The notes under the pieces: generated by a model | What the model saw: only the letters and a program-made list of their open reading frames with translations | What the model was told of the DNA's origin: nothing | Database searches by the model: none | Made by a program: the position numbers and the translations under genes | Shown: positions 1 through 64,000 of the stretch, piece after piece | How positions within the stretch are numbered: position 1 is the first letter of the stretch | Layout: every line of letters begins with the position of its first letter | Assembly (NCBI GenBank): GCA_965248925.1 | Contig: CBDFLE010000006.1 | Coordinates: 2,560,001 to 2,624,000, forward strand | DNA length: 64,000 nucleotides | From: Candidatus Multivoradales bacterium | Lineage (GTDB): Bacteria > Acidobacteriota > Thermoanaerobaculia > Multivoradales > J023 | Direction: 5' to 3'

Positions 1-215
1 TGTTCATCGACAACGAGATGGGCCAGGAGATCTTGATCGCTTATCACAAGCACATCTCCCACTGCCCACACTGTGCTCAAGAGCTGCGCTATACCCGGCG
101 TTTGATCGCCACCGTGCGGCGCACGACCCAGCGGCAACCCGCTCCAGAGCGGCTGCGCAAGCGTATCCTCTCCTCAATGCCCCACCGACTATCGGCAGAC
201 CAACGGGAAGTCTGA
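1..215 (+). CDS. zf-HC2 anti-sigma factor (RsrA-like), 5' partial
   Basis: Frame open from window edge (FIDNEM...); HxxxCxxC motif HISHCPHC and typical PAPERLRKRI tail. Confidence 0.8.
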   Translation, partial: FIDNEMGQEILIAYHKHISHCPHCAQELRYTRRLIATVRRTTQRQPAPERLRKRILSSMPHRLSADQREV

Positions 216-216
216 G

Positions 217-678
217 ATGGGCCGGCACAAATCTCGGGCGGTGCTCACTTTAGCCTTGCTGCTCACTTTGGGGGTCGCCCCGCTGGGGGCCGTTAGCAAC
301 GACATCATCTTGCCCGGCCTGAACGGTGGGCAGCTCGCCGAAGCCGACCTCGACAGCGGCTCGCATGTCATCGTGGTGTGGGCGTCATGGTCTCCCCACT
401 GCCGCGACATCGTCGAGCGAGTCAACCGACTGAATTCGACTTGGTCGAGCAAAGTACGGATCTCGACGGTGGTTTTTCAGGAGTCGCCGGAAAAAATACG
501 CGCCTTCCTCCGGCGTAAGAACATGTTGGCGCCGATCTTCTTAGACACCGACGGCGTGTTTTCCAAGAAACACGCCGTCACCTCCCTACCCGGCCTGTTG
601 ATAGTCGACAGCGGCAGAGTCGCATTCAACGGCAAGTTGCCGGCCAATCCGGATTCCCTGCTCAGCCAGACTTTCTGA
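217..678 (+). CDS. Exported TlpA/redoxin-like thioredoxin-fold protein with SxxC site
   Basis: Signal peptide; VVWASWSPHC motif; cis-Pro region VTSLP. Confidence 0.8.
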   Translation: MGRHKSRAVLTLALLLTLGVAPLGAVSNDIILPGLNGGQLAEADLDSGSHVIVVWASWSPHCRDIVERVNRLNSTWSSKVRISTVVFQESPEKIRAFLRRKNMLAPIFLDTDGVFSKKHAVTSLPGLLIVDSGRVAFNGKLPANPDSLLSQTF

Positions 679-711
679 CTGCCAGCGACCGCTCTCGACA
701 GCGGCTTCTCT

Positions 712-1482
712 TCACAGCAAATGGCGTAGACGGCCATAACCGCTGCGGCTGATGGGCAAGCGGGTACCATCGGCCAAGATCGCCACCCTGCTGTCCTTGG
801 CATAGAGTTCGATCTTGGCCAAGCGGTCCAAGTTGAGCACGTAGGATCGATGGATGCGTACAAAACGGCGTTCATCGAGCTGGCTGGCCAGATCGCTGAG
901 TGTTTGCTGTTTGCGCAATGAGATCACGGCCTTCGGCGAGGGCCCGCGGACCTTAAGTACCACATGGTCGTCCTGCGCTTCGACATAGTCCAAGCGTTCG
1001 ACCGGGACGACGTGGATCCGCGCTCCCTCGCGCACCAAGATCCGCTGCAAAGGCCCCTGCCCTCCACCAGCCTCGCGAGCCAGCCCGGCCAAAGACGGTA
1101 ACTTCTCCGGCAATGCCAGACGGGCTAGAGCCTCTGCCAAACGATCGGCGCTGAACGGCTTTAGCAGATAGTCGACGGCATGGACCTCGAAGGCCCTGAT
1201 CGCGTGCTCGTCGAAAGCGGTGACGAAGATCACCGCCGGGTGCTCTTCGCCAAGTAGCTCAACTACTTCGAAACCGTTCAATTTAGGCATCTGAATATCG
1301 AGCAGCAAGACGTCGGGAGCTAACTCGGTAACTGCTTTAACTGCCTCGAAACCGTTCTCGCACTCAGCAACCACCTGGTTGGCAGCCCCAGCCCGACTGA
1401 GTTCGACAAGATACTCGCGCAGCAACTGCCGCGCCGGTGCCTCGTCATCGACGATGACTATGCGCAATGTTCGCTCACTCAC
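712..1482 (-). CDS. LytTR-family response regulator
   Basis: Receiver motifs (IVDDE, LLDIQMP, VTAFD, YLLKP) plus LytTR domain (FVRIHRSYVLNL, LPISR). Confidence 0.95.
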   Translation of the reverse strand: MSERTLRIVIVDDEAPARQLLREYLVELSRAGAANQVVAECENGFEAVKAVTELAPDVLLLDIQMPKLNGFEVVELLGEEHPAVIFVTAFDEHAIRAFEVHAVDYLLKPFSADRLAEALARLALPEKLPSLAGLAREAGGGQGPLQRILVREGARIHVVPVERLDYVEAQDDHVVLKVRGPSPKAVISLRKQQTLSDLASQLDERRFVRIHRSYVLNLDRLAKIELYAKDSRVAILADGTRLPISRSGYGRLRHLL

Positions 1483-2594
1483 TCGACGCTCTCCTGCCCC
1501 ATGTCCATCTCGACCACGGGCTTGGATTGACGGGCCCTCGGCAGCGTCACTTCCGCGCGAAAACGACCTGCCGACACCCTGATTCGGAGTTGGCCGCTGT
1601 CGCCGTAACGCATCGCCAACCGCCGCCTAACATTGTCCAGGCCGATGCCACTGCCACTGCCCTGCCCTTGCTCCCGGTCGCGCTCGGGATCGACGGCATT
1701 CTCGATCCTCAGCCGTAACAAACCTCCCGCACAGCCGGCAATGATCTGGATCGTACTGCCTTCAACCAATTGAGCCACGCCATGGCGAACGGCGTTCTCC
1801 ACCAGGGGCTGCAACAACAGCGGTGGCAGTAGACAACTGGCGCTACCTGCCCCGATCCGGCGCTCGACGCGCAGCCGCTCGCCAAAGCGTATCTGCTCGA
1901 TTTCGAGGTAGAGATCGACCAGCTTTAGCTCATCTTTGAGCACGATCCGGTCATGCTTGGCGACCTCCAGGCTGTGACGAAGGAAACCAGCCAGTCGAAT
2001 GCACATTTGCCGTGCTTGAGTCGGGTCGCCAGACACCAACGAGGCGATCGAATTTAGACTGTTGAACAGGAAGTGAGGGTCGATCTGTGCCTTCAGTGCT
2101 CGCAATTCGGCCCCCTGAGCCAACAATTCGAGCTCCAGCGCCTGACTCTGGGCGGCGCGTGAAACCTCCTGCGCCTGCATCAGGTAATGCACCGCAACCG
2201 CCAAGACGTACAACAAACAACCGAAGACGAAGATCAAAGAGAGGCTGGCGGACCAGGACTGGCGGGCGGCCTCGAGCCCAAATGAACCCGCTAGCAAGCC
2301 CGCCCACTGCCATCCGGCGCCGATCATCAGGCCACTGGCGAATAGCCCTGCCACCAGGTGACTGGCCACCAGACGGATTGCCGGCGTGCCGTCCAGAGGG
2401 AGGGTGCGGCAGAGGTACCACGAGGCCAAACAACTGAAGGCGTGCAACACCACCACCGGCAACAGCAGCAAGAGAGCAACGCTGCGCGGTGCGCCGGTCA
2501 ACCGCACCGCGATTTCGGCCAGCAGCAAACCCGCGGGTAGAAAGAGTAGCAAGTAGAAGGCCAGGCGCCGGCCTTGAGCAAGGATCGGATGCAC
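1479..2594 (-). CDS. LytS-family sensor histidine kinase
   Basis: TM helices, LKAQIDPHFLFNSLN H-box, LQPLVENAVRHG, GIGLDNV; overlaps regulator start by 4 bp. Confidence 0.95.
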   Translation of the reverse strand: MHPILAQGRRLAFYLLLFLPAGLLLAEIAVRLTGAPRSVALLLLLPVVVLHAFSCLASWYLCRTLPLDGTPAIRLVASHLVAGLFASGLMIGAGWQWAGLLAGSFGLEAARQSWSASLSLIFVFGCLLYVLAVAVHYLMQAQEVSRAAQSQALELELLAQGAELRALKAQIDPHFLFNSLNSIASLVSGDPTQARQMCIRLAGFLRHSLEVAKHDRIVLKDELKLVDLYLEIEQIRFGERLRVERRIGAGSASCLLPPLLLQPLVENAVRHGVAQLVEGSTIQIIAGCAGGLLRLRIENAVDPERDREQGQGSGSGIGLDNVRRRLAMRYGDSGQLRIRVSAGRFRAEVTLPRARQSKPVVEMDMGQESVE

Positions 2595-2659
2595 CGCTCA
2601 ACCCCGCCTCAGCCAAGAGCTGAGCAGCACAGGATCGGCGCCTACTGGAATCTCTATCC

Positions 2660-3367
2660 TCAGTTCTTGATCTCCACGCCACCCATGATGGCAAAGCCTT
2701 TGACCACCAAGCGCTGTTCCGGTCCCTCCGCATCGGCGTTCTTGCGGCTACCGTCACTCCAGTCACCGAGTAGCGAGACCACCTTGACCACTACAGTCCA
2801 ATCGTCGGGCACCCGGATCTCGATACCACCCCAGAAAGCGAAGGCGTCGATCACCGCCGGGCCGTTGCTGATTCGGGCATCGCGCAAGTCCACCTCGCAG
2901 CCGCCCATGAGAGCAAAGAAGTCGCCGCCGCGAAAATCGGCTGAGCTGCTGCGCCGAGTCACTCCTCCCATCACCGCTACTGCACTGGCCGTATCTCCAC
3001 CCTCGGATTCGCCTTGCGTACTAACCAGGCCCTGCCAGACCAAGTAACCACCCAAGAGAACCAACAGCAGCGGCCAGAACTCAAAGGTGCCGTAGGGCAG
3101 CACGTCGAGCAGAGTGAGCTGCATCCAGAGACCGATCGCCGCCAGGACGAAGCCGGTCGCTCGGCCAGCTCTACTTGCCGGCCAGAAGAACTTACCAAGA
3201 CCAGCAGCCACTATCACCAACGGCCAAAAGTCGAACAGATGATCCACCTCGAGCCAGCCGAGAGTGTCGAAGGTGTAGAGCACGCCGACGACAATCAAGA
3301 GCAAGCCAAAGGCGAAGCGGGGCGCGAAACCGCTCTTCTCAGAACGCTCTACTACCGAACTAGACAT
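2660..3367 (-). CDS. LiaF-like membrane protein (DUF5668 TM region plus C-terminal LiaF/DUF2154-like beta domain)
   Basis: Repeated FWPLxxxxxG TM motifs; MGGCEVDLRDA...FWGGIEIRVPDDW...MGGVEIKN. Confidence 0.85.
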   Translation of the reverse strand: MSSSVVERSEKSGFAPRFAFGLLLIVVGVLYTFDTLGWLEVDHLFDFWPLVIVAAGLGKFFWPASRAGRATGFVLAAIGLWMQLTLLDVLPYGTFEFWPLLLVLLGGYLVWQGLVSTQGESEGGDTASAVAVMGGVTRRSSSADFRGGDFFALMGGCEVDLRDARISNGPAVIDAFAFWGGIEIRVPDDWTVVVKVVSLLGDWSDGSRKNADAEGPEQRLVVKGFAIMGGVEIKN

Positions 3368-3722
3368 GGGAACTCTCCTTCTCCGCCAAGCGTCGCTGCG
3401 CTGGGGTCAGACTGCGTAACACGATCGACAGCCCAACGGCGACAATCAGCAGCGGCCAGGTTTGCCGCAAATCATAGTAGGCCAGCCGGTCGAGCAGCAA
3501 CAATATGCCGAGAGTGATCACCACCAACCCGCCAAAATCTGTGGTCGGCCGTAGCAGCTTGGAAAGACCCAGCACAATCAGTAGCACGGGCCAGAAGTCG
3601 ACCAGCTTGTCAGCACGAAAGAAGCCGAGCTGATCGGCGAGAAACAGGGCTCCCAGCGAAACCAGTGTCAGTCCAAAAACCAACCTGCCCAGGTCGATAG
3701 AGTGGGAATGATCTTCGCGCAT
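3360..3722 (-). CDS. LiaI/LiaF-like (DUF5668) membrane protein
   Basis: FWPVLLIVLG and TWPLLIVAVG repeats; start moved to ATG 3722 behind a GAGGAGG RBS. Confidence 0.8.
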   Translation of the reverse strand: MREDHSHSIDLGRLVFGLTLVSLGALFLADQLGFFRADKLVDFWPVLLIVLGLSKLLRPTTDFGGLVVITLGILLLLDRLAYYDLRQTWPLLIVAVGLSIVLRSLTPAQRRLAEKESSHV

Positions 3723-3774
3723 CGGCACCTCCTCACTATCCTGATGGTCACTTAGTAGCGGCGGCTCACTACTC

Positions 3775-3842
3775 ATCCTACGCAAAGTGGCCGCCCGTTG
3801 CTCGCACCCACCGGTGAACGGCGGCTACTAGACGGCCAGCGG
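3775..3842 (-). promoter_or_regulatory. Putative LytTR-regulated promoter: two imperfect direct repeats 21 bp apart plus -10 TAGGAT
   Basis: Minus strand CCGCTGGCCG (3842-3833) and CCGTTCACCG (3821-3812), then TAGGAT (3780-3775) upstream of the DUF5668-LiaF-LytS-LytTR unit. Confidence 0.55.
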
Positions 3843-3898
3843 TGCCGTAAGCTGATTCGGCATCGCCTGCTACCGCCGAGCCCATAAGATGCTCTCCG

Positions 3899-6493
3899 AT
3901 GGCCGACTCGTCCGCAACGCCAAACCTGGCCACCCTACCTATCGACCGGGTGCTACCACAGCTGCTCGAACAGCTGGGCCGGGCCGGCTCGGTGGTTCTT
4001 GACGCTCCCACCGGTGCGGGCAAGACCTCCCGGGTACCTCCAGCGGTGATGCAGAGCAGCCTGGTCGCGGGCCAACTGGTGATGCTCGAACCTCGCCGGG
4101 TGGCCGCCCGGACGGCAGCTCGGCGGATCGCCACCGAACAAGGTTGGCGCCTGGGTGGCGAGGTCGGCTACCAAGTGCGCTTTGACCGCCGGGCTGGACC
4201 TGACACCCGGCTGCTAGTGGTTACCGAGGGCGTGCTGGTGGCTTGGCTGCAACGCGATCCTTTCCTCGAGGGAGTCGGCGGGCTGATCTTCGATGAATTC
4301 CACGAGCGCAGCCTGAACAGCGATCTGGCACTGGCTATGGCACGGCGGCTGCAAAACCAAGCGCGGCCCGATCTGCGCCTGTTGGTGATGTCGGCAACCC
4401 TGGAGAGCGCCCGCTTGGCCGCTTTCCTCGGCGATTGTCCGGTCGTGCGCAGCCAGGGCCGGCTGTTTGCGGTGGAGAAGCGCTATCTGTCGCGGCCCGA
4501 CCCACGACCGGTGCCGGTAGCCGCCGCCGCAGGGGTGCGCCGAGCGCTGGCCGAGGGGCCGGGTGACGTGCTGTGCTTCCTCCCCGGAGTCGGCGAGATT
4601 CGCCGCACCCACGAGCTACTCGGCCAGTTGTCGGGAATCTCTATCATGCAGCTCTACGGCAACCTGCCGCCGGAGGAACAAGACGCCGTCCTGCGCCCCG
4701 CCTCGTCAGGCAGGCCGGGCCAGCGCAGAGTTGTGTTGTCAACCAACGTGGCCGAGACCTCGGTGACCTTGGTTGGCGTCGGCACGGTGGTCGACAGCGG
4801 TCTGGTACGACGCTCGGCATTCGATCCGACGAGCGGCCTCGATCGGCTGCAACTCGGGCGGATCAGCTTAGCTTCTGCCGAGCAACGGGCAGGACGAGCC
4901 GGACGTCTCGGCCCCGGCTTGTGCCTGCGCCTATGGACCGAGCACGACCACCGCAGCCTGGCTGCTCACGACCGCCCCGAGATTTGCCGGGTCGACCTGT
5001 CGCAGACCGTGTTGCAACTGCACGCCTGGGGCGAGAGCGATGCCCTGGCTTTCACCTGGCTGGACGCTCCCGAGCCAGCCACCATCGGCCGTGCCACCAC
5101 CTTGCTCGAGGAACTCGGAGCTATCGACCAGCACGGTATGACGGAACTCGGTCGGCAGATGGCCCAACTACCATTGCACCCGCGCCTCGCCCGATTGCTG
5201 TTGGCCGCCCGTGACCGGCAGGTACCTCTGCGCCGGGCCGCTTTGTTGGCCGCCCTGCTGGCCGAACGCGACGTGGTGTTGCGCAGCTCAGCGGCCACCA
5301 TCACCACCTCTTCAGACGTCCTCGACCGGCTGCAGGCGGTCGAAGACGTGGCCCGTCAGGGCGACGGCGAGACGGCGGTCGGAGAAGTCCACCGCGGGCG
5401 CGCCCGGCAGGTCCTTCGAGCCGGTCGCCAGATCGCCGCCTTGATAACTCAACGGTTCGGTGCCGGATCCGCCTCCCCACCCAACCGACGCTCGCTGGAT
5501 CAGCCAACCGACAGTGACGAGGACCTGGCTCAGGCGCTGCTCGAGGCCTATCCGGACCGCTTGGCAAAACGCCGTCAACCCCACGACCCGCGCGGCGTCC
5601 TGGTGGGCGGTCGCGGCGTTCGGCTGAGCAGGGCAAGTTCGGTGCACGAAGCTGACTTGTTCCTCTGCCTACAACTCGACGGTGGCCGAGCACACCCCGG
5701 CCGAGCCGCTGAAGCTCGGGTCGACATGGCCTCGGCGGTAGAGCCGGAATGGCTTGCTCAAGATCGCTTGCGCAGCCACGATGAAGTTTTCTTCGATGCC
5801 GCCAAGGAACGCGTATTAGGTTGGCAGCGGGTGTCGTACGAGGATCTGACGATCCACACCCGGCAACGGACGGTCAGCACCAGTGAGGCCGCCGAGGTGT
5901 TGCTGCAAGCCGCCGGCCAGCAACTGCACAGGGCCCTGGCTCTCGACCGACCTGCGATCCATGACTTTCTGAGGCGGCTGCACTGGCTGGCAGCCGAGAT
6001 GCCCGAGCTAGGGCTGCCGAGGTTCGACCACGACCGGCTACGGCGAGCGCTGCCCATGCTGGTCGCCGGCCGCCGATCTTTTGCCGAGCTGCGCCGCGCG
6101 CCGGTGCTCGAAACCCTCCGCGGCTCCCTATCCTACGAGCAAGCGCAAACTCTGGAACAGCACGCGCCGGAATGCCTCACGGTACCCAGCGGCAGCCGCA
6201 TCGCGCTGCGCTACTCAACGGCAGAGCCGCCGCTGCTGGCGGTACGAATCCAAGAACTCTTCGGTCTCGCCGAGACCCCAAGTCTGGCCGCTGGCCGAGT
6301 ACCCGTGCTGTTGCACTTGCTGGCACCGAACGGTCGGCCGCAGCAAATCACCCGCGACTTGGCCAGTTTCTGGCGCAACACCTATCCGCAAGTCCGCAAG
6401 GAACTCCAGGGACGCTATCCCAAACACTCCTGGCCCATCGATCCACTGCAAGCCAGTGCCCAGCGCCGACCCAGCCGCAGACGAAAGCGCTGA
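3899..6493 (+). CDS. hrpB: ATP-dependent RNA helicase HrpB
   Basis: APTGAGKT, DEFHER, MSAT, STNVAETS, QRAGRAGR; HrpB C-terminus RKELQGRYPKHSWP. Confidence 0.95.
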   Translation: MADSSATPNLATLPIDRVLPQLLEQLGRAGSVVLDAPTGAGKTSRVPPAVMQSSLVAGQLVMLEPRRVAARTAARRIATEQGWRLGGEVGYQVRFDRRAGPDTRLLVVTEGVLVAWLQRDPFLEGVGGLIFDEFHERSLNSDLALAMARRLQNQARPDLRLLVMSATLESARLAAFLGDCPVVRSQGRLFAVEKRYLSRPDPRPVPVAAAAGVRRALAEGPGDVLCFLPGVGEIRRTHELLGQLSGISIMQLYGNLPPEEQDAVLRPASSGRPGQRRVVLSTNVAETSVTLVGVGTVVDSGLVRRSAFDPTSGLDRLQLGRISLASAEQRAGRAGRLGPGLCLRLWTEHDHRSLAAHDRPEICRVDLSQTVLQLHAWGESDALAFTWLDAPEPATIGRATTLLEELGAIDQHGMTELGRQMAQLPLHPRLARLLLAARDRQVPLRRAALLAALLAERDVVLRSSAATITTSSDVLDRLQAVEDVARQGDGETAVGEVHRGRARQVLRAGRQIAALITQRFGAGSASPPNRRSLDQPTDSDEDLAQALLEAYPDRLAKRRQPHDPRGVLVGGRGVRLSRASSVHEADLFLCLQLDGGRAHPGRAAEARVDMASAVEPEWLAQDRLRSHDEVFFDAAKERVLGWQRVSYEDLTIHTRQRTVSTSEAAEVLLQAAGQQLHRALALDRPAIHDFLRRLHWLAAEMPELGLPRFDHDRLRRALPMLVAGRRSFAELRRAPVLETLRGSLSYEQAQTLEQHAPECLTVPSGSRIALRYSTAEPPLLAVRIQELFGLAETPSLAAGRVPVLLHLLAPNGRPQQITRDLASFWRNTYPQVRKELQGRYPKHSWPIDPLQASAQRRPSRRRKR

Positions 6494-6502
6494 AGCGAAC
6501 CT

Positions 6503-9500
6503 TCAGCGGCCGGCCGCTAGCAGCTGCCGAGCGCGTAGCTGATCGGGAGACCTGGAGCGGGGATGGCTGGCGACCAACCGATCCAGCACCCGCAGGGCTT
6601 TGGCTGCCAAATCGGGCTGTTGCCGCCAAAGCGCGGCCAGATCGAGCGCCGCTCGCAGCTCCAGCGCCACTTGACCGCGCATCCGGGCCCGGTGCAAGGC
6701 ACGAAGGAACGCAGCCTCGGCGCGCTCTCGTTCCGGCTTCGGCAACTGCAAGACCAAGGTGCCCTCCAAGCGATGAATCTCCGGCTCCCAAAAGCCATCG
6801 CCACCGTGCTCGATGGCTTGACGAGCTTCTTCGAGTGCCGCCAAGCCCTCCTGCGGACGGCCAGCCAGGCCCTGGGCCTCCGCCAGCTGGGCGAGAAAGT
6901 ACGGCCGGAAGCACTCGGAACCGATGGCGCGAAAACTGTCGAGCACTCCAGAGATACGGCCAATACCTGCCTCGGCATGGCCTTCGAGCGCCAAAGCCCA
7001 ACCTCCGAGAACCGTGCCAACACCGTGCAAAAAGGCAAAGTCGTGATCGGTGCAGAAGCGCACCGATTCGCGGGCCAGCAACCTGACCTGCTGGTGATCG
7101 CGCCGCAATTGGTGAACCCAGGCGTGTAGGGTTAGGGCAAAGGCTCGGCTGAAAGGATGGGCAAGCCGCTCGGCCAGAGCCGAAGCCTGGTCAACCAACG
7201 CGATCGCTTCTTGGTCCTCGCCCAAGGTCCACAACGCCCACGCGCCGTAGTCGAGTGCCGCCACCTTCGGGTGCTGACCCTGGGAGAAGACAGCCTCTAC
7301 CCGCCGCTCTGATCCGTCAGCCAATGCATCGTAGATCTCCAAACTACGACTCAGATGTTCCCACGCCGGGCGACTTTCGCCCTGGAACAACCAGCACGTG
7401 CCGCGAGCATATTCGGCCAGTACCCGGAAGGGCTGATCGCCACGACTCTTGGCGAGGTCGAGAAACTGCTCCGCCAGCTGGCTGGCAAAGTGAAAATCGC
7501 CGCGGACAATGTGAAAGCGCCACAGGCCGAGGAGAATCGGTAGCAAGAGCTGTTCCCCGTCCGCCCGTTGACACAAGGCCCGCGCTCGGGCGAAAGACTT
7601 GCCCACCTCCGGTGCCGCATAGCCGCGACTCATCAGGTAGTTGGCTCCACAGTCGACATGCAGCTCGATCTCCAGATGCAGTAAGTCAGCCGTCGACTGC
7701 AGGGTGCCGATAAGTTCCAGAGCCTCGGCAACGAATGCCTCAGCTTCCCGATTGGCACAGCTGGCAAGCGCTTCCCGGCCCGCTTGCGCCAAGTAGCGCA
7801 CGGCGCATTCGGTAGCCTGCGAATCCGCCGCGTCGGCCGCTTGTGACCAATGGTGAGCCAAGGCAGACACCCGGTCTAGGGCCAAGCGCTCAATCGCCTC
7901 GGCGACGCGGCGATGGTGCTCGCGCTTCAGACTCGCCGGCAGACTCAACAACAACGCCTGGCGTAAGCGGTCGTGGCTAAATCGCCAGTGCTGGCCCTCA
8001 GCTTCGAGCACAGCGACCTCGGAGCAGGCGTGCAACCAGCCCTCAACATCGATCTCCCCGGCAAATTCCGCCAACAACTGCAAATCCAGTTCACGACCAG
8101 CCACCGCCGCCAGCTGCAGCAAAGGCCGATAGCTGCGAGGTACTTGATCGAGCCGGCGCTGGATTACCCTGCGGATCCCGCCGGTGGAAATGTTCTGCGG
8201 CAAGTCGAACTCGCCAACCCGATCGAGACGCCCCGCCTCTTCCGCCAGAGCACGCATGATTTCGACCAAGAAAAAAGCGTTGCCTTCGGTTTCTCGGCGC
8301 AACAGCTCGAGCACTTGCGGCTGACGACCGCCGCGGCCGAGGATTGACTCACTGAGTTCGGCGATTGACTCCGATCCCAAACGACCGAGTTTCATCACCT
8401 CGGCTCCAGGCACCGCGGCCGGCAGCTCCGGCGCCTCGTCATCGCGAAAGCTGGCCACGATCAACAGCGGCAGGCGACGCGCCAAGGACTCCAGGTGGTC
8501 GAGCAGCACTAGGCTCTCACTACCGGTCCAATGCACATCCTCGAGAATCGCTACCACGGGTTGCTGGAGAGTCTCAAGCAGTTCGCCAACTACCTGCAGC
8601 ACCAGACGGCGGGTGGCCCGTGGGTCGAGATTGGGGGGCTCGGGTATGGGTCGACCGAGCAGCTCGTCAAGATCCGGAACAATGGTTTTGAGAGCGCTGG
8701 CTCGCCGATTGTCGGCATTCCCGAGCAACGCCAGCCAGCGAGCCGCCGGTCGCCACACTTCGTAGGGCTCCCCCCCTCCTTGCACCGCTTGCCCACTGAC
8801 CACCAGGGTACCCTCGACCAAACTCAGAGAACGAAGCTCCTCGAGCAAGCGCGACTTGCCAACCCCACTTTCGCCACCGACCAACAACACCCTGCCGCGC
8901 CCCTTGATCGCCTCTTCCAGATACCCTCTGAGCTGCTGGACCTCCTGGTCACGGCCGACTAACTTGGCCGCGCTGAGAAAACTCTCACGAATTTCCAAGC
9001 TCTTCCCTGGCAGCTCCATTTCAAGTGCTCCGGCGAGGGTGGTGATGACGTCGTTGGCGGTGTCGAAGCGTTCCCGCGGACTCTTCGCCAACAACCGTTC
9101 GATGATCGGAATCAAGCGGGCATCAAACTCGGTGGTCGACAGTGACGGCGGGTCGTTGACCGCCTTCATCATCATTGCCGGCAGACTCTCCGCATAGTGG
9201 GGATGGCGGCCGGCAAAGAGTTCGTAAGCCATGACGCCGGCAGAATAGAGATCGCTGCTCAGGCTGGCCGGCTCTCCTCGCAGCAGTTCCGGCGCCATGT
9301 AGGGCACCGTTCCGGACATCGAAGTGCTGCGAGTGACGTGATCACTGAATTCGGAAATACCAAAATCGACTAGCTTTACTTGTTCTCCATCGACAATCAC
9401 ATTGCCCGGCTTGATGTCGCGATGGATAACCCCTCGGCGATGCAGGTAGGCCAATGCCTGAAACATCTGCAACAGCAAGCCGACCTGGGCCCGCAGGCCG

Positions 9501-9832
9501 AGCTGCCCTCCCGCGTCGAGTAGATTGAGCGGCTCCTCAACCAACTCCATGGTGTAGAAGGGCCGTCGCATATCGTCGAAGCCATAGTCCAGAACACTGA
9601 TGATGTTGGGATGGCGCAACGATGCCAACAGGCGAAATTCGCGCGCTAGCTTGAGTCGATCATTGGTCTTGGCGCCTGCCTCGCTAAGCCGCAGGCTGCC
9701 GGAATCGGCAACCGGCGCAGACACCTGCTTAAGCGCCACTTGCTGGCCGGTGAGACGGTCAATCGCTCGATAGACAGTACCCATCCCACCACTGCCAAGC
9801 TCGTCTATCAGTTGATACTGCTTGCCTATCAT
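6503..9832 (-). CDS. Ser/Thr protein kinase fused to AAA/STAND-like ATPase and TPR/MalT-like helical domain
   Basis: LGSGGMGTVY, VALK, HRDIKPGN, DFG, YMAPE; Walker A GESGVGKS, Walker B ILEDVHW; probable start MIGKQ at 9832. Confidence 0.9.
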   Translation of the reverse strand: MIGKQYQLIDELGSGGMGTVYRAIDRLTGQQVALKQVSAPVADSGSLRLSEAGAKTNDRLKLAREFRLLASLRHPNIISVLDYGFDDMRRPFYTMELVEEPLNLLDAGGQLGLRAQVGLLLQMFQALAYLHRRGVIHRDIKPGNVIVDGEQVKLVDFGISEFSDHVTRSTSMSGTVPYMAPELLRGEPASLSSDLYSAGVMAYELFAGRHPHYAESLPAMMMKAVNDPPSLSTTEFDARLIPIIERLLAKSPRERFDTANDVITTLAGALEMELPGKSLEIRESFLSAAKLVGRDQEVQQLRGYLEEAIKGRGRVLLVGGESGVGKSRLLEELRSLSLVEGTLVVSGQAVQGGGEPYEVWRPAARWLALLGNADNRRASALKTIVPDLDELLGRPIPEPPNLDPRATRRLVLQVVGELLETLQQPVVAILEDVHWTGSESLVLLDHLESLARRLPLLIVASFRDDEAPELPAAVPGAEVMKLGRLGSESIAELSESILGRGGRQPQVLELLRRETEGNAFFLVEIMRALAEEAGRLDRVGEFDLPQNISTGGIRRVIQRRLDQVPRSYRPLLQLAAVAGRELDLQLLAEFAGEIDVEGWLHACSEVAVLEAEGQHWRFSHDRLRQALLLSLPASLKREHHRRVAEAIERLALDRVSALAHHWSQAADAADSQATECAVRYLAQAGREALASCANREAEAFVAEALELIGTLQSTADLLHLEIELHVDCGANYLMSRGYAAPEVGKSFARARALCQRADGEQLLLPILLGLWRFHIVRGDFHFASQLAEQFLDLAKSRGDQPFRVLAEYARGTCWLFQGESRPAWEHLSRSLEIYDALADGSERRVEAVFSQGQHPKVAALDYGAWALWTLGEDQEAIALVDQASALAERLAHPFSRAFALTLHAWVHQLRRDHQQVRLLARESVRFCTDHDFAFLHGVGTVLGGWALALEGHAEAGIGRISGVLDSFRAIGSECFRPYFLAQLAEAQGLAGRPQEGLAALEEARQAIEHGGDGFWEPEIHRLEGTLVLQLPKPERERAEAAFLRALHRARMRGQVALELRAALDLAALWRQQPDLAAKALRVLDRLVASHPRSRSPDQLRARQLLAAGR

Positions 9833-10085
9833 CTGTGACTCCCACACAAATTGACTCAGTAAAGCCCTCTCGATCACCCATCGGAATTGGGCTGCCCCGG
9901 TGGTGGACTGACTCAATCAAGAGCGGTTATTGGGCCATTCTGGTCTTTCGCACCCATCAAGGCAAACCTGCGGTCCTCGGGCAAGGGCCTTGGTGAAACA
10001 GCAAAGCGGCGTCGGGATTCACGTATGGGAGTAGAAAACTTATCTCGGTGAAACCTGCTGGCCGCGCACCGTTAACGACGATAGA

Positions 10086-11234
10086 ATGACTGTCTGGCCA
10101 GAATCAGCAGTTCCTAGGAAGCCCGTGTCACCCCATACCGCCGCCCCAAGCCCCGCCGGCTCCTGTCACCTGGAAATCGACGACCTTCCCCTCGATTTGC
10201 AGTTTGGCGGCCGGCTGGAACAATTGCAGATTCGCTGGGAGAGTTGGGGGGAACTCGACGCGAAGCGCGCAAACGCGATTCTCGTCTGCCCTGCCTTCTC
10301 AGCGGACTCCCACGCCAATTCCCACCGCGAAGACCTCGCCGCGGGTTGGTGGGAAGGAATGATTGGCCCCGGCAAAGCACTCGACTCCGAGCGCTATTTC
10401 GTGCTCTGCCCATCCCTGCTCGGAGGCACCCGGGGTACCACCGGTCCCCTATCGATCAACCCAGCCAACGGTCGGGCCTTTGCCAGCTCCTTTCCGGTGA
10501 TCTCTGTGCGCGATATCGTCGCCGTTCACTTGCGCCTCCTAAAGCGCCTGGGAATTGACCGGCTGACAGCGGTCATCGGCGGCTCGCTGGGCGCCATGGA
10601 GGTCCTCGAGCTAGCAATCCACCATCCCGGTCTGGCCCATCGGGCGATCGCGATCTCTGGCACCGATGCCACCCGCCCTTTCACCGCCGCGATTCGTCAC
10701 CTGGGCCGCCGCGCGATCCAGCTCGACCCCAACTACCTCGGCGGCGAGTATGGGGACCGGCCACCCTACAAGGGCGTGTCCTTGGCACGGGAGATAGGCA
10801 CTCTCTTCTACCGCTCGCGCAGCGAATTCAACCAGCGCTTCGATTGGCCGCCAATCAATCCCCCAAGTCCCGAGGGGATCACTTTCGATGTCGAGTCCTA
10901 CCTCGAGTATCAAGGCGAGAAAGGTGCCGTGCAATTCGACCCTAATTCCTATCTCTCGCTGTCCTTGGCAATGGACCTGCACAACGTCTGGGAAGGGCCG
11001 GCCAGCCGCGCTGATTTGCTAGCGGCGGTCGACTGTCGATTCTTGGTAGCCGGAGCCAATGAGGATCGGCTGATTCCGATCGACGAGCAGCGGTCCGTCC
11101 ACCAGCAGTTCGAGGCGGCGGGGATCGACAGCACCTTCAAGGGCTTCTGTAGCCCGATCGGTCACGATGCCTTTCTCGCAGATATCGACTTCATGACTGA
11201 AATGGTGAGCGACTACCTAAGTCGCACAGAGTAG
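10086..11234 (+). CDS. metX: Homoserine O-acyltransferase (MetX family)
   Basis: GWWEGMIGPGK, GGSLG nucleophile elbow, D..IP, GHDAFL. Confidence 0.85.
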   Translation: MTVWPESAVPRKPVSPHTAAPSPAGSCHLEIDDLPLDLQFGGRLEQLQIRWESWGELDAKRANAILVCPAFSADSHANSHREDLAAGWWEGMIGPGKALDSERYFVLCPSLLGGTRGTTGPLSINPANGRAFASSFPVISVRDIVAVHLRLLKRLGIDRLTAVIGGSLGAMEVLELAIHHPGLAHRAIAISGTDATRPFTAAIRHLGRRAIQLDPNYLGGEYGDRPPYKGVSLAREIGTLFYRSRSEFNQRFDWPPINPPSPEGITFDVESYLEYQGEKGAVQFDPNSYLSLSLAMDLHNVWEGPASRADLLAAVDCRFLVAGANEDRLIPIDEQRSVHQQFEAAGIDSTFKGFCSPIGHDAFLADIDFMTEMVSDYLSRTE

Positions 11235-11297
11235 ACCACTACGGAAGCCCACTACTCAACCAAAGCGTTCTTGGGCACCCTCGACCCGCTCGGCGGG

Positions 11298-13076
11298 CTA
11301 ACGCACCCGCGGCGGATATAGCGCAGCGATTTGTTCCCGATAACGCTGGGTAACCACCCGCCGCTTGATTTTCAATGTCGGCGTCAGCTCTCCAGATTCG
11401 ATCGTCAGCTCGCTGGCCAGCAAAACGAAGCGGCGTACGCGTTCATGCTCGGCAAGCTCGGCGTTGATCCGGCGTAGGATCTCATCGATCCTTTGCCGCG
11501 CCGCGGGCAGCTCGATCAGCTCGGCTGGCGCCAGCCCACGTTGGCCCAAATCCTCGGCCAGGCGATCAAAATCAGGTACCAGCAGTGCCGCCAGGTGCGG
11601 CTGACCGTCGCCAACCACCACCGCCTGGGCTATCAGACCGTTGCTGCTCAGGCGCCCTTCGATCGGCAAGGGCGCAACATTCTTTCCCCCTGAGGTTACC
11701 AGCAGATCTTTCTTGCGATCGGTGATGAAAAGGAAACCGGCGGCGTCGAGCCGACCTATGTCGCCAGTGCGCAGCCAGCCGTCTTGGTCCAGGCACTCAC
11801 GGCTGGCGGCCGGATTCTGCCAATAGCCCTTCATCACACCGGCGCTACGAACCAGGATCTCGCCGTCGTCTGCGAAGCGCAGTTCGACCCCGCGCAGAGG
11901 TCGGCCCACGGAGCCCAGCAGCTGTTGCCCAGGTGCGTTGCTGGTCAGCACCGGTGATGTCTCGGTCAAGCCGTAGCCTTGATAGATCGGCACTCCGGCG
12001 GCCTCAAACAACTCGGCGACTTGCCGCGCCAGTGGCGCCCCGCCCGAGATCCCTAGGCGCAACTCACCGCCAAAAAAATCGCGGATCTTGGCCAGTCCGA
12101 AGCGCAAAGCCAGACTATGTTGAAAGGCCAACAACGGACCCGCGAAGCCGCGGCGGCGGGCCGACGCGTAGCGTCCACCAACCCGCAGCGCCCAGCGAAA
12201 CAGGCGCTGCCGCCGTGCGGTCTGGCGCCGCAGCCTGGTCCGCGCTCGCTGGTCGATACGCTCGTAGATCCTCGGCACTGAAGTCAGCAAAGTCGGACGT
12301 TCGGAACTCAGTACCGACTGCAGCCGCTCGATCTTTGGCAGGTAGTGAATCGTCACCCCGCGATAGAAGCAGAGGTGGTCAACCGTGCGCTGATAGACAT
12401 GCGACAGCGGCAGAAACGAGATCGCCCGATCCTCTACTCCGGCAGGGAAGATCTCTGCGCAAGCGAGCATGTTGGAGACCAAGTTGCGCTGCGTCAGCAT
12501 CACCCCTTTGGGATCGCCGGTGGTGCCGCTGGTGTAGATGATGCTGGCCAAGTCGGTGGCACCCGCCCGGCCGCGGAAACGCTCTAAGGGAATCTCGCCA
12601 CGTCGCTCAGCGCCCTGGCCCATCAACCGGGTGATCGAGGCCCCTTCGGTCAGCGTGGCGTCAGCATCGAAAGCCACCCCCCGAGGTGTGTCGACCATGC
12701 CTTCTCCAAGTTCGCGCAGCAGGTCGCGCTTGTCGGCGTCGCTGTAGAACACCCAGCGACAGCCACTGTTGCGCAAGATATAACCCACTTGGTCGACAGG
12801 CAGATTGGGGTAGAGGGGCACGGTCACCGCCCCGACCAACTGACAGGCGAAGTCGGTAATATGCCACTCGGGGCGGTTCTCTGAGAAGATCGCCACCCGC
12901 TCCCCAGGTTCCAAGCCTTGAGCCTCGAGGGCCAGAGCCAGAGAGTGAATGCGGCCGACGAAGTCACTTGTCGACAATACCTCGCGCCGACTGCCCCAAC
13001 GCACCGAAACCAGCTCGGGCCGCCCGGCGGATAGCTGACGCACATGCAGCACCAAATCGCCCAGGGTACGGATCAT
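11298..13076 (-). CDS. fadD: Long-chain fatty acid-CoA ligase
   Basis: IIYTSGTTGDPKG, YGLTET, TGDIG, DRKKDLLVTSGGKNVAP, ELTPTLKIKR. Confidence 0.9.
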   Translation of the reverse strand: MIRTLGDLVLHVRQLSAGRPELVSVRWGSRREVLSTSDFVGRIHSLALALEAQGLEPGERVAIFSENRPEWHITDFACQLVGAVTVPLYPNLPVDQVGYILRNSGCRWVFYSDADKRDLLRELGEGMVDTPRGVAFDADATLTEGASITRLMGQGAERRGEIPLERFRGRAGATDLASIIYTSGTTGDPKGVMLTQRNLVSNMLACAEIFPAGVEDRAISFLPLSHVYQRTVDHLCFYRGVTIHYLPKIERLQSVLSSERPTLLTSVPRIYERIDQRARTRLRRQTARRQRLFRWALRVGGRYASARRRGFAGPLLAFQHSLALRFGLAKIRDFFGGELRLGISGGAPLARQVAELFEAAGVPIYQGYGLTETSPVLTSNAPGQQLLGSVGRPLRGVELRFADDGEILVRSAGVMKGYWQNPAASRECLDQDGWLRTGDIGRLDAAGFLFITDRKKDLLVTSGGKNVAPLPIEGRLSSNGLIAQAVVVGDGQPHLAALLVPDFDRLAEDLGQRGLAPAELIELPAARQRIDEILRRINAELAEHERVRRFVLLASELTIESGELTPTLKIKRRVVTQRYREQIAALYPPRVR

Positions 13077-13795
13077 CGCTCCTTAGACAACCCGGCTGGC
13101 TGCTTCTCGTCCCAGCGGTTGCCGAAAAGCGTGGTACCCACTCGAACATGGGTCGCGCCCTCTTCGATAGCAACTTCGAAATCGTGGCTCATGCCCATCG
13201 ACAGCCGGGGCAGGCGCTGGCGCCATTCCGGTCGTTGGACTAGTTCGTCGCGCAGCTTACGTAACTTGCGAAACCAACGACGCGAGTCCTGCGGATCTTG
13301 CTGATAGGGAGGCAGAGCCATCAAGCCGACGATGCGGAGGGCTTCGAAGGCCGCGCAAGGCTCCAGTACGGCGGCCAGTTCGTCAACAGAAAAACCTCTC
13401 TTGGTAGGTTCTGCGGCCAGGTTGACCTGCAAGAACCCATCGAGAATGCGGCCCTGGGCGTGGGCTTCACGATCCAACAGCCGAGCGATCTTCAGCCGGT
13501 CGACCGAATGGATGGTGCCGAACAACCGCACCGCTCGCTTGACCTTGTTGCTTTGCAGCGGACCGATCAGATGCCAATCGAGATCCACCGGCAGCTCGGC
13601 TGCCTTGGCCTGCGCCTCTTGGACCTGGCTTTCACCAAAGATGGTTAAGCCAGCAGCGGCGGCCTGCCGCAGCAACGCCAATGGTTGACGCTTGGAGACC
13701 CCGACCAACTCCACCGAGGACGGTGGCCGACCACTGCGAACGCAAGCCTGGCGGATCCGTTCTTCGACTGCCTGCAATCGCGCCGCGACGGTCAC
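13073..13795 (-). CDS. yggS: PLP homeostasis protein YggS
   Basis: VSK, WHLIGPLQSNK, LSMGMSHDFEVAIEEGATHVRVGT. Confidence 0.95.
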   Translation of the reverse strand: MTVAARLQAVEERIRQACVRSGRPPSSVELVGVSKRQPLALLRQAAAAGLTIFGESQVQEAQAKAAELPVDLDWHLIGPLQSNKVKRAVRLFGTIHSVDRLKIARLLDREAHAQGRILDGFLQVNLAAEPTKRGFSVDELAAVLEPCAAFEALRIVGLMALPPYQQDPQDSRRWFRKLRKLRDELVQRPEWRQRLPRLSMGMSHDFEVAIEEGATHVRVGTTLFGNRWDEKQPAGLSKER

Positions 13796-13813
13796 CGCGC
13801 TAACTCCCTGGGC

Positions 13814-14563
13814 TCAAGACGCCTCTTCTTCAGTGATGATGTGCAGAATCCGCTTGCAACTGTCGCACTGGTTGACCGAGGCCTCATTGATGATCTGCAC
13901 CACCAGCTGCGGCCGCACCCGGTAGCTGCATACCGAGCAGAACCAGGTCGCGTTGTTGCCCCGCCGAGCTTCTACCCGCTGCACCGTCGACAAGGGGGTT
14001 GCGGTTAGGCGGTCACGCAAGCGGTCGAACAGGGCCAGGATCGGCCGCGGAATATCCTCGCGCAGCTTCTTGGTCTGCCGTCCCAGCTTCTTGACTTTGC
14101 GGGTTACCGAAGGCTTCTGCTTCTCCCACTTGGCGAGGTGCTCTTGGTATTCGCTATCGAGGTCGGTAAAACTGCTGCTCAGCTCTTCGATCTCTCCCTT
14201 CAGGGTCTCGTGACGCTCCAAAGCCTCGAGCGCCTGCTGCTCGAAAGTCGATACTTGCTCCTTGCTGGTATCGATCTCCTTGAGCAAGGCGCCGTATTCG
14301 CGTTGGGTGGAGACTTGGCTGATTTGCTCCTGGTATTTCTTCAGCTTCTCCTGCACTTCACCAGCGGCACCCTCGGCAGTGCGCCGCTCCAGGGCCGAGG
14401 CTTCGCTCTCCGCCTGCTTTTCGTCGATCTCAGCTTTCTGCACGCTGTGGCGCTGGTGCAGCTCTTCCATCCAGTCTGGAATCCCGGCCAGCAGGGCTGC
14501 GGCCTCGTCCATCTCGGTCAATCTTTGGTGTAGGGCGACAATCGAATCTAAATGGCCTGGCAT
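13814..14563 (-). CDS. Coiled-coil C4-type zinc ribbon protein (DUF164 family)
   Basis: Long coiled coil with REYGALLKEID; C-terminal CSVC...CDSCKRIL. Confidence 0.9.
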   Translation of the reverse strand: MPGHLDSIVALHQRLTEMDEAAALLAGIPDWMEELHQRHSVQKAEIDEKQAESEASALERRTAEGAAGEVQEKLKKYQEQISQVSTQREYGALLKEIDTSKEQVSTFEQQALEALERHETLKGEIEELSSSFTDLDSEYQEHLAKWEKQKPSVTRKVKKLGRQTKKLREDIPRPILALFDRLRDRLTATPLSTVQRVEARRGNNATWFCSVCSYRVRPQLVVQIINEASVNQCDSCKRILHIITEEEAS

Positions 14564-14860
14564 GGTCGTCCGGCTCCATAGTCAAAAGGTTCGGCATGTC
14601 CCCATCCGTCCCCGGGTTGGTCTGGGCGAGTACTGACGAGTAGGCTGTCGGGCGGCGCGGAGCAAACGAAAAAGGCGCTCGCCGTGGAGCACCTCTGCAG
14701 TGAACTACAAGGCGGCGCGCTGGCCACCTGCCCGAACTGGTCGTGGCAGACGGTGGCGAGCATCTCCCCCTGGTCTCGTCGGCCCCGCCCTTGAGACACG
14801 CCGCACCAATTGAGCTGGCTCAGGCCGGTGGTTGCGGATCGATGTCGTCGGTGGCTCTTC

Positions 14861-14965
14861 ATCCCTGTGTTTGCTATCCCTGTGTTTGCTATCCCTGCGC
14901 TTGTTATCCCTGCGCTTGCTATCCCTGTGCCTGTTGCCCCTGTGCTTACAATCCTCGTGTTCGCC
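14861..14965. repeat. Tandem 15-bp repeat, 7 degenerate copies (ATCCCTGTGTTTGCT consensus)
   Basis: Units start at 14861, 14876, 14891, 14906, 14921, 14936 and 14951; CCAGAAGTCCG is also duplicated at 14964 and 14979. Confidence 0.9.
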
Positions 14966-14992
14966 AGAAGTCCGCTCACCAGAAGTCCGACG

Positions 14993-15068
14993 TGGTGGGT
15001 CCACCTGGGTTTGAACCAGGGACCAACCGGTTATGAGCCGGTCGCTCTAACCACTGAGCTATGGACCC
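14993..15068 (-). tRNA. tRNA with CAT anticodon, most likely tRNA-Ile2 (lysidine type)
   Basis: GGGTCCATAGCTCAGTGGTTAGAGCGACCGGCTCATAACCGGTTGGTCCCTGGTTCAAACCCAGGTGGACCCACCA; cloverleaf with encoded CCA; ACCGG-CTCATAA-CCGGT arm typical of Ile2. Confidence 0.9.
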
Positions 15069-15095
15069 AAATCGGCTCTTGGTCACGGGCCAGTG

Positions 15096-15104
15096 ATTAT
15101 ATCA
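15096..15104 (-). promoter_or_regulatory. Extended -10 promoter (TGaTATAAT) for tRNA-Ile
   Basis: Perfect TATAAT preceded by TGn, about 28 bp upstream of the tRNA. Confidence 0.6.
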
Positions 15105-16367
15105 GGGAGGAGCGTCAACGCTACGCCCGGATCTTCCCACATCAGAAACCTGTTGCATCTCGCGGACAACATCTCGCGGTGTCTGCCTCGGATCCGAATG
15201 GCGCAACCAAATACGTTCGAGCTCAGCCGCCAGCTGGCGGTGGCGTTGCGGATCGTCGACCGGTTCGCTGCCGGTCTCGGTCCAGCGTTGCAATTGTTGC
15301 TGCGGCGGGTCAACTCCGGCACCATAGAGAGGCTGGGTGTCGAGAAACCCCCGCCGCCGCTGAGCGAGCGACAAGGAGCGCTGCGAGTCGGCCGCAGCCG
15401 TGTACCTCACCAGCCAAAGAAGCTGGAAATCGCCATCGACCAAGGAGAAGTGGTTGCTCTCGCCGCTGAAGTAGAGTTCAGAAAGAACCGGTTCCTCGAG
15501 GGGGTAGAACAAGCTCGGAGCTCTCCCCGGTTCGGCCTTGCCACCAGCGACCTCGACCAAGGTGGCCCACAGGCGGGTCGCCGCGACGCGCTGATAGGGT
15601 CGCGGCGCTAAACCAGCGGACAACGCCGAGGGCAAACTGATCAGCAACGGCACTTCAACAGCGCTACGGTCGAGTCGCGGCGCGGCGTCTGTGGGCCAAC
15701 CCTGCGCTCCCACCACCACCACTACCAGCGGCCGCTTGCTTGCGGCCCGTAGGGAGGGCAGCATGCCCGCCAAGCGCTGCCCGACCCGGTCAGCCCAAGC
15801 GCCGCGGGACAGCTCGCGGCCTCGGCGGCGCGGTACTACTAAGTGTAACCACTCGAAAATGGCTCGCGTCGTGACCGTCGAACTGTCGGTCACCACCGTG
15901 GGTAACTCCGCGGGGTCGCCGAAGCGAGCGAATCCGGCACTGAGCAAGTGGCGTCGACGGAAGGCAAGCGGCACTCGGGCCACCGTGTCATAACCCAATC
16001 CGGACAGCCGTTCGGCAAGGGTGGTAATGCCTACCTGCTCAACCGCCATTCTGCTAGCCAGCAGCTGGTGGTGCCAAACCCCGAGGCCGGTGTGGATCGA
16101 GGCCAGGGATGCCAGGGGTTCGCTCGACGACACAATCGCCCGGCCTTGCCAATCTTGCGCGGTGGCAAAGGCGTCGAGCGCGGCGTTTGTCGAGTTGGCC
16201 GCGGTGGCGGCAGACCAGCCTTCCACGGTGACCAACAAGATCGAAGGGAGTTCAGGTCGAGGAGGTGGACCGCGATGGCAGCCCAACACCGCCAAGCCGA
16301 GTACCGACCAGACCAGCCAGCAGAGCGGGCACACCGGGGCTGACCTTCTGCACCGCCAGGGGTTCAT
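15102..16367 (-). CDS. Degenerate sulfatase/alkaline-phosphatase-superfamily lipoprotein
   Basis: Lipobox VLGC; PSILLVTVEG, SLASIHTG, TLAERLSGLGYDT and VPLLI match the fold; catalytic residues not evident. Confidence 0.6.
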   Translation of the reverse strand: MNPWRCRRSAPVCPLCWLVWSVLGLAVLGCHRGPPPRPELPSILLVTVEGWSAATAANSTNAALDAFATAQDWQGRAIVSSSEPLASLASIHTGLGVWHHQLLASRMAVEQVGITTLAERLSGLGYDTVARVPLAFRRRHLLSAGFARFGDPAELPTVVTDSSTVTTRAIFEWLHLVVPRRRGRELSRGAWADRVGQRLAGMLPSLRAASKRPLVVVVVGAQGWPTDAAPRLDRSAVEVPLLISLPSALSAGLAPRPYQRVAATRLWATLVEVAGGKAEPGRAPSLFYPLEEPVLSELYFSGESNHFSLVDGDFQLLWLVRYTAAADSQRSLSLAQRRRGFLDTQPLYGAGVDPPQQQLQRWTETGSEPVDDPQRHRQLAAELERIWLRHSDPRQTPRDVVREMQQVSDVGRSGRSVDAPP

Positions 16368-16447
16368 CGACAGAGAATCATCGGCAGGGATTCATCCTCT
16401 GGCGCGGCCGCCGGCGTGTTGATCAGCGGCACCGTAGACCAACTACC

Positions 16448-18511
16448 TCAGAGCCCCAACAGGGCGGCGTCCCCACCGGCCAACAGACGAACCATTTCTT
16501 GCAGGAAGTAATCCTCGCGTTCGCGTACCCGAGGATCGATCCGCTCGTCGTACATCTGCCGCGAGCGGTCAACTTCTTCGCGCAAGCGCTCATAGATGTT
16601 GCGATCACGGCGCCCCTCTTCAATGATCTCCTCGTTGTAGAGCTTGATCTCGCTGACCAACAGGCGGGCCAACCGGCGAGCTTCCTCGTGCAGGGCTTCT
16701 TCACCAGGCGCCAATTTGCCCATGGTCGTCTGGCCGGTGGAAAAGGCCAGGCCGGGACCGGTCAAGTCCAACGGCGGCTTAACCTCCGTGCTAGCCGCCG
16801 AAGAGGGCTGTGACGCTGGCGTCACAGTGGACGGCACGGCCGGGATCGGTGGAGCGGCGGCAAAACCGGCCGATGGCGGTGGTTCCGCGCCTGAAAAGGC
16901 TGGCATCCCGAGCACCGTTGGATCCTCACTGTCGATTGGATCCTCACTGTCGATCTCCCCACCCGCCGCCTTCTCGGGCTCTAGTTCGAAGCCGGTCTCA
17001 AGCTGCGGGTCGAGGGACGGGCGCTCCATAACGTGAGTGTCGTCATCAGAGATGGTGAGCACCGGAGAGGTATCGTCCTCGGTCAGCACCGCAGTATCGT
17101 CGAGCGGCGACGCAAAACCGCCGCTCGACTCGAGTTGCACAGCATCGATGCGCACCGTCTGCTGACCCGCGGCGGCGGTTTCGAGCGGCGACGGATCAGA
17201 AGTGCGTCCCACCACCGGCGGCAACTCGGCTTCCTCTTCTTCTTCGAGCCACAGCTCAGAGCTGTCTTCGAGTTCGAGTTCGACCTCGGGTTCGATCAGT
17301 TCCGCACTGGTATCGGCGGTCTGGAACAAGTCGGCTTCAGACGCCACCGCGGTTCTCACGCTGCTATCAGCCGCCGGAGGATCCTCCTCTAACTTGATCA
17401 CTTCGGTGACTCCAGTCACCGACTCGCCAATCTCCTCTTCCTCTTCAGCGCTGGCGAATGCCCCTTCGCCGGTCTCAATGACCGAGGTGTCCGGTGCCTC
17501 GCTGGCCTCAGACTCCTCTTCGTCACGGGTGGGCACTGCCACGGTAGCGGGCTCTTCATCCAGCGCGGATTCGGCCAGGTCCTCTTCGATCTGAGGCTCC
17601 AGACTGAAGGATGCAGTCTCCGCGGGTTCATCGAGGTCAGGATCCTCAGCCGCAACTTCGGGGTGGGAATCGGGCTCGGCGGCGACTTCTGCGACCGAGT
17701 CCTCGATGGCGATGGCGGCGGCTCCAGCGACCAGCGCCGCGTCAGTCGCCGATTTCTCTTCGGCAGCCACCGAATCATCTTCGGTTTCAACTTCGACCGC
17801 GTCGAGGCGCAATGTCGGCGAGCCGTCGGCGCCGCGGAAGGCCAAGGTCTCGAGCGCTTCGGCGGCAGCGTGGGTGAGGAGCTGCAAGCCTTCGATCTCA
17901 AGCGCGCTTTCGCCCTCGGTGCTGTCCGCATAGAGCGCTCCCGCCAGTTGGCCGCGGAGCACGAAAGGCACCAGGACTCCCTGGCCCGGCACTTCGGCAT
18001 CGATTTGCGCACTCAAGCGGGCGCAGTCGCCAGCACTCAGCCGCAACACCCCGCGGCCGGGACCAAACTCGGCCCAAGTACCGCTACCGCCATGCGCGAA
18101 GGCCAGTCCAGCGAGTCGTTCGTCGCTGCTGCCAAAGCCCCCCCCCCCCCAACCCACCATACCGTCCGGATGATTGAGGAAGAAGGCCGCCCGGCCCGAA
18201 TACTGCCGCGCCCCGTCGACCAAGGTGCCGAGAATTGTCGACTGCTCGCTCTGACCGTTGATCTTGGTGATGGCGGCCAACAGCCCAGGCAACCCCGGTC
18301 CACTGGGCTCGGCCAGCTGGACTTTGTCGCGGGCTTCGATCTCGGCGATCAACTGCGCGAGTTCGTCGCTCTGGCGAAACTTGTCACCTGCCTGCTGGCG
18401 GAACTCTTCGAGGACTCGGTCGAGCACTGCGGACAAGCCTTGTTCCAGGCGACCGCGCCGATCGGGCCCCTGTTCTCCGGTCGGTGCTGATGATTGCGGC
18501 GACTCCGACAT
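16448..18511 (-). CDS. GAF-like domain protein with long acidic linker and conserved helical C-terminal domain
   Basis: VLVPFVLRGQLAGALYAD GAF motif; E/D-rich linker; HEEARRLARLLVSEIKLYN tail; GGAGGAG RBS before ATG 18511. Confidence 0.75.
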   Translation of the reverse strand: MSESPQSSAPTGEQGPDRRGRLEQGLSAVLDRVLEEFRQQAGDKFRQSDELAQLIAEIEARDKVQLAEPSGPGLPGLLAAITKINGQSEQSTILGTLVDGARQYSGRAAFFLNHPDGMVGWGGGGFGSSDERLAGLAFAHGGSGTWAEFGPGRGVLRLSAGDCARLSAQIDAEVPGQGVLVPFVLRGQLAGALYADSTEGESALEIEGLQLLTHAAAEALETLAFRGADGSPTLRLDAVEVETEDDSVAAEEKSATDAALVAGAAAIAIEDSVAEVAAEPDSHPEVAAEDPDLDEPAETASFSLEPQIEEDLAESALDEEPATVAVPTRDEEESEASEAPDTSVIETGEGAFASAEEEEEIGESVTGVTEVIKLEEDPPAADSSVRTAVASEADLFQTADTSAELIEPEVELELEDSSELWLEEEEEAELPPVVGRTSDPSPLETAAAGQQTVRIDAVQLESSGGFASPLDDTAVLTEDDTSPVLTISDDDTHVMERPSLDPQLETGFELEPEKAAGGEIDSEDPIDSEDPTVLGMPAFSGAEPPPSAGFAAAPPIPAVPSTVTPASQPSSAASTEVKPPLDLTGPGLAFSTGQTTMGKLAPGEEALHEEARRLARLLVSEIKLYNEEIIEEGRRDRNIYERLREEVDRSRQMYDERIDPRVREREDYFLQEMVRLLAGGDAALLGL

Positions 18512-18903
18512 AGCGTTTGCTCCTCCGACGAGCGATCGTCTCAAACTCATGAAAACCCAGTCGATTATGCGGCGTGTGACAGCTGGTTTGGTGAAGACCA
18601 CCGATTATTTTTCAAGCCAGCTTCGGTGTCAAGGCAGGTTCAAGATGCGAAACCCTTGTTTTGCGGGCACTTACGACTCTGAAGCCCAATACTTAAGCAG
18701 TTCGGCCCCTGTGGCGGGCGGTTGTCGATGATTTCGGCCCTGTGGTAGCCTCCGCCGAATTACTGGCTTCATCGATCTGATGTCCTTCGCAGATGCGGCG
18801 GACGCGCTACGTGAGCATGACCCGCGACTCGGCGAATGGTCCTGTCGGAGGTCGCCAAGAGAAGCCCTAAACCCCGGAAGTCATTAGTTTCAAGGAGATT
18901 GGC

Positions 18904-19722
18904 ATGCGATCACGACGCTCCCTGCTCGCCTTTTGCAGCCTGATGATACTGGCTCTCGGCCTGATGGCCTGCGGCAGTACAGAAGAAACCGCTCAGGTCG
19001 TCCACGATCCCGCCGAATGGCAGGCGCTGCAGGATGCCCAGCAGGCACTAAATGGCAAACGTCAAGAACTCGCCAACTTGCGGGCGGTCATCGACGGCTC
19101 GGCCAGCGATGAGATCGCGGCAGGTTTCGCCGAGATCGCCGAAGAAGAGTTCAGCGTCAACGCCGAAGCCGTCAACGAAGAAGTGGTTGACATGGCTTTC
19201 GATTTCGTCGGCGGCCTGGTCGAGTTCATCAACAAGAGCATCAACGCCGACGGTGAAGAGACCGAGATTCACCATCTGGCGATCCGTATGAAGAGCGACG
19301 AAGACCTGGCGACCGGCCACGATTTCATCGACCGCGGCGGTGAGTACCAGCGGGCGATCGACATCTTCCAGCAGTCCCTCGCTTTCGATCCCGAGTACCA
19401 GGCACTGCACGATGCCATCGCCAGCGCCAACGATCTACGTTTCATGTCCGAAGAACGCTTCGCCGAGGTCAAGAAGAAGATGACCCAGGCCGAAGTTCGC
19501 AAGCTGCTCGGAGCCCTCAAAGGCACCAACATTCAAGAGTTTCCCAACCGCAACGTCGTTGGCTGGTTCTATCGCAAAGACAACGGCGGTGCAGCCGCGG
19601 TCTACTTCAAGGAAAAGCGCAAGGACGACGGTAATTGGGCAGTCTATGAAGCCGACTACGACGCCATCAAGCCGAAGGTGATCAGTAGCGACGGTAGCGA
19701 AGAAGGGGCAGCAGACGGTTAG
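18904..19722 (+). CDS. Lipoprotein with TPR-like segment and C-terminal BamE/SmpA-like domain
   Basis: Lipobox LMAC; FAEVKKKMTQAEVRKLLG...WFY; AAGGAG RBS. Confidence 0.7.
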   Translation: MRSRRSLLAFCSLMILALGLMACGSTEETAQVVHDPAEWQALQDAQQALNGKRQELANLRAVIDGSASDEIAAGFAEIAEEEFSVNAEAVNEEVVDMAFDFVGGLVEFINKSINADGEETEIHHLAIRMKSDEDLATGHDFIDRGGEYQRAIDIFQQSLAFDPEYQALHDAIASANDLRFMSEERFAEVKKKMTQAEVRKLLGALKGTNIQEFPNRNVVGWFYRKDNGGAAAVYFKEKRKDDGNWAVYEADYDAIKPKVISSDGSEEGAADG

Positions 19723-19791
19723 TCTCCCCTGCTTGCCAACTGCCGGCTGGGTGCGATGCGACCGGTCGGCCGCTGGATTGCGGTTGAAGTC

Positions 19792-19820
19792 TTGACTTCT
19801 GCTTGAGGTTGGCCGACACT
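19792..19820 (+). promoter_or_regulatory. Sigma70-type promoter for rpsU
   Basis: TTGACT-17 bp-GACACT. Confidence 0.5.
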
Positions 19821-19924
19821 ACGCGTCCGAGGTTTGTCTCCTACGGGGGGTTGTGCGCTCTTTTTGAGCGGAAAATCACCCGGCGGCGCCTCAGAAAAAG
19901 CAAAGAAGGCGAGGTGATTTACAC

Positions 19925-20131
19925 ATGCCTATCGTACACATCCGCGACGAAGAGAGTTTTGAGAATGCTCTGCGTCGTTTCAAACGGAAGTGTGAGAAGG
20001 CCGGCATCCTGACCGAGCTGAAGAAGCGGCAACACTTCGAGAAGCCGTCGGTCAAACGTAAGCGCAAGCTGGTGCAAGCACGCAAAAAGATGATGCGTAA
20101 GCTGGCTGAGGAGCGTCGTCTGGGCCTGTGA
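19925..20131 (+). CDS. rpsU: 30S ribosomal protein S21
   Basis: [19 protein letters not shown]...[11 protein letters not shown]. Confidence 0.97.
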
Positions 20132-20154
20132 GCCCAGGGTCGCAGCGCGACGAG

Positions 20155-20193
20155 AGCGGGAGCCTGGGTCTATAGCCCAGCTCCCGCTTTTTT
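20155..20193 (+). terminator. Intrinsic terminator after rpsU
   Basis: AGCGGGAG-CCTGGG...CCCAG-CTCCCGCT hairpin followed by a T run. Confidence 0.8.
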
Positions 20194-20259
20194 CTTGGCC
20201 CAGGGCGCGGTCCTGCTGCCTTGGCGTCCACTTCCTATCGCTCCCGAGCCCCCTGTGCC

Positions 20260-22710
20260 ATGGCTAGCCACCAAGACAACCACCAAGACTCCGCAACGGC
20301 GGCCGAATTCGTACTTTCTCAGACCACCGCGGTCGCCCTGGAGCTACCCGAAACCCTCCGCATGGTAGCTGCCGCGGCTGCTACAGACCTCGGCCAGGAG
20401 CGCTGTCTGGCCTTGTGGCCGACAGCCGACCGCGAGCTGCTGCGGCAGACTCGGCGCCGCTACGAGGAAGTCGAGCGCTTGCTCGCGGCAGCGCCCTTGG
20501 TGCCCTATTGTGACCAGAAGTTCGCACCGCTGCTCGGTGCCTTGGCCCACAGTAGGCGAGATATCGACGGCAAAGAGCTGGTGGAGATCGGCGCTCTGTT
20601 GCAAACCGGCCAACGTGCACGGCAACGGATCAACTCCGCCGATCCTACCTGCCCCGAGCTGGTCGAGCGATTGGCAGAGGTCCCCTCGGGTGAATCCCTG
20701 CGTCTCGCTCTCGAACGCACCTTCGACCCTCGTGGCGAGATCCGCGAGGACGCCACTCCGGCTTTGGCCAAGCTGCGCCGCCGCATCCGCAGCGTCCGCC
20801 AAGACATCTACCAGAACCTTCAGACCCTGGTCGGCACCCATCGCGAGCACCTCAGCGAGGACACCATTCCGATGCGCGGTGGCCGCCTGGTGTTGATGCT
20901 CCAGGCGGGTTCGCGAGGTCGGGTCTCGGGTCTCACCCATGGCCGTTCCGGCCGTGGCAAGAGCTTCTACTTCGAACCCCTAGAGGCGGTCGAGGACAAC
21001 AACCGCCTACAACAGTCGGTCGAAGAAGAGGCCGCGGAGAGGCGACGCATTCTGGCGCAAATGATCGACCACCTGCGCCGCGAGCTACCCACCGTCGTCG
21101 CCCACGGAGAGCTGGTGGCGGAACTCGATGCTCTGCAAGCCGCGGTACGCTTCGCCCAAGGTTGCGACGGTCGCCTGGCGGAAATAGGTGAAAGACATCA
21201 GCTCAAACTGCTCGGAGCCCGCCATCCCTTGCTCGAGCCCAGGCTCGCCGAGCTGCGCCAACGGGCTCTCGGCACCCCTGGACACAGTGACCCCGTGGTC
21301 CCCCTCGAACTCGAGTTCTCGGCCGCCGCCTATGGCTTGGTAATCACCGGCCCCAACGCCGGTGGCAAGACCGTGGCGCTCAAGACCACTGGTTTGCTCG
21401 CCCTCTTGCACCAATGCGGCCTGCCGATTCCGGCCGGCAAGGGCAGCCGCCTGCCGCCACTGAGCGCGGTGGTAGCAGCGGTCGGTGACGAGCAAGATCT
21501 GCTCGCCGATCGCTCCACTTTCAGCGGTCGTCTGCTGCGCTTGCGCGATGCCTGGCAAGCAGCCGGCGAAGATAGCCTGTTGCTGATCGACGAGCTGGGA
21601 TCGGGCACCGACCCGGAGGAAGGCGCGGCTCTCTCAGTGGCGCTGCTCGAAGGCCTCATCGAACGCCGCGCTCTGACCTTGATCACCACCCATCTCAGCC
21701 AGGTAGCGGCGGCAGCTCTAGAACTCAAGGGCGCGAGCTGCGCGGCGATGCAATTCGACTCTTCGAGCGGTGCCCCGACCTACCGCCTGCTCACCGGCCC
21801 TCCGGGGGGCAGCGAAGCCCTGGCATTGGCTCGCCGATTGCGACTACCCGATGCCTGGTTGAACCGCGCCAAAGAATTGCTCGGTCCCGAGCACCGCGAT
21901 CTGCGCCGCTTGCTGGCTGAGGTCGAGCGCGCTCGTGAGCAGCTCGAAGACACCCAACGGGAGCTCGCCGCCGAGCAACAGGACGCCGAGTTACTACGCC
22001 GCCGCTTGGCCGACGAACTCGAGCAAGCCAGCGGCGAACGCAAGCTCTTGAGCAAAAATCTGCGCAGCGAAATGGCGGCCTTCCGCACCGAGGTGCAGAA
22101 GAAGCTGCGTAGCGAGATCGACCGTTTGCAGCGGGAGGTGCGGGGAGGCAAGGCAAGACGTTCCACTGCCCAGGCGGTGGAACGATTGTTCGACCAAGCC
22201 CCACGCCTGGCGACCGACGACGACGACGCGCCCAGCGGTGAAATCTACGTCGGTGCCACGGTGCGCCACAGACTGTTGGAGTGGACGGGCGAACTTGAGA
22301 AGCTCAACCGCGGTCGCGCCCAGGTGCGGGTCCACGGCAAAACCTTACGCTGTACCGGCGAGGAACTAACCCTGGTGGCGGCGGCCGACTCAGCCAAACC
22401 CCACCGACCTCGCCGACCCCCCACCAGCATCCGTTCGACCAACGATCTCGAAGATTCCGGCCCCGGTACGGAACTCAAACTGATCGGCCTGCGAGTCGAG
22501 CCGGCGATGGAAACTCTCGATCGCTTTCTCGACCAGGCGCTAATGGGTTCACCAGGCGAGGTGCGGATCATCCATGGCCACGGCTCCGGGCGCCTGCGCC
22601 GCGCCGTACGCGAACAGCTGAAACGCCACCCCGCGGTAGCCTCGCAACGCCCCGGCGGCGACGGTGAAGGCGGCGACGGCGCGACGGTAGTAAAGCTCCG
22701 CGATGCTTGA
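20260..22710 (+). CDS. mutS2: MutS2 family protein (ATPase plus Smr domain)
   Basis: ITGPNAGGKT, STFS, IDELGSGTDPEEG, TTH; Smr IIHGHGSGRLR; start uncertain (20221 or 20260). Confidence 0.92.
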   Translation: MASHQDNHQDSATAAEFVLSQTTAVALELPETLRMVAAAAATDLGQERCLALWPTADRELLRQTRRRYEEVERLLAAAPLVPYCDQKFAPLLGALAHSRRDIDGKELVEIGALLQTGQRARQRINSADPTCPELVERLAEVPSGESLRLALERTFDPRGEIREDATPALAKLRRRIRSVRQDIYQNLQTLVGTHREHLSEDTIPMRGGRLVLMLQAGSRGRVSGLTHGRSGRGKSFYFEPLEAVEDNNRLQQSVEEEAAERRRILAQMIDHLRRELPTVVAHGELVAELDALQAAVRFAQGCDGRLAEIGERHQLKLLGARHPLLEPRLAELRQRALGTPGHSDPVVPLELEFSAAAYGLVITGPNAGGKTVALKTTGLLALLHQCGLPIPAGKGSRLPPLSAVVAAVGDEQDLLADRSTFSGRLLRLRDAWQAAGEDSLLLIDELGSGTDPEEGAALSVALLEGLIERRALTLITTHLSQVAAAALELKGASCAAMQFDSSSGAPTYRLLTGPPGGSEALALARRLRLPDAWLNRAKELLGPEHRDLRRLLAEVERAREQLEDTQRELAAEQQDAELLRRRLADELEQASGERKLLSKNLRSEMAAFRTEVQKKLRSEIDRLQREVRGGKARRSTAQAVERLFDQAPRLATDDDDAPSGEIYVGATVRHRLLEWTGELEKLNRGRAQVRVHGKTLRCTGEELTLVAAADSAKPHRPRRPPTSIRSTNDLEDSGPGTELKLIGLRVEPAMETLDRFLDQALMGSPGEVRIIHGHGSGRLRRAVREQLKRHPAVASQRPGGDGEGGDGATVVKLRDA

Positions 22711-22739
22711 GTCCGCGGCAGCGAGGAGCCAGAAGATAG

Positions 22740-24503
22740 ATGGCCAGCGGTAGCAGCAGGCTCGCCCAGGGAGTCGTCGAGGCGGTGCGCGAGGCGGTGG
22801 ACATCCTCGACATTGCCGGCGATGCCACTCGGCTGAAGAAACGCGGTAATCGCTACCTGGGTCTGTGCCCTTTCCACAAAGAAAAATCTCCCTCCTTCAG
22901 CGTCGACCCCGACCAAGGACTGTTCTACTGCTTTGGCTGCGGCGCCGGTGGCGATGCCATCCGCTTGCACCAGCAACTCAGCGGCGATGATTTCTTAGAC
23001 GCCATCGAAGCCTTGGCTAGACGCTATGGCATCGCTATCCAGCACACGGCCGACTCCCGGTCCGACGGCCCGACACAGCGGATCGGCCCGGCGCTAGAAG
23101 CCGCGGCAGAGTTCTTCCGCCACGCCTTAGGTCGCAGCGAAGTAGCGCGCAACTACCTCGAGCGGCGGCGCATTCCTCCCGACCTGGCGGAACACTTCGA
23201 GCTTGGCTACGCCCCCGACGGTTGGCGCCACCTGCTGACCGCGATCGGCGAGCGCGTGCCGCCGCAGGCCCTCGAGGCAGCGGGCTTGATCGCAACTCCC
23301 GAGAACGGGGGTCAACCCTACGATCGGTTTCGCAATCGGCTGATCTTTCCCATCCACTCGCCCATTGGCCGGTTGGTGGGTTTCGGCGGCCGCACCCTAG
23401 GTGACGACCGCGCCAAGTACATCAACACCCGCGAGACCGAGCAATTCCACAAAGGCAAGCTGCTCTACGGTTTTCACCAGGCCAAGAAGTCGCTGCGCGA
23501 GGGCCGCAAGGCGGTCTTGGTCGAGGGCTACACCGATGTCATGGCCGCCGCCGCCGCCGGCATCGACTACGCGGTCGCCGGCATGGGCACCGCCCTTACC
23601 GCCGAACAAGCTCGGCTGCTGGCCCGCTATGCCGATGAGGTGATATTGGGCTATGACGGCGACGAGGCGGGACAGAAGGCCGCGAGCCGATCACTGCCGT
23701 TGCTCCTCGCCGAAGGTCTGGCGGTGCGCCGCGCGCGCTTCCCGGCCGGCCACGATCCAGACTCCGTGCGCCTGGCCGAAGGGCCGCACGCGGTCACCGA
23801 GATTATCGAAGCCGCCGACGACGCGGTGTGGGACGCGATTCTCAAGCGGGTGCCGGCGGCGAAAGGTCGGACACCGATTCAGGTGCAACGAGCGGCGCAA
23901 GAGATCGTCACCTTGCTCAATATCATTCGCGACCCTATCGTCCGCAAGCAGTACGGCCGGCGGGCCGCTGAGCGGCTTGGCGCCGAGCGTGACTTGATCG
24001 TCAACCCGCACGGGGTCAGTGTTTTCAAGCCACAGCTAGCCCGCGAAACCTCGAACTACGAGGAAACCATCCTGCGGATGCTGCTCGATGCCCAACAACC
24101 GACCCCGACCCTCGACCTGCTACCCCCGGCGGAAGCTTTTTTTTCCTCGCCCGCGAGGAATATTTTCAGTGCTTTCTGCGCTCTATATAAGCAGAGGGAC
24201 GGCATACCGCCAACCCCGGGAGAAGTCAGGGCGAGTCTGGGCGGCGACGAGAGTGCAGATGAGGGCGCTATTGACCTGCTGGCCAGGATTCTGCTAAAAC
24301 AGTCCGATTCGGGTGATGGACGGCTCGAGGACGCCCTCACCCCTCTTCGCAAGCGCTGGGTCGACGAAAAAAGACGCGAGCTGAATCGGCTGATCAAACA
24401 AGCCGACATGCGTAAAGACCACACTGAACTCGCCCGCCTGCTCGAAGAAAAGAAGGATCTCAATCTAGCCCGGCATCCTGAAATGACCGGAAAGTTTTGG
24501 TAG
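22740..24503 (+). CDS. dnaG: DNA primase
   Basis: CHC2 zinc finger CPFHKEKSPSF..CFGC; DRFRNRLIFPI; TOPRIM VEGYTD, DGDEAG. Confidence 0.97.
   Translation: MASGSSRLAQGVVEAVREAVDILDIAGDATRLKKRGNRYLGLCPFHKEKSPSFSVDPDQGLFYCFGCGAGGDAIRLHQQLSGDDFLDAIEALARRYGIAIQHTADSRSDGPTQRIGPALEAAAEFFRHALGRSEVARNYLERRRIPPDLAEHFELGYAPDGWRHLLTAIGERVPPQALEAAGLIATPENGGQPYDRFRNRLIFPIHSPIGRLVGFGGRTLGDDRAKYINTRETEQFHKGKLLYGFHQAKKSLREGRKAVLVEGYTDVMAAAAAGIDYAVAGMGTALTAEQARLLARYADEVILGYDGDEAGQKAASRSLPLLLAEGLAVRRARFPAGHDPDSVRLAEGPHAVTEIIEAADDAVWDAILKRVPAAKGRTPIQVQRAAQEIVTLLNIIRDPIVRKQYGRRAAERLGAERDLIVNPHGVSVFKPQLARETSNYEETILRMLLDAQQPTPTLDLLPPAEAFFSSPARNIFSAFCALYKQRDGIPPTPGEVRASLGGDESADEGAIDLLARILLKQSDSGDGRLEDALTPLRKRWVDEKRRELNRLIKQADMRKDHTELARLLEEKKDLNLARHPEMTGKFW
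24271..24300 (+). promoter_or_regulatory. Candidate rpoD promoter inside the dnaG 3' end
   Basis: TTGACC-18 bp-TAAAAC with TG extension; neighbouring segment is unusually AT-rich. Confidence 0.4.
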
Positions 24504-24570
24504 GCCTTAACCGCCTACCTCGTCCTGTGGCGATGAGAGAATTCTCCACTAGCGCGCTTAGGAGTAGAAA

Positions 24571-26289
24571 GTGGCAGCCTCTAAGATAGTCGACAAAGAC
24601 GCTTCGGTCGAGGAGCGTTATAGCTCTGTGCGACAGCTCATCGAACTCGGGCAGGGTAAGGGATACCTGCTCTTCGATGAAATCTACGAGATGCTCCCGG
24701 ACGAGGTCGTCGGCTTGCCCGACGAGCTGGAAGAGGTCTACAAACGCCTCGGCCAGCTGAGCATCAATGTCATCGACCGGCCGGAGCGGTTTCAAAATCG
24801 TGAAGATGTCGACGCCATGCCGGTTGGCGATTTCGACAAGAAGGAAGAGGAGCAACAGGAGTTTGCCCTCACCGAGCACGAGAAGACCAACGACCCGGTA
24901 CGCATGTACCTGCGCGAGATGGGTACCGTTCCGCTGCTCGATCGCGAAGGAGAGGTCGAGATCGCCCAACGCATCGAGAATGGCGAATGGGTGATCTACG
25001 AGGCTCTGTGCATCAACCCGGTGGTGTTGCGGGAGCTGTTGCGGCTCAATGAGTTAGCGCAGAAGGATCAGCGGATCCTGAAGGAGCTTATCGCCAGCGA
25101 TCCGGACGAGCCCCTCGATTCCAAGGCTTCTGACCGGGTCAAGAAGAATCTGAAGATCTTCGATCACATCGGCGAGCACGATCACAAGATCCAAAAACTG
25201 CGCGACGAGCAGGGCGCGGTCGAGGAGAAGGATCCCAAGTACAGCGAACTTGAGCGCGACATCGATCGCTACCTGGCGAAGATCGCCAAGGACATCCGCT
25301 CGATCGACTTCAGCGTCCAGACCCGCAACCGCATGGTCGAGCTGTTGCGCGACATCCATCGCGAGTTCTCACGCCTGCACAGCGATCTGCGCCGCGCCCG
25401 CAGGGCGGTCGAACGCGAGACCAACGACGAACTGCGCGCCCTGCAACGGCGACGGATCGACAAATACACCAACAAGCTGGCCGATCTCGAGCAACGCTAC
25501 GGCACCACTTATAACCAAGTGTCACGGACCATCGAGCGTATTCGCCATGGGGAGCGCGAGTGCGAACGGGCCAAGGAACAGCTGATCGTCGCTAATCTGC
25601 GACTGGTGGTTTCGATCGCCAAGAAGTACACCAACCGTGGTTTGCAGTTCCTCGACCTGATCCAGGAAGGCAATATTGGTCTGATGAAGGCGGTCGAGAA
25701 GTTCGAGTACCGCCGCGGCTACAAGTTCTCGACCTACGCCACCTGGTGGATCCGCCAGGCGATTACCCGCGCTATTGCCGACCAGGCGCGCACCATTCGC
25801 ATCCCAGTCCACATGATCGAGACGATCAACAAGCTCACCCGCACCAGCCGTTCGTTGGTGCAGGAGCTGGGCCGCGAACCCACCGCCGAGGAAATCGGCG
25901 AACGGATGGACTTGTCGGCCTCGAAGGTGCGCAAGATCATGAAGATCGCGCAAGAACCGATCTCGCTCGAAACTCCGATCGGAGAAGAAGAAGATTCGCA
26001 TCTGGGCGATTTCATCGAGGACAAGAACGCGGTCTCACCGATCGAAGCCGTGGTCGGCACCAACTTGAGCGATCAGACGGTGCGGGTCCTCAAGACCCTG
26101 ACCCCGCGCGAGGAGTTGGTGCTGCGCATGCGCTTCGGCGTTGGCGAGCCCTCTGAGCACACCCTCGAAGAAGTCGGCAGATCGTTCTCGGTCACCCGCG
26201 AGCGGATCCGCCAGATCGAGTCCAAGGCGCTGCGCAAACTGCGCCACCCGAGTCGGTCAGCCAAGCTACGGCCCTTTCTCGAGACCTGA
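24571..26289 (+). CDS. rpoD: RNA polymerase primary sigma factor
   Basis: [58 protein letters not shown]. Confidence 0.98.
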
Positions 26290-26315
26290 TCGAGGACTCT
26301 GAGGTACTTTCCTTC

Positions 26316-26341
26316 ACGGCGGGCCGCGGCCCGCCGTTTTT
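26316..26341 (+). terminator. Intrinsic terminator after rpoD
   Basis: ACGGCGGGCC-GC-GGCCCGCCGT followed by TTTT. Confidence 0.85.
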
Positions 26342-26433
26342 GCAGGGCGCCGCTTGCGTCAGAAGCGGAGCGGTGAGGCGCCGAGCCGCGGTTGGGATAC
26401 CATCCGGTCACACTCTGGATCGGAGCCCTGGTT

Positions 26434-27768
26434 ATGAAACACCGTCTTTCCTTGCTCGAACGCCTTGGTCTGCACCGGCCCGAACTACGTGCCTGGGCAC
26501 TCTACGATTGGGCCAATTCGGCCTTCATCCTGATCGTTGTCACCGCTGTCTTCCCGATCTACTTTCAGCAAGTGGCGGGCAAGGGTCTGGACCCGGACCT
26601 AGCCACGGCTCGTTTTGGCCTCGGCACTACCGTGGCGCTGGTGATCGTGGCGTTGCTGTCGCCGATCCTCGGCGCGGTGGGCGACTTCCTGGCGATTCGC
26701 AAGCGACTGCTGGCCAGCTTCTTGGTCCTCGGCGCGCTGTCAACGGCAGGCCTGTATTTTGTCGGCCAGGGCGACTGGAAGCTCGGCCTGGTGCTCTTCA
26801 TGCTAGGCAATATCGGGGTTTCGACCAGCTTCGTGTTCTACGATTCCCTGCTGCCTCACATCGCTCAAGGTGACGAGATCGACCGCGTTTCTACTGCCGG
26901 CTACGCCCTTGGTTACCTCGGCAGCGGTCTTTTGCTGGTCGGTTGCTTGGCGGTGATCCAGCAGCCCCAGCGCTTCGGACTGGCCGATGGCGGGGTGGCC
27001 ACCCGACTGACCTTCATTGCCGTCGCTCTGTGGTACGCCGGCTTCGCAATTCCCTTGCTGCGCCGGGTGCCCGAGCCATCACGGGCCATCGAAACCGACG
27101 AGGAGGTCGGCGAGAGCCTTCTCAAGGTCGCCTTCACTCGCCTCGGCGAGACCTTCCGCGAGCTGCGCGGCGACTACAGCCAGGCGTTTCGCATGCTGCT
27201 GGCGGTACTGATCTACAACGACGGCATCGGCACCATTATCCGCCTGGCGGCGATCTACGCCACCGGTCAGGGCTTACCCCAAGAACAGGTCATCGCCGCC
27301 ATCTTGCTGGTGCAGTTCATCGGCATCCCCTTTGCCTTCGGGTTTGGTGTCTTGGCCGGCAAGATCGGCGCCAAGAATGCCATCTTGCTCGCCCTAGGGG
27401 TCTATTTAGTGATTGCCGTGGTGGCCTTCAAGATGGACACGGTGAAGGAGTTCTACCTGCTGGCCATCCTGGTGGCGATGGTCCAGGGAGGGGCCCAAGC
27501 CCTGTCGCGGTCGCTCTTCGCTTCGATGATCCCCAAACATAAGGCGTCGGAGTTCTTCGGCTTTTTCGCCGTCTTCGAGAAGTTTGCCGGCATCTTTGGC
27601 CCAGCGATCTTCACCCTGATGATCACCCTGACCGGCTCCAGCCGCCACGCCATTTTGTCGGTAGTAATTTTCTTTGTCGTCGGCGGTGCTCTACTGGTGA
27701 CCGTCGATGTCGATCGAGGCCGCCGCCAGGCGCGCCAAGCCGAAGCCCGCCTAGTGGCCACCAGCTGA
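26434..27768 (+). CDS. MFS transporter, UMF1/ATG22-like
   Basis: WALYDWANSAF, FYDSLLP, GAQALSRSLFASMIP..EFFGFF; about 12 TM segments. Confidence 0.9.
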   Translation: MKHRLSLLERLGLHRPELRAWALYDWANSAFILIVVTAVFPIYFQQVAGKGLDPDLATARFGLGTTVALVIVALLSPILGAVGDFLAIRKRLLASFLVLGALSTAGLYFVGQGDWKLGLVLFMLGNIGVSTSFVFYDSLLPHIAQGDEIDRVSTAGYALGYLGSGLLLVGCLAVIQQPQRFGLADGGVATRLTFIAVALWYAGFAIPLLRRVPEPSRAIETDEEVGESLLKVAFTRLGETFRELRGDYSQAFRMLLAVLIYNDGIGTIIRLAAIYATGQGLPQEQVIAAILLVQFIGIPFAFGFGVLAGKIGAKNAILLALGVYLVIAVVAFKMDTVKEFYLLAILVAMVQGGAQALSRSLFASMIPKHKASEFFGFFAVFEKFAGIFGPAIFTLMITLTGSSRHAILSVVIFFVVGGALLVTVDVDRGRRQARQAEARLVATS

Positions 27769-27807
27769 CCGGGCTGGGCAAACGAGGCAGCTGGCGATTG
27801 GCCTAGA

Positions 27808-28524
27808 CTACTTGCCGGGCAACTCGACGCCGATATCGCGCAATTGGCGAGTAGCGGCGGTGGCCCAGCCGCGATTGGCCAAGGGGCTAGCCGGGCTGGG
27901 GTGCAGGATGCGGGCAATCTCGACATCGAGCCCACCGAGGACCCGGCGAGCACAGCCCTCGGCAAACACTCCGATGCCGATCACCCGCCGCGGCTGGAGG
28001 GCCTCCACCAGCTGGCGCAAGGCCTGGTCACAGGGACCCTCGACGGCCTGGCGATCGGCGGCCACTAGCTTGTCCGGCGTCAGATTTCGGCCGCTATCGG
28101 CGAGGAACTGCAAGGGGCAGTAGTTGCCGACAAAGAACTGTTCGAAGAAGCGCTCCGGGGAACCGAAGGTATCGCGAGCCCAACCCCAAACCCGAGCGCC
28201 GCTCACCTCCTGGCGACTACAGGCGAAACCCTCCACCAAGCGCTTAGGGTGCTCAGGCACCGGCTTGCCAACCTCTCCCGACAGGCCCAGCCAATCGCGC
28301 ACTAGGGAGATGGCGCCGAAGGGCACGCCAGTCTGCGCCATGCCCCAGGGCCCGGGGTTCATGCCCAGCAGCAAGTTCTCCGCGCCCAACCCGCCGAAGC
28401 GGCGCAAGTACTCCCGGTGCGGTCCCCAAGCGTACTCCAGCGGGTTGTAGACATAGGCCACCGGCGGCGCGAATTCGATCACGCTCATGGCGGCGGCTAG
28501 CTGCCGCGAGATGCTCTCCAACAT
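27808..28524 (-). CDS. SMUG1-family uracil-DNA glycosylase
   Basis: YNPLEYA, GMNPGPWGMAQTGVPFG, EVSG.R.W, NYCPL, ILHPSPASP. Confidence 0.9.
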   Translation of the reverse strand: MLESISRQLAAAMSVIEFAPPVAYVYNPLEYAWGPHREYLRRFGGLGAENLLLGMNPGPWGMAQTGVPFGAISLVRDWLGLSGEVGKPVPEHPKRLVEGFACSRQEVSGARVWGWARDTFGSPERFFEQFFVGNYCPLQFLADSGRNLTPDKLVAADRQAVEGPCDQALRQLVEALQPRRVIGIGVFAEGCARRVLGGLDVEIARILHPSPASPLANRGWATAATRQLRDIGVELPGK

Positions 28525-28536
28525 GATGCGTTGAGG

Positions 28537-30975
28537 CTACCGCGAGATGGACTCCGGAAGCGAGACCGGCGGCGGCTCACCGGCGATGCCGACTTGGTCG
28601 AGAATGATCACACCCGTGGGCTGGAGATCGAAAATCAGGCGGATCGCCGCCAGCTCCAAGTATTCCAGACCCAAGGCAGTGAGGGGTAATTCGTAGGTCT
28701 GGAAGAGCACTTCGGCACCGTCGCCATATCGCTTCTCCGTACTTTTCAGCTTGGTATAGCGGGACTTCAGGGGAGGAGGCAGGGGGCGGAGCCGCGCCAG
28801 TGTCAGCCGTGTTCTAGATCCGTCGCGGGCTTCTAGCTCAAGGGTGAAATCGATCGCCACGGCCGGCTCGTCGTCTGCGGACTTCTCCTGCTCCTCGGCT
28901 GACTCTTCAGCCGAGTCTTCGCGGTCCTCCTCCTGCGGCTCAGGAGCCTCTTCCTCAGTGGCAGCGAGATCAAATACCAAGCGTTGGGCCGCGCCCAAGA
29001 CGACCGCCGGTTGGCGTGGCAAGCGCAGGGTGAAACGGGGCTGGGCCGGGGGCTCGGCCACTTCTCCGCTAGCCAATGGCGCCTCATCTACAACCTTCCA
29101 ACCCAGATAGACGGCCTTGTTCTCACGCCGCCCACCACCGCGAAAGGAGACATCCTCCTCCCGCCAAACCGTCAGGTCCCGGGCTTCCAGAACGACTCCC
29201 GGCAGACTGCCACTGGTGACGTCGATATCTTCTTGAAAGTCCGCTAACAGCTGGAAACTGGCGTCTTGAAATCTGCTCAGATAGAGGTCTTCCGGCAACC
29301 ACGATCGACCCCTGCGGGGATCGCGAAACAGCGCCTGGTATTCCTCGCGACCCTGCACCGTCACGGCAACGAAGGCGGAGATATAGGTCCGCGCGATCCG
29401 CAACTGGTCTTCCATCGGCAGCAAGGGTCGCAGGTTGAGCAACCAAGCGAAGGGGGGCGAAAGATCGCTGCGCCCCCAGACGGTGTTGAATTGGCCGTGG
29501 TTGGCGCGATAGGCATAGAGACTGGCCTTGAAGGTGCCACTTCCGGGCGTGAGTTGCACCCTTTCGTACTGACGATCCCCGGAGAAACTCGAAACGTCGC
29601 CATCGTGACCTCCCTGGATTACCAAGTAGTTGACATCTCTGAGCGGTGTAGGGACGTCAGAAGGTCGATATTGGCCATCGCTGGGAGCAATCGCCAAGAC
29701 ACCCTTGATGCCGAAATCAAAATCAAAGTCGACTTTGGCATCGTCTGGGTAGTGCCGGAGGTGGTTGAAACTGGCGGCTATGGCCGCAGCCTCGCCCCCC
29801 CGCGAGTGGCCCATCAGCACCACCCGGTCGAGATCGGCGCGGCGAAAAAACAGACTCTCCGGGTCAGAATTCCAGCGCCGCCACGCCGTCAGGTGTTGGA
29901 GCAGCAGCCAACCCCGAGCATCGTTTTCCAGCCGCGGCCCGCCAAAGAGGTGGCCATTGAGAAAATTTTCATCCACCGATACGAAGATCACCCCGTGGCT
30001 GGCCAGCAGCTCGCCGAGATAAGCGTAGCCTGGATCGGAGTAGTGATCCATGTTGTGGTTGCCGTGGACCATCAGCACGATTGGGAATGGCCCTTCGCCA
30101 CAAGGGTACCAAACCCGGCCATTGAGCGGCATCTGCTCCATGTCGAAGCCCCAGTAGAGGCGCCGCAGCTTGGCCTTCAATCCCTTGATGCCAGCAAAAA
30201 AAGCGGTTCCATCGACCGACTCGGTAACCACTGTCACTTGATCGCCGAACTCCGCTCGATGGCGGTCGTTGCCGCTACCGTAGGTCAGCGACGAGATTCC
30301 AAAGGGGCCGGGCTGGCCAGGATCCTCCAGTTCGAGAGCCGCCACATCGTCGAGGCCCAGACCTTCCAGAAGCAGCAGATGGTCGTCCGTACCCGGCCAC
30401 CGCAACCAACCCACCAGGGCGGCCAAGAGCACGACCGACATGACGCCGGCAGTGATCAGCGAACTCTTCTGTGGCGAACGCAAACGCCGCCAACCACTGG
30501 ACAGTAAAAAGGAGACCGAACCACCGAGGATCGCCGCAGCAAAGAGGACGCCAGCCACCAATGCCAGCACTTGCGGTACCGGCAGCCCCCAGGCCGACAG
30601 CTGGCCAATCATCAAGCTCAGCAGCGCCACTCCCAACCAACCCACCAGCTGTCGCAGGCGGCTGACCAGCCAGCCGGCCAGCGGCAGCAGGAGAGCCGCC
30701 AAGCGGCTGAGCAGATAGGCTAAGACAACGCCGGCGAGGAGATCGACCCACCAGCCCAGGGAAGTCCTGAATTCGAGTCCCATCACCGCGCCCAGCGCCA
30801 GCCACACTCCCTGCGCCCCTCGCGCCGCGCCCCGACGAACTACCGGGGAGGGAAGCAGCCGATCCCAGCCGCGAGCACACCCGTCTCGCACCTGCCGCCA
30901 GCGCCCGGACAACCGCGCTCGCCATCCACGATTTGGATCTGAAACCCTCGTTGAAGCCGCTGTGTCATTCACCAC
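28537..30975 (-). CDS. Membrane-anchored alpha/beta hydrolase
   Basis: N-terminal TMs; VHGNH, GHSRGG nucleophile elbow, HDGDV, ANHGQFNT. Confidence 0.8.
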   Translation of the reverse strand: MVNDTAASTRVSDPNRGWRARLSGRWRQVRDGCARGWDRLLPSPVVRRGAARGAQGVWLALGAVMGLEFRTSLGWWVDLLAGVVLAYLLSRLAALLLPLAGWLVSRLRQLVGWLGVALLSLMIGQLSAWGLPVPQVLALVAGVLFAAAILGGSVSFLLSSGWRRLRSPQKSSLITAGVMSVVLLAALVGWLRWPGTDDHLLLLEGLGLDDVAALELEDPGQPGPFGISSLTYGSGNDRHRAEFGDQVTVVTESVDGTAFFAGIKGLKAKLRRLYWGFDMEQMPLNGRVWYPCGEGPFPIVLMVHGNHNMDHYSDPGYAYLGELLASHGVIFVSVDENFLNGHLFGGPRLENDARGWLLLQHLTAWRRWNSDPESLFFRRADLDRVVLMGHSRGGEAAAIAASFNHLRHYPDDAKVDFDFDFGIKGVLAIAPSDGQYRPSDVPTPLRDVNYLVIQGGHDGDVSSFSGDRQYERVQLTPGSGTFKASLYAYRANHGQFNTVWGRSDLSPPFAWLLNLRPLLPMEDQLRIARTYISAFVAVTVQGREEYQALFRDPRRGRSWLPEDLYLSRFQDASFQLLADFQEDIDVTSGSLPGVVLEARDLTVWREEDVSFRGGGRRENKAVYLGWKVVDEAPLASGEVAEPPAQPRFTLRLPRQPAVVLGAAQRLVFDLAATEEEAPEPQEEDREDSAEESAEEQEKSADDEPAVAIDFTLELEARDGSRTRLTLARLRPLPPPLKSRYTKLKSTEKRYGDGAEVLFQTYELPLTALGLEYLELAAIRLIFDLQPTGVIILDQVGIAGEPPPVSLPESISR

Positions 30976-31071
30976 TAACCCGCCCTTTCCTGGCCCGCCC
31001 TTTTGATCTCCTACCGAGTCAGACGCTGCAAGCTCCTTTTAGGTTTCAACATGGACTGCAAGGAGGTTTCC

Positions 31072-31488
31072 TCATCCCTGCTCCAACCAGCGCACCTCGA
31101 CAACGGCTTCAACCTGGCGAAACGCTGGATCTCCCGTGACCACCACGGCATCCTTCTGCTGTGCCAGAGCGACCGCGAAGGCATCGGCATAGGAGAGGGG
31201 GTAGTGAGCCTTGATGTGGGCGGCGGCAAAAGTGAGGGTGCGGTCAGCGTTAGCAATGCGCAAGGGGAGTTGGTCGAGTAAAGCAACCGCCTTCTGAGCC
31301 GGCCGCAAGCCTTGCTCACGCTCCGTGATGTACAACACCTCACCAACGTTGATGATCGACATCCAGCCCTCGGCAGCACCCGTGGCACAAGTGGCAAGGA
31401 GGGTCTCGACAGAGTTGGCACCGGCCTCATTCTCGAAGTAGGCCAGGAGGGCGAAGGAGTCGAAAACGTAGCGTTCAGCCGGATTCAC
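31072..31488 (-). CDS. vapC: VapC-family PIN toxin
   Basis: YVFDSFALL, INVGEV, SYADAF, VTGD acidic PIN residues. Confidence 0.9.
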   Translation of the reverse strand: MNPAERYVFDSFALLAYFENEAGANSVETLLATCATGAAEGWMSIINVGEVLYITEREQGLRPAQKAVALLDQLPLRIANADRTLTFAAAHIKAHYPLSYADAFAVALAQQKDAVVVTGDPAFRQVEAVVEVRWLEQG

Positions 31489-31756
31489 GGTCGCGATCTC
31501 GACGGCGTTCCGCGAGCAACGCCCGGGTCAACGTCCTCTTGATGCCTTTGCTTGAAAACGACCCTCGCGCCTCGCGGACTGGATCCCTCAACGCCGGCAC
31601 CAGACCGAGAACCCCACCGTAATCGACAATGCGAACCTCTGCTCCGGGCTCGATCCGATATTTGTGGCGCAGTGGCGCCGGGATGACAATCCACCCCTTG
31701 GAGGAGACCTTGGCCGTTGCTCCACCGGAACTCGTTGTTATACTCATGACACTCAT
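31475..31756 (-). CDS. AbrB/MazE/SpoVT-family antitoxin
   Basis: AKVSSKGWIVIPAPLRHKYRIEPG; overlaps the toxin start; start at 31756 or 31747. Confidence 0.88.
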   Translation of the reverse strand: MSVMSITTSSGGATAKVSSKGWIVIPAPLRHKYRIEPGAEVRIVDYGGVLGLVPALRDPVREARGSFSSKGIKRTLTRALLAERRRDRDRESG

Positions 31757-31766
31757 AGTATAACAA
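31735..31766. promoter_or_regulatory. Toxin-antitoxin operator: perfect 10-bp inverted repeat overlapping -10 TATACT
   Basis: TTGTTATACT-12 bp-AGTATAACAA. Confidence 0.7.
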
Positions 31767-31798
31767 GCTCTATCCTGCAAGGGTTGCCGATTGGCTAG

Positions 31799-32914
31799 CT
31801 ACCCAGAAAATGCCATCCGCCAGAGCAGGCGGAGAACCCCTCCCAGTCCCAGGCTGGAGAGCTTGCGAGTACGGCTGTGGATCCCAAGAATGCACGAGAA
31901 GAGTTCCGGCTCCCGCGCCAAAGCGCCCACCATCCGACGGCGCACCCGAGGGTGGCGCTCGATCCGCAGGAGCCAGCGGGTGAGGTTGTCAGGCAGGGCG
32001 TGGAGTCGGCGGTGGGCTTTGGTATACGAGCGCGGGTCGCCAGCGGCCAGTGCCTCGGCCAGAGCTTCGGCTTGGTGGAAAGCCAGCGACAGACCCTCGC
32101 CGGTGATGGCATCGACATAACCCGCGGCATCGCCGACCAGCAGCACTCGACCCCGCCACACCCCCCGGACCCGCTGCATCAGTGGGCCAGCGCCCCGGTG
32201 ACGCGATACCTCACGACAGCCAACAATTCGTTGCCGTAGATCGGGAAAGGAATCGAGCAGCTGGTCGAAACTAGCCTTGCGACCACTCCACAAGATGGCA
32301 ATGCCGACCTCGCGACTCGCTACCGGCGTGACATATGCCTCACAACCAGCCGCCCAATAGACCTCGACACAGTCGCTCCACGGCTCTACCTCGAAATGGC
32401 GCCGAACACCAAAGCGGCGGAACTTCACCGGACGCGTGGCAAGCCCGGCCCAGGAACGCACCGGCGAACGCAGGCCGTCGGCTCCCACGACCCATCGAGC
32501 GGCGAATTCTCCCGTTTCCGTCCGCACTCCTTGGCGGCTTAGCCCTTTGACTCGGCTGTTCCACTCGATCTCGACGCCAACCTCCTCGGCCCGCTTGATC
32601 AGCGCCAGGTGGAGCTGGGTACGGCGAATGCCAAAACCGTTGCCCTCGGGGAAGCGGCCCTCAGCCACCAGGTCCCGGTCAAGGTAGCGAATGCCAAAGA
32701 AGGGGTGGCAGGCGCTGAGATCGAGACTCACGCCGAGGCGCCGCAGCACGGCAACACCATCAGGCATCAAACCTTCGCCGCAGGCCTTGTCGATCGGTCC
32801 CTGGCGACTGGCTTCGAGCACGGTGACCGAGAAGTCCGTGCCCCGCAGAGCTACCGCTGCCGCCAGACCGGCCGGACCCCCACCGACCACCACCACCTGA
32901 TCAGTCATCGCCAC
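31799..32914 (-). CDS. FAD-dependent monooxygenase/oxidoreductase (SrsC-like)
   Basis: GGGPAG, DKACGEGLMP, GADG, GDAAGYVDAITGEG. Confidence 0.85.
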   Translation of the reverse strand: MAMTDQVVVVGGGPAGLAAAVALRGTDFSVTVLEASRQGPIDKACGEGLMPDGVAVLRRLGVSLDLSACHPFFGIRYLDRDLVAEGRFPEGNGFGIRRTQLHLALIKRAEEVGVEIEWNSRVKGLSRQGVRTETGEFAARWVVGADGLRSPVRSWAGLATRPVKFRRFGVRRHFEVEPWSDCVEVYWAAGCEAYVTPVASREVGIAILWSGRKASFDQLLDSFPDLRQRIVGCREVSRHRGAGPLMQRVRGVWRGRVLLVGDAAGYVDAITGEGLSLAFHQAEALAEALAAGDPRSYTKAHRRLHALPDNLTRWLLRIERHPRVRRRMVGALAREPELFSCILGIHSRTRKLSSLGLGGVLRLLWRMAFSG

Positions 32915-34658
32915 GAGTTCGCCGAGCCCGAGTCCGCGCCAAGGTCGAACGAGCCATCGCTCCGGCCAGATACAGCGGCGTCACCCGGCGCGGCGGCAGC
33001 AGCTCCCCGCGCCGATGACGTTCAAGAGTCTGACCACGCCGCAGTTTGCCCGAACTGGTGCGCGGCAGGGTGCCCGGCTCGAGAACATGGATCGCGGCGC
33101 AGCGCAGTCCAGTAGCCGCCAACACCGCCTCTGCGGTTCTCTCAGCCAGGCTTTCGCGGTCTTCAGCCGACACCCCGCGAGCATGCTCGACGAAGACCTC
33201 CAGCCGTTCCGCCGCGGCCTCTTGCGGTAACCAGCTGACCGCCACCACACAACCGCGGCGCACCCCGGCCAATTTATCGACCGCCTGCTCGACATCGAGG
33301 GGCGAGTAGTTGCGACCGCGCAAAATCAGCACATCCTTGGCACGACCGGTGAGATAGAGCTCGCCGCCAGCGAGAAATCCAAGATCGCCGGTATCGAGCC
33401 AGCCGTCGCGCAATACCTCGGCGGTAGCCTCGGCGCAATCCAAATAGCCGTCCATCTGTGCCGGACTGCTGACCCAAACTCGACCCTCGATGCCGGCGTC
33501 GAGAACCTCGCCCTGATCATCCTTGAGCCGCACTTCGACACCGGGCAGAGGACGACCCACCGACACCAGTTCGACACCGTCGGTGGCGGCGACCGCCAAG
33601 CCGTCAACGGCCAATCGCTGACGATCAAAGCAGCGCGAAGTGAAGGAGCGATCAAGGTCAGAGAAGGTCACCGCCAGGCTGGCCTCGGACAAGCCATAGA
33701 CCGGGGTCAGGGCCTCGGCCCGAAAGCCCCAGGCGGCAAAACGCCGCTGGAAGGCGCGCAACACCGACGGTGCAATTGACTCTGCCCCATTGAGGGCCAC
33801 CCGACAGGCCGACAAATCGACCCCTTCGAGGTCTTGGTCGCGGATCTTCTCGGTACACAATCCGTAGGCGAAGTTCGGCGCCACAGTGATCTCAGCGCGA
33901 TAGCGCGACAAGGTGCGCAGCCAGATCGCCGGCCGGGCGACAAACACCTCGGGGCCGATCAAGGTCATCACGCTGGGCAGTTCTAAGGCCGGGAAGATGC
34001 AGCCGATCAAACCCATGTCATGGTAGAGCGGCAACCAACTCACGCCACTGGGCACGGTGCCAATATTCGCCGGCCAGAAGCTATTCAGAGCCTGTACCTG
34101 GGCCAACACGGCACGGTGGGCCAACGCCACGGGCTTGGGCTCGACGGTGGTGCCAGAAGAAAACTGCACCAAGGCCAACTGGTCGGCATTTTCAACTAAC
34201 TCAGGCGGCGCCTTGGCGACCGCCGGCAAGCGCCTCAGAGTCTTGCAGCCAAGTGCCGGACGGGCCAGCGCTATGCTCTCGCCCAACAGCCGCTCGACCC
34301 GCCGGTCCACCAGCACCAACCGCGCTGATACCGCTTGCATCATGCGCGCCGTGCGCCGGTGGTATTCGTCGAGGCGACCTAGGCGAACTGGCGGATAGAG
34401 CGGCACCGGAACCGCCCCGGCCCGCAAAATGCCAAAGAACGCGGCGAAGAACGCGGCTCCCGTGGGGTAGATCAAGACCACCCGATCAGCGGCCAAAACG
34501 CCCAGGGCAAGCAAGCTGGCGGCGGTCTGCTCAGCCTGGCGATAGACCTCGTCCCAGCCCAACCAGGTGGCCTTCTCACGCCGATCGATCAACCGCAAAC
34601 CAGTGCCGGGCTGGCCAGCGGCTCGCTGCAACAAACCGCTGAGCGTTTCAGGGGGCAA
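32901..34658 (-). CDS. Fatty acyl-AMP ligase (FAAL)
   Basis: QFSSGTT, SWLPLYHDMGLIG, PNFAY, YGLSEASL with FAAL insertion, LPRTSSGK. Confidence 0.88.
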   Translation of the reverse strand: MPPETLSGLLQRAAGQPGTGLRLIDRREKATWLGWDEVYRQAEQTAASLLALGVLAADRVVLIYPTGAAFFAAFFGILRAGAVPVPLYPPVRLGRLDEYHRRTARMMQAVSARLVLVDRRVERLLGESIALARPALGCKTLRRLPAVAKAPPELVENADQLALVQFSSGTTVEPKPVALAHRAVLAQVQALNSFWPANIGTVPSGVSWLPLYHDMGLIGCIFPALELPSVMTLIGPEVFVARPAIWLRTLSRYRAEITVAPNFAYGLCTEKIRDQDLEGVDLSACRVALNGAESIAPSVLRAFQRRFAAWGFRAEALTPVYGLSEASLAVTFSDLDRSFTSRCFDRQRLAVDGLAVAATDGVELVSVGRPLPGVEVRLKDDQGEVLDAGIEGRVWVSSPAQMDGYLDCAEATAEVLRDGWLDTGDLGFLAGGELYLTGRAKDVLILRGRNYSPLDVEQAVDKLAGVRRGCVVAVSWLPQEAAAERLEVFVEHARGVSAEDRESLAERTAEAVLAATGLRCAAIHVLEPGTLPRTSSGKLRRGQTLERHRRGELLPPRRVTPLYLAGAMARSTLARTRARRTRGDD

Positions 34659-34890
34659 GTTTCTTTCCCACCAAAGTCACCAGGTCACCCACCGTCACCA
34701 GAGCATCTTCATCGTCTTCGTCGAGGCAAATACGGAAGCGGTCTTCGACTTCCATCGCCAGGGTGAGGAGGCGGATCGAATCGAGCTGTAGATCTTCCAC
34801 CAATCGCATTTCGGCCCGGACGGGCCCCGACCATTCGAGCTTCTCGCGCGCCAAGCGGGCTATTTCGCCCAATATCTCGTGGCTCTTCAT
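34648..34890 (-). CDS. Acyl carrier protein
   Basis: DLQLDSI phosphopantetheine motif; 80 aa, acidic. Confidence 0.9.
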   Translation of the reverse strand: MKSHEILGEIARLAREKLEWSGPVRAEMRLVEDLQLDSIRLLTLAMEVEDRFRICLDEDDEDALVTVGDLVTLVGKKLAP

Positions 34891-35486
34891 CCCTGCCCTC
34901 GATTGCCGCCAGCGGGCAAGAAACGGGGCCGATCGGCGAACTGCTCGCGGTAGGCAGAGTGCTCAAAGAGCGCTGCTTCCTCAGCCCGGATTCGTTGCCT
35001 CAAGACCCAGAGATTGCCCAGGCTGTAGAGCGTCGCAGTTATCCAGGCTGTATGCACTAACGGCAAGGCAGCCACCTCGAACACCACCGCCAGATAGTTG
35101 GGGTGACGTAAGAATCGATATGGCCCGCGGACCACGGCGGCTTCTCCAGGCACCACCCAGACCTCGGTCGTCCAACGGTCACCAAGGCTCGAGATTGCCC
35201 AATAACGCAGTGCCATGGTCGCTACCACGAGAGCCAACATGGCAAGCGCCAGGGTCGGCAACAAGGGCCGCCGCAACCACCAGATCTCGGCCGGCGCGGC
35301 GAGCAGCAAGGTGGCATGCAAGACCACCATCCAGGGATAGTGGGCGCTAACCACCCGAAAGCCACCGCGAGCAGCCAGCCGCCGAGCATTGCGCCGGGTC
35401 AGAAGAAGCTCGACCAAGCGCTCCAGCACGATGAGGCCGATGAACCCGAGATACCAATAGCGAGTCTCAATGCCCAATATCATCAC
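34887..35486 (-). CDS. Isoprenylcysteine carboxyl methyltransferase-family protein (SrsB/BpsB-like)
   Basis: LRYWAISSLG, GPYRFLRHPNY, RIRAEE. Confidence 0.88.
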   Translation of the reverse strand: MMILGIETRYWYLGFIGLIVLERLVELLLTRRNARRLAARGGFRVVSAHYPWMVVLHATLLLAAPAEIWWLRRPLLPTLALAMLALVVATMALRYWAISSLGDRWTTEVWVVPGEAAVVRGPYRFLRHPNYLAVVFEVAALPLVHTAWITATLYSLGNLWVLRQRIRAEEAALFEHSAYREQFADRPRFLPAGGNRGQG

Positions 35487-35496
35487 AGCCGCCGGC

Positions 35497-36552
35497 TCAC
35501 CACCGAAGCAACACCAGCTCAGAGCAGAATCCCGGCCCCATCGCCAGCAACACTCCCCAACTGCCCGCCGCCGGCCGCTGTTCGAGCAAGGTGTCGCGCA
35601 GCACCAACAGCACCGAAGTCGAAGAGAGGTTTCCTAACTCACGCAGACTGCGCCAGGTCAGGTTGAGGGCGTCGTCGGCAAGTTCGAGGCCCTCCTGCAT
35701 CGCTTGCAGAACCTTCGGCCCTCCCGGATGGCAGACCCAGGAGGAGATATCAGCACGGACCAGTCCCTGATCGGTGAGAAACCGGTCGACATCGGCGCGG
35801 AGATGCCGAGTGACCATTTGCGGCACTTCGGCGGAGAGCACGATCCCGAATCCTTGTTCGCCAATATCCCAACCCATGACCTGCTCGGTATCGCGATAGA
35901 ACACCGAGCGTGTCGCCACCACCCGCGGTCCATCACCAACCGCTGGATGTTCGGACCCGGCAACCACCACCGCCGCCGCGCCGTCGCCAAACAAGCCCGA
36001 AGCGATCAAGTTGGCGACCGAAACGTCCTGCCGTTGCAGAGTCAAGGAACACAGCTCCACCGACAGCAAGACCGCGATTCGCTGGGGATAGGCCCGCACG
36101 TAGTCGGCGGCGCGAGAGATCCCCGCCGCTCCCGCCACGCAGCCAAGGCCAAAGATCGGCATCCGGTGGATGGACAGCGGCAATTCGAGACGGTTCATCA
36201 GGCGAGCGTCGAGCGAGGGAGTCGCCACCCCAGTGACCGTCACCGTCAGCAAGGCATCGACATCCGCACACTTGAGATCAGCGCTGGCCAGAGCATCTTG
36301 GATCGCCGCCGCGCCGACCTCTTGCGCCACCCGGATCCAAGCATTGTTGGCGTCGCCAAAGCCCCGCAGCTGCTCATATTGGTCGAGTTCGAGAGCCAGA
36401 TGACGACCACCGACCAGAACATTGGCAAACATCCGGTCGAGGCGCTGCGGATTGAAGTGCTGGCGCGACCAATAGCGCCGGATCGCCGCTAGCAGCTGTT
36501 CTTGATCGTAGTAGTGCGGCGGCAAGGCCTTGCCGACAGCTACGATGCGCAC
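35497..36552 (-). CDS. Type III polyketide synthase (SrsA/BpsA/FtpA-like)
   Basis: Catalytic triad GLGCVAG, CHPGGPK, GNLSS; GPGF. Confidence 0.93.
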   Translation of the reverse strand: MRIVAVGKALPPHYYDQEQLLAAIRRYWSRQHFNPQRLDRMFANVLVGGRHLALELDQYEQLRGFGDANNAWIRVAQEVGAAAIQDALASADLKCADVDALLTVTVTGVATPSLDARLMNRLELPLSIHRMPIFGLGCVAGAAGISRAADYVRAYPQRIAVLLSVELCSLTLQRQDVSVANLIASGLFGDGAAAVVVAGSEHPAVGDGPRVVATRSVFYRDTEQVMGWDIGEQGFGIVLSAEVPQMVTRHLRADVDRFLTDQGLVRADISSWVCHPGGPKVLQAMQEGLELADDALNLTWRSLRELGNLSSTSVLLVLRDTLLEQRPAAGSWGVLLAMGPGFCSELVLLRW

Positions 36553-36597
36553 CTTAGCGAACCCCTAGCCCGCGGGCGCTGACCGGCGTCAAACCAC

Positions 36598-37071
36598 TCA
36601 CTCCAGATCATCCCGGGGTGGTTGCCAAGGGTCTTCTTCAACCGCCGGCGAGGGGCTACCGGTGAGCCCGGAGCGGCGTGCCAAAAGCGCTAGCGCCAAG
36701 CCACACACGGTGTAGAGCACCCACCAAGCCAAGGCCAAATTCCACCACGCCTGGTGCGATTGGCGGGTTGCCACGACGATGGTGATCACCAGCAGCGGTC
36801 CGCGAAACACCCACGCTAGCCAGCCGGCTGCCAAGCCGTCCAACCACCAGGTACCGGCGCGGCCAAGAATCATCAAATAGAGGCCCAGCAGACCCACCGC
36901 CTCGAGCAACCAGGCACCGAGGACCAGCTTCGGTGGCAAGCGCTGCTCGTCGAAAGACAATTTGATGACCGCGCCGGAACGAGGCTCAAGATCGAGCACG
37001 TCGACGGTGAAGCCAAATATGGCCATCGTCAGCACCAAGAGCGGCAGGGCTATGAAAACAAAGCGAAGCAA
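36598..37071 (-). CDS. Hypothetical membrane protein (about 4 TM)
   Basis: Hydrophobic ORF; start uncertain. Confidence 0.6.
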   Translation of the reverse strand: MLRFVFIALPLLVLTMAIFGFTVDVLDLEPRSGAVIKLSFDEQRLPPKLVLGAWLLEAVGLLGLYLMILGRAGTWWLDGLAAGWLAWVFRGPLLVITIVVATRQSHQAWWNLALAWWVLYTVCGLALALLARRSGLTGSPSPAVEEDPWQPPRDDLE

Positions 37072-37249
37072 AGTAGAGCGATCGTAGCCGAATTCAATCT
37101 CCGCTGCATGGCGAAGATCAACGCATTGGGCCCGTGAAGAATTAACCTCCGCATACCCAGGTGGACCGGAGTACGCCACAGGGAAAGTAACCCCGCGAAA
37201 GGCGACGCTCTGGGTGGCCGAATAGCGGACGTTTCTCTTTCGCGGGCCT

Positions 37250-38668
37250 TTACTGGGCCGCGACCGCGTCCTCCGGCAGGGAGATCGGGGCCAGTGCGGC
37301 CGCGTCGACACCATCGAGCACCACCAAGCCTGAGCCTAGCGGATCGAGCCAGTCGGAGAAGCGGCCGCCCGGAAGGTCATTGCCGGCCCACGAGGTCGCC
37401 AGTCGGCCAAACCAATCGGGGCCCTGGTTGCCACAGGCGGCGTAACCCCCGTGCAGCTGGCCGACCACGCGGTGATCCTGATTAAACAGCGGGCCGCCCG
37501 AGGAACCGCCTTCGGTTGAACCAACCTCCCAACCGTCTACTCGCAGGTGGCTACCCGCTGCCGGCTGGCGGCTCAGATGGTCGGTGCGTGGTGCCGGATC
37601 ACGATCGAAGCTAATCCGCTTGACGTCGGTGTTCGGATGGTGGATGGCGGCGGTGCGCAAGGGCACGGAATCGCTGCGGTCCCAACCGGCGTAGAACACC
37701 CCGAACGCCGGATCCGGCAGATCGTCGAGTTCCAACAGCACCGCATCCGCGGTCAGTACCTCTGCCCGCAGCACCGCGCCGGTTTGGAACTGGCTGAGAC
37801 CGCGGCGTTCAGCAGCCAGCCTCTGGGCTCGGTTGAGTGGTCGCTTCGGCCCGCGTTCGCAGATGGCTCGCTGGTGATTCCACACCACCACCACCGACGG
37901 CGCATTGATCTCGTCGATCTCACAGTGGCTAGCGGTGGCGAAGAGCGGCCGCCCATCTTGGGCCGAGTTGTTGAGCAAGAAGCCAGTGCAAAAACGAACC
38001 CCTCCGATCGCCACCAGTCCGACGGCTCGCACTTCGTCGATCCATGGGTCGGCTTCGGCACAGACCACATCGACATGGCAGTCGCCACTCTTGGCGGTGG
38101 GCTGACCAAAACCGGCATAGCCATGCTGGATCGAGGTCAACCGCAGCTCCAACTTCTCCAGCCCGGCCATCGGCAAGCGCAGATCGAGCACCAGTTCTTG
38201 GCCCGGAATGGGCGGTGTCCACAACTGGCGGTGCTCTTCGTTGTCGTGTTCGGTGAAGGGGCCGATGTGATGCTTGCCGTCGGCGGTATGCAGCGTCAGC
38301 TCGCCACCCGCCGGCATCCAATAGCGACCAAAACCGAGGCTCAGCGACAAGGCGCGAGGAGAATGCAAACGCAGGCGCCAGCGCAATTTGCCATCCGCCA
38401 AGACTTCCCATCCATTCTCAGTCCAGGGGGATACCTCCACCGGAATTCGGTGCGCGAAATGGGGCGACTGGCCAGCTTTGACCCGCGACTCATCCAGCGC
38501 TTGCAGCTGGTTCTGATCCACCAGCGGTAGTCGAAAGCGCTTGACCGTCTGAAACTGCCCGGCCACCTGAGCCCCGGCCGCTACTGCCGCAGACAGCCAC
38601 AATGCTAGTAGACAGAGGGCCAGGCTGTAGCGAAGGCTGGGGTTTGGCTGAATAGAGCGCGTTTTCAT
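37250..38668 (-). CDS. Secreted lysyl-endopeptidase-like S1 serine protease
   Basis: Signal peptide and pro-region; CTGFLLNN, TASHC, ADAVLLEL, GGSSGGP, GQLHGG. Confidence 0.88.
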   Translation of the reverse strand: MKTRSIQPNPSLRYSLALCLLALWLSAAVAAGAQVAGQFQTVKRFRLPLVDQNQLQALDESRVKAGQSPHFAHRIPVEVSPWTENGWEVLADGKLRWRLRLHSPRALSLSLGFGRYWMPAGGELTLHTADGKHHIGPFTEHDNEEHRQLWTPPIPGQELVLDLRLPMAGLEKLELRLTSIQHGYAGFGQPTAKSGDCHVDVVCAEADPWIDEVRAVGLVAIGGVRFCTGFLLNNSAQDGRPLFATASHCEIDEINAPSVVVVWNHQRAICERGPKRPLNRAQRLAAERRGLSQFQTGAVLRAEVLTADAVLLELDDLPDPAFGVFYAGWDRSDSVPLRTAAIHHPNTDVKRISFDRDPAPRTDHLSRQPAAGSHLRVDGWEVGSTEGGSSGGPLFNQDHRVVGQLHGGYAACGNQGPDWFGRLATSWAGNDLPGGRFSDWLDPLGSGLVVLDGVDAAALAPISLPEDAVAAQ

Positions 38669-38769
38669 GTCGTTGCACCAGTTTGGCTTGAGGCACCGGG
38701 TCGAAGCGTCGAGCCACGGCACCGGGTCCAGACTGAGCCCGAGCACGGTGCGTACCGTTCTAAATTCTA

Positions 38770-40713
38770 TCATGCCAACTCAGGAAGGTCCGCAAATAGC
38801 TTCAGCGCTTCCGGGTTGGCCAGCGCATCGACATTCTTGACCGGCTGACCATGAATCACCGCGCGTACTGCCAGCTCGGTGATCTTGCCCGAGCGGGTAC
38901 GCGGGATATCGGCCACCTGGACGATCACCTTGGGAACATGGAACGGTGAGGCGTGGTGGCGGATCTGCCGACGGATCGTATCCCTCAAGCCCTCGTCGAG
39001 TTGCAATCCAGGGCGCAGACAAACGAAGAGCACGACCCTGACGTCGTCCTGCCAACGCTGACCGACCACCAGCGCCTCGACTACCTCGTCGAGTTGCTCG
39101 ACCTGGCGATAGATCTCGGCAGTTCCAATCCGCACTCCCCCCGGATTGAGCGTGGCGTCGGATCGCCCATGGATGATCAGCCCGCCTCGCTCAGTGAGTT
39201 CGGCCCAATCTCCATGACGCCAGATACCGGGGAAGTGCTCGAAGTAGGCCGCCCGGTATCGGCTACCGTCGCTGTCGTCCCAGAACCCCACCGGCATCGA
39301 GGGAAAAGCCCGCGTACAGACCAGCTCTCCTTTCTCGCCGACCCGCGGCTTGCCCTCCTCGTCCCACACCTCAACCGCCATGCCCAGGCCTCGGGTCTGC
39401 AACTCACCGCGAAACACCGGCGCCACTGGGTTGCCTAGGGCAAAACAGGAGATCAGATCGGTGCCGCCTGAAATGGAGGACAGGCAGAGATCCTCCTTGA
39501 TGTCACGGTAGACGTAGTCGTAGCTCTCATGCGCCAGCGGCGAGCCGGTGGAGAGAATGGTTCGCAGAGCCGCCAAATCGTGCTCGGCCCGCGGCACCAC
39601 CCCTTCCTTCTCCGCCATCGCCAGATATTTAGCGCTAGTGCCGAAAACAGTGACCTGGTCGCGCTCAGCCATGTCCCACAACGCAGCCGGCCGCGGCGCC
39701 AGCGGCGAGCCGTCCCACAACACTATCTTGGCGCCAACCGCCAGGCTGGACACCAGCCAATTCCACATCATCCAACCGCAGGTGGTGAAGTAGAAGATGG
39801 AGTCTTGCCGCGTCAGATCGGTGTGTAACACCAGCTCCTTGAGGTGCTGCAGCAGAGTGCCGCCAGCACCATGCACCATGCACTTCGGCAATCCGGTGGT
39901 ACCTGAGGAGTAAAGGATGTAGAGGGGATGGTCGAAAGGCAGTTGAATAAAGTCGATTTCGGCCACCGGGTAGTCGGCAACGAATTCCGGCCACAGCTCC
40001 AGCCGGTCGTCGAAGTCCGCCGCTGGCGCCGGCTCGAGATAGGGCACCACCACCACCTTGGCCAGCGCCGGCAACTCACCGAGCACCTGCCGAATCCGAC
40101 CAAGAGAGTCATAGGCCTTGCCCGCGAAACGGTAACCATCGGCGGTAAACAACACCTTGGGCTCGATCTGACCGAAGCGGTCGAGCACCCCCTTGACACC
40201 GAAATCCGGCGAGCATGAAGACCAGGTCGCGCCAAGGCTGGAGGTGGCCAACATCGCGATGACCGCGGCTGGGATATTGGGCAGGAAGCCGACGACCCGA
40301 TCGCCGACACCAACCCCGACCGCCCGCAACGCTTGAGCCACTCGGGAAACCTCGGCGTAAAGTTCGGCATGGCTCAGCTCGGCCTGCCGGCCAGCCTCGT
40401 TCCAAGCCACTAGCGCAATTCGCTGATCGCGATAGCGCAATAGGTTCTCAGCGAAGTTCAGCCGCGCGCCCGAGAACCATCTGGCTCCGGGCATGCGCCG
40501 CGGGTGATCGACCACCTGATCCCAGGTCCGCGAAGCGACAATGCCGCAGAAACTCCACACCTGCGCCCAAAAACGGTCGGGATTTTCCACTGACCAATGA
40601 AAAAGAGAGGAAAAATCGTCGAGAGTCGACTCCTCCCGCTTCGATTCGGCAAGAAATCGGGTCATGCTGGCGCGCGCAATACGCTCTACCGAGGGTGTCC
40701 AAACCGGCTTCAT
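38770..40713 (-). CDS. Acetoacetate-CoA ligase
   Basis: LNFAENLL, YSSGTTGLPKCMVHG, WMMWNW, SISGGTD, GRSDATLNPGGVRIGT. Confidence 0.93.
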   Translation of the reverse strand: MKPVWTPSVERIARASMTRFLAESKREESTLDDFSSLFHWSVENPDRFWAQVWSFCGIVASRTWDQVVDHPRRMPGARWFSGARLNFAENLLRYRDQRIALVAWNEAGRQAELSHAELYAEVSRVAQALRAVGVGVGDRVVGFLPNIPAAVIAMLATSSLGATWSSCSPDFGVKGVLDRFGQIEPKVLFTADGYRFAGKAYDSLGRIRQVLGELPALAKVVVVPYLEPAPAADFDDRLELWPEFVADYPVAEIDFIQLPFDHPLYILYSSGTTGLPKCMVHGAGGTLLQHLKELVLHTDLTRQDSIFYFTTCGWMMWNWLVSSLAVGAKIVLWDGSPLAPRPAALWDMAERDQVTVFGTSAKYLAMAEKEGVVPRAEHDLAALRTILSTGSPLAHESYDYVYRDIKEDLCLSSISGGTDLISCFALGNPVAPVFRGELQTRGLGMAVEVWDEEGKPRVGEKGELVCTRAFPSMPVGFWDDSDGSRYRAAYFEHFPGIWRHGDWAELTERGGLIIHGRSDATLNPGGVRIGTAEIYRQVEQLDEVVEALVVGQRWQDDVRVVLFVCLRPGLQLDEGLRDTIRRQIRHHASPFHVPKVIVQVADIPRTRSGKITELAVRAVIHGQPVKNVDALANPEALKLFADLPELA

Positions 40714-40953
40714 ACCGACCTCCGAGTTAGCAGATTCGCTGGGTGCACCGTAGGGTTGCGGGCTTGCCCATTGGGCATCGATCCTAGAGATTCGGTATCA
40801 TTGTGTAGGGTGAAGGACTAACACTCATCCTTTTGACTCTACTATTATTTTCGGGTTAGTGAGAGAAAGCGGCCTTGAAGAAACGCCAGTCGGCCCTAGC
40901 TTGTCGAATGGCGGAAAGGTCAACTGCCAACCCAAACATCGTTGGGCACCCTT

Positions 40954-41529
40954 ATGATTTTGACGCATTCCCAGAAAGTGCTGGACAACGCTGCCAGCGA
41001 CATCAAAAAACGCATCCTGCGCGACGAGGAAGGTGCTCCGCGGCGAATCAAGCCGCTGCTGACCTACATCCACGAACACCTCTTCGATCCATCCTTGGAT
41101 GTCAATCAGCTCAAGCGGGGGTGCGGGGTTCGCGACAATTCGCTGCCGATCCAGTTTCATGCAGCGATCGGCAAACCTCCTCATGCTTACATCGAAGATT
41201 GCCGATTGACGGTGGCCTGCGGGCTGCTGGCCAGTTCCGATCTCAAGGTGTGGAAGATCGCTCAACTGCTCGGCTACTCCAGCATCCAGGTTTTCAGTCG
41301 CGCCTTCACCCGCTGGGGTGGTGTGCGACCCACCACTTATCGCAAACACCGAGTCCTGGCTCCGGAGCGGCAGTCAGCGGAAGTGACCAAGGCTGGCGCT
41401 CGGGGAGCAGAGGCGCGAGACGCCGATTTCCTGCGCCGGGCATTGAAGGGGCAGCTGGAAGCGTCCCAGGCGCGCAACTTGATTGAACAGCTAACCCGTC
41501 TCTACCCAGTTGAGCAAGGCGGCTTCTAG
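40954..41529 (+). CDS. AraC-family HTH transcriptional regulator
   Basis: PHAYIEDCRL..ACGLL..SDLKVWKIAQLLGYSSIQVFSRAF...PTTYR. Confidence 0.85.
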   Translation: MILTHSQKVLDNAASDIKKRILRDEEGAPRRIKPLLTYIHEHLFDPSLDVNQLKRGCGVRDNSLPIQFHAAIGKPPHAYIEDCRLTVACGLLASSDLKVWKIAQLLGYSSIQVFSRAFTRWGGVRPTTYRKHRVLAPERQSAEVTKAGARGAEARDADFLRRALKGQLEASQARNLIEQLTRLYPVEQGGF

Positions 41530-41633
41530 CCGACAGCCGACCAGAGGGGTATCTCGGGAGAAACCGACGAAGCCCATCCTGGCCAAAAGTTACAGCGAAA
41601 ACGCTCGCTGAGCCGCGGCAGGAACATTGACTA

Positions 41634-41657
41634 GCCCGGATCCGCGCGGATCCGGGC
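41634..41657. repeat. Perfect 24-bp palindrome
   Basis: GCCCGGATCCGCGCGGATCCGGGC. Confidence 0.85.
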
Positions 41658-42007
41658 CCATTTCCCCACTGGGAATTTCACCACTGTCCTTCCAGAATGC
41701 TGTTCCCAGGCAGCTGGGCAGCCCCACCCGTGGGCTTAGGGTCCGCAAAGAAATAGCTTCCGCGTACCGCAGTACGCCGCAGGGAGCGCAACGCCGCAGG
41801 CGGCGTTGCATGAGAGGCCGAACACCGGAAGTTGTTCTTTCGCGGACCTCAAGGGCACAGATCTCGAAGAAAAACCTCTCTTCTGCCTACAAACTCTGGC
41901 ATCTAGGAAAACCAGGTGAATCGCCGATCGCCCCTTGGGTGCAAGCGCTAGGCTTCAGCTGTGGCATTCCATTTCCTATCAAATGCCGGTTTAGAAGGGT
42001 CGAGGAC

Positions 42008-42472
42008 ATGAAAGAAGACGTTCGGAGTGAAAGCGCGCCGCAGATTTCTGCCGGCCAGGCTCTGATCCGCGAGGGCATTCGCCTAGGCAAGAGCCAGCGA
42101 CTCGAGCAAGCGGTTCTCTGTTTGGTACAAGGACTCAGCCGGATCGAACCCACAACAGAGCCACGCTTGGTATTGAGCGCTCTGCACAATCTGGCGCTAT
42201 TCTTGGCTCATCTGGGGATGACTGTGATCGCCAAAGCGGTGGTCGAGCTAGCCGCGCCGCTTTACCACGACCACGGTGATGAGTTGATGGCGGTGCGCCT
42301 GGGTTGGCTCCAGGGAACTATCGCCCATATCTCAGGAGAACACCCTAAAGCGGCCAAATTACTTCGGCAAACGGTGACGTCGTTGCAAGAGTTGGATGCC
42401 GAAGCTCTCTTGAAACAGGCCGGCCAAGAACTTGCCGAGGTCGAACGCAAGCTCCGTCGTCGGGCGGCCTGA
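42008..42472 (+). CDS. Small TPR-like protein
   Basis: ALHNLALFLAHLG helical repeats; GAGGAC RBS before ATG 42008. Confidence 0.65.
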   Translation: MKEDVRSESAPQISAGQALIREGIRLGKSQRLEQAVLCLVQGLSRIEPTTEPRLVLSALHNLALFLAHLGMTVIAKAVVELAAPLYHDHGDELMAVRLGWLQGTIAHISGEHPKAAKLLRQTVTSLQELDAEALLKQAGQELAEVERKLRRRAA

Positions 42473-42520
42473 GTAAGAAGGAGCCTCTGTGCCATCACGC
42501 GCGGGCCCGTCCAAGGTCGA

Positions 42521-43966
42521 TCAGTCGATATAGCCCAAGGCTCGTAACTGCTCCAAGTCCTCGGCACTTATCGTCGGCGGAGGGAGGTCGTCAGACGCTT
42601 CCAGCCCCTCGCGCACCAGAACTAGCCAGTCGCGAAGAGACTGGCTAGGCTGACTGTCCAGCCGGACCGACGAACGAGACTCTCCCGGATCGGCCTGAAA
42701 GTCGAACAACTTGCGCAAATCCCCGCGGACCCTCCAGGTCTCTTTGGCTCTGCCCTCAACTCGGCCGACCGCCAGCAATCCTCGGCGCCGCGCTTGCGCG
42801 GAACCTTCGCGAACAGCTCCGCGATGGGCCTGATGCCAGGTCACTCTCCCCGCCGGCACTTCCGCGCCGTCTAAAACCCCCGACCAATCGTAGCCACGGA
42901 ACGAACTCACCGCCGGCAAGCCAATGAGCCCCAGCACGGTGGGCGCTAGGTCGAGACTGGAAGCGAGAGCATCGACCTGCACTGGTTTGACTCTTCCTTG
43001 CCAAGTAATACCCATCGGCACCCGCAGGCTCTCTTCATAGAGATGGCGCCCATGTCCCCAATAGCTGTGCTCGCCTAGGCTCTCGCCGTGGTCCGACAGG
43101 AACACCACCATGGTGTCCCGAGGCGAGGAGAATCGCCCCACCACCGACAAGAGCTCACCCACCGCCCGGTCGACGAACGCCACCTCGGTGTCATATCGGT
43201 CCGACGGGCTGTGATCGCCACCCTTGGCTATGCCGAGGCTTTCAGCAAGGTGCGCACGAAATCGGTACGGAGCATGAGGCTCGACGTAGTGCACCCAGAG
43301 CAAGAAGGGCCAGCGTTGATCCTCGGCCCGGTGCTGCTCAAGCCAGCTGACCGCCTGCCGGTTGAGATCTCCAGCATCGGCCTCGCCAGCAAAGAAGATC
43401 CAACGCCGTCGGGACAGCACCTCCTCAAAAGTGTCGAAATGCTCACCCAGGCCCGAAAGGGCATTTCGCAGGGTCCAATTGCCGACGAAGGCCGCCGTTT
43501 TGTAGCCTCTCCTGGCCAGCACCTTCGCCAGGGAAGGCAGTTGGGGTCGTAGGCTCAGCCCGTTGCGGGTCGAACCGTGCTCATGCGGGTGCAGGCTGGT
43601 CCACAGAGAACACATCGACGGCGCGGTCAGCGGCTCCGGCACCCGAGCCTGGGAAAAGCGCACACCGCGTTGCAAGAGCAGATCGATCGACGGCGTGGTT
43701 GGCCGCGAATAGCCGTTGATCGACAGGCGGTCGTAGCGCAGAGTATCCACGGTAATCAGCACTACGTTGGGAAAGCGTCGGCGCTCGTCCACTGAGACTG
43801 GCGCCGGCCCTGACGCCACTTCAGCCGCCACCAATGGCTCAGCGAGCCACCCTCCGCCAGAGACTAGAACACACAGCAGAGCGCAGACTTCAAGAACCGT
43901 CCGCCAGCGCCGGCCATTGAGGCGAAGGGGCAGGTTGGCTCGGGATTTCTTTGCTTCCGCTGTCAT
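42521..43966 (-). CDS. Sulfatase-like (alkaline phosphatase superfamily) exported hydrolase
   Basis: PNVVLITVDTLR, TAPSMCSLWTS, HYVEPHAPY, SDHGESLGEH, QLRALGY. Confidence 0.88.
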   Translation of the reverse strand: MTAEAKKSRANLPLRLNGRRWRTVLEVCALLCVLVSGGGWLAEPLVAAEVASGPAPVSVDERRRFPNVVLITVDTLRYDRLSINGYSRPTTPSIDLLLQRGVRFSQARVPEPLTAPSMCSLWTSLHPHEHGSTRNGLSLRPQLPSLAKVLARRGYKTAAFVGNWTLRNALSGLGEHFDTFEEVLSRRRWIFFAGEADAGDLNRQAVSWLEQHRAEDQRWPFLLWVHYVEPHAPYRFRAHLAESLGIAKGGDHSPSDRYDTEVAFVDRAVGELLSVVGRFSSPRDTMVVFLSDHGESLGEHSYWGHGRHLYEESLRVPMGITWQGRVKPVQVDALASSLDLAPTVLGLIGLPAVSSFRGYDWSGVLDGAEVPAGRVTWHQAHRGAVREGSAQARRRGLLAVGRVEGRAKETWRVRGDLRKLFDFQADPGESRSSVRLDSQPSQSLRDWLVLVREGLEASDDLPPPTISAEDLEQLRALGYID

Positions 43967-44093
43967 CTTCGGCCCGCTCCCTACTTGCCGAATCCGGGGA
44001 ACAGTAACCCACCGTGAAGAGCCCAGGTTTTCGCTCCGGCCGCTCACTGCTCTGTCCACCAAATTCTGCTTGGATTGCGTTCCAGAATCTAAC

Positions 44094-44128
44094 AAGCCCC
44101 CTGACGGAGATCTACCGTCAGAGGGCTT
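44094..44128 (-). terminator. Hairpin/terminator downstream of tRNA-Asn
   Basis: AAGCCCCCTGACGG-AGATCTA-CCGTCAGAGGGCTT. Confidence 0.65.
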
Positions 44129-44143
44129 GGAAACTGCGAAGAT

Positions 44144-44218
44144 TGGCTCCTCGGGAGGGACTTGAACCCCCAACCCATCGGTTAACAGCCGATTGCTCTA
44201 CCATTGAGCTACCGAGGA
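44144..44218 (-). tRNA. tRNA-Asn(GTT)
   Basis: TCCTCGGTAGCTCAATGGTAGAGCAATCGGCTGTTAACCGATGGGTTGGGGGTTCAAGTCCCTCCCGAGGAGCCA. Confidence 0.95.
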
Positions 44219-44241
44219 ATATCGGCCTTGCCGAGTCGGGA

Positions 44242-44270
44242 ATTCTAGGAGTGTCTGGCTTCGATGTCAA
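44242..44270 (-). promoter_or_regulatory. Near-consensus sigma70 promoter for tRNA-Asn
   Basis: TTGACA-17 bp-TAGAAT. Confidence 0.8.
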
Positions 44271-44290
44271 CGCTGCCGCCAATTCACCTC

Positions 44291-44953
44291 TCAGCTCTCG
44301 CTACGGCGGAGACCTTCGTCGATGAATAAGCGGCAAAAGGCCGCCAGGCAGCGCTCATTGATCCGCCGCACACTGGAGCGATGGGGGCCAACATTGGCCG
44401 CCACTTGCTGCTCCGCGCCACCGAGCTTGTATCGACTAAGAATCAAGCCGCGATACAGGGCCGGCAGGAAGTCCACCAGTCGATAGACCTCATCTTGCAA
44501 TTGTTTTCGCTGGCGCGGCGACAAATCGCCAGAGAAAAACATCTCTCTCAAAGTGAGATCCAACGCCTCGCAGACTTGACGCTTGCGTTGACGCAGAAAC
44601 AACATCGCCCGCAGTCGCGAGGTGCCGGTGAGGTCCTTCTCGCGTTCATCAACCTCCCGCCTTCGAGCGCTCAATGTCCAGCGCGCCTGGCGCAGCACAT
44701 CACCCGTCTCGTCAGCTGAAAGATTGACCGTCGCGAATAGCGTCCACAAGCGCGAACGCAGCTGCACCAAGGCAAAATCGAGAGGGTGATCGCTGACGCC
44801 ATCGTCGCGCGGCGGCACCAGGGGAGGGTCGGCAATCTTCGCTCGAAGGCTTCCAGGCGGTAGAATCTCCTGCTCACGAACATCTCTTGTTCGCGGCTCT
44901 ATGCCGAGATCGCGTGCTGGAAGAGGTTTCATGCCGTCTGACACCTCGCGCAC
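44291..44953 (-). CDS. Divergent ECF sigma-factor-like protein
   Basis: Region-4-like VDFLPALYRGLILSRY...QVAANVG...SVRRINERCL; weak region 2 (ETGDVLRQA). Confidence 0.55.
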   Translation of the reverse strand: MREVSDGMKPLPARDLGIEPRTRDVREQEILPPGSLRAKIADPPLVPPRDDGVSDHPLDFALVQLRSRLWTLFATVNLSADETGDVLRQARWTLSARRREVDEREKDLTGTSRLRAMLFLRQRKRQVCEALDLTLREMFFSGDLSPRQRKQLQDEVYRLVDFLPALYRGLILSRYKLGGAEQQVAANVGPHRSSVRRINERCLAAFCRLFIDEGLRRSES

Positions 44954-45104
44954 CGCCTGAAGCGGTCATTTACCTTCGGGAATCCTGCGAATCTCTCTCA
45001 GGTTACAACAAGCAAGACAGCGAAGAAAGTCCAATCTCAACATCAACGACAGATACACTGTCCCGACTTCAGCCTCTTACTACCTCTCGGAGCCCGCATC
45101 CAAA

Positions 45105-45518
45105 ATGACCCAAGCCAAGCTGGATAGAGGGGTCCACAACCCTCGGATCATCGATCTGATCACCCGCGACGAAGCCCGCGGCGAAGTCGTGTTGGCGATG
45201 ATCGAAGAGCGCCCCTGGGACACCCACCCGGAGCAGCTCGAGCAGCTCAACGACAAGCTCGACAGCTATCTCAGCTATGCTCTCGATGGTCATTTGGTCG
45301 AGCAATACCCGCAGTACGCGGGCTACCCGGTGCAACTACGCTTGGACTGCGTTAGCGAGCCTCGGGGCACCACCGTCGACCTGCTCAAGGCCGCCCGCCA
45401 GGTCGCGGCTCAATACGGCATTCGTCTGTTGACGCGAGTACTTGAGGCCGCTGAAATCGAACGTGCGCCGTGGGAGACCGCCCCGCCAGACGGTCGCGGC
45501 GGCGGCGATAGCAAGTGA
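45105..45518 (+). CDS. Conserved hypothetical protein (DUF6572-like)
   Basis: NPRIIDLI...RPWD...LNDKLDSYLSYALDG pattern. Confidence 0.65.
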   Translation: MTQAKLDRGVHNPRIIDLITRDEARGEVVLAMIEERPWDTHPEQLEQLNDKLDSYLSYALDGHLVEQYPQYAGYPVQLRLDCVSEPRGTTVDLLKAARQVAAQYGIRLLTRVLEAAEIERAPWETAPPDGRGGGDSK

Positions 45519-45546
45519 CTACCAGGACTAACACTCGGCGCCGCCC

Positions 45547-46047
45547 TCACGCCAGCCGAGGAATCTGGCGTAGTCTTACGTTGGCTAGTGGGCAGTCCTC
45601 GCAGGGCCGCTCTCCCGGCCAATTCGGTCCGCGGCCGAGGCCAGACCAGCTGTCGCCGGTTTCAAGGTCGTAGTACATCGGCGGTGCCTTGGCCCTGCCA
45701 TCGATCGTCAGCCGTGGATAGGAGATCTTCCTTGGGCAACAGCCGCCCCCGGCCGCTCGCCGGGCAGCAGACCGAAAGCCTCTCGCATCTCAGTGGCGAT
45801 CACCCACAGGCGCTCACACCAAAGCTTGAGCGGTCCGCTCAATGGTGTCTCGCCATGGTCCGAGTACTCATCGAGCCCGCGCAAGGCCCGCTCGATGTCG
45901 AGCAGTCCACCGCGTACTTCCCATTCTCGATCGTGCCCGGAGATGGCCGAGGCACCCCGTTCGATGTAAATCAGGATGCCGAAGCGGCGCACCAGCTCCG
46001 AGCGGGCGGGTGAGAGTCCGGCCAAACAAGCTTCCCGGAAGGGATGT
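45547..46047 (-). pseudogene. IS-truncated, frameshifted gene with an H-NS-like C-terminus
   Basis: ORF cut by the IS end; an overlapping frame reads KAPPMYYDLETGDSWSGLGRGPNW...LA* (stop at 45547). Confidence 0.5.
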
Positions 46048-46402
46048 TGCCTATTCCGACGAAACTGACCAGCCATTCCGATCGAAACCGACCACTTGTC
46101 GGAGCGAAGCGACGCTGGCGCTCTCCTCAGTTGTAAGTGTCCACTTTCGCTGTAGCTGGAGCCCTCCTTCCGGCTCTTCTTCTTGATTGATTGTATTCAA
46201 ATAACCCGTCGTCGGGGCTGTGCGTAGCTGTGGGAAACGCAGGTTGGGGGGCAGGGGGGCGTTTTCCAAGCGGTTGTGGGAATCGCAGAGCGATTTCCAC
46301 AACCGCGGCAGCTTCCACAGTCCATCTTGGGTCGGGTCCGGATCGGGCCGCAGGCCCGCTGATGGGTCCGGATCGGCGATCGCTTCAGCATGCTCTTGGA
46401 TC

Positions 46403-47167
46403 TCACCTTGCCTCTCGCTGGGCGGCCTTGCGAATACCGCCGGCTCTCTTCGCCCGCATGGAGTCACCGTCCACCGCGAGCTTGTAGGCGCCGTGGACAA
46501 TGCGATCGAGGATGGCGTCGGCCAAGGTCGGATCGCCGATGACCTCGTACCAGCTCTCAACCGGTAGCTGGGAGGTCACCAGCGTGGAGCGGTTGCCGTA
46601 GCGGTCCTCAAGAATCTCGAGCAGGTCGCGCCGCTCGCTGGCCCCGATCGGCGCCAGCCCCCAGTCGTCGAGGATGAGCAGGTCTGTGCGAGCATAGCTC
46701 TTGAGCAGCTTCTCGTAGCTACCATCACCCCGCGCGATGGCGAGCTGGCGAAACAGCCTCGGCACCCGCAGGTACAAAGCGGTGTAACCCTCCCGACATG
46801 CCTTGTGCGCGAAGGCGCAGGCGAGAAAGGTCTTGCCCACCCCGGCCTTGCCGGTGATCAGCACGTTGAGATGCTCGGCGATCCACTGGCACGAGGCCAG
46901 GCGCAGGATCTGGCCTTTGTCCAGGCCCCTCTTGGCTCGCCAGTCGATGTCTTCGATGGCCGCCTGCTCGCGCAGCTTGGCTTTTCGCAACCGCGCTATC
47001 AAGCGGCGGCTGGATCGCTCGGTCGCTTCGCGCTCGACCAGCAGCCCGAGGCGCTCTTCGAAGGAGAGCTCTGAGACATCGACCATCGACAGCTGCTCCT
47101 CAAAGGCTTTGGCCATACCGTGGAGCTTGAGCGCGGCGAGTTGATCGAGCGTCGCGTGCCTCAGCAT
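46403..47167 (-). CDS. istB: IS21 helper ATPase IstB
   Basis: GKAGVGKT, LILDDWG, TSQLP, ADAILDR; ATGCTGA coupling with istA. Confidence 0.95.
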   Translation of the reverse strand: MLRHATLDQLAALKLHGMAKAFEEQLSMVDVSELSFEERLGLLVEREATERSSRRLIARLRKAKLREQAAIEDIDWRAKRGLDKGQILRLASCQWIAEHLNVLITGKAGVGKTFLACAFAHKACREGYTALYLRVPRLFRQLAIARGDGSYEKLLKSYARTDLLILDDWGLAPIGASERRDLLEILEDRYGNRSTLVTSQLPVESWYEVIGDPTLADAILDRIVHGAYKLAVDGDSMRAKRAGGIRKAAQREAR

Positions 47168-48735
47168 GGCGGCGTCTCCTCGCGGCGCGCGGCACTGTAG
47201 TAGCTGGCGCCGCGGACGTTGCGGTGCTCGATCGGCGCCGTCACTTCGGTGGGCTCGGGCGCTGCTTGCTGGTCCAGGCCGCTCTTCAGGATCGACTTCA
47301 CGCTCTTGTAGGACAGGCCGTGAATGGCGAGCGCGCGGCGGCACGCAGCCTCCAAACGATTGGCACCATAGGTCTTGCCCAGGCGCATCAGCCCCAGACA
47401 CGAGCGAAAGCCGTGCTGAGGATGGGAGCGGTTAAGCATGATGGTCTCCACCAGTTCGGCCGTCGCCTGGCCTGTTTTCGCCGCCCAGCTGATCAGCCGT
47501 GTCGGTGTCCACTCCAGGTACGCCTGGTGCGCTTTGGGCATGTGCTCGCTCTGGGTCGTGTGCCGACCCCGACACCGATTGCGACGATGAGCAGCCACAC
47601 GCTTGCCGCGATCGAGCACCTCCACCATGTGCGCCGTCGCCCGCAGATCGAGCTGCTTCTTGATCAGCTGGTACGGCACACTGTAATAGTGGCCCTCGAA
47701 CTCGACGTGGTAGTCCGGGGCAACGCGTACCTTCTTCCATTCGGCAAGCTCGTAGGGCTGGAGCGGCAAAGCACCCAGAGCAGGACGATCGACCTGCTCG
47801 AACAGCGCTCGGCGCGAGACGCCCAACACCTTCAGCGGACGGTCGTTAAGCTCGACCAGAAGCTTCGCGATGCTCTCGTTGAGCTCTCGCAGGCTGAAGA
47901 ACTGCTGGTTACGCAGCCGGGCCAGAATCCAGCGCTCCACTTGCAATACACCATTTTCGACCTTCGCCTTGTCTTGGGGCTTCCTCACCCGCGCCGGCAC
48001 CACCGCCACGCCGTAGTGCTCGGCCAACTCCGCGTAGGTGCGATTGATCTCCGGCTCGTAGCGGCACGGGCTGGTCACGCCGCTCTTCAGATTGTCCGGC
48101 ACCACCAGCTCGCTCACCCCGCCCAGAGCCGCGAAGGTCCGCACATGAGAGCCGATCCAGTCCTCCAGGCCCTGGCTCCACGTTGCTTCGGCATAGGTGT
48201 AATTGCTCGCCCCCAGCACCGCCACGAAGATCTGCGCTTCGCGCGCTTTGCCAGTCGCCGGGTCGATCACCCTCACGGTCTGTCCGGCGTAGTCGACGAA
48301 CAGCTTCTCGCCCGCCCGGTAGGCTTGGCGCAGGCACACATCCAGGCGCCCTTCCCAGATCCGGTACAGCTGACAGAAGCGGCTGAGACCGTAGCCGTCA
48401 GGATGGTCCTCCCGGTACTCCTGCCACAGCAGCGACAGGGTTACGCACTTCTTCTTCAGCTCGCCATGCACCTTGGTCCAGTCGGGCAAGGCTCGCTGAC
48501 CACCCCTCCGAAGCGGCTGCGGCCGAGGGTACAGGCGTTGCTCCAGCTCAGCGTCGCTCAAAGCTGCTACTTGCTCCCAGCTCAGGCCTTCAACCTTGGC
48601 TCGCAGCAGGTAGTTGCACACCGTCCCGTGGCCCAGCCGAACCGACCGTCCGATCTGGCGGTGCGACAGGCCATGCTGCCATTTCAGTCTCAGTACCTCG
48701 CGTATCTTGCGCATCGATGTCCTCACTCTCGGCAT
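47161..48735 (-). CDS. istA: IS21 DDE transposase IstA
   Basis: HTH, FVDYAG, VPDNLKS, KPQDKAKVE. Confidence 0.95.
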   Translation of the reverse strand: MPRVRTSMRKIREVLRLKWQHGLSHRQIGRSVRLGHGTVCNYLLRAKVEGLSWEQVAALSDAELEQRLYPRPQPLRRGGQRALPDWTKVHGELKKKCVTLSLLWQEYREDHPDGYGLSRFCQLYRIWEGRLDVCLRQAYRAGEKLFVDYAGQTVRVIDPATGKAREAQIFVAVLGASNYTYAEATWSQGLEDWIGSHVRTFAALGGVSELVVPDNLKSGVTSPCRYEPEINRTYAELAEHYGVAVVPARVRKPQDKAKVENGVLQVERWILARLRNQQFFSLRELNESIAKLLVELNDRPLKVLGVSRRALFEQVDRPALGALPLQPYELAEWKKVRVAPDYHVEFEGHYYSVPYQLIKKQLDLRATAHMVEVLDRGKRVAAHRRNRCRGRHTTQSEHMPKAHQAYLEWTPTRLISWAAKTGQATAELVETIMLNRSHPQHGFRSCLGLMRLGKTYGANRLEAACRRALAIHGLSYKSVKSILKSGLDQQAAPEPTEVTAPIEHRNVRGASYYSAARREETPPC

Positions 48736-48995
48736 CCAATCCTCCTTTCAAGGAGGCTGGAATACCCCAATTGTGAGGAGCGCGCTACCGTCGAACTCCG
48801 CCGTGGCCAGGATTCCGATCCAATCTGACCACCCATTCCGATCGACCCGGAAAAGTGGTCACTTTCGATCGGAATCGATGGTCAGATTCCGTTGGAATCA
48901 CTGGTCACTTTCAATCGGAATCGGTGGTCGGTTTCCGTCGGTGCAGGCATTGGCCGTGGTACGACCAAGGGGAGCACCTCACCAGGTACACGAAT

Positions 48996-49067
48996 GCCCG
49001 GCCGAAACCGGGCAGCTACGAATCGGCTGGCACCTAAGCTGCGGGCAGCTACGAATCGGCTGGCACC
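48996..49067 (-). repeat. REP-like repeat: one full copy (48996-49035) and one partial copy (49042-49067)
   Basis: Minus strand AGGTGCCAGCCGATTC-GTAG-CT-GCCCGG-TTTCGG-CCGGGC. Confidence 0.8.
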
Positions 49068-49158
49068 CACGCCCAGGGCTCTTCATAATGTGCCGGATAC
49101 CTATTTCTGGCTGAGAATTCCGACTCGTCTCTTGATCGCACCTCCCCGGCCAAGCCCA

Positions 49159-49632
49159 CTAGTAACTCCGAGAATACTCGATCCTCAAATCGAAGTTCTG
49201 ATGCCCGATGCTTATTTTCAGATCCAAGAAGAGAGCGTCTCCCAAGACAAGATCTGCCTGAGACCCAAGATCGAAGGCTAAATTAATCCGTCCTTTTGCA
49301 CCTGCTTCGATGAGCGAAAACTCGTCGCCTTCTGACTTATAGACCCGCTCGCCTACCGCAAGAGTAGCTGAGCTAACAGAAAAAGCTCGGCCCGACAAAT
49401 TGGTCACTAAAAACTCGGGGCCGAACCATTCACTTCCGAGGAGCCCACCGGAACCGAGGCTGACGAACTTAACACCCCGCCACGAGAGAGTTCGCCTGAA
49501 CTCCGACTCAGCCTCCCACCCGACAGGGTCGTATCTAAGGCCTGGGTCACAGGCGACAAAGGTCACCAGAAATACTACCAGAGATGCCAAGTTCAACCCC
49601 GGCACAGGTCTTACGCTAGAGAATTTGCACAC
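49159..49632 (-). CDS. Putative immunity lipoprotein
   Basis: Lipobox LVTFVAC; overlaps the end of the upstream toxin tip; low GC. Confidence 0.6.
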   Translation of the reverse strand: MCKFSSVRPVPGLNLASLVVFLVTFVACDPGLRYDPVGWEAESEFRRTLSWRGVKFVSLGSGGLLGSEWFGPEFLVTNLSGRAFSVSSATLAVGERVYKSEGDEFSLIEAGAKGRINLAFDLGSQADLVLGDALFLDLKISIGHQNFDLRIEYSRSY

Positions 49633-49990
49633 AGTAAACTTTCCCTTCAATAAACTGATAACCCTCTCGCAATTGACACTCAGAAAGGGCTTCTCGGATC
49701 GCATCTCTGACGGACTCAGTGTCTGATTCATTCAGCTCCTCTCCCTCTTGAATGTTATTCAAGATGCCTGGGTTGTCGGCAAGAAATGAGTTGACGGCGT
49801 CCTGAAAATCACTAGCCCGGCGCTCGAATGATATGGCCTCATACGCCTCTTTCTTACTGGCTCCTTCCTTACGGTTCTTCCGATACTCACTCAGGTACTT
49901 CCTGGCGAATCCAAGTTTCCCAAGCTTCTGGTACTGCCCGACATGGATCAACTCGTGGCCAATCAACGCCACGCTCCCTGGACGATAAGC
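49616..49990 (-). pseudogene. Orphan toxin tip fragment, HExxH zincin (DUF4157-like)
   Basis: ALIGHELIHVGQYQKLG..F...YL...AY.AISFERRA; no credible start; begins just after the REP-like repeat. Confidence 0.6.
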
Positions 49991-50004
49991 CCAGAAGCAC
50001 CAAA

Positions 50005-50044
50005 GCCCGGCCGAAACCGGGCTGCTACGAATCGATTGGCACCT
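50005..50044 (-). repeat. REP-like repeat, second full copy
   Basis: GCCCGGCCGAAACCGGGCTGCTACGAATCGATTGGCACCT; 37/40 identical to the 48996 copy. Confidence 0.85.
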
Positions 50045-50080
50045 CTTCAGCTTTGTACTCACTGCAAGTTGAAGAGAATC

Positions 50081-50449
50081 TCATTTTCTAGGAGAGCCAA
50101 TTTTCCGGCGCCCTAGAGAATACGCCACCAAGCATCCTATGAGGAAATACTTAACTCCACCGAGAAAAATTACAACAAACATTTCTCCTAAGAATGCTGC
50201 GTGGGTGGAATCGCGAAACAGATTCGCCACCGGGCCGATAGTCCGCATTTGAAAACCGTGAGAGTTAAGAAATTGTCCAACCGGAAAATGAAAAATTCGC
50301 TCTATTCTCGCCACGTCAGCGCCGAAAGATCCCCAATATTGAACTCGAAGACACATAAGAATGGGCACAAGGCTTGCGTGGGCCAAGAAAAAGACCATTC
50401 CCCAAGTGACTATCTTTTTCGCAGAATTAATCACCAGGATTTCCACCAT
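50081..50449 (-). CDS. Putative membrane immunity protein for the Rhs C-terminal domain
   Basis: Two TM helices; overlaps the Rhs stop; AT-rich. Confidence 0.6.
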   Translation of the reverse strand: MVEILVINSAKKIVTWGMVFFLAHASLVPILMCLRVQYWGSFGADVARIERIFHFPVGQFLNSHGFQMRTIGPVANLFRDSTHAAFLGEMFVVIFLGGVKYFLIGCLVAYSLGRRKIGSPRK

Positions 50450-52360
50450 CTGTTGGACCCCCCACTGGGCGGGCTCAGTCTGACCGAGCGGAGTCCTCGC
50501 TGTGCACTCTTGAGATCCTGGCTATGGATTGGAATAGGGCCGTTTACAAAAGCACTTCGCGTCCGTGGATCAGCCCAGGCAAGCGAGTCGGCTACCGTTC
50601 CGTAGCGCTCACTGACCTCCGGAACAACACCTTGTCTACGGTTCAGACTAAAAGTCGTCAGGTCTCCTCTCGGGTACGGACTCAAAGCAAACTGATGTGC
50701 GAAGACTTCATGGTTGATGGCATTGGCAACTGCTTGAGCTGACTGTTTCTTGGTCAGCCCAAAGCCAGAAATAAACTGCCCAGCCTTAACGAGCGTACTG
50801 CTCGCGTTGCCAGAATCCCCGTTGACAAGGATCTTGCCGACTCCCTTGTTGAACAGTGCCACGTTTGTTTCGTTGAGTTCCGCTGAATCAAAGACATAAA
50901 CATCGCCGACGTCAAGCCCCTCCCAGAATTCACGTACGTTCTCAATGATCTCTTGCTTAAATTCATCACTCAGATTCAAATCTGCATCAAAGACAATCTG
51001 TATCGAAACATCCTTGCCGGACGGATCCGAGAATGCCATGGGATTGTTGAGAGCATAGTTATATCGGTTCCAAGTCTGGGGCTTGGTCATTGCTCGGCGG
51101 AGCTGAAGCACCGGATCTATACTCAAGAACCGCCCCACCACCGGACTACAGTGCCGAGCATGCATGTAGTCCAGCTCGCTCTTCGCCCCCGCCCCGTTCT
51201 GATCCCGCTCATGCCCAGTAAACTTCAGCTGAAACTCATCCGAGCTAGAGGTGGTCGCTTCCTGCCCAAACGGATAGTAGCTGTGCAGCGCCACCTGGCT
51301 GCCGCTCTTCGTCACTTGTCGCGGCGTGCCGAGATGATCCAGATGAAAGCTGTAAATCCCCTCCACTCCGTTGGTATCAGGATCAACCGAGGCCAATAGC
51401 AGCCCACCCCGATAGACGTAGTCCCGTTTCCACTCGAAGCTCTCCCCACGTGGATGACTGAAGACCCGCAGCACCTCGTTGCGCATCCCGCGCAGGGTCC
51501 AAGTCTCGCTGGCCGGGCTGCTTACGCAGCTGCTGCCGGCGGCGCTGAAGCAGCTGAAGGTGACGATGCGCTCGTCGTCCGCGTTGTAGATGTACACGCT
51601 CGCCTGGTCAGTGTTGGATTGCAGGTGCTTCATCATGTTGGCGGCGTCGTAGGTGTACTCATAGATCTCCGAGCTACTGTAACGCACGCGGGTCAGGTTG
51701 CCGCCAGCGTCATAGGTGGTGCCGCTGAGACCGAGGCGGTTGGTGGAAGAGTTCGGGCTCATGGTCTGGCTGGCGCCGTGGGTGATCATCTGGGTGATGT
51801 TGCCGAAATTGTCATAGCTCGCGGTCTGTAGGCGGTCGTTGCTGCCGACTTTTACCTCGCCGCTGACCAGGCGCTGGAATCGGTCGTAGCGATATTGCAA
51901 GGAGCCGATGCGGTGGATATTTCCGGCTCCGTCGTAGTCGAAGGTGCCGGTGTCCCAGCCGGCGTTGGTAGAGATGCGCTCGGGCCGGGCGAGGCCGGAG
52001 GGATCGACCTGGTAGGTTTCGGTGATGCCGCTCTGGTGGCTGATCTGGGTCAGCATGCCGCCGCTCTGGTAGCTGAGGCTGGAGGCGAAGCCGGGGACCG
52101 CGGTGAGGAAGCCCTTGTCGTAGGCGTAACTCACCTGCCGCGGCGGGCTGACCTGGTCGCAGCTGTCGTTGCTGTGCAGGCAGTCAGGATAGTCGAGAGT
52201 CGCGAGGTTGCCTTGCAGATCGAAGGTGAAGCCGGCCTGGAAGGCGTAGTGGCCGACGCCGAGCTGGTAGCGGGTCTGGCGCTCGGACATCCGCCCACCG
52301 CGGCCAGCGTAGACGAAGCTCTCGGAGATCCGGACATCGAGAAAGCCAGGATTGGCGACG
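50431..52360 (-). pseudogene. 5'-truncated Rhs protein (YD repeats, Rhs core, C-terminal toxin)
   Basis: YD repeats, HLDHLGTPR, YYPFG, KFTGHERD, GRFLSIDP, NNPMAFSDPSG; frame continues upstream of the ATG (FLDVRISESFVYAGRGGR) and then loses similarity near 52360. Confidence 0.85.
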
Positions 52361-52367
52361 GAAGCGG

Positions 52368-52622
52368 TTGGACGCGGACAAGAAAGAGGCGTCCGAGGCT
52401 TGGATAGCCGAGATTTCGGAGCGCTGGCGCAACGGCGAGAGTGTCAGCGAGCTTCAGGAGCTTCTTGGCTATCGCGATCCGAGAAGTGTCTACGGAAGAA
52501 TTCGCCGGCTCCGAATCAAGTACGGAATAGAAAAGTTTCCTCGGCGACGCAGCGGGGCGCGGCCAGCAAAGGCTGCCCAGAGACTGTCTCTGGGCAGCCA
52601 CGGGCCTGATTACAGCCCCTAG
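52368..52622 (+). CDS. HTH-like small protein or 3' gene fragment
   Basis: WRNGESVSELQELLGYRDPRSVYGRIRRL. Confidence 0.4.
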   Translation: MDADKKEASEAWIAEISERWRNGESVSELQELLGYRDPRSVYGRIRRLRIKYGIEKFPRRRSGARPAKAAQRLSLGSHGPDYSP

Positions 52623-53932
52623 CGGGACTCGAAGAACACGTCGAGCCAGATACCGCACTTGCCCGGCAGCTCGAGACACGACGCATCCGACTCAGCCGGG
52701 AAGGTGTTCCCGCAGCGGTCGGCCTTGTCGGTCTCGCGAACGTTGCTCAGCGCCTCGATTCGAAGCTCGCTGAAAGGCACCAGCTCCTTGAGTTCGATTC
52801 GGCCATCAGCATCGCGGTCAGCCCAGACCTGAAGCGTCGCACCACAGTTCTGGAACTTGACCTCCGACAGGCCGTCGATCGGCATCCCGCAGTGAGCGGC
52901 CAGTGCTTCGAAGCCGTGCGCGTAGGGGAATTCCCCGAGCGGCCCCTGGGTGACGTTCCCGAAGAGGTGACGCCACGGCTCCACCTCGACTTCCTTTCCA
53001 GATTGGATCGCCCTATAGTCCCCTGGGCTCAGCTTCGTCACGAAAACGATCTTCGTTCCTGGCTCAGTCCAAGCGGTACAGGTCGTTTGACCGTCACCTT
53101 TCCAGTCCAGGCAGACGGTGGGCGTCTCGCTCGAACAGAATCCCCGCTTCCACCAATCCTGCGCAGCTCCAGTTGGCGTGTAGTAGTCGGGCAGGTAGAG
53201 CACGAGAGGTGAGTTCGTGAGAAGGCACTGGCAGTTTCTACACTCCCAGGTTGCGAATGGTGGCGAGAGCCCGCAGTGGACAGCAGAGAAACACTGGCAC
53301 TGCGGCGGCTCTTGGCCCCCACCACCGTTCTCACTCACAGTCTTGTTGATCTCCCTCGCCCGCTTACACTCAGCCGACTTGACCGCCCTCGGACTGTATA
53401 CACCATTGTCGTACTGACGGTTCTGCATCGCATAGCCTGTGCGGTTGGCAGAGGGGTGCCCGAGTCCTATTGTGTGCCCTAGTTCGTGAGCGACCGTGTC
53501 GGCGAAGGTTGAGTCTATACAGCTAACAACCCTCCCAGGCACCCCAGGCGTCGCAGGGATCTCCGACTTACTGTACAGGAATATCTTGCGCCGACTAGGG
53601 CTGTAAAAGGCGCAGGAGTTTTGGTTCATCGGATTAAAGCCAGGATGCAACGTGACAGTAACGTCCCTGAAGCTAGTTCCAGGGGGCGGCGGAACGAGGT
53701 CAAAGATCGGAAACGACGTGCCGCCTATGTTGCAGCCACCGTTATTCCAGCTGGCCATTCCATCTAGGAACCGGTCCAGCAGACCGCCATGAATTCCTTG
53801 CGGGACAAGCCGGGTGACATCGGGTATGTTGTTACCCGGATGGCCCGAAAGGTTTGTTACGCAGGCAGCCTCCACCGGGCCGACGATCCAGAGAAGTGAG
53901 AGGAGGGTCGGCAACATTGTTTTGAAAAGCAT
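52619..53932 (-). CDS. Secreted metzincin protease with Cys-rich linker and FrpC self-processing-module-like domain
   Basis: Signal peptide; HELGHTIGLGH plus Met-turn (YAMQ); NSPLVL...LFGNVT...HGFEALA...LQVWADRDADG...EL. Confidence 0.75.
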   Translation of the reverse strand: MLFKTMLPTLLSLLWIVGPVEAACVTNLSGHPGNNIPDVTRLVPQGIHGGLLDRFLDGMASWNNGGCNIGGTSFPIFDLVPPPPGTSFRDVTVTLHPGFNPMNQNSCAFYSPSRRKIFLYSKSEIPATPGVPGRVVSCIDSTFADTVAHELGHTIGLGHPSANRTGYAMQNRQYDNGVYSPRAVKSAECKRAREINKTVSENGGGGQEPPQCQCFSAVHCGLSPPFATWECRNCQCLLTNSPLVLYLPDYYTPTGAAQDWWKRGFCSSETPTVCLDWKGDGQTTCTAWTEPGTKIVFVTKLSPGDYRAIQSGKEVEVEPWRHLFGNVTQGPLGEFPYAHGFEALAAHCGMPIDGLSEVKFQNCGATLQVWADRDADGRIELKELVPFSELRIEALSNVRETDKADRCGNTFPAESDASCLELPGKCGIWLDVFFESR

Positions 53933-53933
53933 T

Positions 53934-55439
53934 TCAGCGCTCCTCGGCTTTGGTTGCGCTGAGTGCCAAGTCGAGGAGCGCCGCCCTGTCCCTGACACGT
54001 CCTTCCTTCTTTGCTTCGGGGTATTCTGCGTACTGACTCGTTCTCCGAATATGGTCGCTGGTAGAGATGATCACAAGGCTGTGGGCGGTCTCTAGGCGAA
54101 TGAACGGGTCGTCCGGGCTCCACTCGTACTGGTCGGGAACCATAACCAGCACTTCCTCGCCGGGGGCGGGGGGACTCGGGTAGCGGCTGTCGCTCTTGCA
54201 GAACTTGTATGGCCCTGCTTCGAACTCGCCTACCGGAATGAAGAAGTAGTACGAGTCGAGCGTCAAAGGGCCGCCCTTGAAAGTCCTCGTTGGCCTGAAG
54301 CGCACCAACTGGCCTGGTTGATCCTTGAAGAATCCGAAGGCACTCCTCTCAACTTCGCCCAGTATCACCGCAGTCGAGCCCTTTGCGGCTCCGGAGATAC
54401 TCACCCGGTCTGGGCGTTCGTGCTGGTCGTCAACGAGCCCGCCAGTTACGAGGCAGCCGCTGTCATCGTAAAGCTGGTGATCTCCGAGTTGTTCTCGTAG
54501 AAACTCGCGAGCCCAGGGCGCGAGCGCTCCGTCCAAGAATTCGCCGTTGGCGTCGAAGACTTGGTCGGCGCGCTGCCAGATCCAGCGGTGCGGAAGCGGC
54601 TTCGCCATTTCCAGACGGACCGGGTGGGGCTCACTGCTCTTGGCTTCCCTCCGACCTTCAGTTGGAGTTAGAGCGCTCACGGCCTGGCTGATGGCCGTGA
54701 CCAATGTAGTGCGATTCGGAATATGTGCCCAATACTCCTTGGCTCGGGCGTGGAGAGGCGTATTGGCCGGAGGGTCGTCCTCTCGAACGAGGGCCAGGCT
54801 CTGGCCGTCTCGCAGGCTAATGAATGGGTCGTCCGGTGAACGAAGCCGACTCTTGCGCGGCATGACCAGCAGCTCGTCGCCGACCTTGTACGGCGCCTCG
54901 TGGTTCCGGAAGGTCACGGACTCCTTTTTGCAAATCTCGATGGAGCCTGCCCTGAAGCTCCCCACAGGAACGAACACGTAGTATTTTGTGAGCCTTACGT
55001 CCCCTTGGAAGACCTGCTCAGGTGCAATCTGGATCAGCTGGCCGGGCTCTCTGAACCCGAATCCGTAGGCCACGCCTGTCACTCGGCCCAAGAAAACCAT
55101 CTCGGCCGACTCGACGGCCTCGGCAATAGTCGCCCGATCGGCCGGCAGGTCCCACGAACCGCTCTGGACCATCTCTACGCAGCCCTCGCCCTTCGCGGCC
55201 GGGCTCTCAGCTACGGTTTGATCGTAGTAGGCCCGTATGGCGGGGTGGATCAACTCAGAATCGAAGCGGCCCTCGCCGTTAACGGCCCGGTTAGCCGCAA
55301 CCCAGACCGGCCAGCTCGAGCCAGGCCCCTGGCTGTAAAGGACCTCCGGCATCCCGTCAGCAACAATCGGGGCCGCCATCAAGACGCCGCACAGGGCAAG
55401 CCCCGCCGTCAATCCGGTCAAAAGACAAAAAGTTCGCAT
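53934..55439 (-). CDS. Secreted protein with two tandem homologous domains (TIMP/NTR-like OB fold suspected)
   Basis: Signal peptide; internal duplication (VFLGRV/VILGEV, PGQL, YYxFxPVGxFxAG, SPDDPFI twice). Confidence 0.7.
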   Translation of the reverse strand: MRTFCLLTGLTAGLALCGVLMAAPIVADGMPEVLYSQGPGSSWPVWVAANRAVNGEGRFDSELIHPAIRAYYDQTVAESPAAKGEGCVEMVQSGSWDLPADRATIAEAVESAEMVFLGRVTGVAYGFGFREPGQLIQIAPEQVFQGDVRLTKYYVFVPVGSFRAGSIEICKKESVTFRNHEAPYKVGDELLVMPRKSRLRSPDDPFISLRDGQSLALVREDDPPANTPLHARAKEYWAHIPNRTTLVTAISQAVSALTPTEGRREAKSSEPHPVRLEMAKPLPHRWIWQRADQVFDANGEFLDGALAPWAREFLREQLGDHQLYDDSGCLVTGGLVDDQHERPDRVSISGAAKGSTAVILGEVERSAFGFFKDQPGQLVRFRPTRTFKGGPLTLDSYYFFIPVGEFEAGPYKFCKSDSRYPSPPAPGEEVLVMVPDQYEWSPDDPFIRLETAHSLVIISTSDHIRRTSQYAEYPEAKKEGRVRDRAALLDLALSATKAEER

Positions 55440-55567
55440 TAGGCGTTTACTCCGCGCTTTTTGCGATAACTCGCAGGCGCGCGAATTCCTAGACCCGGGC
55501 GCCAGTCGCGCCCGGAAAATTTGGCCCTACGGAGGACGCGAATTGGGCCTTCTCCCTCGCCGGCAGG

Positions 55568-55906
55568 TTAACGCTTCGTGAACGATTTGTCTACGATTGC
55601 CTTCACCGGGTGGGCGTCAAATGGCTGTGCAGGCTCGTAAGTGTTATCTGCGTTAGCAAGATCCCGTGGCCCGGCAAGCCTCTGGGTCGCGGTTTCGATC
55701 GCCGCCAGAAAAGGCTTGATGAAACTGCTCAGATCAGCATTCTGCACCTTGGCGTGGTACATCTTCGAGAGCACGCCGTGATGCAGCGCCCGCAGGCTGC
55801 TCTGTATAGCTTCGGGGAAGCTGTCGAATTCGTCCGACTCGAGTTTCTCCGCGACCTCTTCCATGAACTTGATCATGTAGAAATTGGTGTCCAGTGGGTC
55901 ACTCAT
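55568..55906 (-). CDS. Hypothetical protein
   Basis: GAGGA RBS; 112-aa ORF with protein-like composition. Confidence 0.55.
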   Translation of the reverse strand: MSDPLDTNFYMIKFMEEVAEKLESDEFDSFPEAIQSSLRALHHGVLSKMYHAKVQNADLSSFIKPFLAAIETATQRLAGPRDLANADNTYEPAQPFDAHPVKAIVDKSFTKR

Positions 55907-56089
55907 AGCATGTCCTCGCTCTTCGGTACTCACGCACCAGGGTGGTCGGCGAGCGCGGCGGCGGATGGGTTGTAGGCACCGGCGGTCATGGGTCCTCCTC
56001 CCGGTTGCCGATCCAGAAGTGTCTGGCACCTCTCTGGTGAAACAGCTGGCACTACGCAAGGCAGGGCTGCAAGGCAAGGCTACGACCTC

Positions 56090-56551
56090 TCACCGTCGAG
56101 GACTTCGCGCCTCCGAACGGCGCTCTGCAACAGCCTTGGCCATCTCGAAGTTCTTCCACCACACCTCGACCATCTCCGCGGGCATGACTTCAGCGCGCAA
56201 TTTGACCAAGATCTCATCTACACCCCGACGCACCTCCAGCTTCAAGGTCTGCCGCGGTCGGACCTTGGCGAGATATTCGAGCACTGCCAAGTCACTGGTG
56301 AACTCCAAGGCCTGGCCGTCAATCGCGGTGACCACGTCGCCCGCTTCGAGCCCAACCTTGCTCGCCGGTCCTTGGGGTGCGATGCCGCGGATGAGCAGCC
56401 AGCCAGGCTGCTCGGCCTCCTTGTGGTACTCGTAGCCCAAACCCAACCAGCCCGGCGTATCAGGTCGAGCATCTTCGCCGGCTCTCGCCACTGACGACAT
56501 CGACAAGATCAAGAGAGTGATAACGGTGAGGGTGGGTTGCAGAATCCTCAT
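56090..56551 (-). CDS. Secreted single-PDZ-domain protein
   Basis: Signal peptide; GWLGL, PQGPASKVGLEAGDVVTAIDG; GGAGG RBS. Confidence 0.85.
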   Translation of the reverse strand: MRILQPTLTVITLLILSMSSVARAGEDARPDTPGWLGLGYEYHKEAEQPGWLLIRGIAPQGPASKVGLEAGDVVTAIDGQALEFTSDLAVLEYLAKVRPRQTLKLEVRRGVDEILVKLRAEVMPAEMVEVWWKNFEMAKAVAERRSEARSPRR

Positions 56552-56585
56552 GCGAAACCTCCAGACTGTTTCTTGGGTAGCAATT

Positions 56586-58776
56586 TCACCTTCCATCGCG
56601 GTAGTCAAGGACCAGCTGGCCGCCAGGAGATAAGTAACCGCTGGCGCATTTCGAATCGCTTCTTGATGTCGAGCAGATGGCGTATTCGCCAGCCTCGATC
56701 TCAACGCTGAGCAAGCCCCGCTGTGCATCAAAGCCCCGTAAGTCGGCGCCCGAGGGGTAAAAGAGAGTCGACAAGGGCACCACCACTTCGCCATGGCGCA
56801 GAAACTGCTGCCCTTCGAGGCCGAGGATGAGTTCACCACTCGGGCCGATGTGGAGATCAAGCGCTGACGAACCGCTTTGAGACAAGGAGACTCTCTGGAT
56901 CTTCGCTGGCAGTCCCGGTGCGACCACCACCAAGTCCAGCTCCCGGACGGCTCTTGACAAATGGATCTCGAATCGACCCGAGGGTTCCGTGGTCAAGGAA
57001 GCCCGCTCAGGAGTCCCCACGGCGAAGTACTTCACCCGAGCACTCGCAACCGGCCGGCCGGCACTCCTCACCCGACCAGGCACCGTTCTCCGCGTCTCGA
57101 CACGGAGTTCCACCGACTCCGGATCTATGTCACCGATCTCCACATTTCGCACTTGGCTGAAGCGATCTCCTAGCGCTTCGGCGACAACGGTATGTTCCCC
57201 TGGCTCAAGCCCCTGGGCCTCGAATCGCCCTTCTGCGTCACCCCGGACCTGCATCACGATCCGCATTCCCCGATGGACTGTCACCAGCGATGGCGAGACC
57301 GGCTTCCCTGATCGGTCCACCACTGTACCGGCGAGGACACCGCCTGGTAGGTCGATTTCGAGCCTCCCCTCACGGGAGCCTTCGAAATGCTCTACCTCGA
57401 CCGCTCCGTATAGATGCCGGCCACCAACTCCTGGGGATTCCGTGGGTAGCTCCAGATACCAGCGACCAGCATGGGGAAAAATCTCTCTAAAGGTCCCATC
57501 CTCCCGCGTCGTCACGCGAACAACTCTGGCGCCTCCGTCGGTAAGCTCCATTTGCGCTTGCAGCGGCTCGCCACCCCTGGTCAGCCGGCCGGTGACCGCG
57601 AGGATCGGCAAGTCGAGGCTGATCCGCTCGGTGGACGAGACCAGCTCGACCTCCCGCCGCTCAAAGGTCGAGCCCTCAGCGTCGAGGATCGAAACCACGT
57701 AGACCCCGGTATCCAGCTCCGTGGCTAACCAGGAGCCATTCTCATTGCAAGCTCCTTCTATACCTCTTCCCTAGTAGATTGGACAGCGGCAAGCGTTTCT
57801 CCAATCTTGCGCGCCAGAAGTCTCCGCCAAGCCCCAAAGGGGGCTGGACACTGACCTCTAACCACACTAGCGGTCGCAACTCCAGGGTCTCTTCGAGCAC
57901 GCGGCTAATTCCGCCTTCGATGCGAATTCCATCGCGCCTCGCGGGCGAGAATCCGGTCGTACTAGCGACGAGCGAATAAATTCCGGCTGCAACCCCTTGA
58001 AAATTGAAGAACCCGCGATCATCTGCTTCGGTTCGCAGAGCTTGCCAGGCCAGCCGCTCTTCAGCCAACCTCTAAAGGGACAAGCTCTCCGGCACCAGCT
58101 CGACGACGAGTGTTTGGCCTGTTTCGCATTGCCCGAGGGTTGCGGCCCAACCCGAGAGCTTTCCGCTCCGCTCGAAGCGCTGCACTCCAATATTCAGGCA
58201 TTGACTCGGAGCGACATTCACGCCCCAAACAAACTCTGCGGCCAAATCGCCAACTTGGAGCTTTAAATCCAGCTCGCCGGCCGGCAGGCGACACGACCAC
58301 TGAGTATCCCGAATCGGGCAGGAGAAGCTAGCATCCTTCGGTATCACTCGCTGAGGATCCTCGCCACTGACCGACCGGGCGAGGACCGACACGGTCGTCG
58401 GAACCGGGACTCCCTGTGGCAGCTTCAGCTCGCCCTCGACCGTGCCAGTCGGCCACAACTGTAAAGTTGCCGCCATCGGCTCGGGGCCTGCCGGAAGGCT
58501 AACCCGCGGCGCCCAGCAGCCATCACTGACCAGTTCGAGCAGAGTTGCCCGATGGTGATCGAGTTCGATCTTCGCTTTGTTCGTCAGACTGACCGGCCAA
58601 GAGCTGACGGGTGGTTTCGAGCTATCAGTGGAAAACTCGCGCAAGACCGCGGGACTTTGGCAGGCAACGGCATCGCCAAGTTCGACAAGGGAAAAAGACA
58701 CCTCGACGGTGCGCGCGGCGAAGGCAACAGCGGCCCACAGGAGCATCGCAATGGCAAGTATAGGCACTTGCCCCAT
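56586..58776 (-). pseudogene. Carboxypeptidase-regulatory-like repeat protein broken by a TAG stop (58072-58074) and a frameshift (about 57770)
   Basis: Three collinear ORFs with G.V.D..G.P and D..G.F...GL.PG.Y repeats; signal peptide at ATG 58776. Confidence 0.75.
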
Positions 58777-58853
58777 GGCCCGGCTCAACAGCGTTGCGGG
58801 AGGGTCACACCTAATAGCAAACATAGCCGGCTCCGTCGATTGCCGGATGCCGG

Positions 58854-60017
58854 TTAGCTCCCCTCGCCGGCATCCACCCCAAAGCCGCCGTCGGCACGGG
58901 TCGGCTTGGCGGCCATCGCCGAGGCTCGCTCGGTGCTGGCCGCCGCTTCGCGTTCGGCCGCGGCTCGATCCCATGAGACGGCGGGCTCGACCCAGCCGAC
59001 GAGGTTGCCCGCGACCAAGTCGGCGATCAGCTGGGCGTGGTCTTGGCGGTCGTTCAAGCAGGGAATGTAGCGAAATTCCTGGCCTCCCGCCGCCATGAAG
59101 TAGCCGCGGTTCTCGACCTCGATCTCTTCTAGTGTCTCCAAGCAATCGATGCTGAAACCTGGGCAGATCACGTCGACACGGCTAACGCCCGAGCCGGCCA
59201 GCGCTTTTAGGGTGGCCGAGGTGTAGGGCTTGATCCACTCTTCGCGGCCGAAGAGGGACTGAAACGACACCGTCCATCGATCCGCCCCGAGTCCGAGTTC
59301 TTCGGCCACCAAGCGAGCGGTCTTGTGGCATAGGCAGTGGTAAGGATCACCCGCTTCGAAATAGCGCTGCGGCACTCCGTGAAAGGAAAACAGCAGCTTC
59401 TCGGGCTCCCCTGCGCTCTGCCACAGGCGGCGAACACTGGTCGCCAAGGCGGCAATATGCGCCGGTTCGTCGTGGTACTCCTGCACCGTGCGCAACTCGG
59501 GCACCCGGCGCCAGGTCATCAGTTCCTTCATCACGGCGTCGAAGGCGGCACCGGTACTGGTGGAGGAATAGTGCGAGAACAGCGGCAGGATCAGCAGCCG
59601 CCGGCAGCCCTTGCGCTGCAACTCCGCCAGGACTGCCGGCACGGAAGGCTCGCCGTAGGTCATCGCCAAGGCTACATGCAATGGCGTTCCTACCCGCTCA
59701 CTGAGCAGCTCTCCCACCCGCTGGCTGAGCCGCTGAGAAAGGAGTAGCAGCGGTGAGCCGGCGTCGGTCCACACCGATTTGTAGGCCGCCGCCGACTTCC
59801 GCGGCCTGAAGGTCAGCACCAGCAGGTGCAGAATCAACCACCAGCGCGGGCGCGACATCTCGATCACCCGCGGATCCCAGAGGAACTGCTTCAGGTACCG
59901 CCGCACCGCTTTAGCGGTCGGCGCGGCCGGCGTACCCAGGTTGACCAACAGAACACCGACGGCGGCTACTTCGCCATGGTGAAAGTCTGGCTCTGCTTTG
60001 AACAGGTTCTTGGGCAA
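58854..60017 (-). CDS. hemH: Ferrochelatase
   Basis: LLVNLGTP, GSPL, LFSFHGVP, FQS.FG...W..PYT, DCLETLEEI. Confidence 0.95.
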   Translation of the reverse strand: MPKNLFKAEPDFHHGEVAAVGVLLVNLGTPAAPTAKAVRRYLKQFLWDPRVIEMSRPRWWLILHLLVLTFRPRKSAAAYKSVWTDAGSPLLLLSQRLSQRVGELLSERVGTPLHVALAMTYGEPSVPAVLAELQRKGCRRLLILPLFSHYSSTSTGAAFDAVMKELMTWRRVPELRTVQEYHDEPAHIAALATSVRRLWQSAGEPEKLLFSFHGVPQRYFEAGDPYHCLCHKTARLVAEELGLGADRWTVSFQSLFGREEWIKPYTSATLKALAGSGVSRVDVICPGFSIDCLETLEEIEVENRGYFMAAGGQEFRYIPCLNDRQDHAQLIADLVAGNLVGWVEPAVSWDRAAAEREAAASTERASAMAAKPTRADGGFGVDAGEGS

Positions 60018-60032
60018 CTTCTAACCTCGGCA

Positions 60033-61043
60033 TCAAAACTTCGAAGCGGCCCGCTCGCGGGCGGGCAAGATCTCGAGGCAAGTGGTCCACCAACCGGACT
60101 GAATGGTGGCGACAAACTCCTCGGGTAGTTGCTCGCGGCGCATTTCCTCTACCAATGCCTGGTGATCGTAAGCCAGCGGCAGCAATTCGACATCGAGACT
60201 GCCGTCCTCGCCGGCACCGATCATTGAGTACCAAACCGACATCTTGCCATCGTTGGCCGGCCGACCGATCACCCCGACGTTGACCGCGTCGCGCCCCGAC
60301 GGTAGCCGCCGATGCCACTGTAGACCACTGTGAGTACAGAGCAAACCATCGGCGTCTTGCTGGTCGAGGAGCACCTCGAGAAATGCCTCGGGAGATGACG
60401 ACTCGAAGAGAAACTCGTTGATTCGCCGCGGTGAGCCGTGAATCAGCAGCAGCTCGCGCTGTCCGATTCGCAACCGACGACGCAGCGGAAGGTCGCCCAT
60501 CCAGTCGCGGAAAGCCGCCGAGCAATGCTCCGCGGTGTAACGGTAGGACAGCGCCGCGAAGTGGTTGTCGCGCGGATCGGCGTAGCCACAATTGCAATCC
60601 TCGCGCTGGGATGACAGCGATTCCTCGTAGTTACCCTGGATGGAGAGCACGCCCCCTTGTTCTAGTAGCGGCCAGACTAGCTCTGGGCTGGGTCCAAAAC
60701 CTCCGAGATCACCGAGACAGTAGACCGCCTCGGCGCCGCGCTGGCGAGCGTCGGCGAGTAAAGCTTCGAGGGCGAAACGATTGTTGTAGATACCACCGAA
60801 AACCGCCACCCGGCGGTAGGGGCCCTCGACCGGCGTGGGATCGACTCTGGGTGCTAGGTATTCGCCGACGGCAGCCTGCCGCGCAGCTTCGTCCAACAAC
60901 CTGCCGGTAGAGGCGGCGGCGCGGCGAAATTCGCCCAGCGGCACCAACCGCTGACCCCATGTCGCCAGTCCCCGGTGGGCGGTGAGTTTGGCGCTCAGGC
61001 GCTCTTTCCTACGCTGCTGGTCTTCGACAATCCGCTGGCTCAT
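60033..61043 (-). CDS. Calcineurin-like metallophosphoesterase with Cys motifs
   Basis: CLGDLGG, GNYE, HGSP, THSG, NVGVIG; DCNCGY; WWTTCLEILP. Confidence 0.8.
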   Translation of the reverse strand: MSQRIVEDQQRRKERLSAKLTAHRGLATWGQRLVPLGEFRRAAASTGRLLDEAARQAAVGEYLAPRVDPTPVEGPYRRVAVFGGIYNNRFALEALLADARQRGAEAVYCLGDLGGFGPSPELVWPLLEQGGVLSIQGNYEESLSSQREDCNCGYADPRDNHFAALSYRYTAEHCSAAFRDWMGDLPLRRRLRIGQRELLLIHGSPRRINEFLFESSSPEAFLEVLLDQQDADGLLCTHSGLQWHRRLPSGRDAVNVGVIGRPANDGKMSVWYSMIGAGEDGSLDVELLPLAYDHQALVEEMRREQLPEEFVATIQSGWWTTCLEILPARERAASKF

Positions 61044-61096
61044 CTAGAAGCTGCCTCTCAGGTTCGTCGCTGCCATGGGTGGGTTCCTGAGCGGCC

Positions 61097-61984
61097 TCAT
61101 GTGCGACAGCTGACACCGTGCACATGGCAGGTCCAGCAGGCCGGGTGGCCGAGCGGGAAACTATCCAAGGTGTCGGCCAGACGCTCTCCCATGCGGCCTT
61201 CGGCTTCGTTGACCAGGATCGGGCAGACCCAGACTCCCTGGTCGGTGACCATGCGACAGGAACTGCACTGCAGATGATCCCAACCGTCCTCGGGAGTGTC
61301 GTTCGAAGTCAGCCGTTGCCAACTCTCATAGGCTTGGCTCCGCTCGGCCTCGGCACCGATCTGGAAAACCGGCAAGATCTTCAGCCGCGGCCGTTCGACG
61401 CCTTTCTGGCGCAGTAAGTCGAGAAAGAGGGTACGGCCCGGCGCCGAAGCATTCTCTTCGTAGACTTCGGTAATCGTCACCACCGGGTTGAGCCCCGCCC
61501 GCAGCAGACGCTGCAAGCCGCCCAGGGCGCGCTCGAAAGTCCCTGGGCCACGAATGGCGTCGTTGGCTGCGGCGTCATAGCCATCGAGTGAGATGCGCAT
61601 GTCGAGGGAATAATTGGAAGTAGCGGCCAACCCGGCCAAGCGCGCGCAACGGGGCGCATCGAGCAGCAAACCGTTGGTCAACACGGTCGCTGGACCCTGT
61701 TGCAGGGTGGCTTCTAAAATAGCTTCCATGTCGGGATTGAGAAACGGCTCGCCGCCGGTGAAGTAGTACTCCTTAACACCGACCCGCAGGGCCTCACGCA
61801 AATAGCCTGCGACTTGATCGAGGCTCATATGCTCGTGGGTGTGATTGGTCGGCGAGCAAGAGATGAAGCAGTGGCCACAAGCCAGATTGCAGATAGTTCC
61901 GGCGACCTGGAACCACAGGGTGTCGAGCGAGCGTAGCTCTACGCGCGGTGTCTCGCTGGTGGGGGGCAGATGTAAATCACTCAA
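61097..61984 (-). CDS. Radical SAM protein with Cys-rich C-terminus
   Basis: CNLACGHC, FTGGEPF, TNG; LQCSSCRM..VCP..CWTC..SC. Confidence 0.9.
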   Translation of the reverse strand: MSDLHLPPTSETPRVELRSLDTLWFQVAGTICNLACGHCFISCSPTNHTHEHMSLDQVAGYLREALRVGVKEYYFTGGEPFLNPDMEAILEATLQQGPATVLTNGLLLDAPRCARLAGLAATSNYSLDMRISLDGYDAAANDAIRGPGTFERALGGLQRLLRAGLNPVVTITEVYEENASAPGRTLFLDLLRQKGVERPRLKILPVFQIGAEAERSQAYESWQRLTSNDTPEDGWDHLQCSSCRMVTDQGVWVCPILVNEAEGRMGERLADTLDSFPLGHPACWTCHVHGVSCRT

Positions 61985-62150
61985 TTCGGATCAGCTCCTG
62001 AGCAGCGAGGTTGGCCGCGAGCCGTGCATCCGGCAGGCGGCGCGAAGCCGAAGGGAGCCAGTCACGGCATCCCACAGAGCCTCCCTTGAGTCTCCGCGCG
62101 GTAACTACCGCTTGGATGGCTCGCGGGCAGCCAACAAGTATCTTCCCACA

Positions 62151-62918
62151 TCACTCGGCTCGCCCCGGGTCGATCGAGAACACCATCTGAACCGCACCGA
62201 AGCTGATTTCGTCACCCGACTGAATCGGCTGAGGTTGGTCCGGGTCGAGGCGGCGCCCGTTGACGAACGTGCCGTTGGTGGCCCGCTCTCCAACAATCGA
62301 GAACTGACCCTCTTGGCTCAGAATTCGCGCATGGCGGCGACTGGTGGATACCTGCGGATCGATAGCGGTGAGATCGATGTCCGGTAGCAGGCCCTGGGTC
62401 GGGTCGAGGCGGCCAACCAGGGCGGTCGGTCTATCCGGCAAGATAAAAACGGCACCGCTATCTCCCCGGTGGGTGAGCTGGCCGTAACCTGGCCGGTTCA
62501 GCTTCTCCTCGGGCTGTGTCTGGCAGTAGGAAGCGAGCAGCCTCTCTTCAGCTTGCGACAATCTGCCGGCAAGCTTGCGGATCATTCGAATCGCGATTTC
62601 CGGATTGCGCCGCAGCATGTGTTGGAACAATCGGCGGTCGATCTTCACTAGCCGAACGGCGCTCAAGGTGCGAATCGAGTAGTTGCGAGAGGCTTCGTCG
62701 AACAACGACATCTCGCCGAAGAAATCGCCCTTCTCCAGCACCGCCGAGCGCGCGAGTTGGTCGCCGATACCCTGCAACAACTCGACTTGACCCTCTTGAA
62801 TCAAGTACATGCTGGCGCCTTTATCGCCTTGCTCGAAAATCGTCTCGCCAGCCGGGAGCGTCATCGTCGGATAGGTCACGGCGCCCGGATCGGGCTCTGC
62901 GGGCATTTGCTGGCTCAT
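62151..62918 (-). CDS. cNMP-binding plus FHA domain protein
   Basis: GDFFGEMSL..R; FHA motifs GR..SRRHA..TNGTFVNG. Confidence 0.88.
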   Translation of the reverse strand: MSQQMPAEPDPGAVTYPTMTLPAGETIFEQGDKGASMYLIQEGQVELLQGIGDQLARSAVLEKGDFFGEMSLFDEASRNYSIRTLSAVRLVKIDRRLFQHMLRRNPEIAIRMIRKLAGRLSQAEERLLASYCQTQPEEKLNRPGYGQLTHRGDSGAVFILPDRPTALVGRLDPTQGLLPDIDLTAIDPQVSTSRRHARILSQEGQFSIVGERATNGTFVNGRRLDPDQPQPIQSGDEISFGAVQMVFSIDPGRAE

Positions 62919-62982
62919 CGGGAGAGGCTCACTCGGAAGAGGAGTAATCTGCCGCGCTAGCCTAGCAGAATGGGAGTCCGGC

Positions 62983-63693
62983 TCAGTCCCTCTCTGCTGC
63001 GCCGCGGAGCGCGCCGGTCGGATCGTCAAGGAAAGTCTCTATCGCCTGCTGGACGTCGCTGCGGTTCATCAGGAAGGTGTGAATGCCGGGGACCTCCAGA
63101 GTGGGCACACCCTCGAGATGGGTTTCCTCGACCCGCACCACCGCATCGTTGGGCTGGCCCTCGAAGGGAAGCCAGGGGGAGCGCGGCCCTTGGGTGCCGG
63201 CGATGATCAGGGACGGTACCTGGGGCACCGGCAGCCGAGCATAGAATTCTTCATCGCCTATCTTCTGACCTGCGTCGCGGGTGGCGAGGCGAAACACCGG
63301 GTTGTCGCGCAGCATTCGAGCCATCACCGACGGCCGGTTGGGCGGCGCCAACATGATGAAACGGCGAAATCCAACCGGTAGCAGCGGACTGGCCAGGCGG
63401 GTAATGATATTGCCTAGCGAGTGGCCGACCACGGCGTATGATGCTTTGGCTTCGGACTCGCTCGCGAATTCGCCCGCCGCCAATTCGCGCCGCGTCTCCT
63501 CGCTATCCTGTTCGACAACTTCCCGTACATGGCTGACAAAGCTATTGGCAATGGTCTGTAGATCAGCCAGCGCCACCATGTAGTCGAAGCGGCTGGGGCG
63601 GTAACCGCTAGCCGCCAGACGACGCTGAAGAAGCAGCATCGAGGCCGAGGTTCGGCCCATTCCATGGATCAGGAAAACCCGCATCGGCTTCAC
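62983..63693 (-). CDS. Alpha/beta hydrolase (lipase-like)
   Basis: IHGMGR, GHSLG, LAPPN, NDAVV, HTFLM. Confidence 0.8.
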   Translation of the reverse strand: MKPMRVFLIHGMGRTSASMLLLQRRLAASGYRPSRFDYMVALADLQTIANSFVSHVREVVEQDSEETRRELAAGEFASESEAKASYAVVGHSLGNIITRLASPLLPVGFRRFIMLAPPNRPSVMARMLRDNPVFRLATRDAGQKIGDEEFYARLPVPQVPSLIIAGTQGPRSPWLPFEGQPNDAVVRVEETHLEGVPTLEVPGIHTFLMNRSDVQQAIETFLDDPTGALRGAAERD

Positions 63694-64000
63694 GGGGTAC
63701 CGGCGTCGGATCTCTCGGCAGCGGGCAACCAGCTCAGGGCATAGCTCTGGTCTTCCAAGGGCTGCGCTTGGCGAGTCAGCTCCATGGGCCTGAAGGTATC
63801 GACCATCACCGCCAGCTCATCGGTACCCTGCTTGCCGATCGACGCCTCATAGGTGCCCGGATGGGGACCGTGAGGCACGCCATTCGGGTGGACGGTGAAG
63901 GATCCTTCTTCGATCCCCTTGCGAGACATGAATTGACCCTTGACGTAGTACAGCACCTCGTCCGAGTCGACGTTGGAGTGGTTGTAAGGTGCTGGAATCG
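63690..64000 (-). CDS. hmgA: Homogentisate 1,2-dioxygenase, 3' part
   Basis: PYNHSNVDSDEVLYY, HPNGVPHGPHPG, ELAVMVDTFRP. Confidence 0.9.
   Translation of the reverse strand, partial: IPAPYNHSNVDSDEVLYYVKGQFMSRKGIEEGSFTVHPNGVPHGPHPGTYEASIGKQGTDELAVMVDTFRPMELTRQAQPLEDQSYALSWLPAAERSDAGTP

What the first reader, a model, noticed from the sequence alone, without database searches (positions are those of the whole stretch)
52619..53932. Metzincin protease fused to a disulfide-rich, Ser-Pro variant of the FrpC self-processing module
Seen: signal peptide, an intact HExxHxxGxxH zinc site with Met-turn, a 6-Cys linker, then a C-terminal domain (about 53212-52622). Its motif order is SPLVL / LDW.GDG..TAW / LFGN.T / HGF.ALA / L.VW.D.DADG...EL..L.I. 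Known: the Neisseria FrpC self-processing module has this motif order, starts D-PLAL, cleaves the Asp-Pro bond on Ca2+ binding and cross-links the freed fragment to lysines. Here the junction is N-S-P, several Ca-binding DxDGD loops are missing, and 8 extra Cys are present. Inference: a repurposed module that releases or covalently anchors the protease by different chemistry, or a non-cleaving Ca-independent scaffold.
Basis: partly seen in the sequence, partly recalled or inferred. Interest (0 to 1): 0.8.

Follow-up and report, generated by a model that had tools for sequence, protein, structure and literature searches.

The report
Protease with a Ser-Pro self-processing-type domain
A secreted zinc protease carries at its tail a disulfide-rich, calcium-poor relative of the FrpC self-cutting domain in which serine replaces the key aspartate, a widespread variant whose chemistry has not been tested.

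Summary
[quoted passage not shown] Evidence for the SPM: family profile vs PDB E 6.8e-9; Foldseek E 1e-6; VIA Z 13.2 with P242 on FrpC P415, so S241 sits where D414 does. Three of the four EF-hand-like Ca sites have lost their ligands, and 8 invariant Cys are gained.

The Ser-Pro junction is not rare. Of 355 SPM domains I collected, 272 are S-P, 26 T-P, 10 C-P and 40 D-P, and Pro follows in 354. They include thousands of small non-RTX proteins (named records mostly Acidobacteriota) and many RTX proteins. Pfam 38.1 already files these as SPM (PF26745). The papers I could search describe only Asp-Pro.

Ser cannot form FrpC's anhydride. The S/T/C pattern suggests an N-to-O/S acyl shift one bond upstream. 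That is inferred, at about 0.45; a non-cleaving scaffold is about 0.35.

A TIMP/NTR-like gene lies directly upstream, with its stop 1 nt before the protease start, and this pairing recurs in related genomes.

Verdict: a new variant of a known kind.

The parts
52619..53932 (-). Whole gene: pre-protein of 437 aa plus stop (P0001)
   Evidence: Open frame. ATG preceded by GAGGAG. 44 further homologues at E <= 1e-66.
53940..53945 (-). Shine-Dalgarno-like GAGGAG, 7 nt before the ATG and inside the end of the upstream gene
   Evidence: Read directly from the sequence.
53867..53932 (-). Probable Sec signal peptide, residues 1-22, ending VEA|AC
   Evidence: Read from the sequence. A crude hydrophobicity rule is met in 42 of 48 subfamily members. 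pLDDT < 50 for residues 1-34. No signal-peptide predictor was run.
53333..53866 (-). Metzincin catalytic domain (residues ~23-200), snapalysin/MMP-like
   Evidence: VIA-align: snapalysin 1kuh Z 13.1, 128 of 132 aligned, model 37-199; karilysin/MMPs Z 11-12. Pfam hits are only sub-threshold (Reprolysin_5, 21.4 bits against a cut-off of 27).
53456..53488 (-). Zinc-binding motif HELGHTIGLGH (H149-H159)
   Evidence: H149, E150 and H153 are invariant in 15 of 15. The third ligand alternates between H and D among relatives, as in snapalysin-type enzymes (recalled).
53426..53428 (-). Met-turn methionine M169
   Evidence: Invariant in 15 of 15.
53213..53332 (-). Cys-rich linker (residues 201-240; C212, C214, C220, C231, C234, C236) ending in a beta-hairpin just before the junction
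   Evidence: C214, C231 and C236 are in 45 of 45, C220 in 44 of 45, C212 and C234 in 40 of 45. Strands 229-232 and 235-238. The linker is present whatever the N-terminal cargo.
53207..53212 (-). Junction S241-P242, structurally equivalent to FrpC D414-P415
   Evidence: VIA-align puts model 242 on chain residue 1 of 6sjw, and model 239 on residue -2 of the precursor 6sjx. S in 44 of 45 with T in 1; P in 45 of 45.
52622..53209 (-). SPM-fold domain (residues 242-437) with 8 invariant Cys
   Evidence: PF26745 (SPM) is precomputed on this protein and named.
52784..52819 (-). The one retained EF-hand-like loop, D372-x-D374-x-D376-G377-x5-E383 (FrpC D521-E532)
   Evidence: D372 and G377 are invariant; D376 and E383 are >= 90% conserved. 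The same columns are conserved in all classes.
53934..55439 (-). Upstream partner gene ('UP', 501 aa): signal peptide plus two tandem copies of a ~250-aa TIMP/NTR-like domain; its stop lies 1 nt before the protease ATG
   Evidence: Internal repeat. Model of repeat 2: pLDDT 90. All top Foldseek/VIA hits are NTR-module proteins, though weak (E >= 1e-3, Z <= 7.6). The UP-then-metzincin-SPM pairing is seen in 20 of 30 loci fetched with UP.

Best explanation
The gene encodes a Sec-exported zinc metalloprotease of the snapalysin/MMP type. [quoted passage not shown]

Shown: homology, and residue register S241 = FrpC D414 and P242 = P415. The domain belongs to a very large Ser/Thr/Cys-Pro class of SPM domains. 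It sits in a sub-branch (mostly Thermoanaerobaculia-type metagenome bins) in which the ligands of three of the four EF-hand-like Ca2+ sites are replaced. The changes are D419 to H/Y, D462 to L, E474 to H and D499 to C, and 8 invariant Cys appear.

Inferred: the domain folds only after export into an oxidising compartment. Disulfides would take over the compartment-sensing role that Ca2+ plays for T1SS-exported FrpC.

Inferred mechanism: Ser cannot form the cyclic anhydride of FrpC. Instead, S241 Ogamma would attack the carbonyl of residue 240 (an N-to-O acyl shift, as in inteins, SEA and Nup98). The strained turn at the invariant Pro would help. So would the two residues that adjoin the junction in FrpC: N326 (FrpC D478) as H-bond donor and D431 (FrpC D579) as base. 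The resulting ester is then hydrolysed, releasing the protease plus Cys-knot, or is attacked by an amine or hydroxyl, linking the protease covalently.

The co-translated upstream TIMP/NTR-like protein is probably the protease's cognate binding partner or inhibitor. It parallels the upstream FrpD of frpDC in gene arrangement only.
For: Homology and register:
-.
- W288/W370 (FrpC W451/W519), G325 (G477), G340 (G491) and D431 (D579) are conserved (FrpC residues from PMC7078468, Results and Discussion read).

Junction under selection for a nucleophile:
- Of 355 SPM domains with both junction columns (from 353 of the 354 proteins held), 272 are S, 26 T, 10 C, 40 D and 1 E, against 6 others (R2, K2, A1, P1). 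Pro follows in 354 of 355.
- On a tree of 339 distinct domains built with the junction column masked, 42 of 46 inferred changes stay within S/T/C/D/E. These include S>T 19, S>C 9 and S<>D 11, against S>A 1.
- Ala, Gly and Asn, the usual replacements of a merely small or turn-forming Ser, are almost absent.

Class-specific partner residue:
- The residue after LFG is N in 215 of 271 S-class domains and D in 27 of 40 D-class domains.
- The D579-like Asp is present wherever it aligns in the S/T/C class.

The junction stays S/T-P in 48 of 48 subfamily members despite loss of the Ca sites.

Cargo-module architecture:
- In 48 subfamily members the same module follows three cargo types: 11 HExxH proteases, 23 CxRHDxCW proteins, 14 others.
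- The domain ends the protein: median tail is 6 aa in S-class against 900 aa in D-class.

Ca to Cys replacement is shown column by column.

Operon partner.
Against: - No experiment or read-out of cleavage exists for any S/T/C-Pro SPM in what I could search. The acyl-shift step is inference from residue pattern alone.
- I could not inspect model coordinates, so the proximity of S241 to N326 and D431 is carried over from the FrpC paper, not measured.
- No conserved His or Thr-x-x-His of the intein type is seen.
- The residue before Ser is unconstrained (N 45, T 33, G 29, P 21 ... of 266), so nothing marks that bond as special.
- FrpC's strain is described on the Asp-Pro bond, not on the bond before it.
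- S, T, D and E before Pro are also residues reported to stabilise cis-Pro or turns (PMC12862571, abstract seen in the listing), which could explain most of the pattern without catalysis.
- My samples were gathered with S-P-rich queries, so class proportions are biased.
- The tree is a quick FastTree on 183 columns, so event counts are rough.
Confidence: 0.45

Rival explanations
1. Non-cleaving domain. The SPM fold is used here as a stable, disulfide-stapled C-terminal scaffold, for example for binding, surface retention, sorting or as a folding aid. The conserved Ser/Thr before Pro is structural: an ST/Asx-Pro turn or cis-Pro stabiliser at the start of strand 1.
For: - Ser cannot make the FrpC anhydride, and D414A kills FrpC cleavage (PMC7846742).
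- S, T, D and E before Pro are reported to stabilise cis-Pro (PMC12862571, abstract in the listing).
- The residue before Ser is unconstrained.
- A few SPM copies have R, K or A at the junction (6 of 355), so the fold tolerates non-nucleophiles.
- A variable N-terminal part on a constant C-terminal domain is also typical of sorting or anchoring domains (established knowledge).
Against: - Asn and Gln, which serve equally well in Asx-type turns or cis-Pro contacts, are 0 of 355.
- Cys, a poor turn former, appears 10 times in 10 separate lineages.
- Ala appears once.
- Near-absolute conservation of the first two residues of a domain across thousands of sequences is unusual for a purely structural boundary.
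Confidence: 0.35
2. Self-locking module. S/T/C241 forms an intramolecular ester or thioester with the side-chain amide of N326 (FrpC D478 position), catalysed by D431. This would resemble the Thr-Gln ester and Cys-Gln thioester cross-links of Gram-positive adhesins (recalled). It would staple the junction instead of cutting it.
For: - Junction class and the residue after LFG co-vary: S-class N 215 of 271, D-class D 27 of 40.
- The FrpC paper places D478 and D579 next to the N-terminus of the module.
- S/T/C alternation is the pattern of such cross-links.
Against: - 50 of 271 S-class domains have S or D instead of N at that position.
- No structure or mass evidence exists.
- Distances were not measurable here.
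Confidence: 0.07
3. Cleavage still occurs at the Ser-Pro bond itself, as in FrpC. The route would be direct hydrolysis of a twisted amide assisted by the Ser hydroxyl, or a beta-lactone.
For: - The invariant Pro and the conserved 'narrow port' residues (W288, G325, G340, D431) suggest that the strained X-Pro geometry described for FrpC is kept.
Against: - A four-membered lactone from an amide is chemically unfavourable (established chemistry).
- The fifth, transient Ca site of FrpC (D414, D478, D579) is dismantled here, with S and N replacing D414 and D478.
Confidence: 0.05

Closest known systems
[quoted passage not shown]
   Same: - Same fold: Z 13.2, 160 of 179 residues. Significant profile match.
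- Cargo lies N-terminal to the module.
- Invariant Pro starts strand 1.
- Trp pair, LFG-x-T, HGF-ALA and the last EF-hand loop are conserved.
- A partner gene lies immediately upstream, as FrpD does for FrpC (PMC3034196 passages).
   Different: - Ser instead of the anhydride-forming Asp.
- Asn at the D478 position.
- Ligands of three of four Ca sites are replaced, and there are 8 Cys.
- A 6-Cys knot precedes the junction.
- The domain is at the extreme C-terminus of a 437-aa protein with an N-terminal signal peptide.
- No RTX repeats and no T1SS signal, whereas the 2020 paper calls SPM exclusive to RTX proteins.
Ca-type Ser/Thr/Cys-Pro SPM domains of small secreted proteins (named records mostly Acidobacteriota) and of many RTX proteins (unstudied; seen only in databases)
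   Same: - Same junction class, same Asn after LFG and same Asp in the last strand.
- Same C-terminal position.
- Some carry a homologous metzincin and the same upstream UP gene.
   Different: - They keep all the EF-hand-like ligands (D, D, E, D and D at >= 0.9).
- They have few or no Cys in the domain.
- This protein's branch has the extra WW..GFC insertion, a 10-residue insertion before LFG, and the Cys set.
N-to-O/S acyl-shift autoprocessing modules (inteins/Hedgehog HINT, SEA, Nup98, pyruvoyl enzymes); recalled, not tested
   Same: Ser/Thr/Cys alternates as the first residue of the downstream fragment, with a strained preceding peptide. The product is a reactive (thio)ester on the upstream fragment.
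   Different: The fold is unrelated, no shared motifs were found, and no cleavage has been shown here.
Snapalysin (M7) and karilysin/MMP (M10) catalytic domains
   Same: HExxHxxGxxH/D, the Met-turn and the fold: Z 13.1 to 1kuh, Z 11-12 to MMPs.
   Different: Below Pfam gathering scores. No pro-peptide of the cysteine-switch type was identified. Fused to the SPM-type module.
Bacterial metzincin plus TIMP-like protein gene pairs (Listeria, PMC8235301; only the title and the start of the abstract were seen), and periplasmic inhibitors of serralysins (recalled)
   Same: A secreted metzincin is encoded next to a secreted protein of TIMP/NTR-like fold.
   Different: - The UP protein has no Cys at its mature N-terminus, so TIMP's zinc-chelating mechanism is not evident.
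- It is duplicated in tandem in this window.
- Binding is not shown.

Membership tests
FrpC-type self-processing module (SPM, PF26745) | SPM fold (two perpendicular beta-sheets plus helix-turn-helix, N- and C-terminal strands paired) | tested here: met
   Foldseek: 6sjx/6sjw at E 8e-7 and 1e-6, TM (target) 0.58-0.63. VIA-align: Z 13.2, rmsd 3.9 A, 160 of 179 aligned. Model pLDDT in the domain is mostly 84-93, with weak loops at 274-284 and 326-334.
FrpC-type self-processing module (SPM, PF26745) | Significant sequence-profile match | tested here: met
   Profile of 45 homologues vs PDB: 6sjw at E 6.8e-9 over about 92 residues. PF26745.1 is precomputed on this protein. The model itself is not in the local Pfam copy.
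FrpC-type self-processing module (SPM, PF26745) | Asp-Pro scissile bond (Asp forms the cyclic anhydride) | tested here: not met
   Ser-Pro: S241 aligns with D414. S in 44 of 45 and T in 1 of 45 close homologues.
FrpC-type self-processing module (SPM, PF26745) | Invariant Pro at the first position of the module | tested here: met
   P242 in 45 of 45. Pro follows the junction in 354 of 355 domains.
FrpC-type self-processing module (SPM, PF26745) | Four EF-hand-like Ca2+ sites (D419-G424+D456, D462-E474, D499-D511, D521-E532) | tested here: not met
   Only the last site is kept (D372, D374, D376, G377, E383). The equivalents of D419, D456, D462, E474, D499 and D510 are Y/H, I/V, L, H, C and Q/T.
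FrpC-type self-processing module (SPM, PF26745) | T-shaped Trp pair W451/W519 | tested here: met
   W288 and W370 are invariant and lie in the columns that are W in all classes. The geometry was not measured.
FrpC-type self-processing module (SPM, PF26745) | D478 and D579 beside the cleavage site (transient fifth Ca site) | tested here: inconclusive
   N326 replaces D478 and D431 keeps D579. In FrpC the D478N and D579N variants still cleave, while D579A does not.
FrpC-type self-processing module (SPM, PF26745) | Embedded in a large RTX protein exported by T1SS | tested here: not met
   437 aa, N-terminal signal-peptide-like segment, domain ends the protein. The whole clade has fewer than 5 GxGxD motifs.
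FrpC-type self-processing module (SPM, PF26745) | Ca2+-induced autocleavage and Asp-Lys cross-linking | not testable with these tools
   Needs protein chemistry.
Metzincin zinc endopeptidase (snapalysin/MMP-like) | HExxHxxGxxH/D plus Met-turn | tested here: met
   HELGHTIGLGH at 149-159 and M169.
Metzincin zinc endopeptidase (snapalysin/MMP-like) | Catalytic-domain fold | tested here: met
   1kuh Z 13.1, 128 of 132 aligned; karilysin/MMPs Z 11-12.
Metzincin zinc endopeptidase (snapalysin/MMP-like) | Curated family score (Pfam/NCBIfam) | tested here: not met
   The best Pfam hit, Reprolysin_5, scores 21.4 bits against a cut-off of 27. NCBIfam hits are far below their cut-offs. No specific MEROPS family is assigned.
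TIMP/NTR module (for the upstream UP protein) | OB-type NTR fold | tested here: inconclusive
   The top Foldseek hits and the 50 VIA rows shown are almost all NTR-module proteins (PCOLCE NTR, agrin NtA, TIMP-1/2/3, C3/C4/C5 C345C), but the scores are weak: E >= 1.1e-3, Z <= 7.6.
TIMP/NTR module (for the upstream UP protein) | N-terminal Cys (Cys-x-Cys) of the mature protein that chelates the protease zinc | tested here: not met
   In 30 aligned UP domains only two Cys are invariant, both internal (C75 and C160 of repeat 2). None lies at the predicted mature N-terminus.

The most novel reading that the evidence does not exclude
Ser/Thr/Cys-Pro SPM domains are a distinct, unrecognised class of self-processing modules and the majority of the SPM superfamily. 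They would generate a protein (thio)ester rather than an aspartic anhydride, and use it to release or covalently ligate N-terminal cargo. In this protein's branch the trigger has moved from Ca2+ binding to disulfide formation after Sec export. If true, nature would already hold calcium-independent, genetically encoded 'clip-and-link' tags with different chemistry from NeissLock.
Probability: 0.4. Interest if true: 0.85.

Novelty: new variant of a known kind. Interest (0 to 1): 0.66.

Why it matters
Only the Asp-Pro form of SPM has been studied. It is described as exclusive to RTX proteins and is already used as a protein-ligation tool (NeissLock).

This work shows three things:
- The fold is far more widespread than that description allows.
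- Its usual junction in these samples is Ser/Thr/Cys-Pro.
- One branch has exchanged Ca2+ loops for disulfides.

If these modules self-process, they offer new ester or thioester ligation chemistry. They would also explain how thousands of small secreted proteins are matured or anchored (named records mostly Acidobacteriota). If they do not self-process, the SPM fold has a second, non-catalytic life. Either answer is reachable with one expression construct and a mass spectrometer.

Tried and rejected
- **Complex prediction, UP repeat 2 with the metzincin domain.** No verdict (score 0.01, mark 0.32). It says nothing either way about binding.
- **The genome search with family PF26745.** The family is not in the local Pfam copy. 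Its name (SPM) came only from the Atlas listing, where scores were 0.88-0.89, i.e. lead level.
- **Pfam and NCBIfam on the UP protein.** No family found.
- **Pfam on 18 other cargo proteins.** Only weak metzincin hits. The CxRHDxCW cargo has no Pfam match, so its PLA2-like look is a recalled resemblance, not a result.
- **Literature searches.**
  - No paper holds 'PF26745'.
  - None of the 15 listed papers combines 'self-processing module' with Ser-Pro, Thr-Pro, Cys-Pro, acyl shift or Acidobacteria. 338 papers held two or more terms and I saw only the top 15.
  - Osicka 2004 (JBC) and Matyska Liskova 2016 are outside the library and were not read. Supplementary figures of PMC7078468 and PMC12538545 (SPM alignments) were not seen. 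Any of these could mention non-Asp junctions.
- **Model coordinates.** Not available to scripts, so disulfide pairing and Ser-Asn-Asp distances could not be measured.
- **Regex junction tally.** It mis-hit 4 of 118 proteins. It was replaced by an HMM-based tally.
- It contained a pasted string; I repeated the analysis without it.
- Failed on a bad coordinate. Repeated without it.
- **Chance ORF or artefact.** Rejected, because there are 44 homologues at E <= 1e-66.
Full report
**1. What is there**

Window 52619-53932 (-) is an open frame of 437 codons. Its ATG follows a GAGGAG by 7 nt and lies 1 nt after the TGA of the upstream gene. The two genes are therefore very probably co-transcribed and their translation coupled.

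The protein reads as follows:
- A signal-peptide-like N-terminus (residues 1-22).
- A catalytic domain with HELGHTIGLGH (149-159) and the Met-turn M169.
- A linker with six Cys (212-236).
- N240-S241-P242.
- A 196-residue C-terminal domain with eight Cys.

**2. The two domains**

An AlphaFold2 model built on 45 homologues has mean pLDDT 74, with the two domains mostly at 84-96.

N-terminal domain:
- It matches snapalysin (1kuh: Z 13.1, 128 of 132 residues) and karilysin/MMP catalytic domains (Z 11-12).
- It stays below Pfam and NCBIfam family cut-offs.

C-terminal domain, which matches FrpC SPM at every level tried:
- phmmer against PDB sequences gives E 0.036.
- A profile of the 45 homologues gives 6sjw at E 6.8e-9.
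- Foldseek ranks 6sjx and 6sjw first, at E 8e-7 and 1e-6.
- VIA-align gives Z 13.2, rmsd 3.9 A, 160 of 179 residues.

The alignment starts at model residue 242 on chain residue 1 (FrpC P415). For the uncleaved precursor 6sjx it starts at model 239 on chain -2. So S241 occupies the place of D414.

The precomputed Pfam column lists PF26745 on this protein. The Atlas names that family 'SPM' in Pfam 38.1 (lead-level scores). It is not in the local Pfam copy.

**3. What has changed relative to FrpC**

I used the residue roles given in Kuban et al. 2020 (PMC7078468; Introduction, Results parts 1-2 and Discussion read). I built an HMM from my alignment A2 and compared three groups column by column: 251 Ca-type S/T/C-Pro domains, 41 D/E-Pro domains, and 47 members of this protein's subfamily.

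Ca-site changes in this subfamily:

| FrpC residue | Conservation in the other classes | This subfamily |
|---|---|---|
| D419 | >= 0.9 | H/Y (Y246 in P0001) |
| D456 | 0.64-0.88 | V/I |
| D462 | >= 0.9 | L301 |
| E474 | >= 0.9 | H322 |
| D499 | >= 0.9 | C348 |
| D510 | >= 0.9 | T/Q |

- The last EF-hand-like loop is intact (D372, D/S374, D376, G377, E383).
- The Trp pair (W288, W370), LFG, G340 and the last-strand Asp (D431 = D579) are kept.
- D478 is Asn (N326) in 47 of 47.
- Eight Cys are invariant. 45 of 48 members have exactly eight Cys after the junction.
- Two insertions are specific to this branch: WW..GFC after strand 1, and about 10 residues before LFG.

**4. The Ser-Pro junction is a class, not an oddity**

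Close family:
- The close family has 45 proteins including this one. It carries S241 in 44 and T in 1, P242 in 45, and a variable residue 240: N 34, D 4, E 3, L 3, Q 1.

First wider search:
- An exhaustive phmmer search with the domain found 78 cluster representatives.
- The distant ones are 200-500-aa proteins with a Ca-type SPM at the C-terminus. Their junctions are mostly S-P, also T-P and C-P.

Profile searches:
- A profile of these (A2) found 2336 proteins at E <= 1e-5 among the 8000 candidates scored.
- The same profile found 288 more among proteins longer than 924 aa.
- Nearly all carry PF26745.
- Of the 120 listed, 50 are named 'hypothetical protein' by a source. The few with an organism name are mostly Acidobacteriota.

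HMM tally over all 354 proteins held:
- 364 domains were found in 353 proteins, and 355 have both junction columns.
- Junction residue: S 272, D 40, T 26, C 10, E 1, R 2, K 2, A 1, P 1.
- The next residue is Pro in 354 of 355.
- In proteins with at least 5 GxGxD repeats: S 74, D 35, C 4, T 3. These include proteins source-named from Pseudomonas, Snodgrassella, Stenotrophomonas and Halomonas.
- In the rest: S 197, T 23, C 6, D 5, E 1.
- S-class domains end the protein (median tail 6 aa). D-class domains are followed by a median of 900 aa.

These proportions are biased by my S-P-rich queries. The existence and size of the class are not in doubt.

**5. Is the junction residue a nucleophile?**

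Tree result:
- I built a FastTree from 339 distinct domains with the junction column masked. Fitch parsimony gives 46 changes, against a mean of 75.6 and a minimum of 70 in 200 shuffles.
- By type: S>T 19, S>C 9, S>D 7, D>S 4, T>S 1, T>C 1, T>E 1. Only four changes go to non-nucleophiles: K, A, P, R.

What the pattern suggests:
- Ser is normally replaced most easily by Ala, Asn, Gly or Thr. Here Cys arises nine times and Ala once, and Asn and Gly never.
- Asp and Ser exchange repeatedly although that needs two base changes.
- The residue after LFG tracks the class: N in 215 of 271 S-class, D in 27 of 40 D-class.
- This is the signature expected of a side chain that does chemistry, and of two interchangeable solutions to one task.

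What weakens it:
- The residue before Ser is unconstrained.
- No intein-like His motif is seen.
- S, T, D and E before Pro are also reported to favour cis-Pro contacts (PMC12862571, abstract only).
- Kinship inflates the counts.
- The tree is approximate.

**6. Mechanism proposed**

Shown:
- Fold, register, loss of Ca ligands, Cys gain, junction conservation, and the cargo-module architecture.

Established for FrpC:
- Folding strains the D414-P415 turn, the Asp carboxylate attacks its own carbonyl, and an anhydride forms.
- D414A and P415A block this.

Inferred here:
- Ser cannot form that ring, so S241 Ogamma would attack the carbonyl of residue 240 (N-to-O acyl shift).
- N326 and D431 are the two residues that adjoin the junction in FrpC. 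They would serve as H-bond donor and base.
- The ester would then be hydrolysed (release) or captured by an amine or hydroxyl (linking).
- The scissile bond would thus move one position upstream, and the Cys-knot would stay on the protease.
- Disulfide formation after Sec export would replace Ca2+ binding as the signal that the protein has left the cytoplasm.

I put about 0.45 on self-processing of this kind, 0.35 on a non-cleaving scaffold, and small odds on an intramolecular Ser-Asn ester lock or on cleavage at Ser-Pro itself.

**7. Cargo and partner**

Cargo:
- Within the 48-member subfamily the same Cys-knot plus module follows 11 HExxH proteases, 23 proteins with a CxRHDxCW motif and 14 other N-terminal parts. 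The module therefore behaves as a portable unit.

The upstream gene (53934-55439, 501 aa):
- It has a signal peptide and two copies of a ~250-aa domain.
- Single-copy homologues are multi-copy in related genomes.
- Of the 30 loci fetched with this protein, 20 also hold an SPM-bearing ORF just downstream on the same strand.
- In 13 of those the ORF has HExxH and starts within 4 nt of the UP stop.
- Four pairs of loci overlap, so roughly 17 of 26 distinct places show the pairing.

Homology of the metzincins:
- The metzincin of these Ca-type relatives aligns with this one along its whole length.
- So the Cys-type protein appears to derive from a Ca-type UP-metzincin-SPM cassette.

Fold of UP:
- A model of UP repeat 2 has pLDDT 90.
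- Its top Foldseek hits and the 50 VIA rows shown are almost all NTR-module proteins: PCOLCE NTR, agrin NtA, TIMP-1/2/3 and complement C345C.
- The scores are weak, E >= 1.1e-3 and Z <= 7.6.
- The TIMP N-terminal Cys is absent.

Precedent and reading:
- A metzincin/TIMP-like gene pair has been described in Listeria (PMC8235301, title and abstract start only).
- An inhibitor or docking partner is the likely reading. Binding is not shown.

**8. Context**

- The genome is 7.98 Mb in 6 contigs.
- Named records with close homologues are Thermoanaerobaculia bins, one Chloroflexia bin and two unclassified bins.
- 20 of 61 related genomes, this one included, have a match to the module at E <= 1e-3. 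Only 4 of them (G000, G010, G012, G045) have close matches.
- A second copy lies 36 kb away. It has an in-frame stop and has lost invariant residues.
- Downstream lie an orphan RHS C-terminal fragment and an IS21-type pair.

**9. Novelty**

- The domain call itself is already made by Pfam 38.1.
- The 2020 structural paper calls SPM exclusive to RTX proteins.
- The two NeissLock papers I read, in passages or one section, deal only with Asp-Pro modules. The 2025 one tested only Neisseriaceae homologues of at least 60% identity.
- In five searches I found no description of non-Asp junctions, of SPM in Sec-type proteins, or of a Cys-rich form.
- Papers outside the library and the unseen supplementary alignments could still hold one.
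- I file it as a new variant of a known kind.

Noticed in passing
window 53934-55439 (-); loci L020-L049: The upstream gene encodes a secreted protein with two tandem TIMP/NTR-like domains. Single-domain homologues sit immediately upstream of metzincin-SPM genes in many related genomes. They also form tandem arrays, for example four in a row in L037.
   Followed up: yes
L002 (G000:C6:2647308-2650910), 36 kb beyond the window end: A paralogue of the metzincin-module gene (61% identical module, second metzincin type HEIGHLLGLDH) is interrupted by one in-frame stop. It has also lost otherwise invariant residues (W261, G427, L430 equivalents), so it is probably a decaying copy.
   Followed up: partly
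proteins P0243-P0353: Many large RTX proteins (source names include Pseudomonas, Snodgrassella, Stenotrophomonas, Halomonas/Vreelandella, Kluyvera) carry S-P, C-P or T-P instead of D-P at their SPM junction. Some proteins hold one D-P and one S/T-P or A-P copy (P0242-P0245).
   Followed up: partly
window 50431-52290 (-): An orphan RHS C-terminal piece (RHS repeat, RHS-associated core, then an unassigned ~190-aa tail) starts without the N-terminal bulk of an RHS protein. The small ORFs downstream (49159-50062) include one with an HELIH motif.
   Followed up: no
window 46403-48735 (-): An IS21-type pair (integrase-core/Mu-transposase-C protein and IstB-like ATPase) lies beside the RHS fragment. 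GC falls to 0.55-0.58 across 48-52 kb, which suggests a mobile or recently acquired patch.
   Followed up: no
proteins P0005-P0039 (23 of 48 subfamily members); P0068: The commonest cargo on the Cys-type module is a Cys-rich domain with CxRHDxCW. P0068 has CCDQHDRCY, and the column-based tally places a Glu-Pro junction on it. Both recall phospholipase A2 active-site motifs (recalled). No Pfam hit was found.
   Followed up: partly
P0235-P0239: S/T-P SPM domains also end ~1000-1300-aa proteins with subtilisin (PF00082), PA14 and FN3 domains. The module is therefore attached to other protease classes too.
   Followed up: no
P0062: This C-P protein looks intermediate between the Ca-type and Cys-type modules. 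It shows partial loss of the EF loops, the helix insertion before LFG, and some of the Cys.
   Followed up: no
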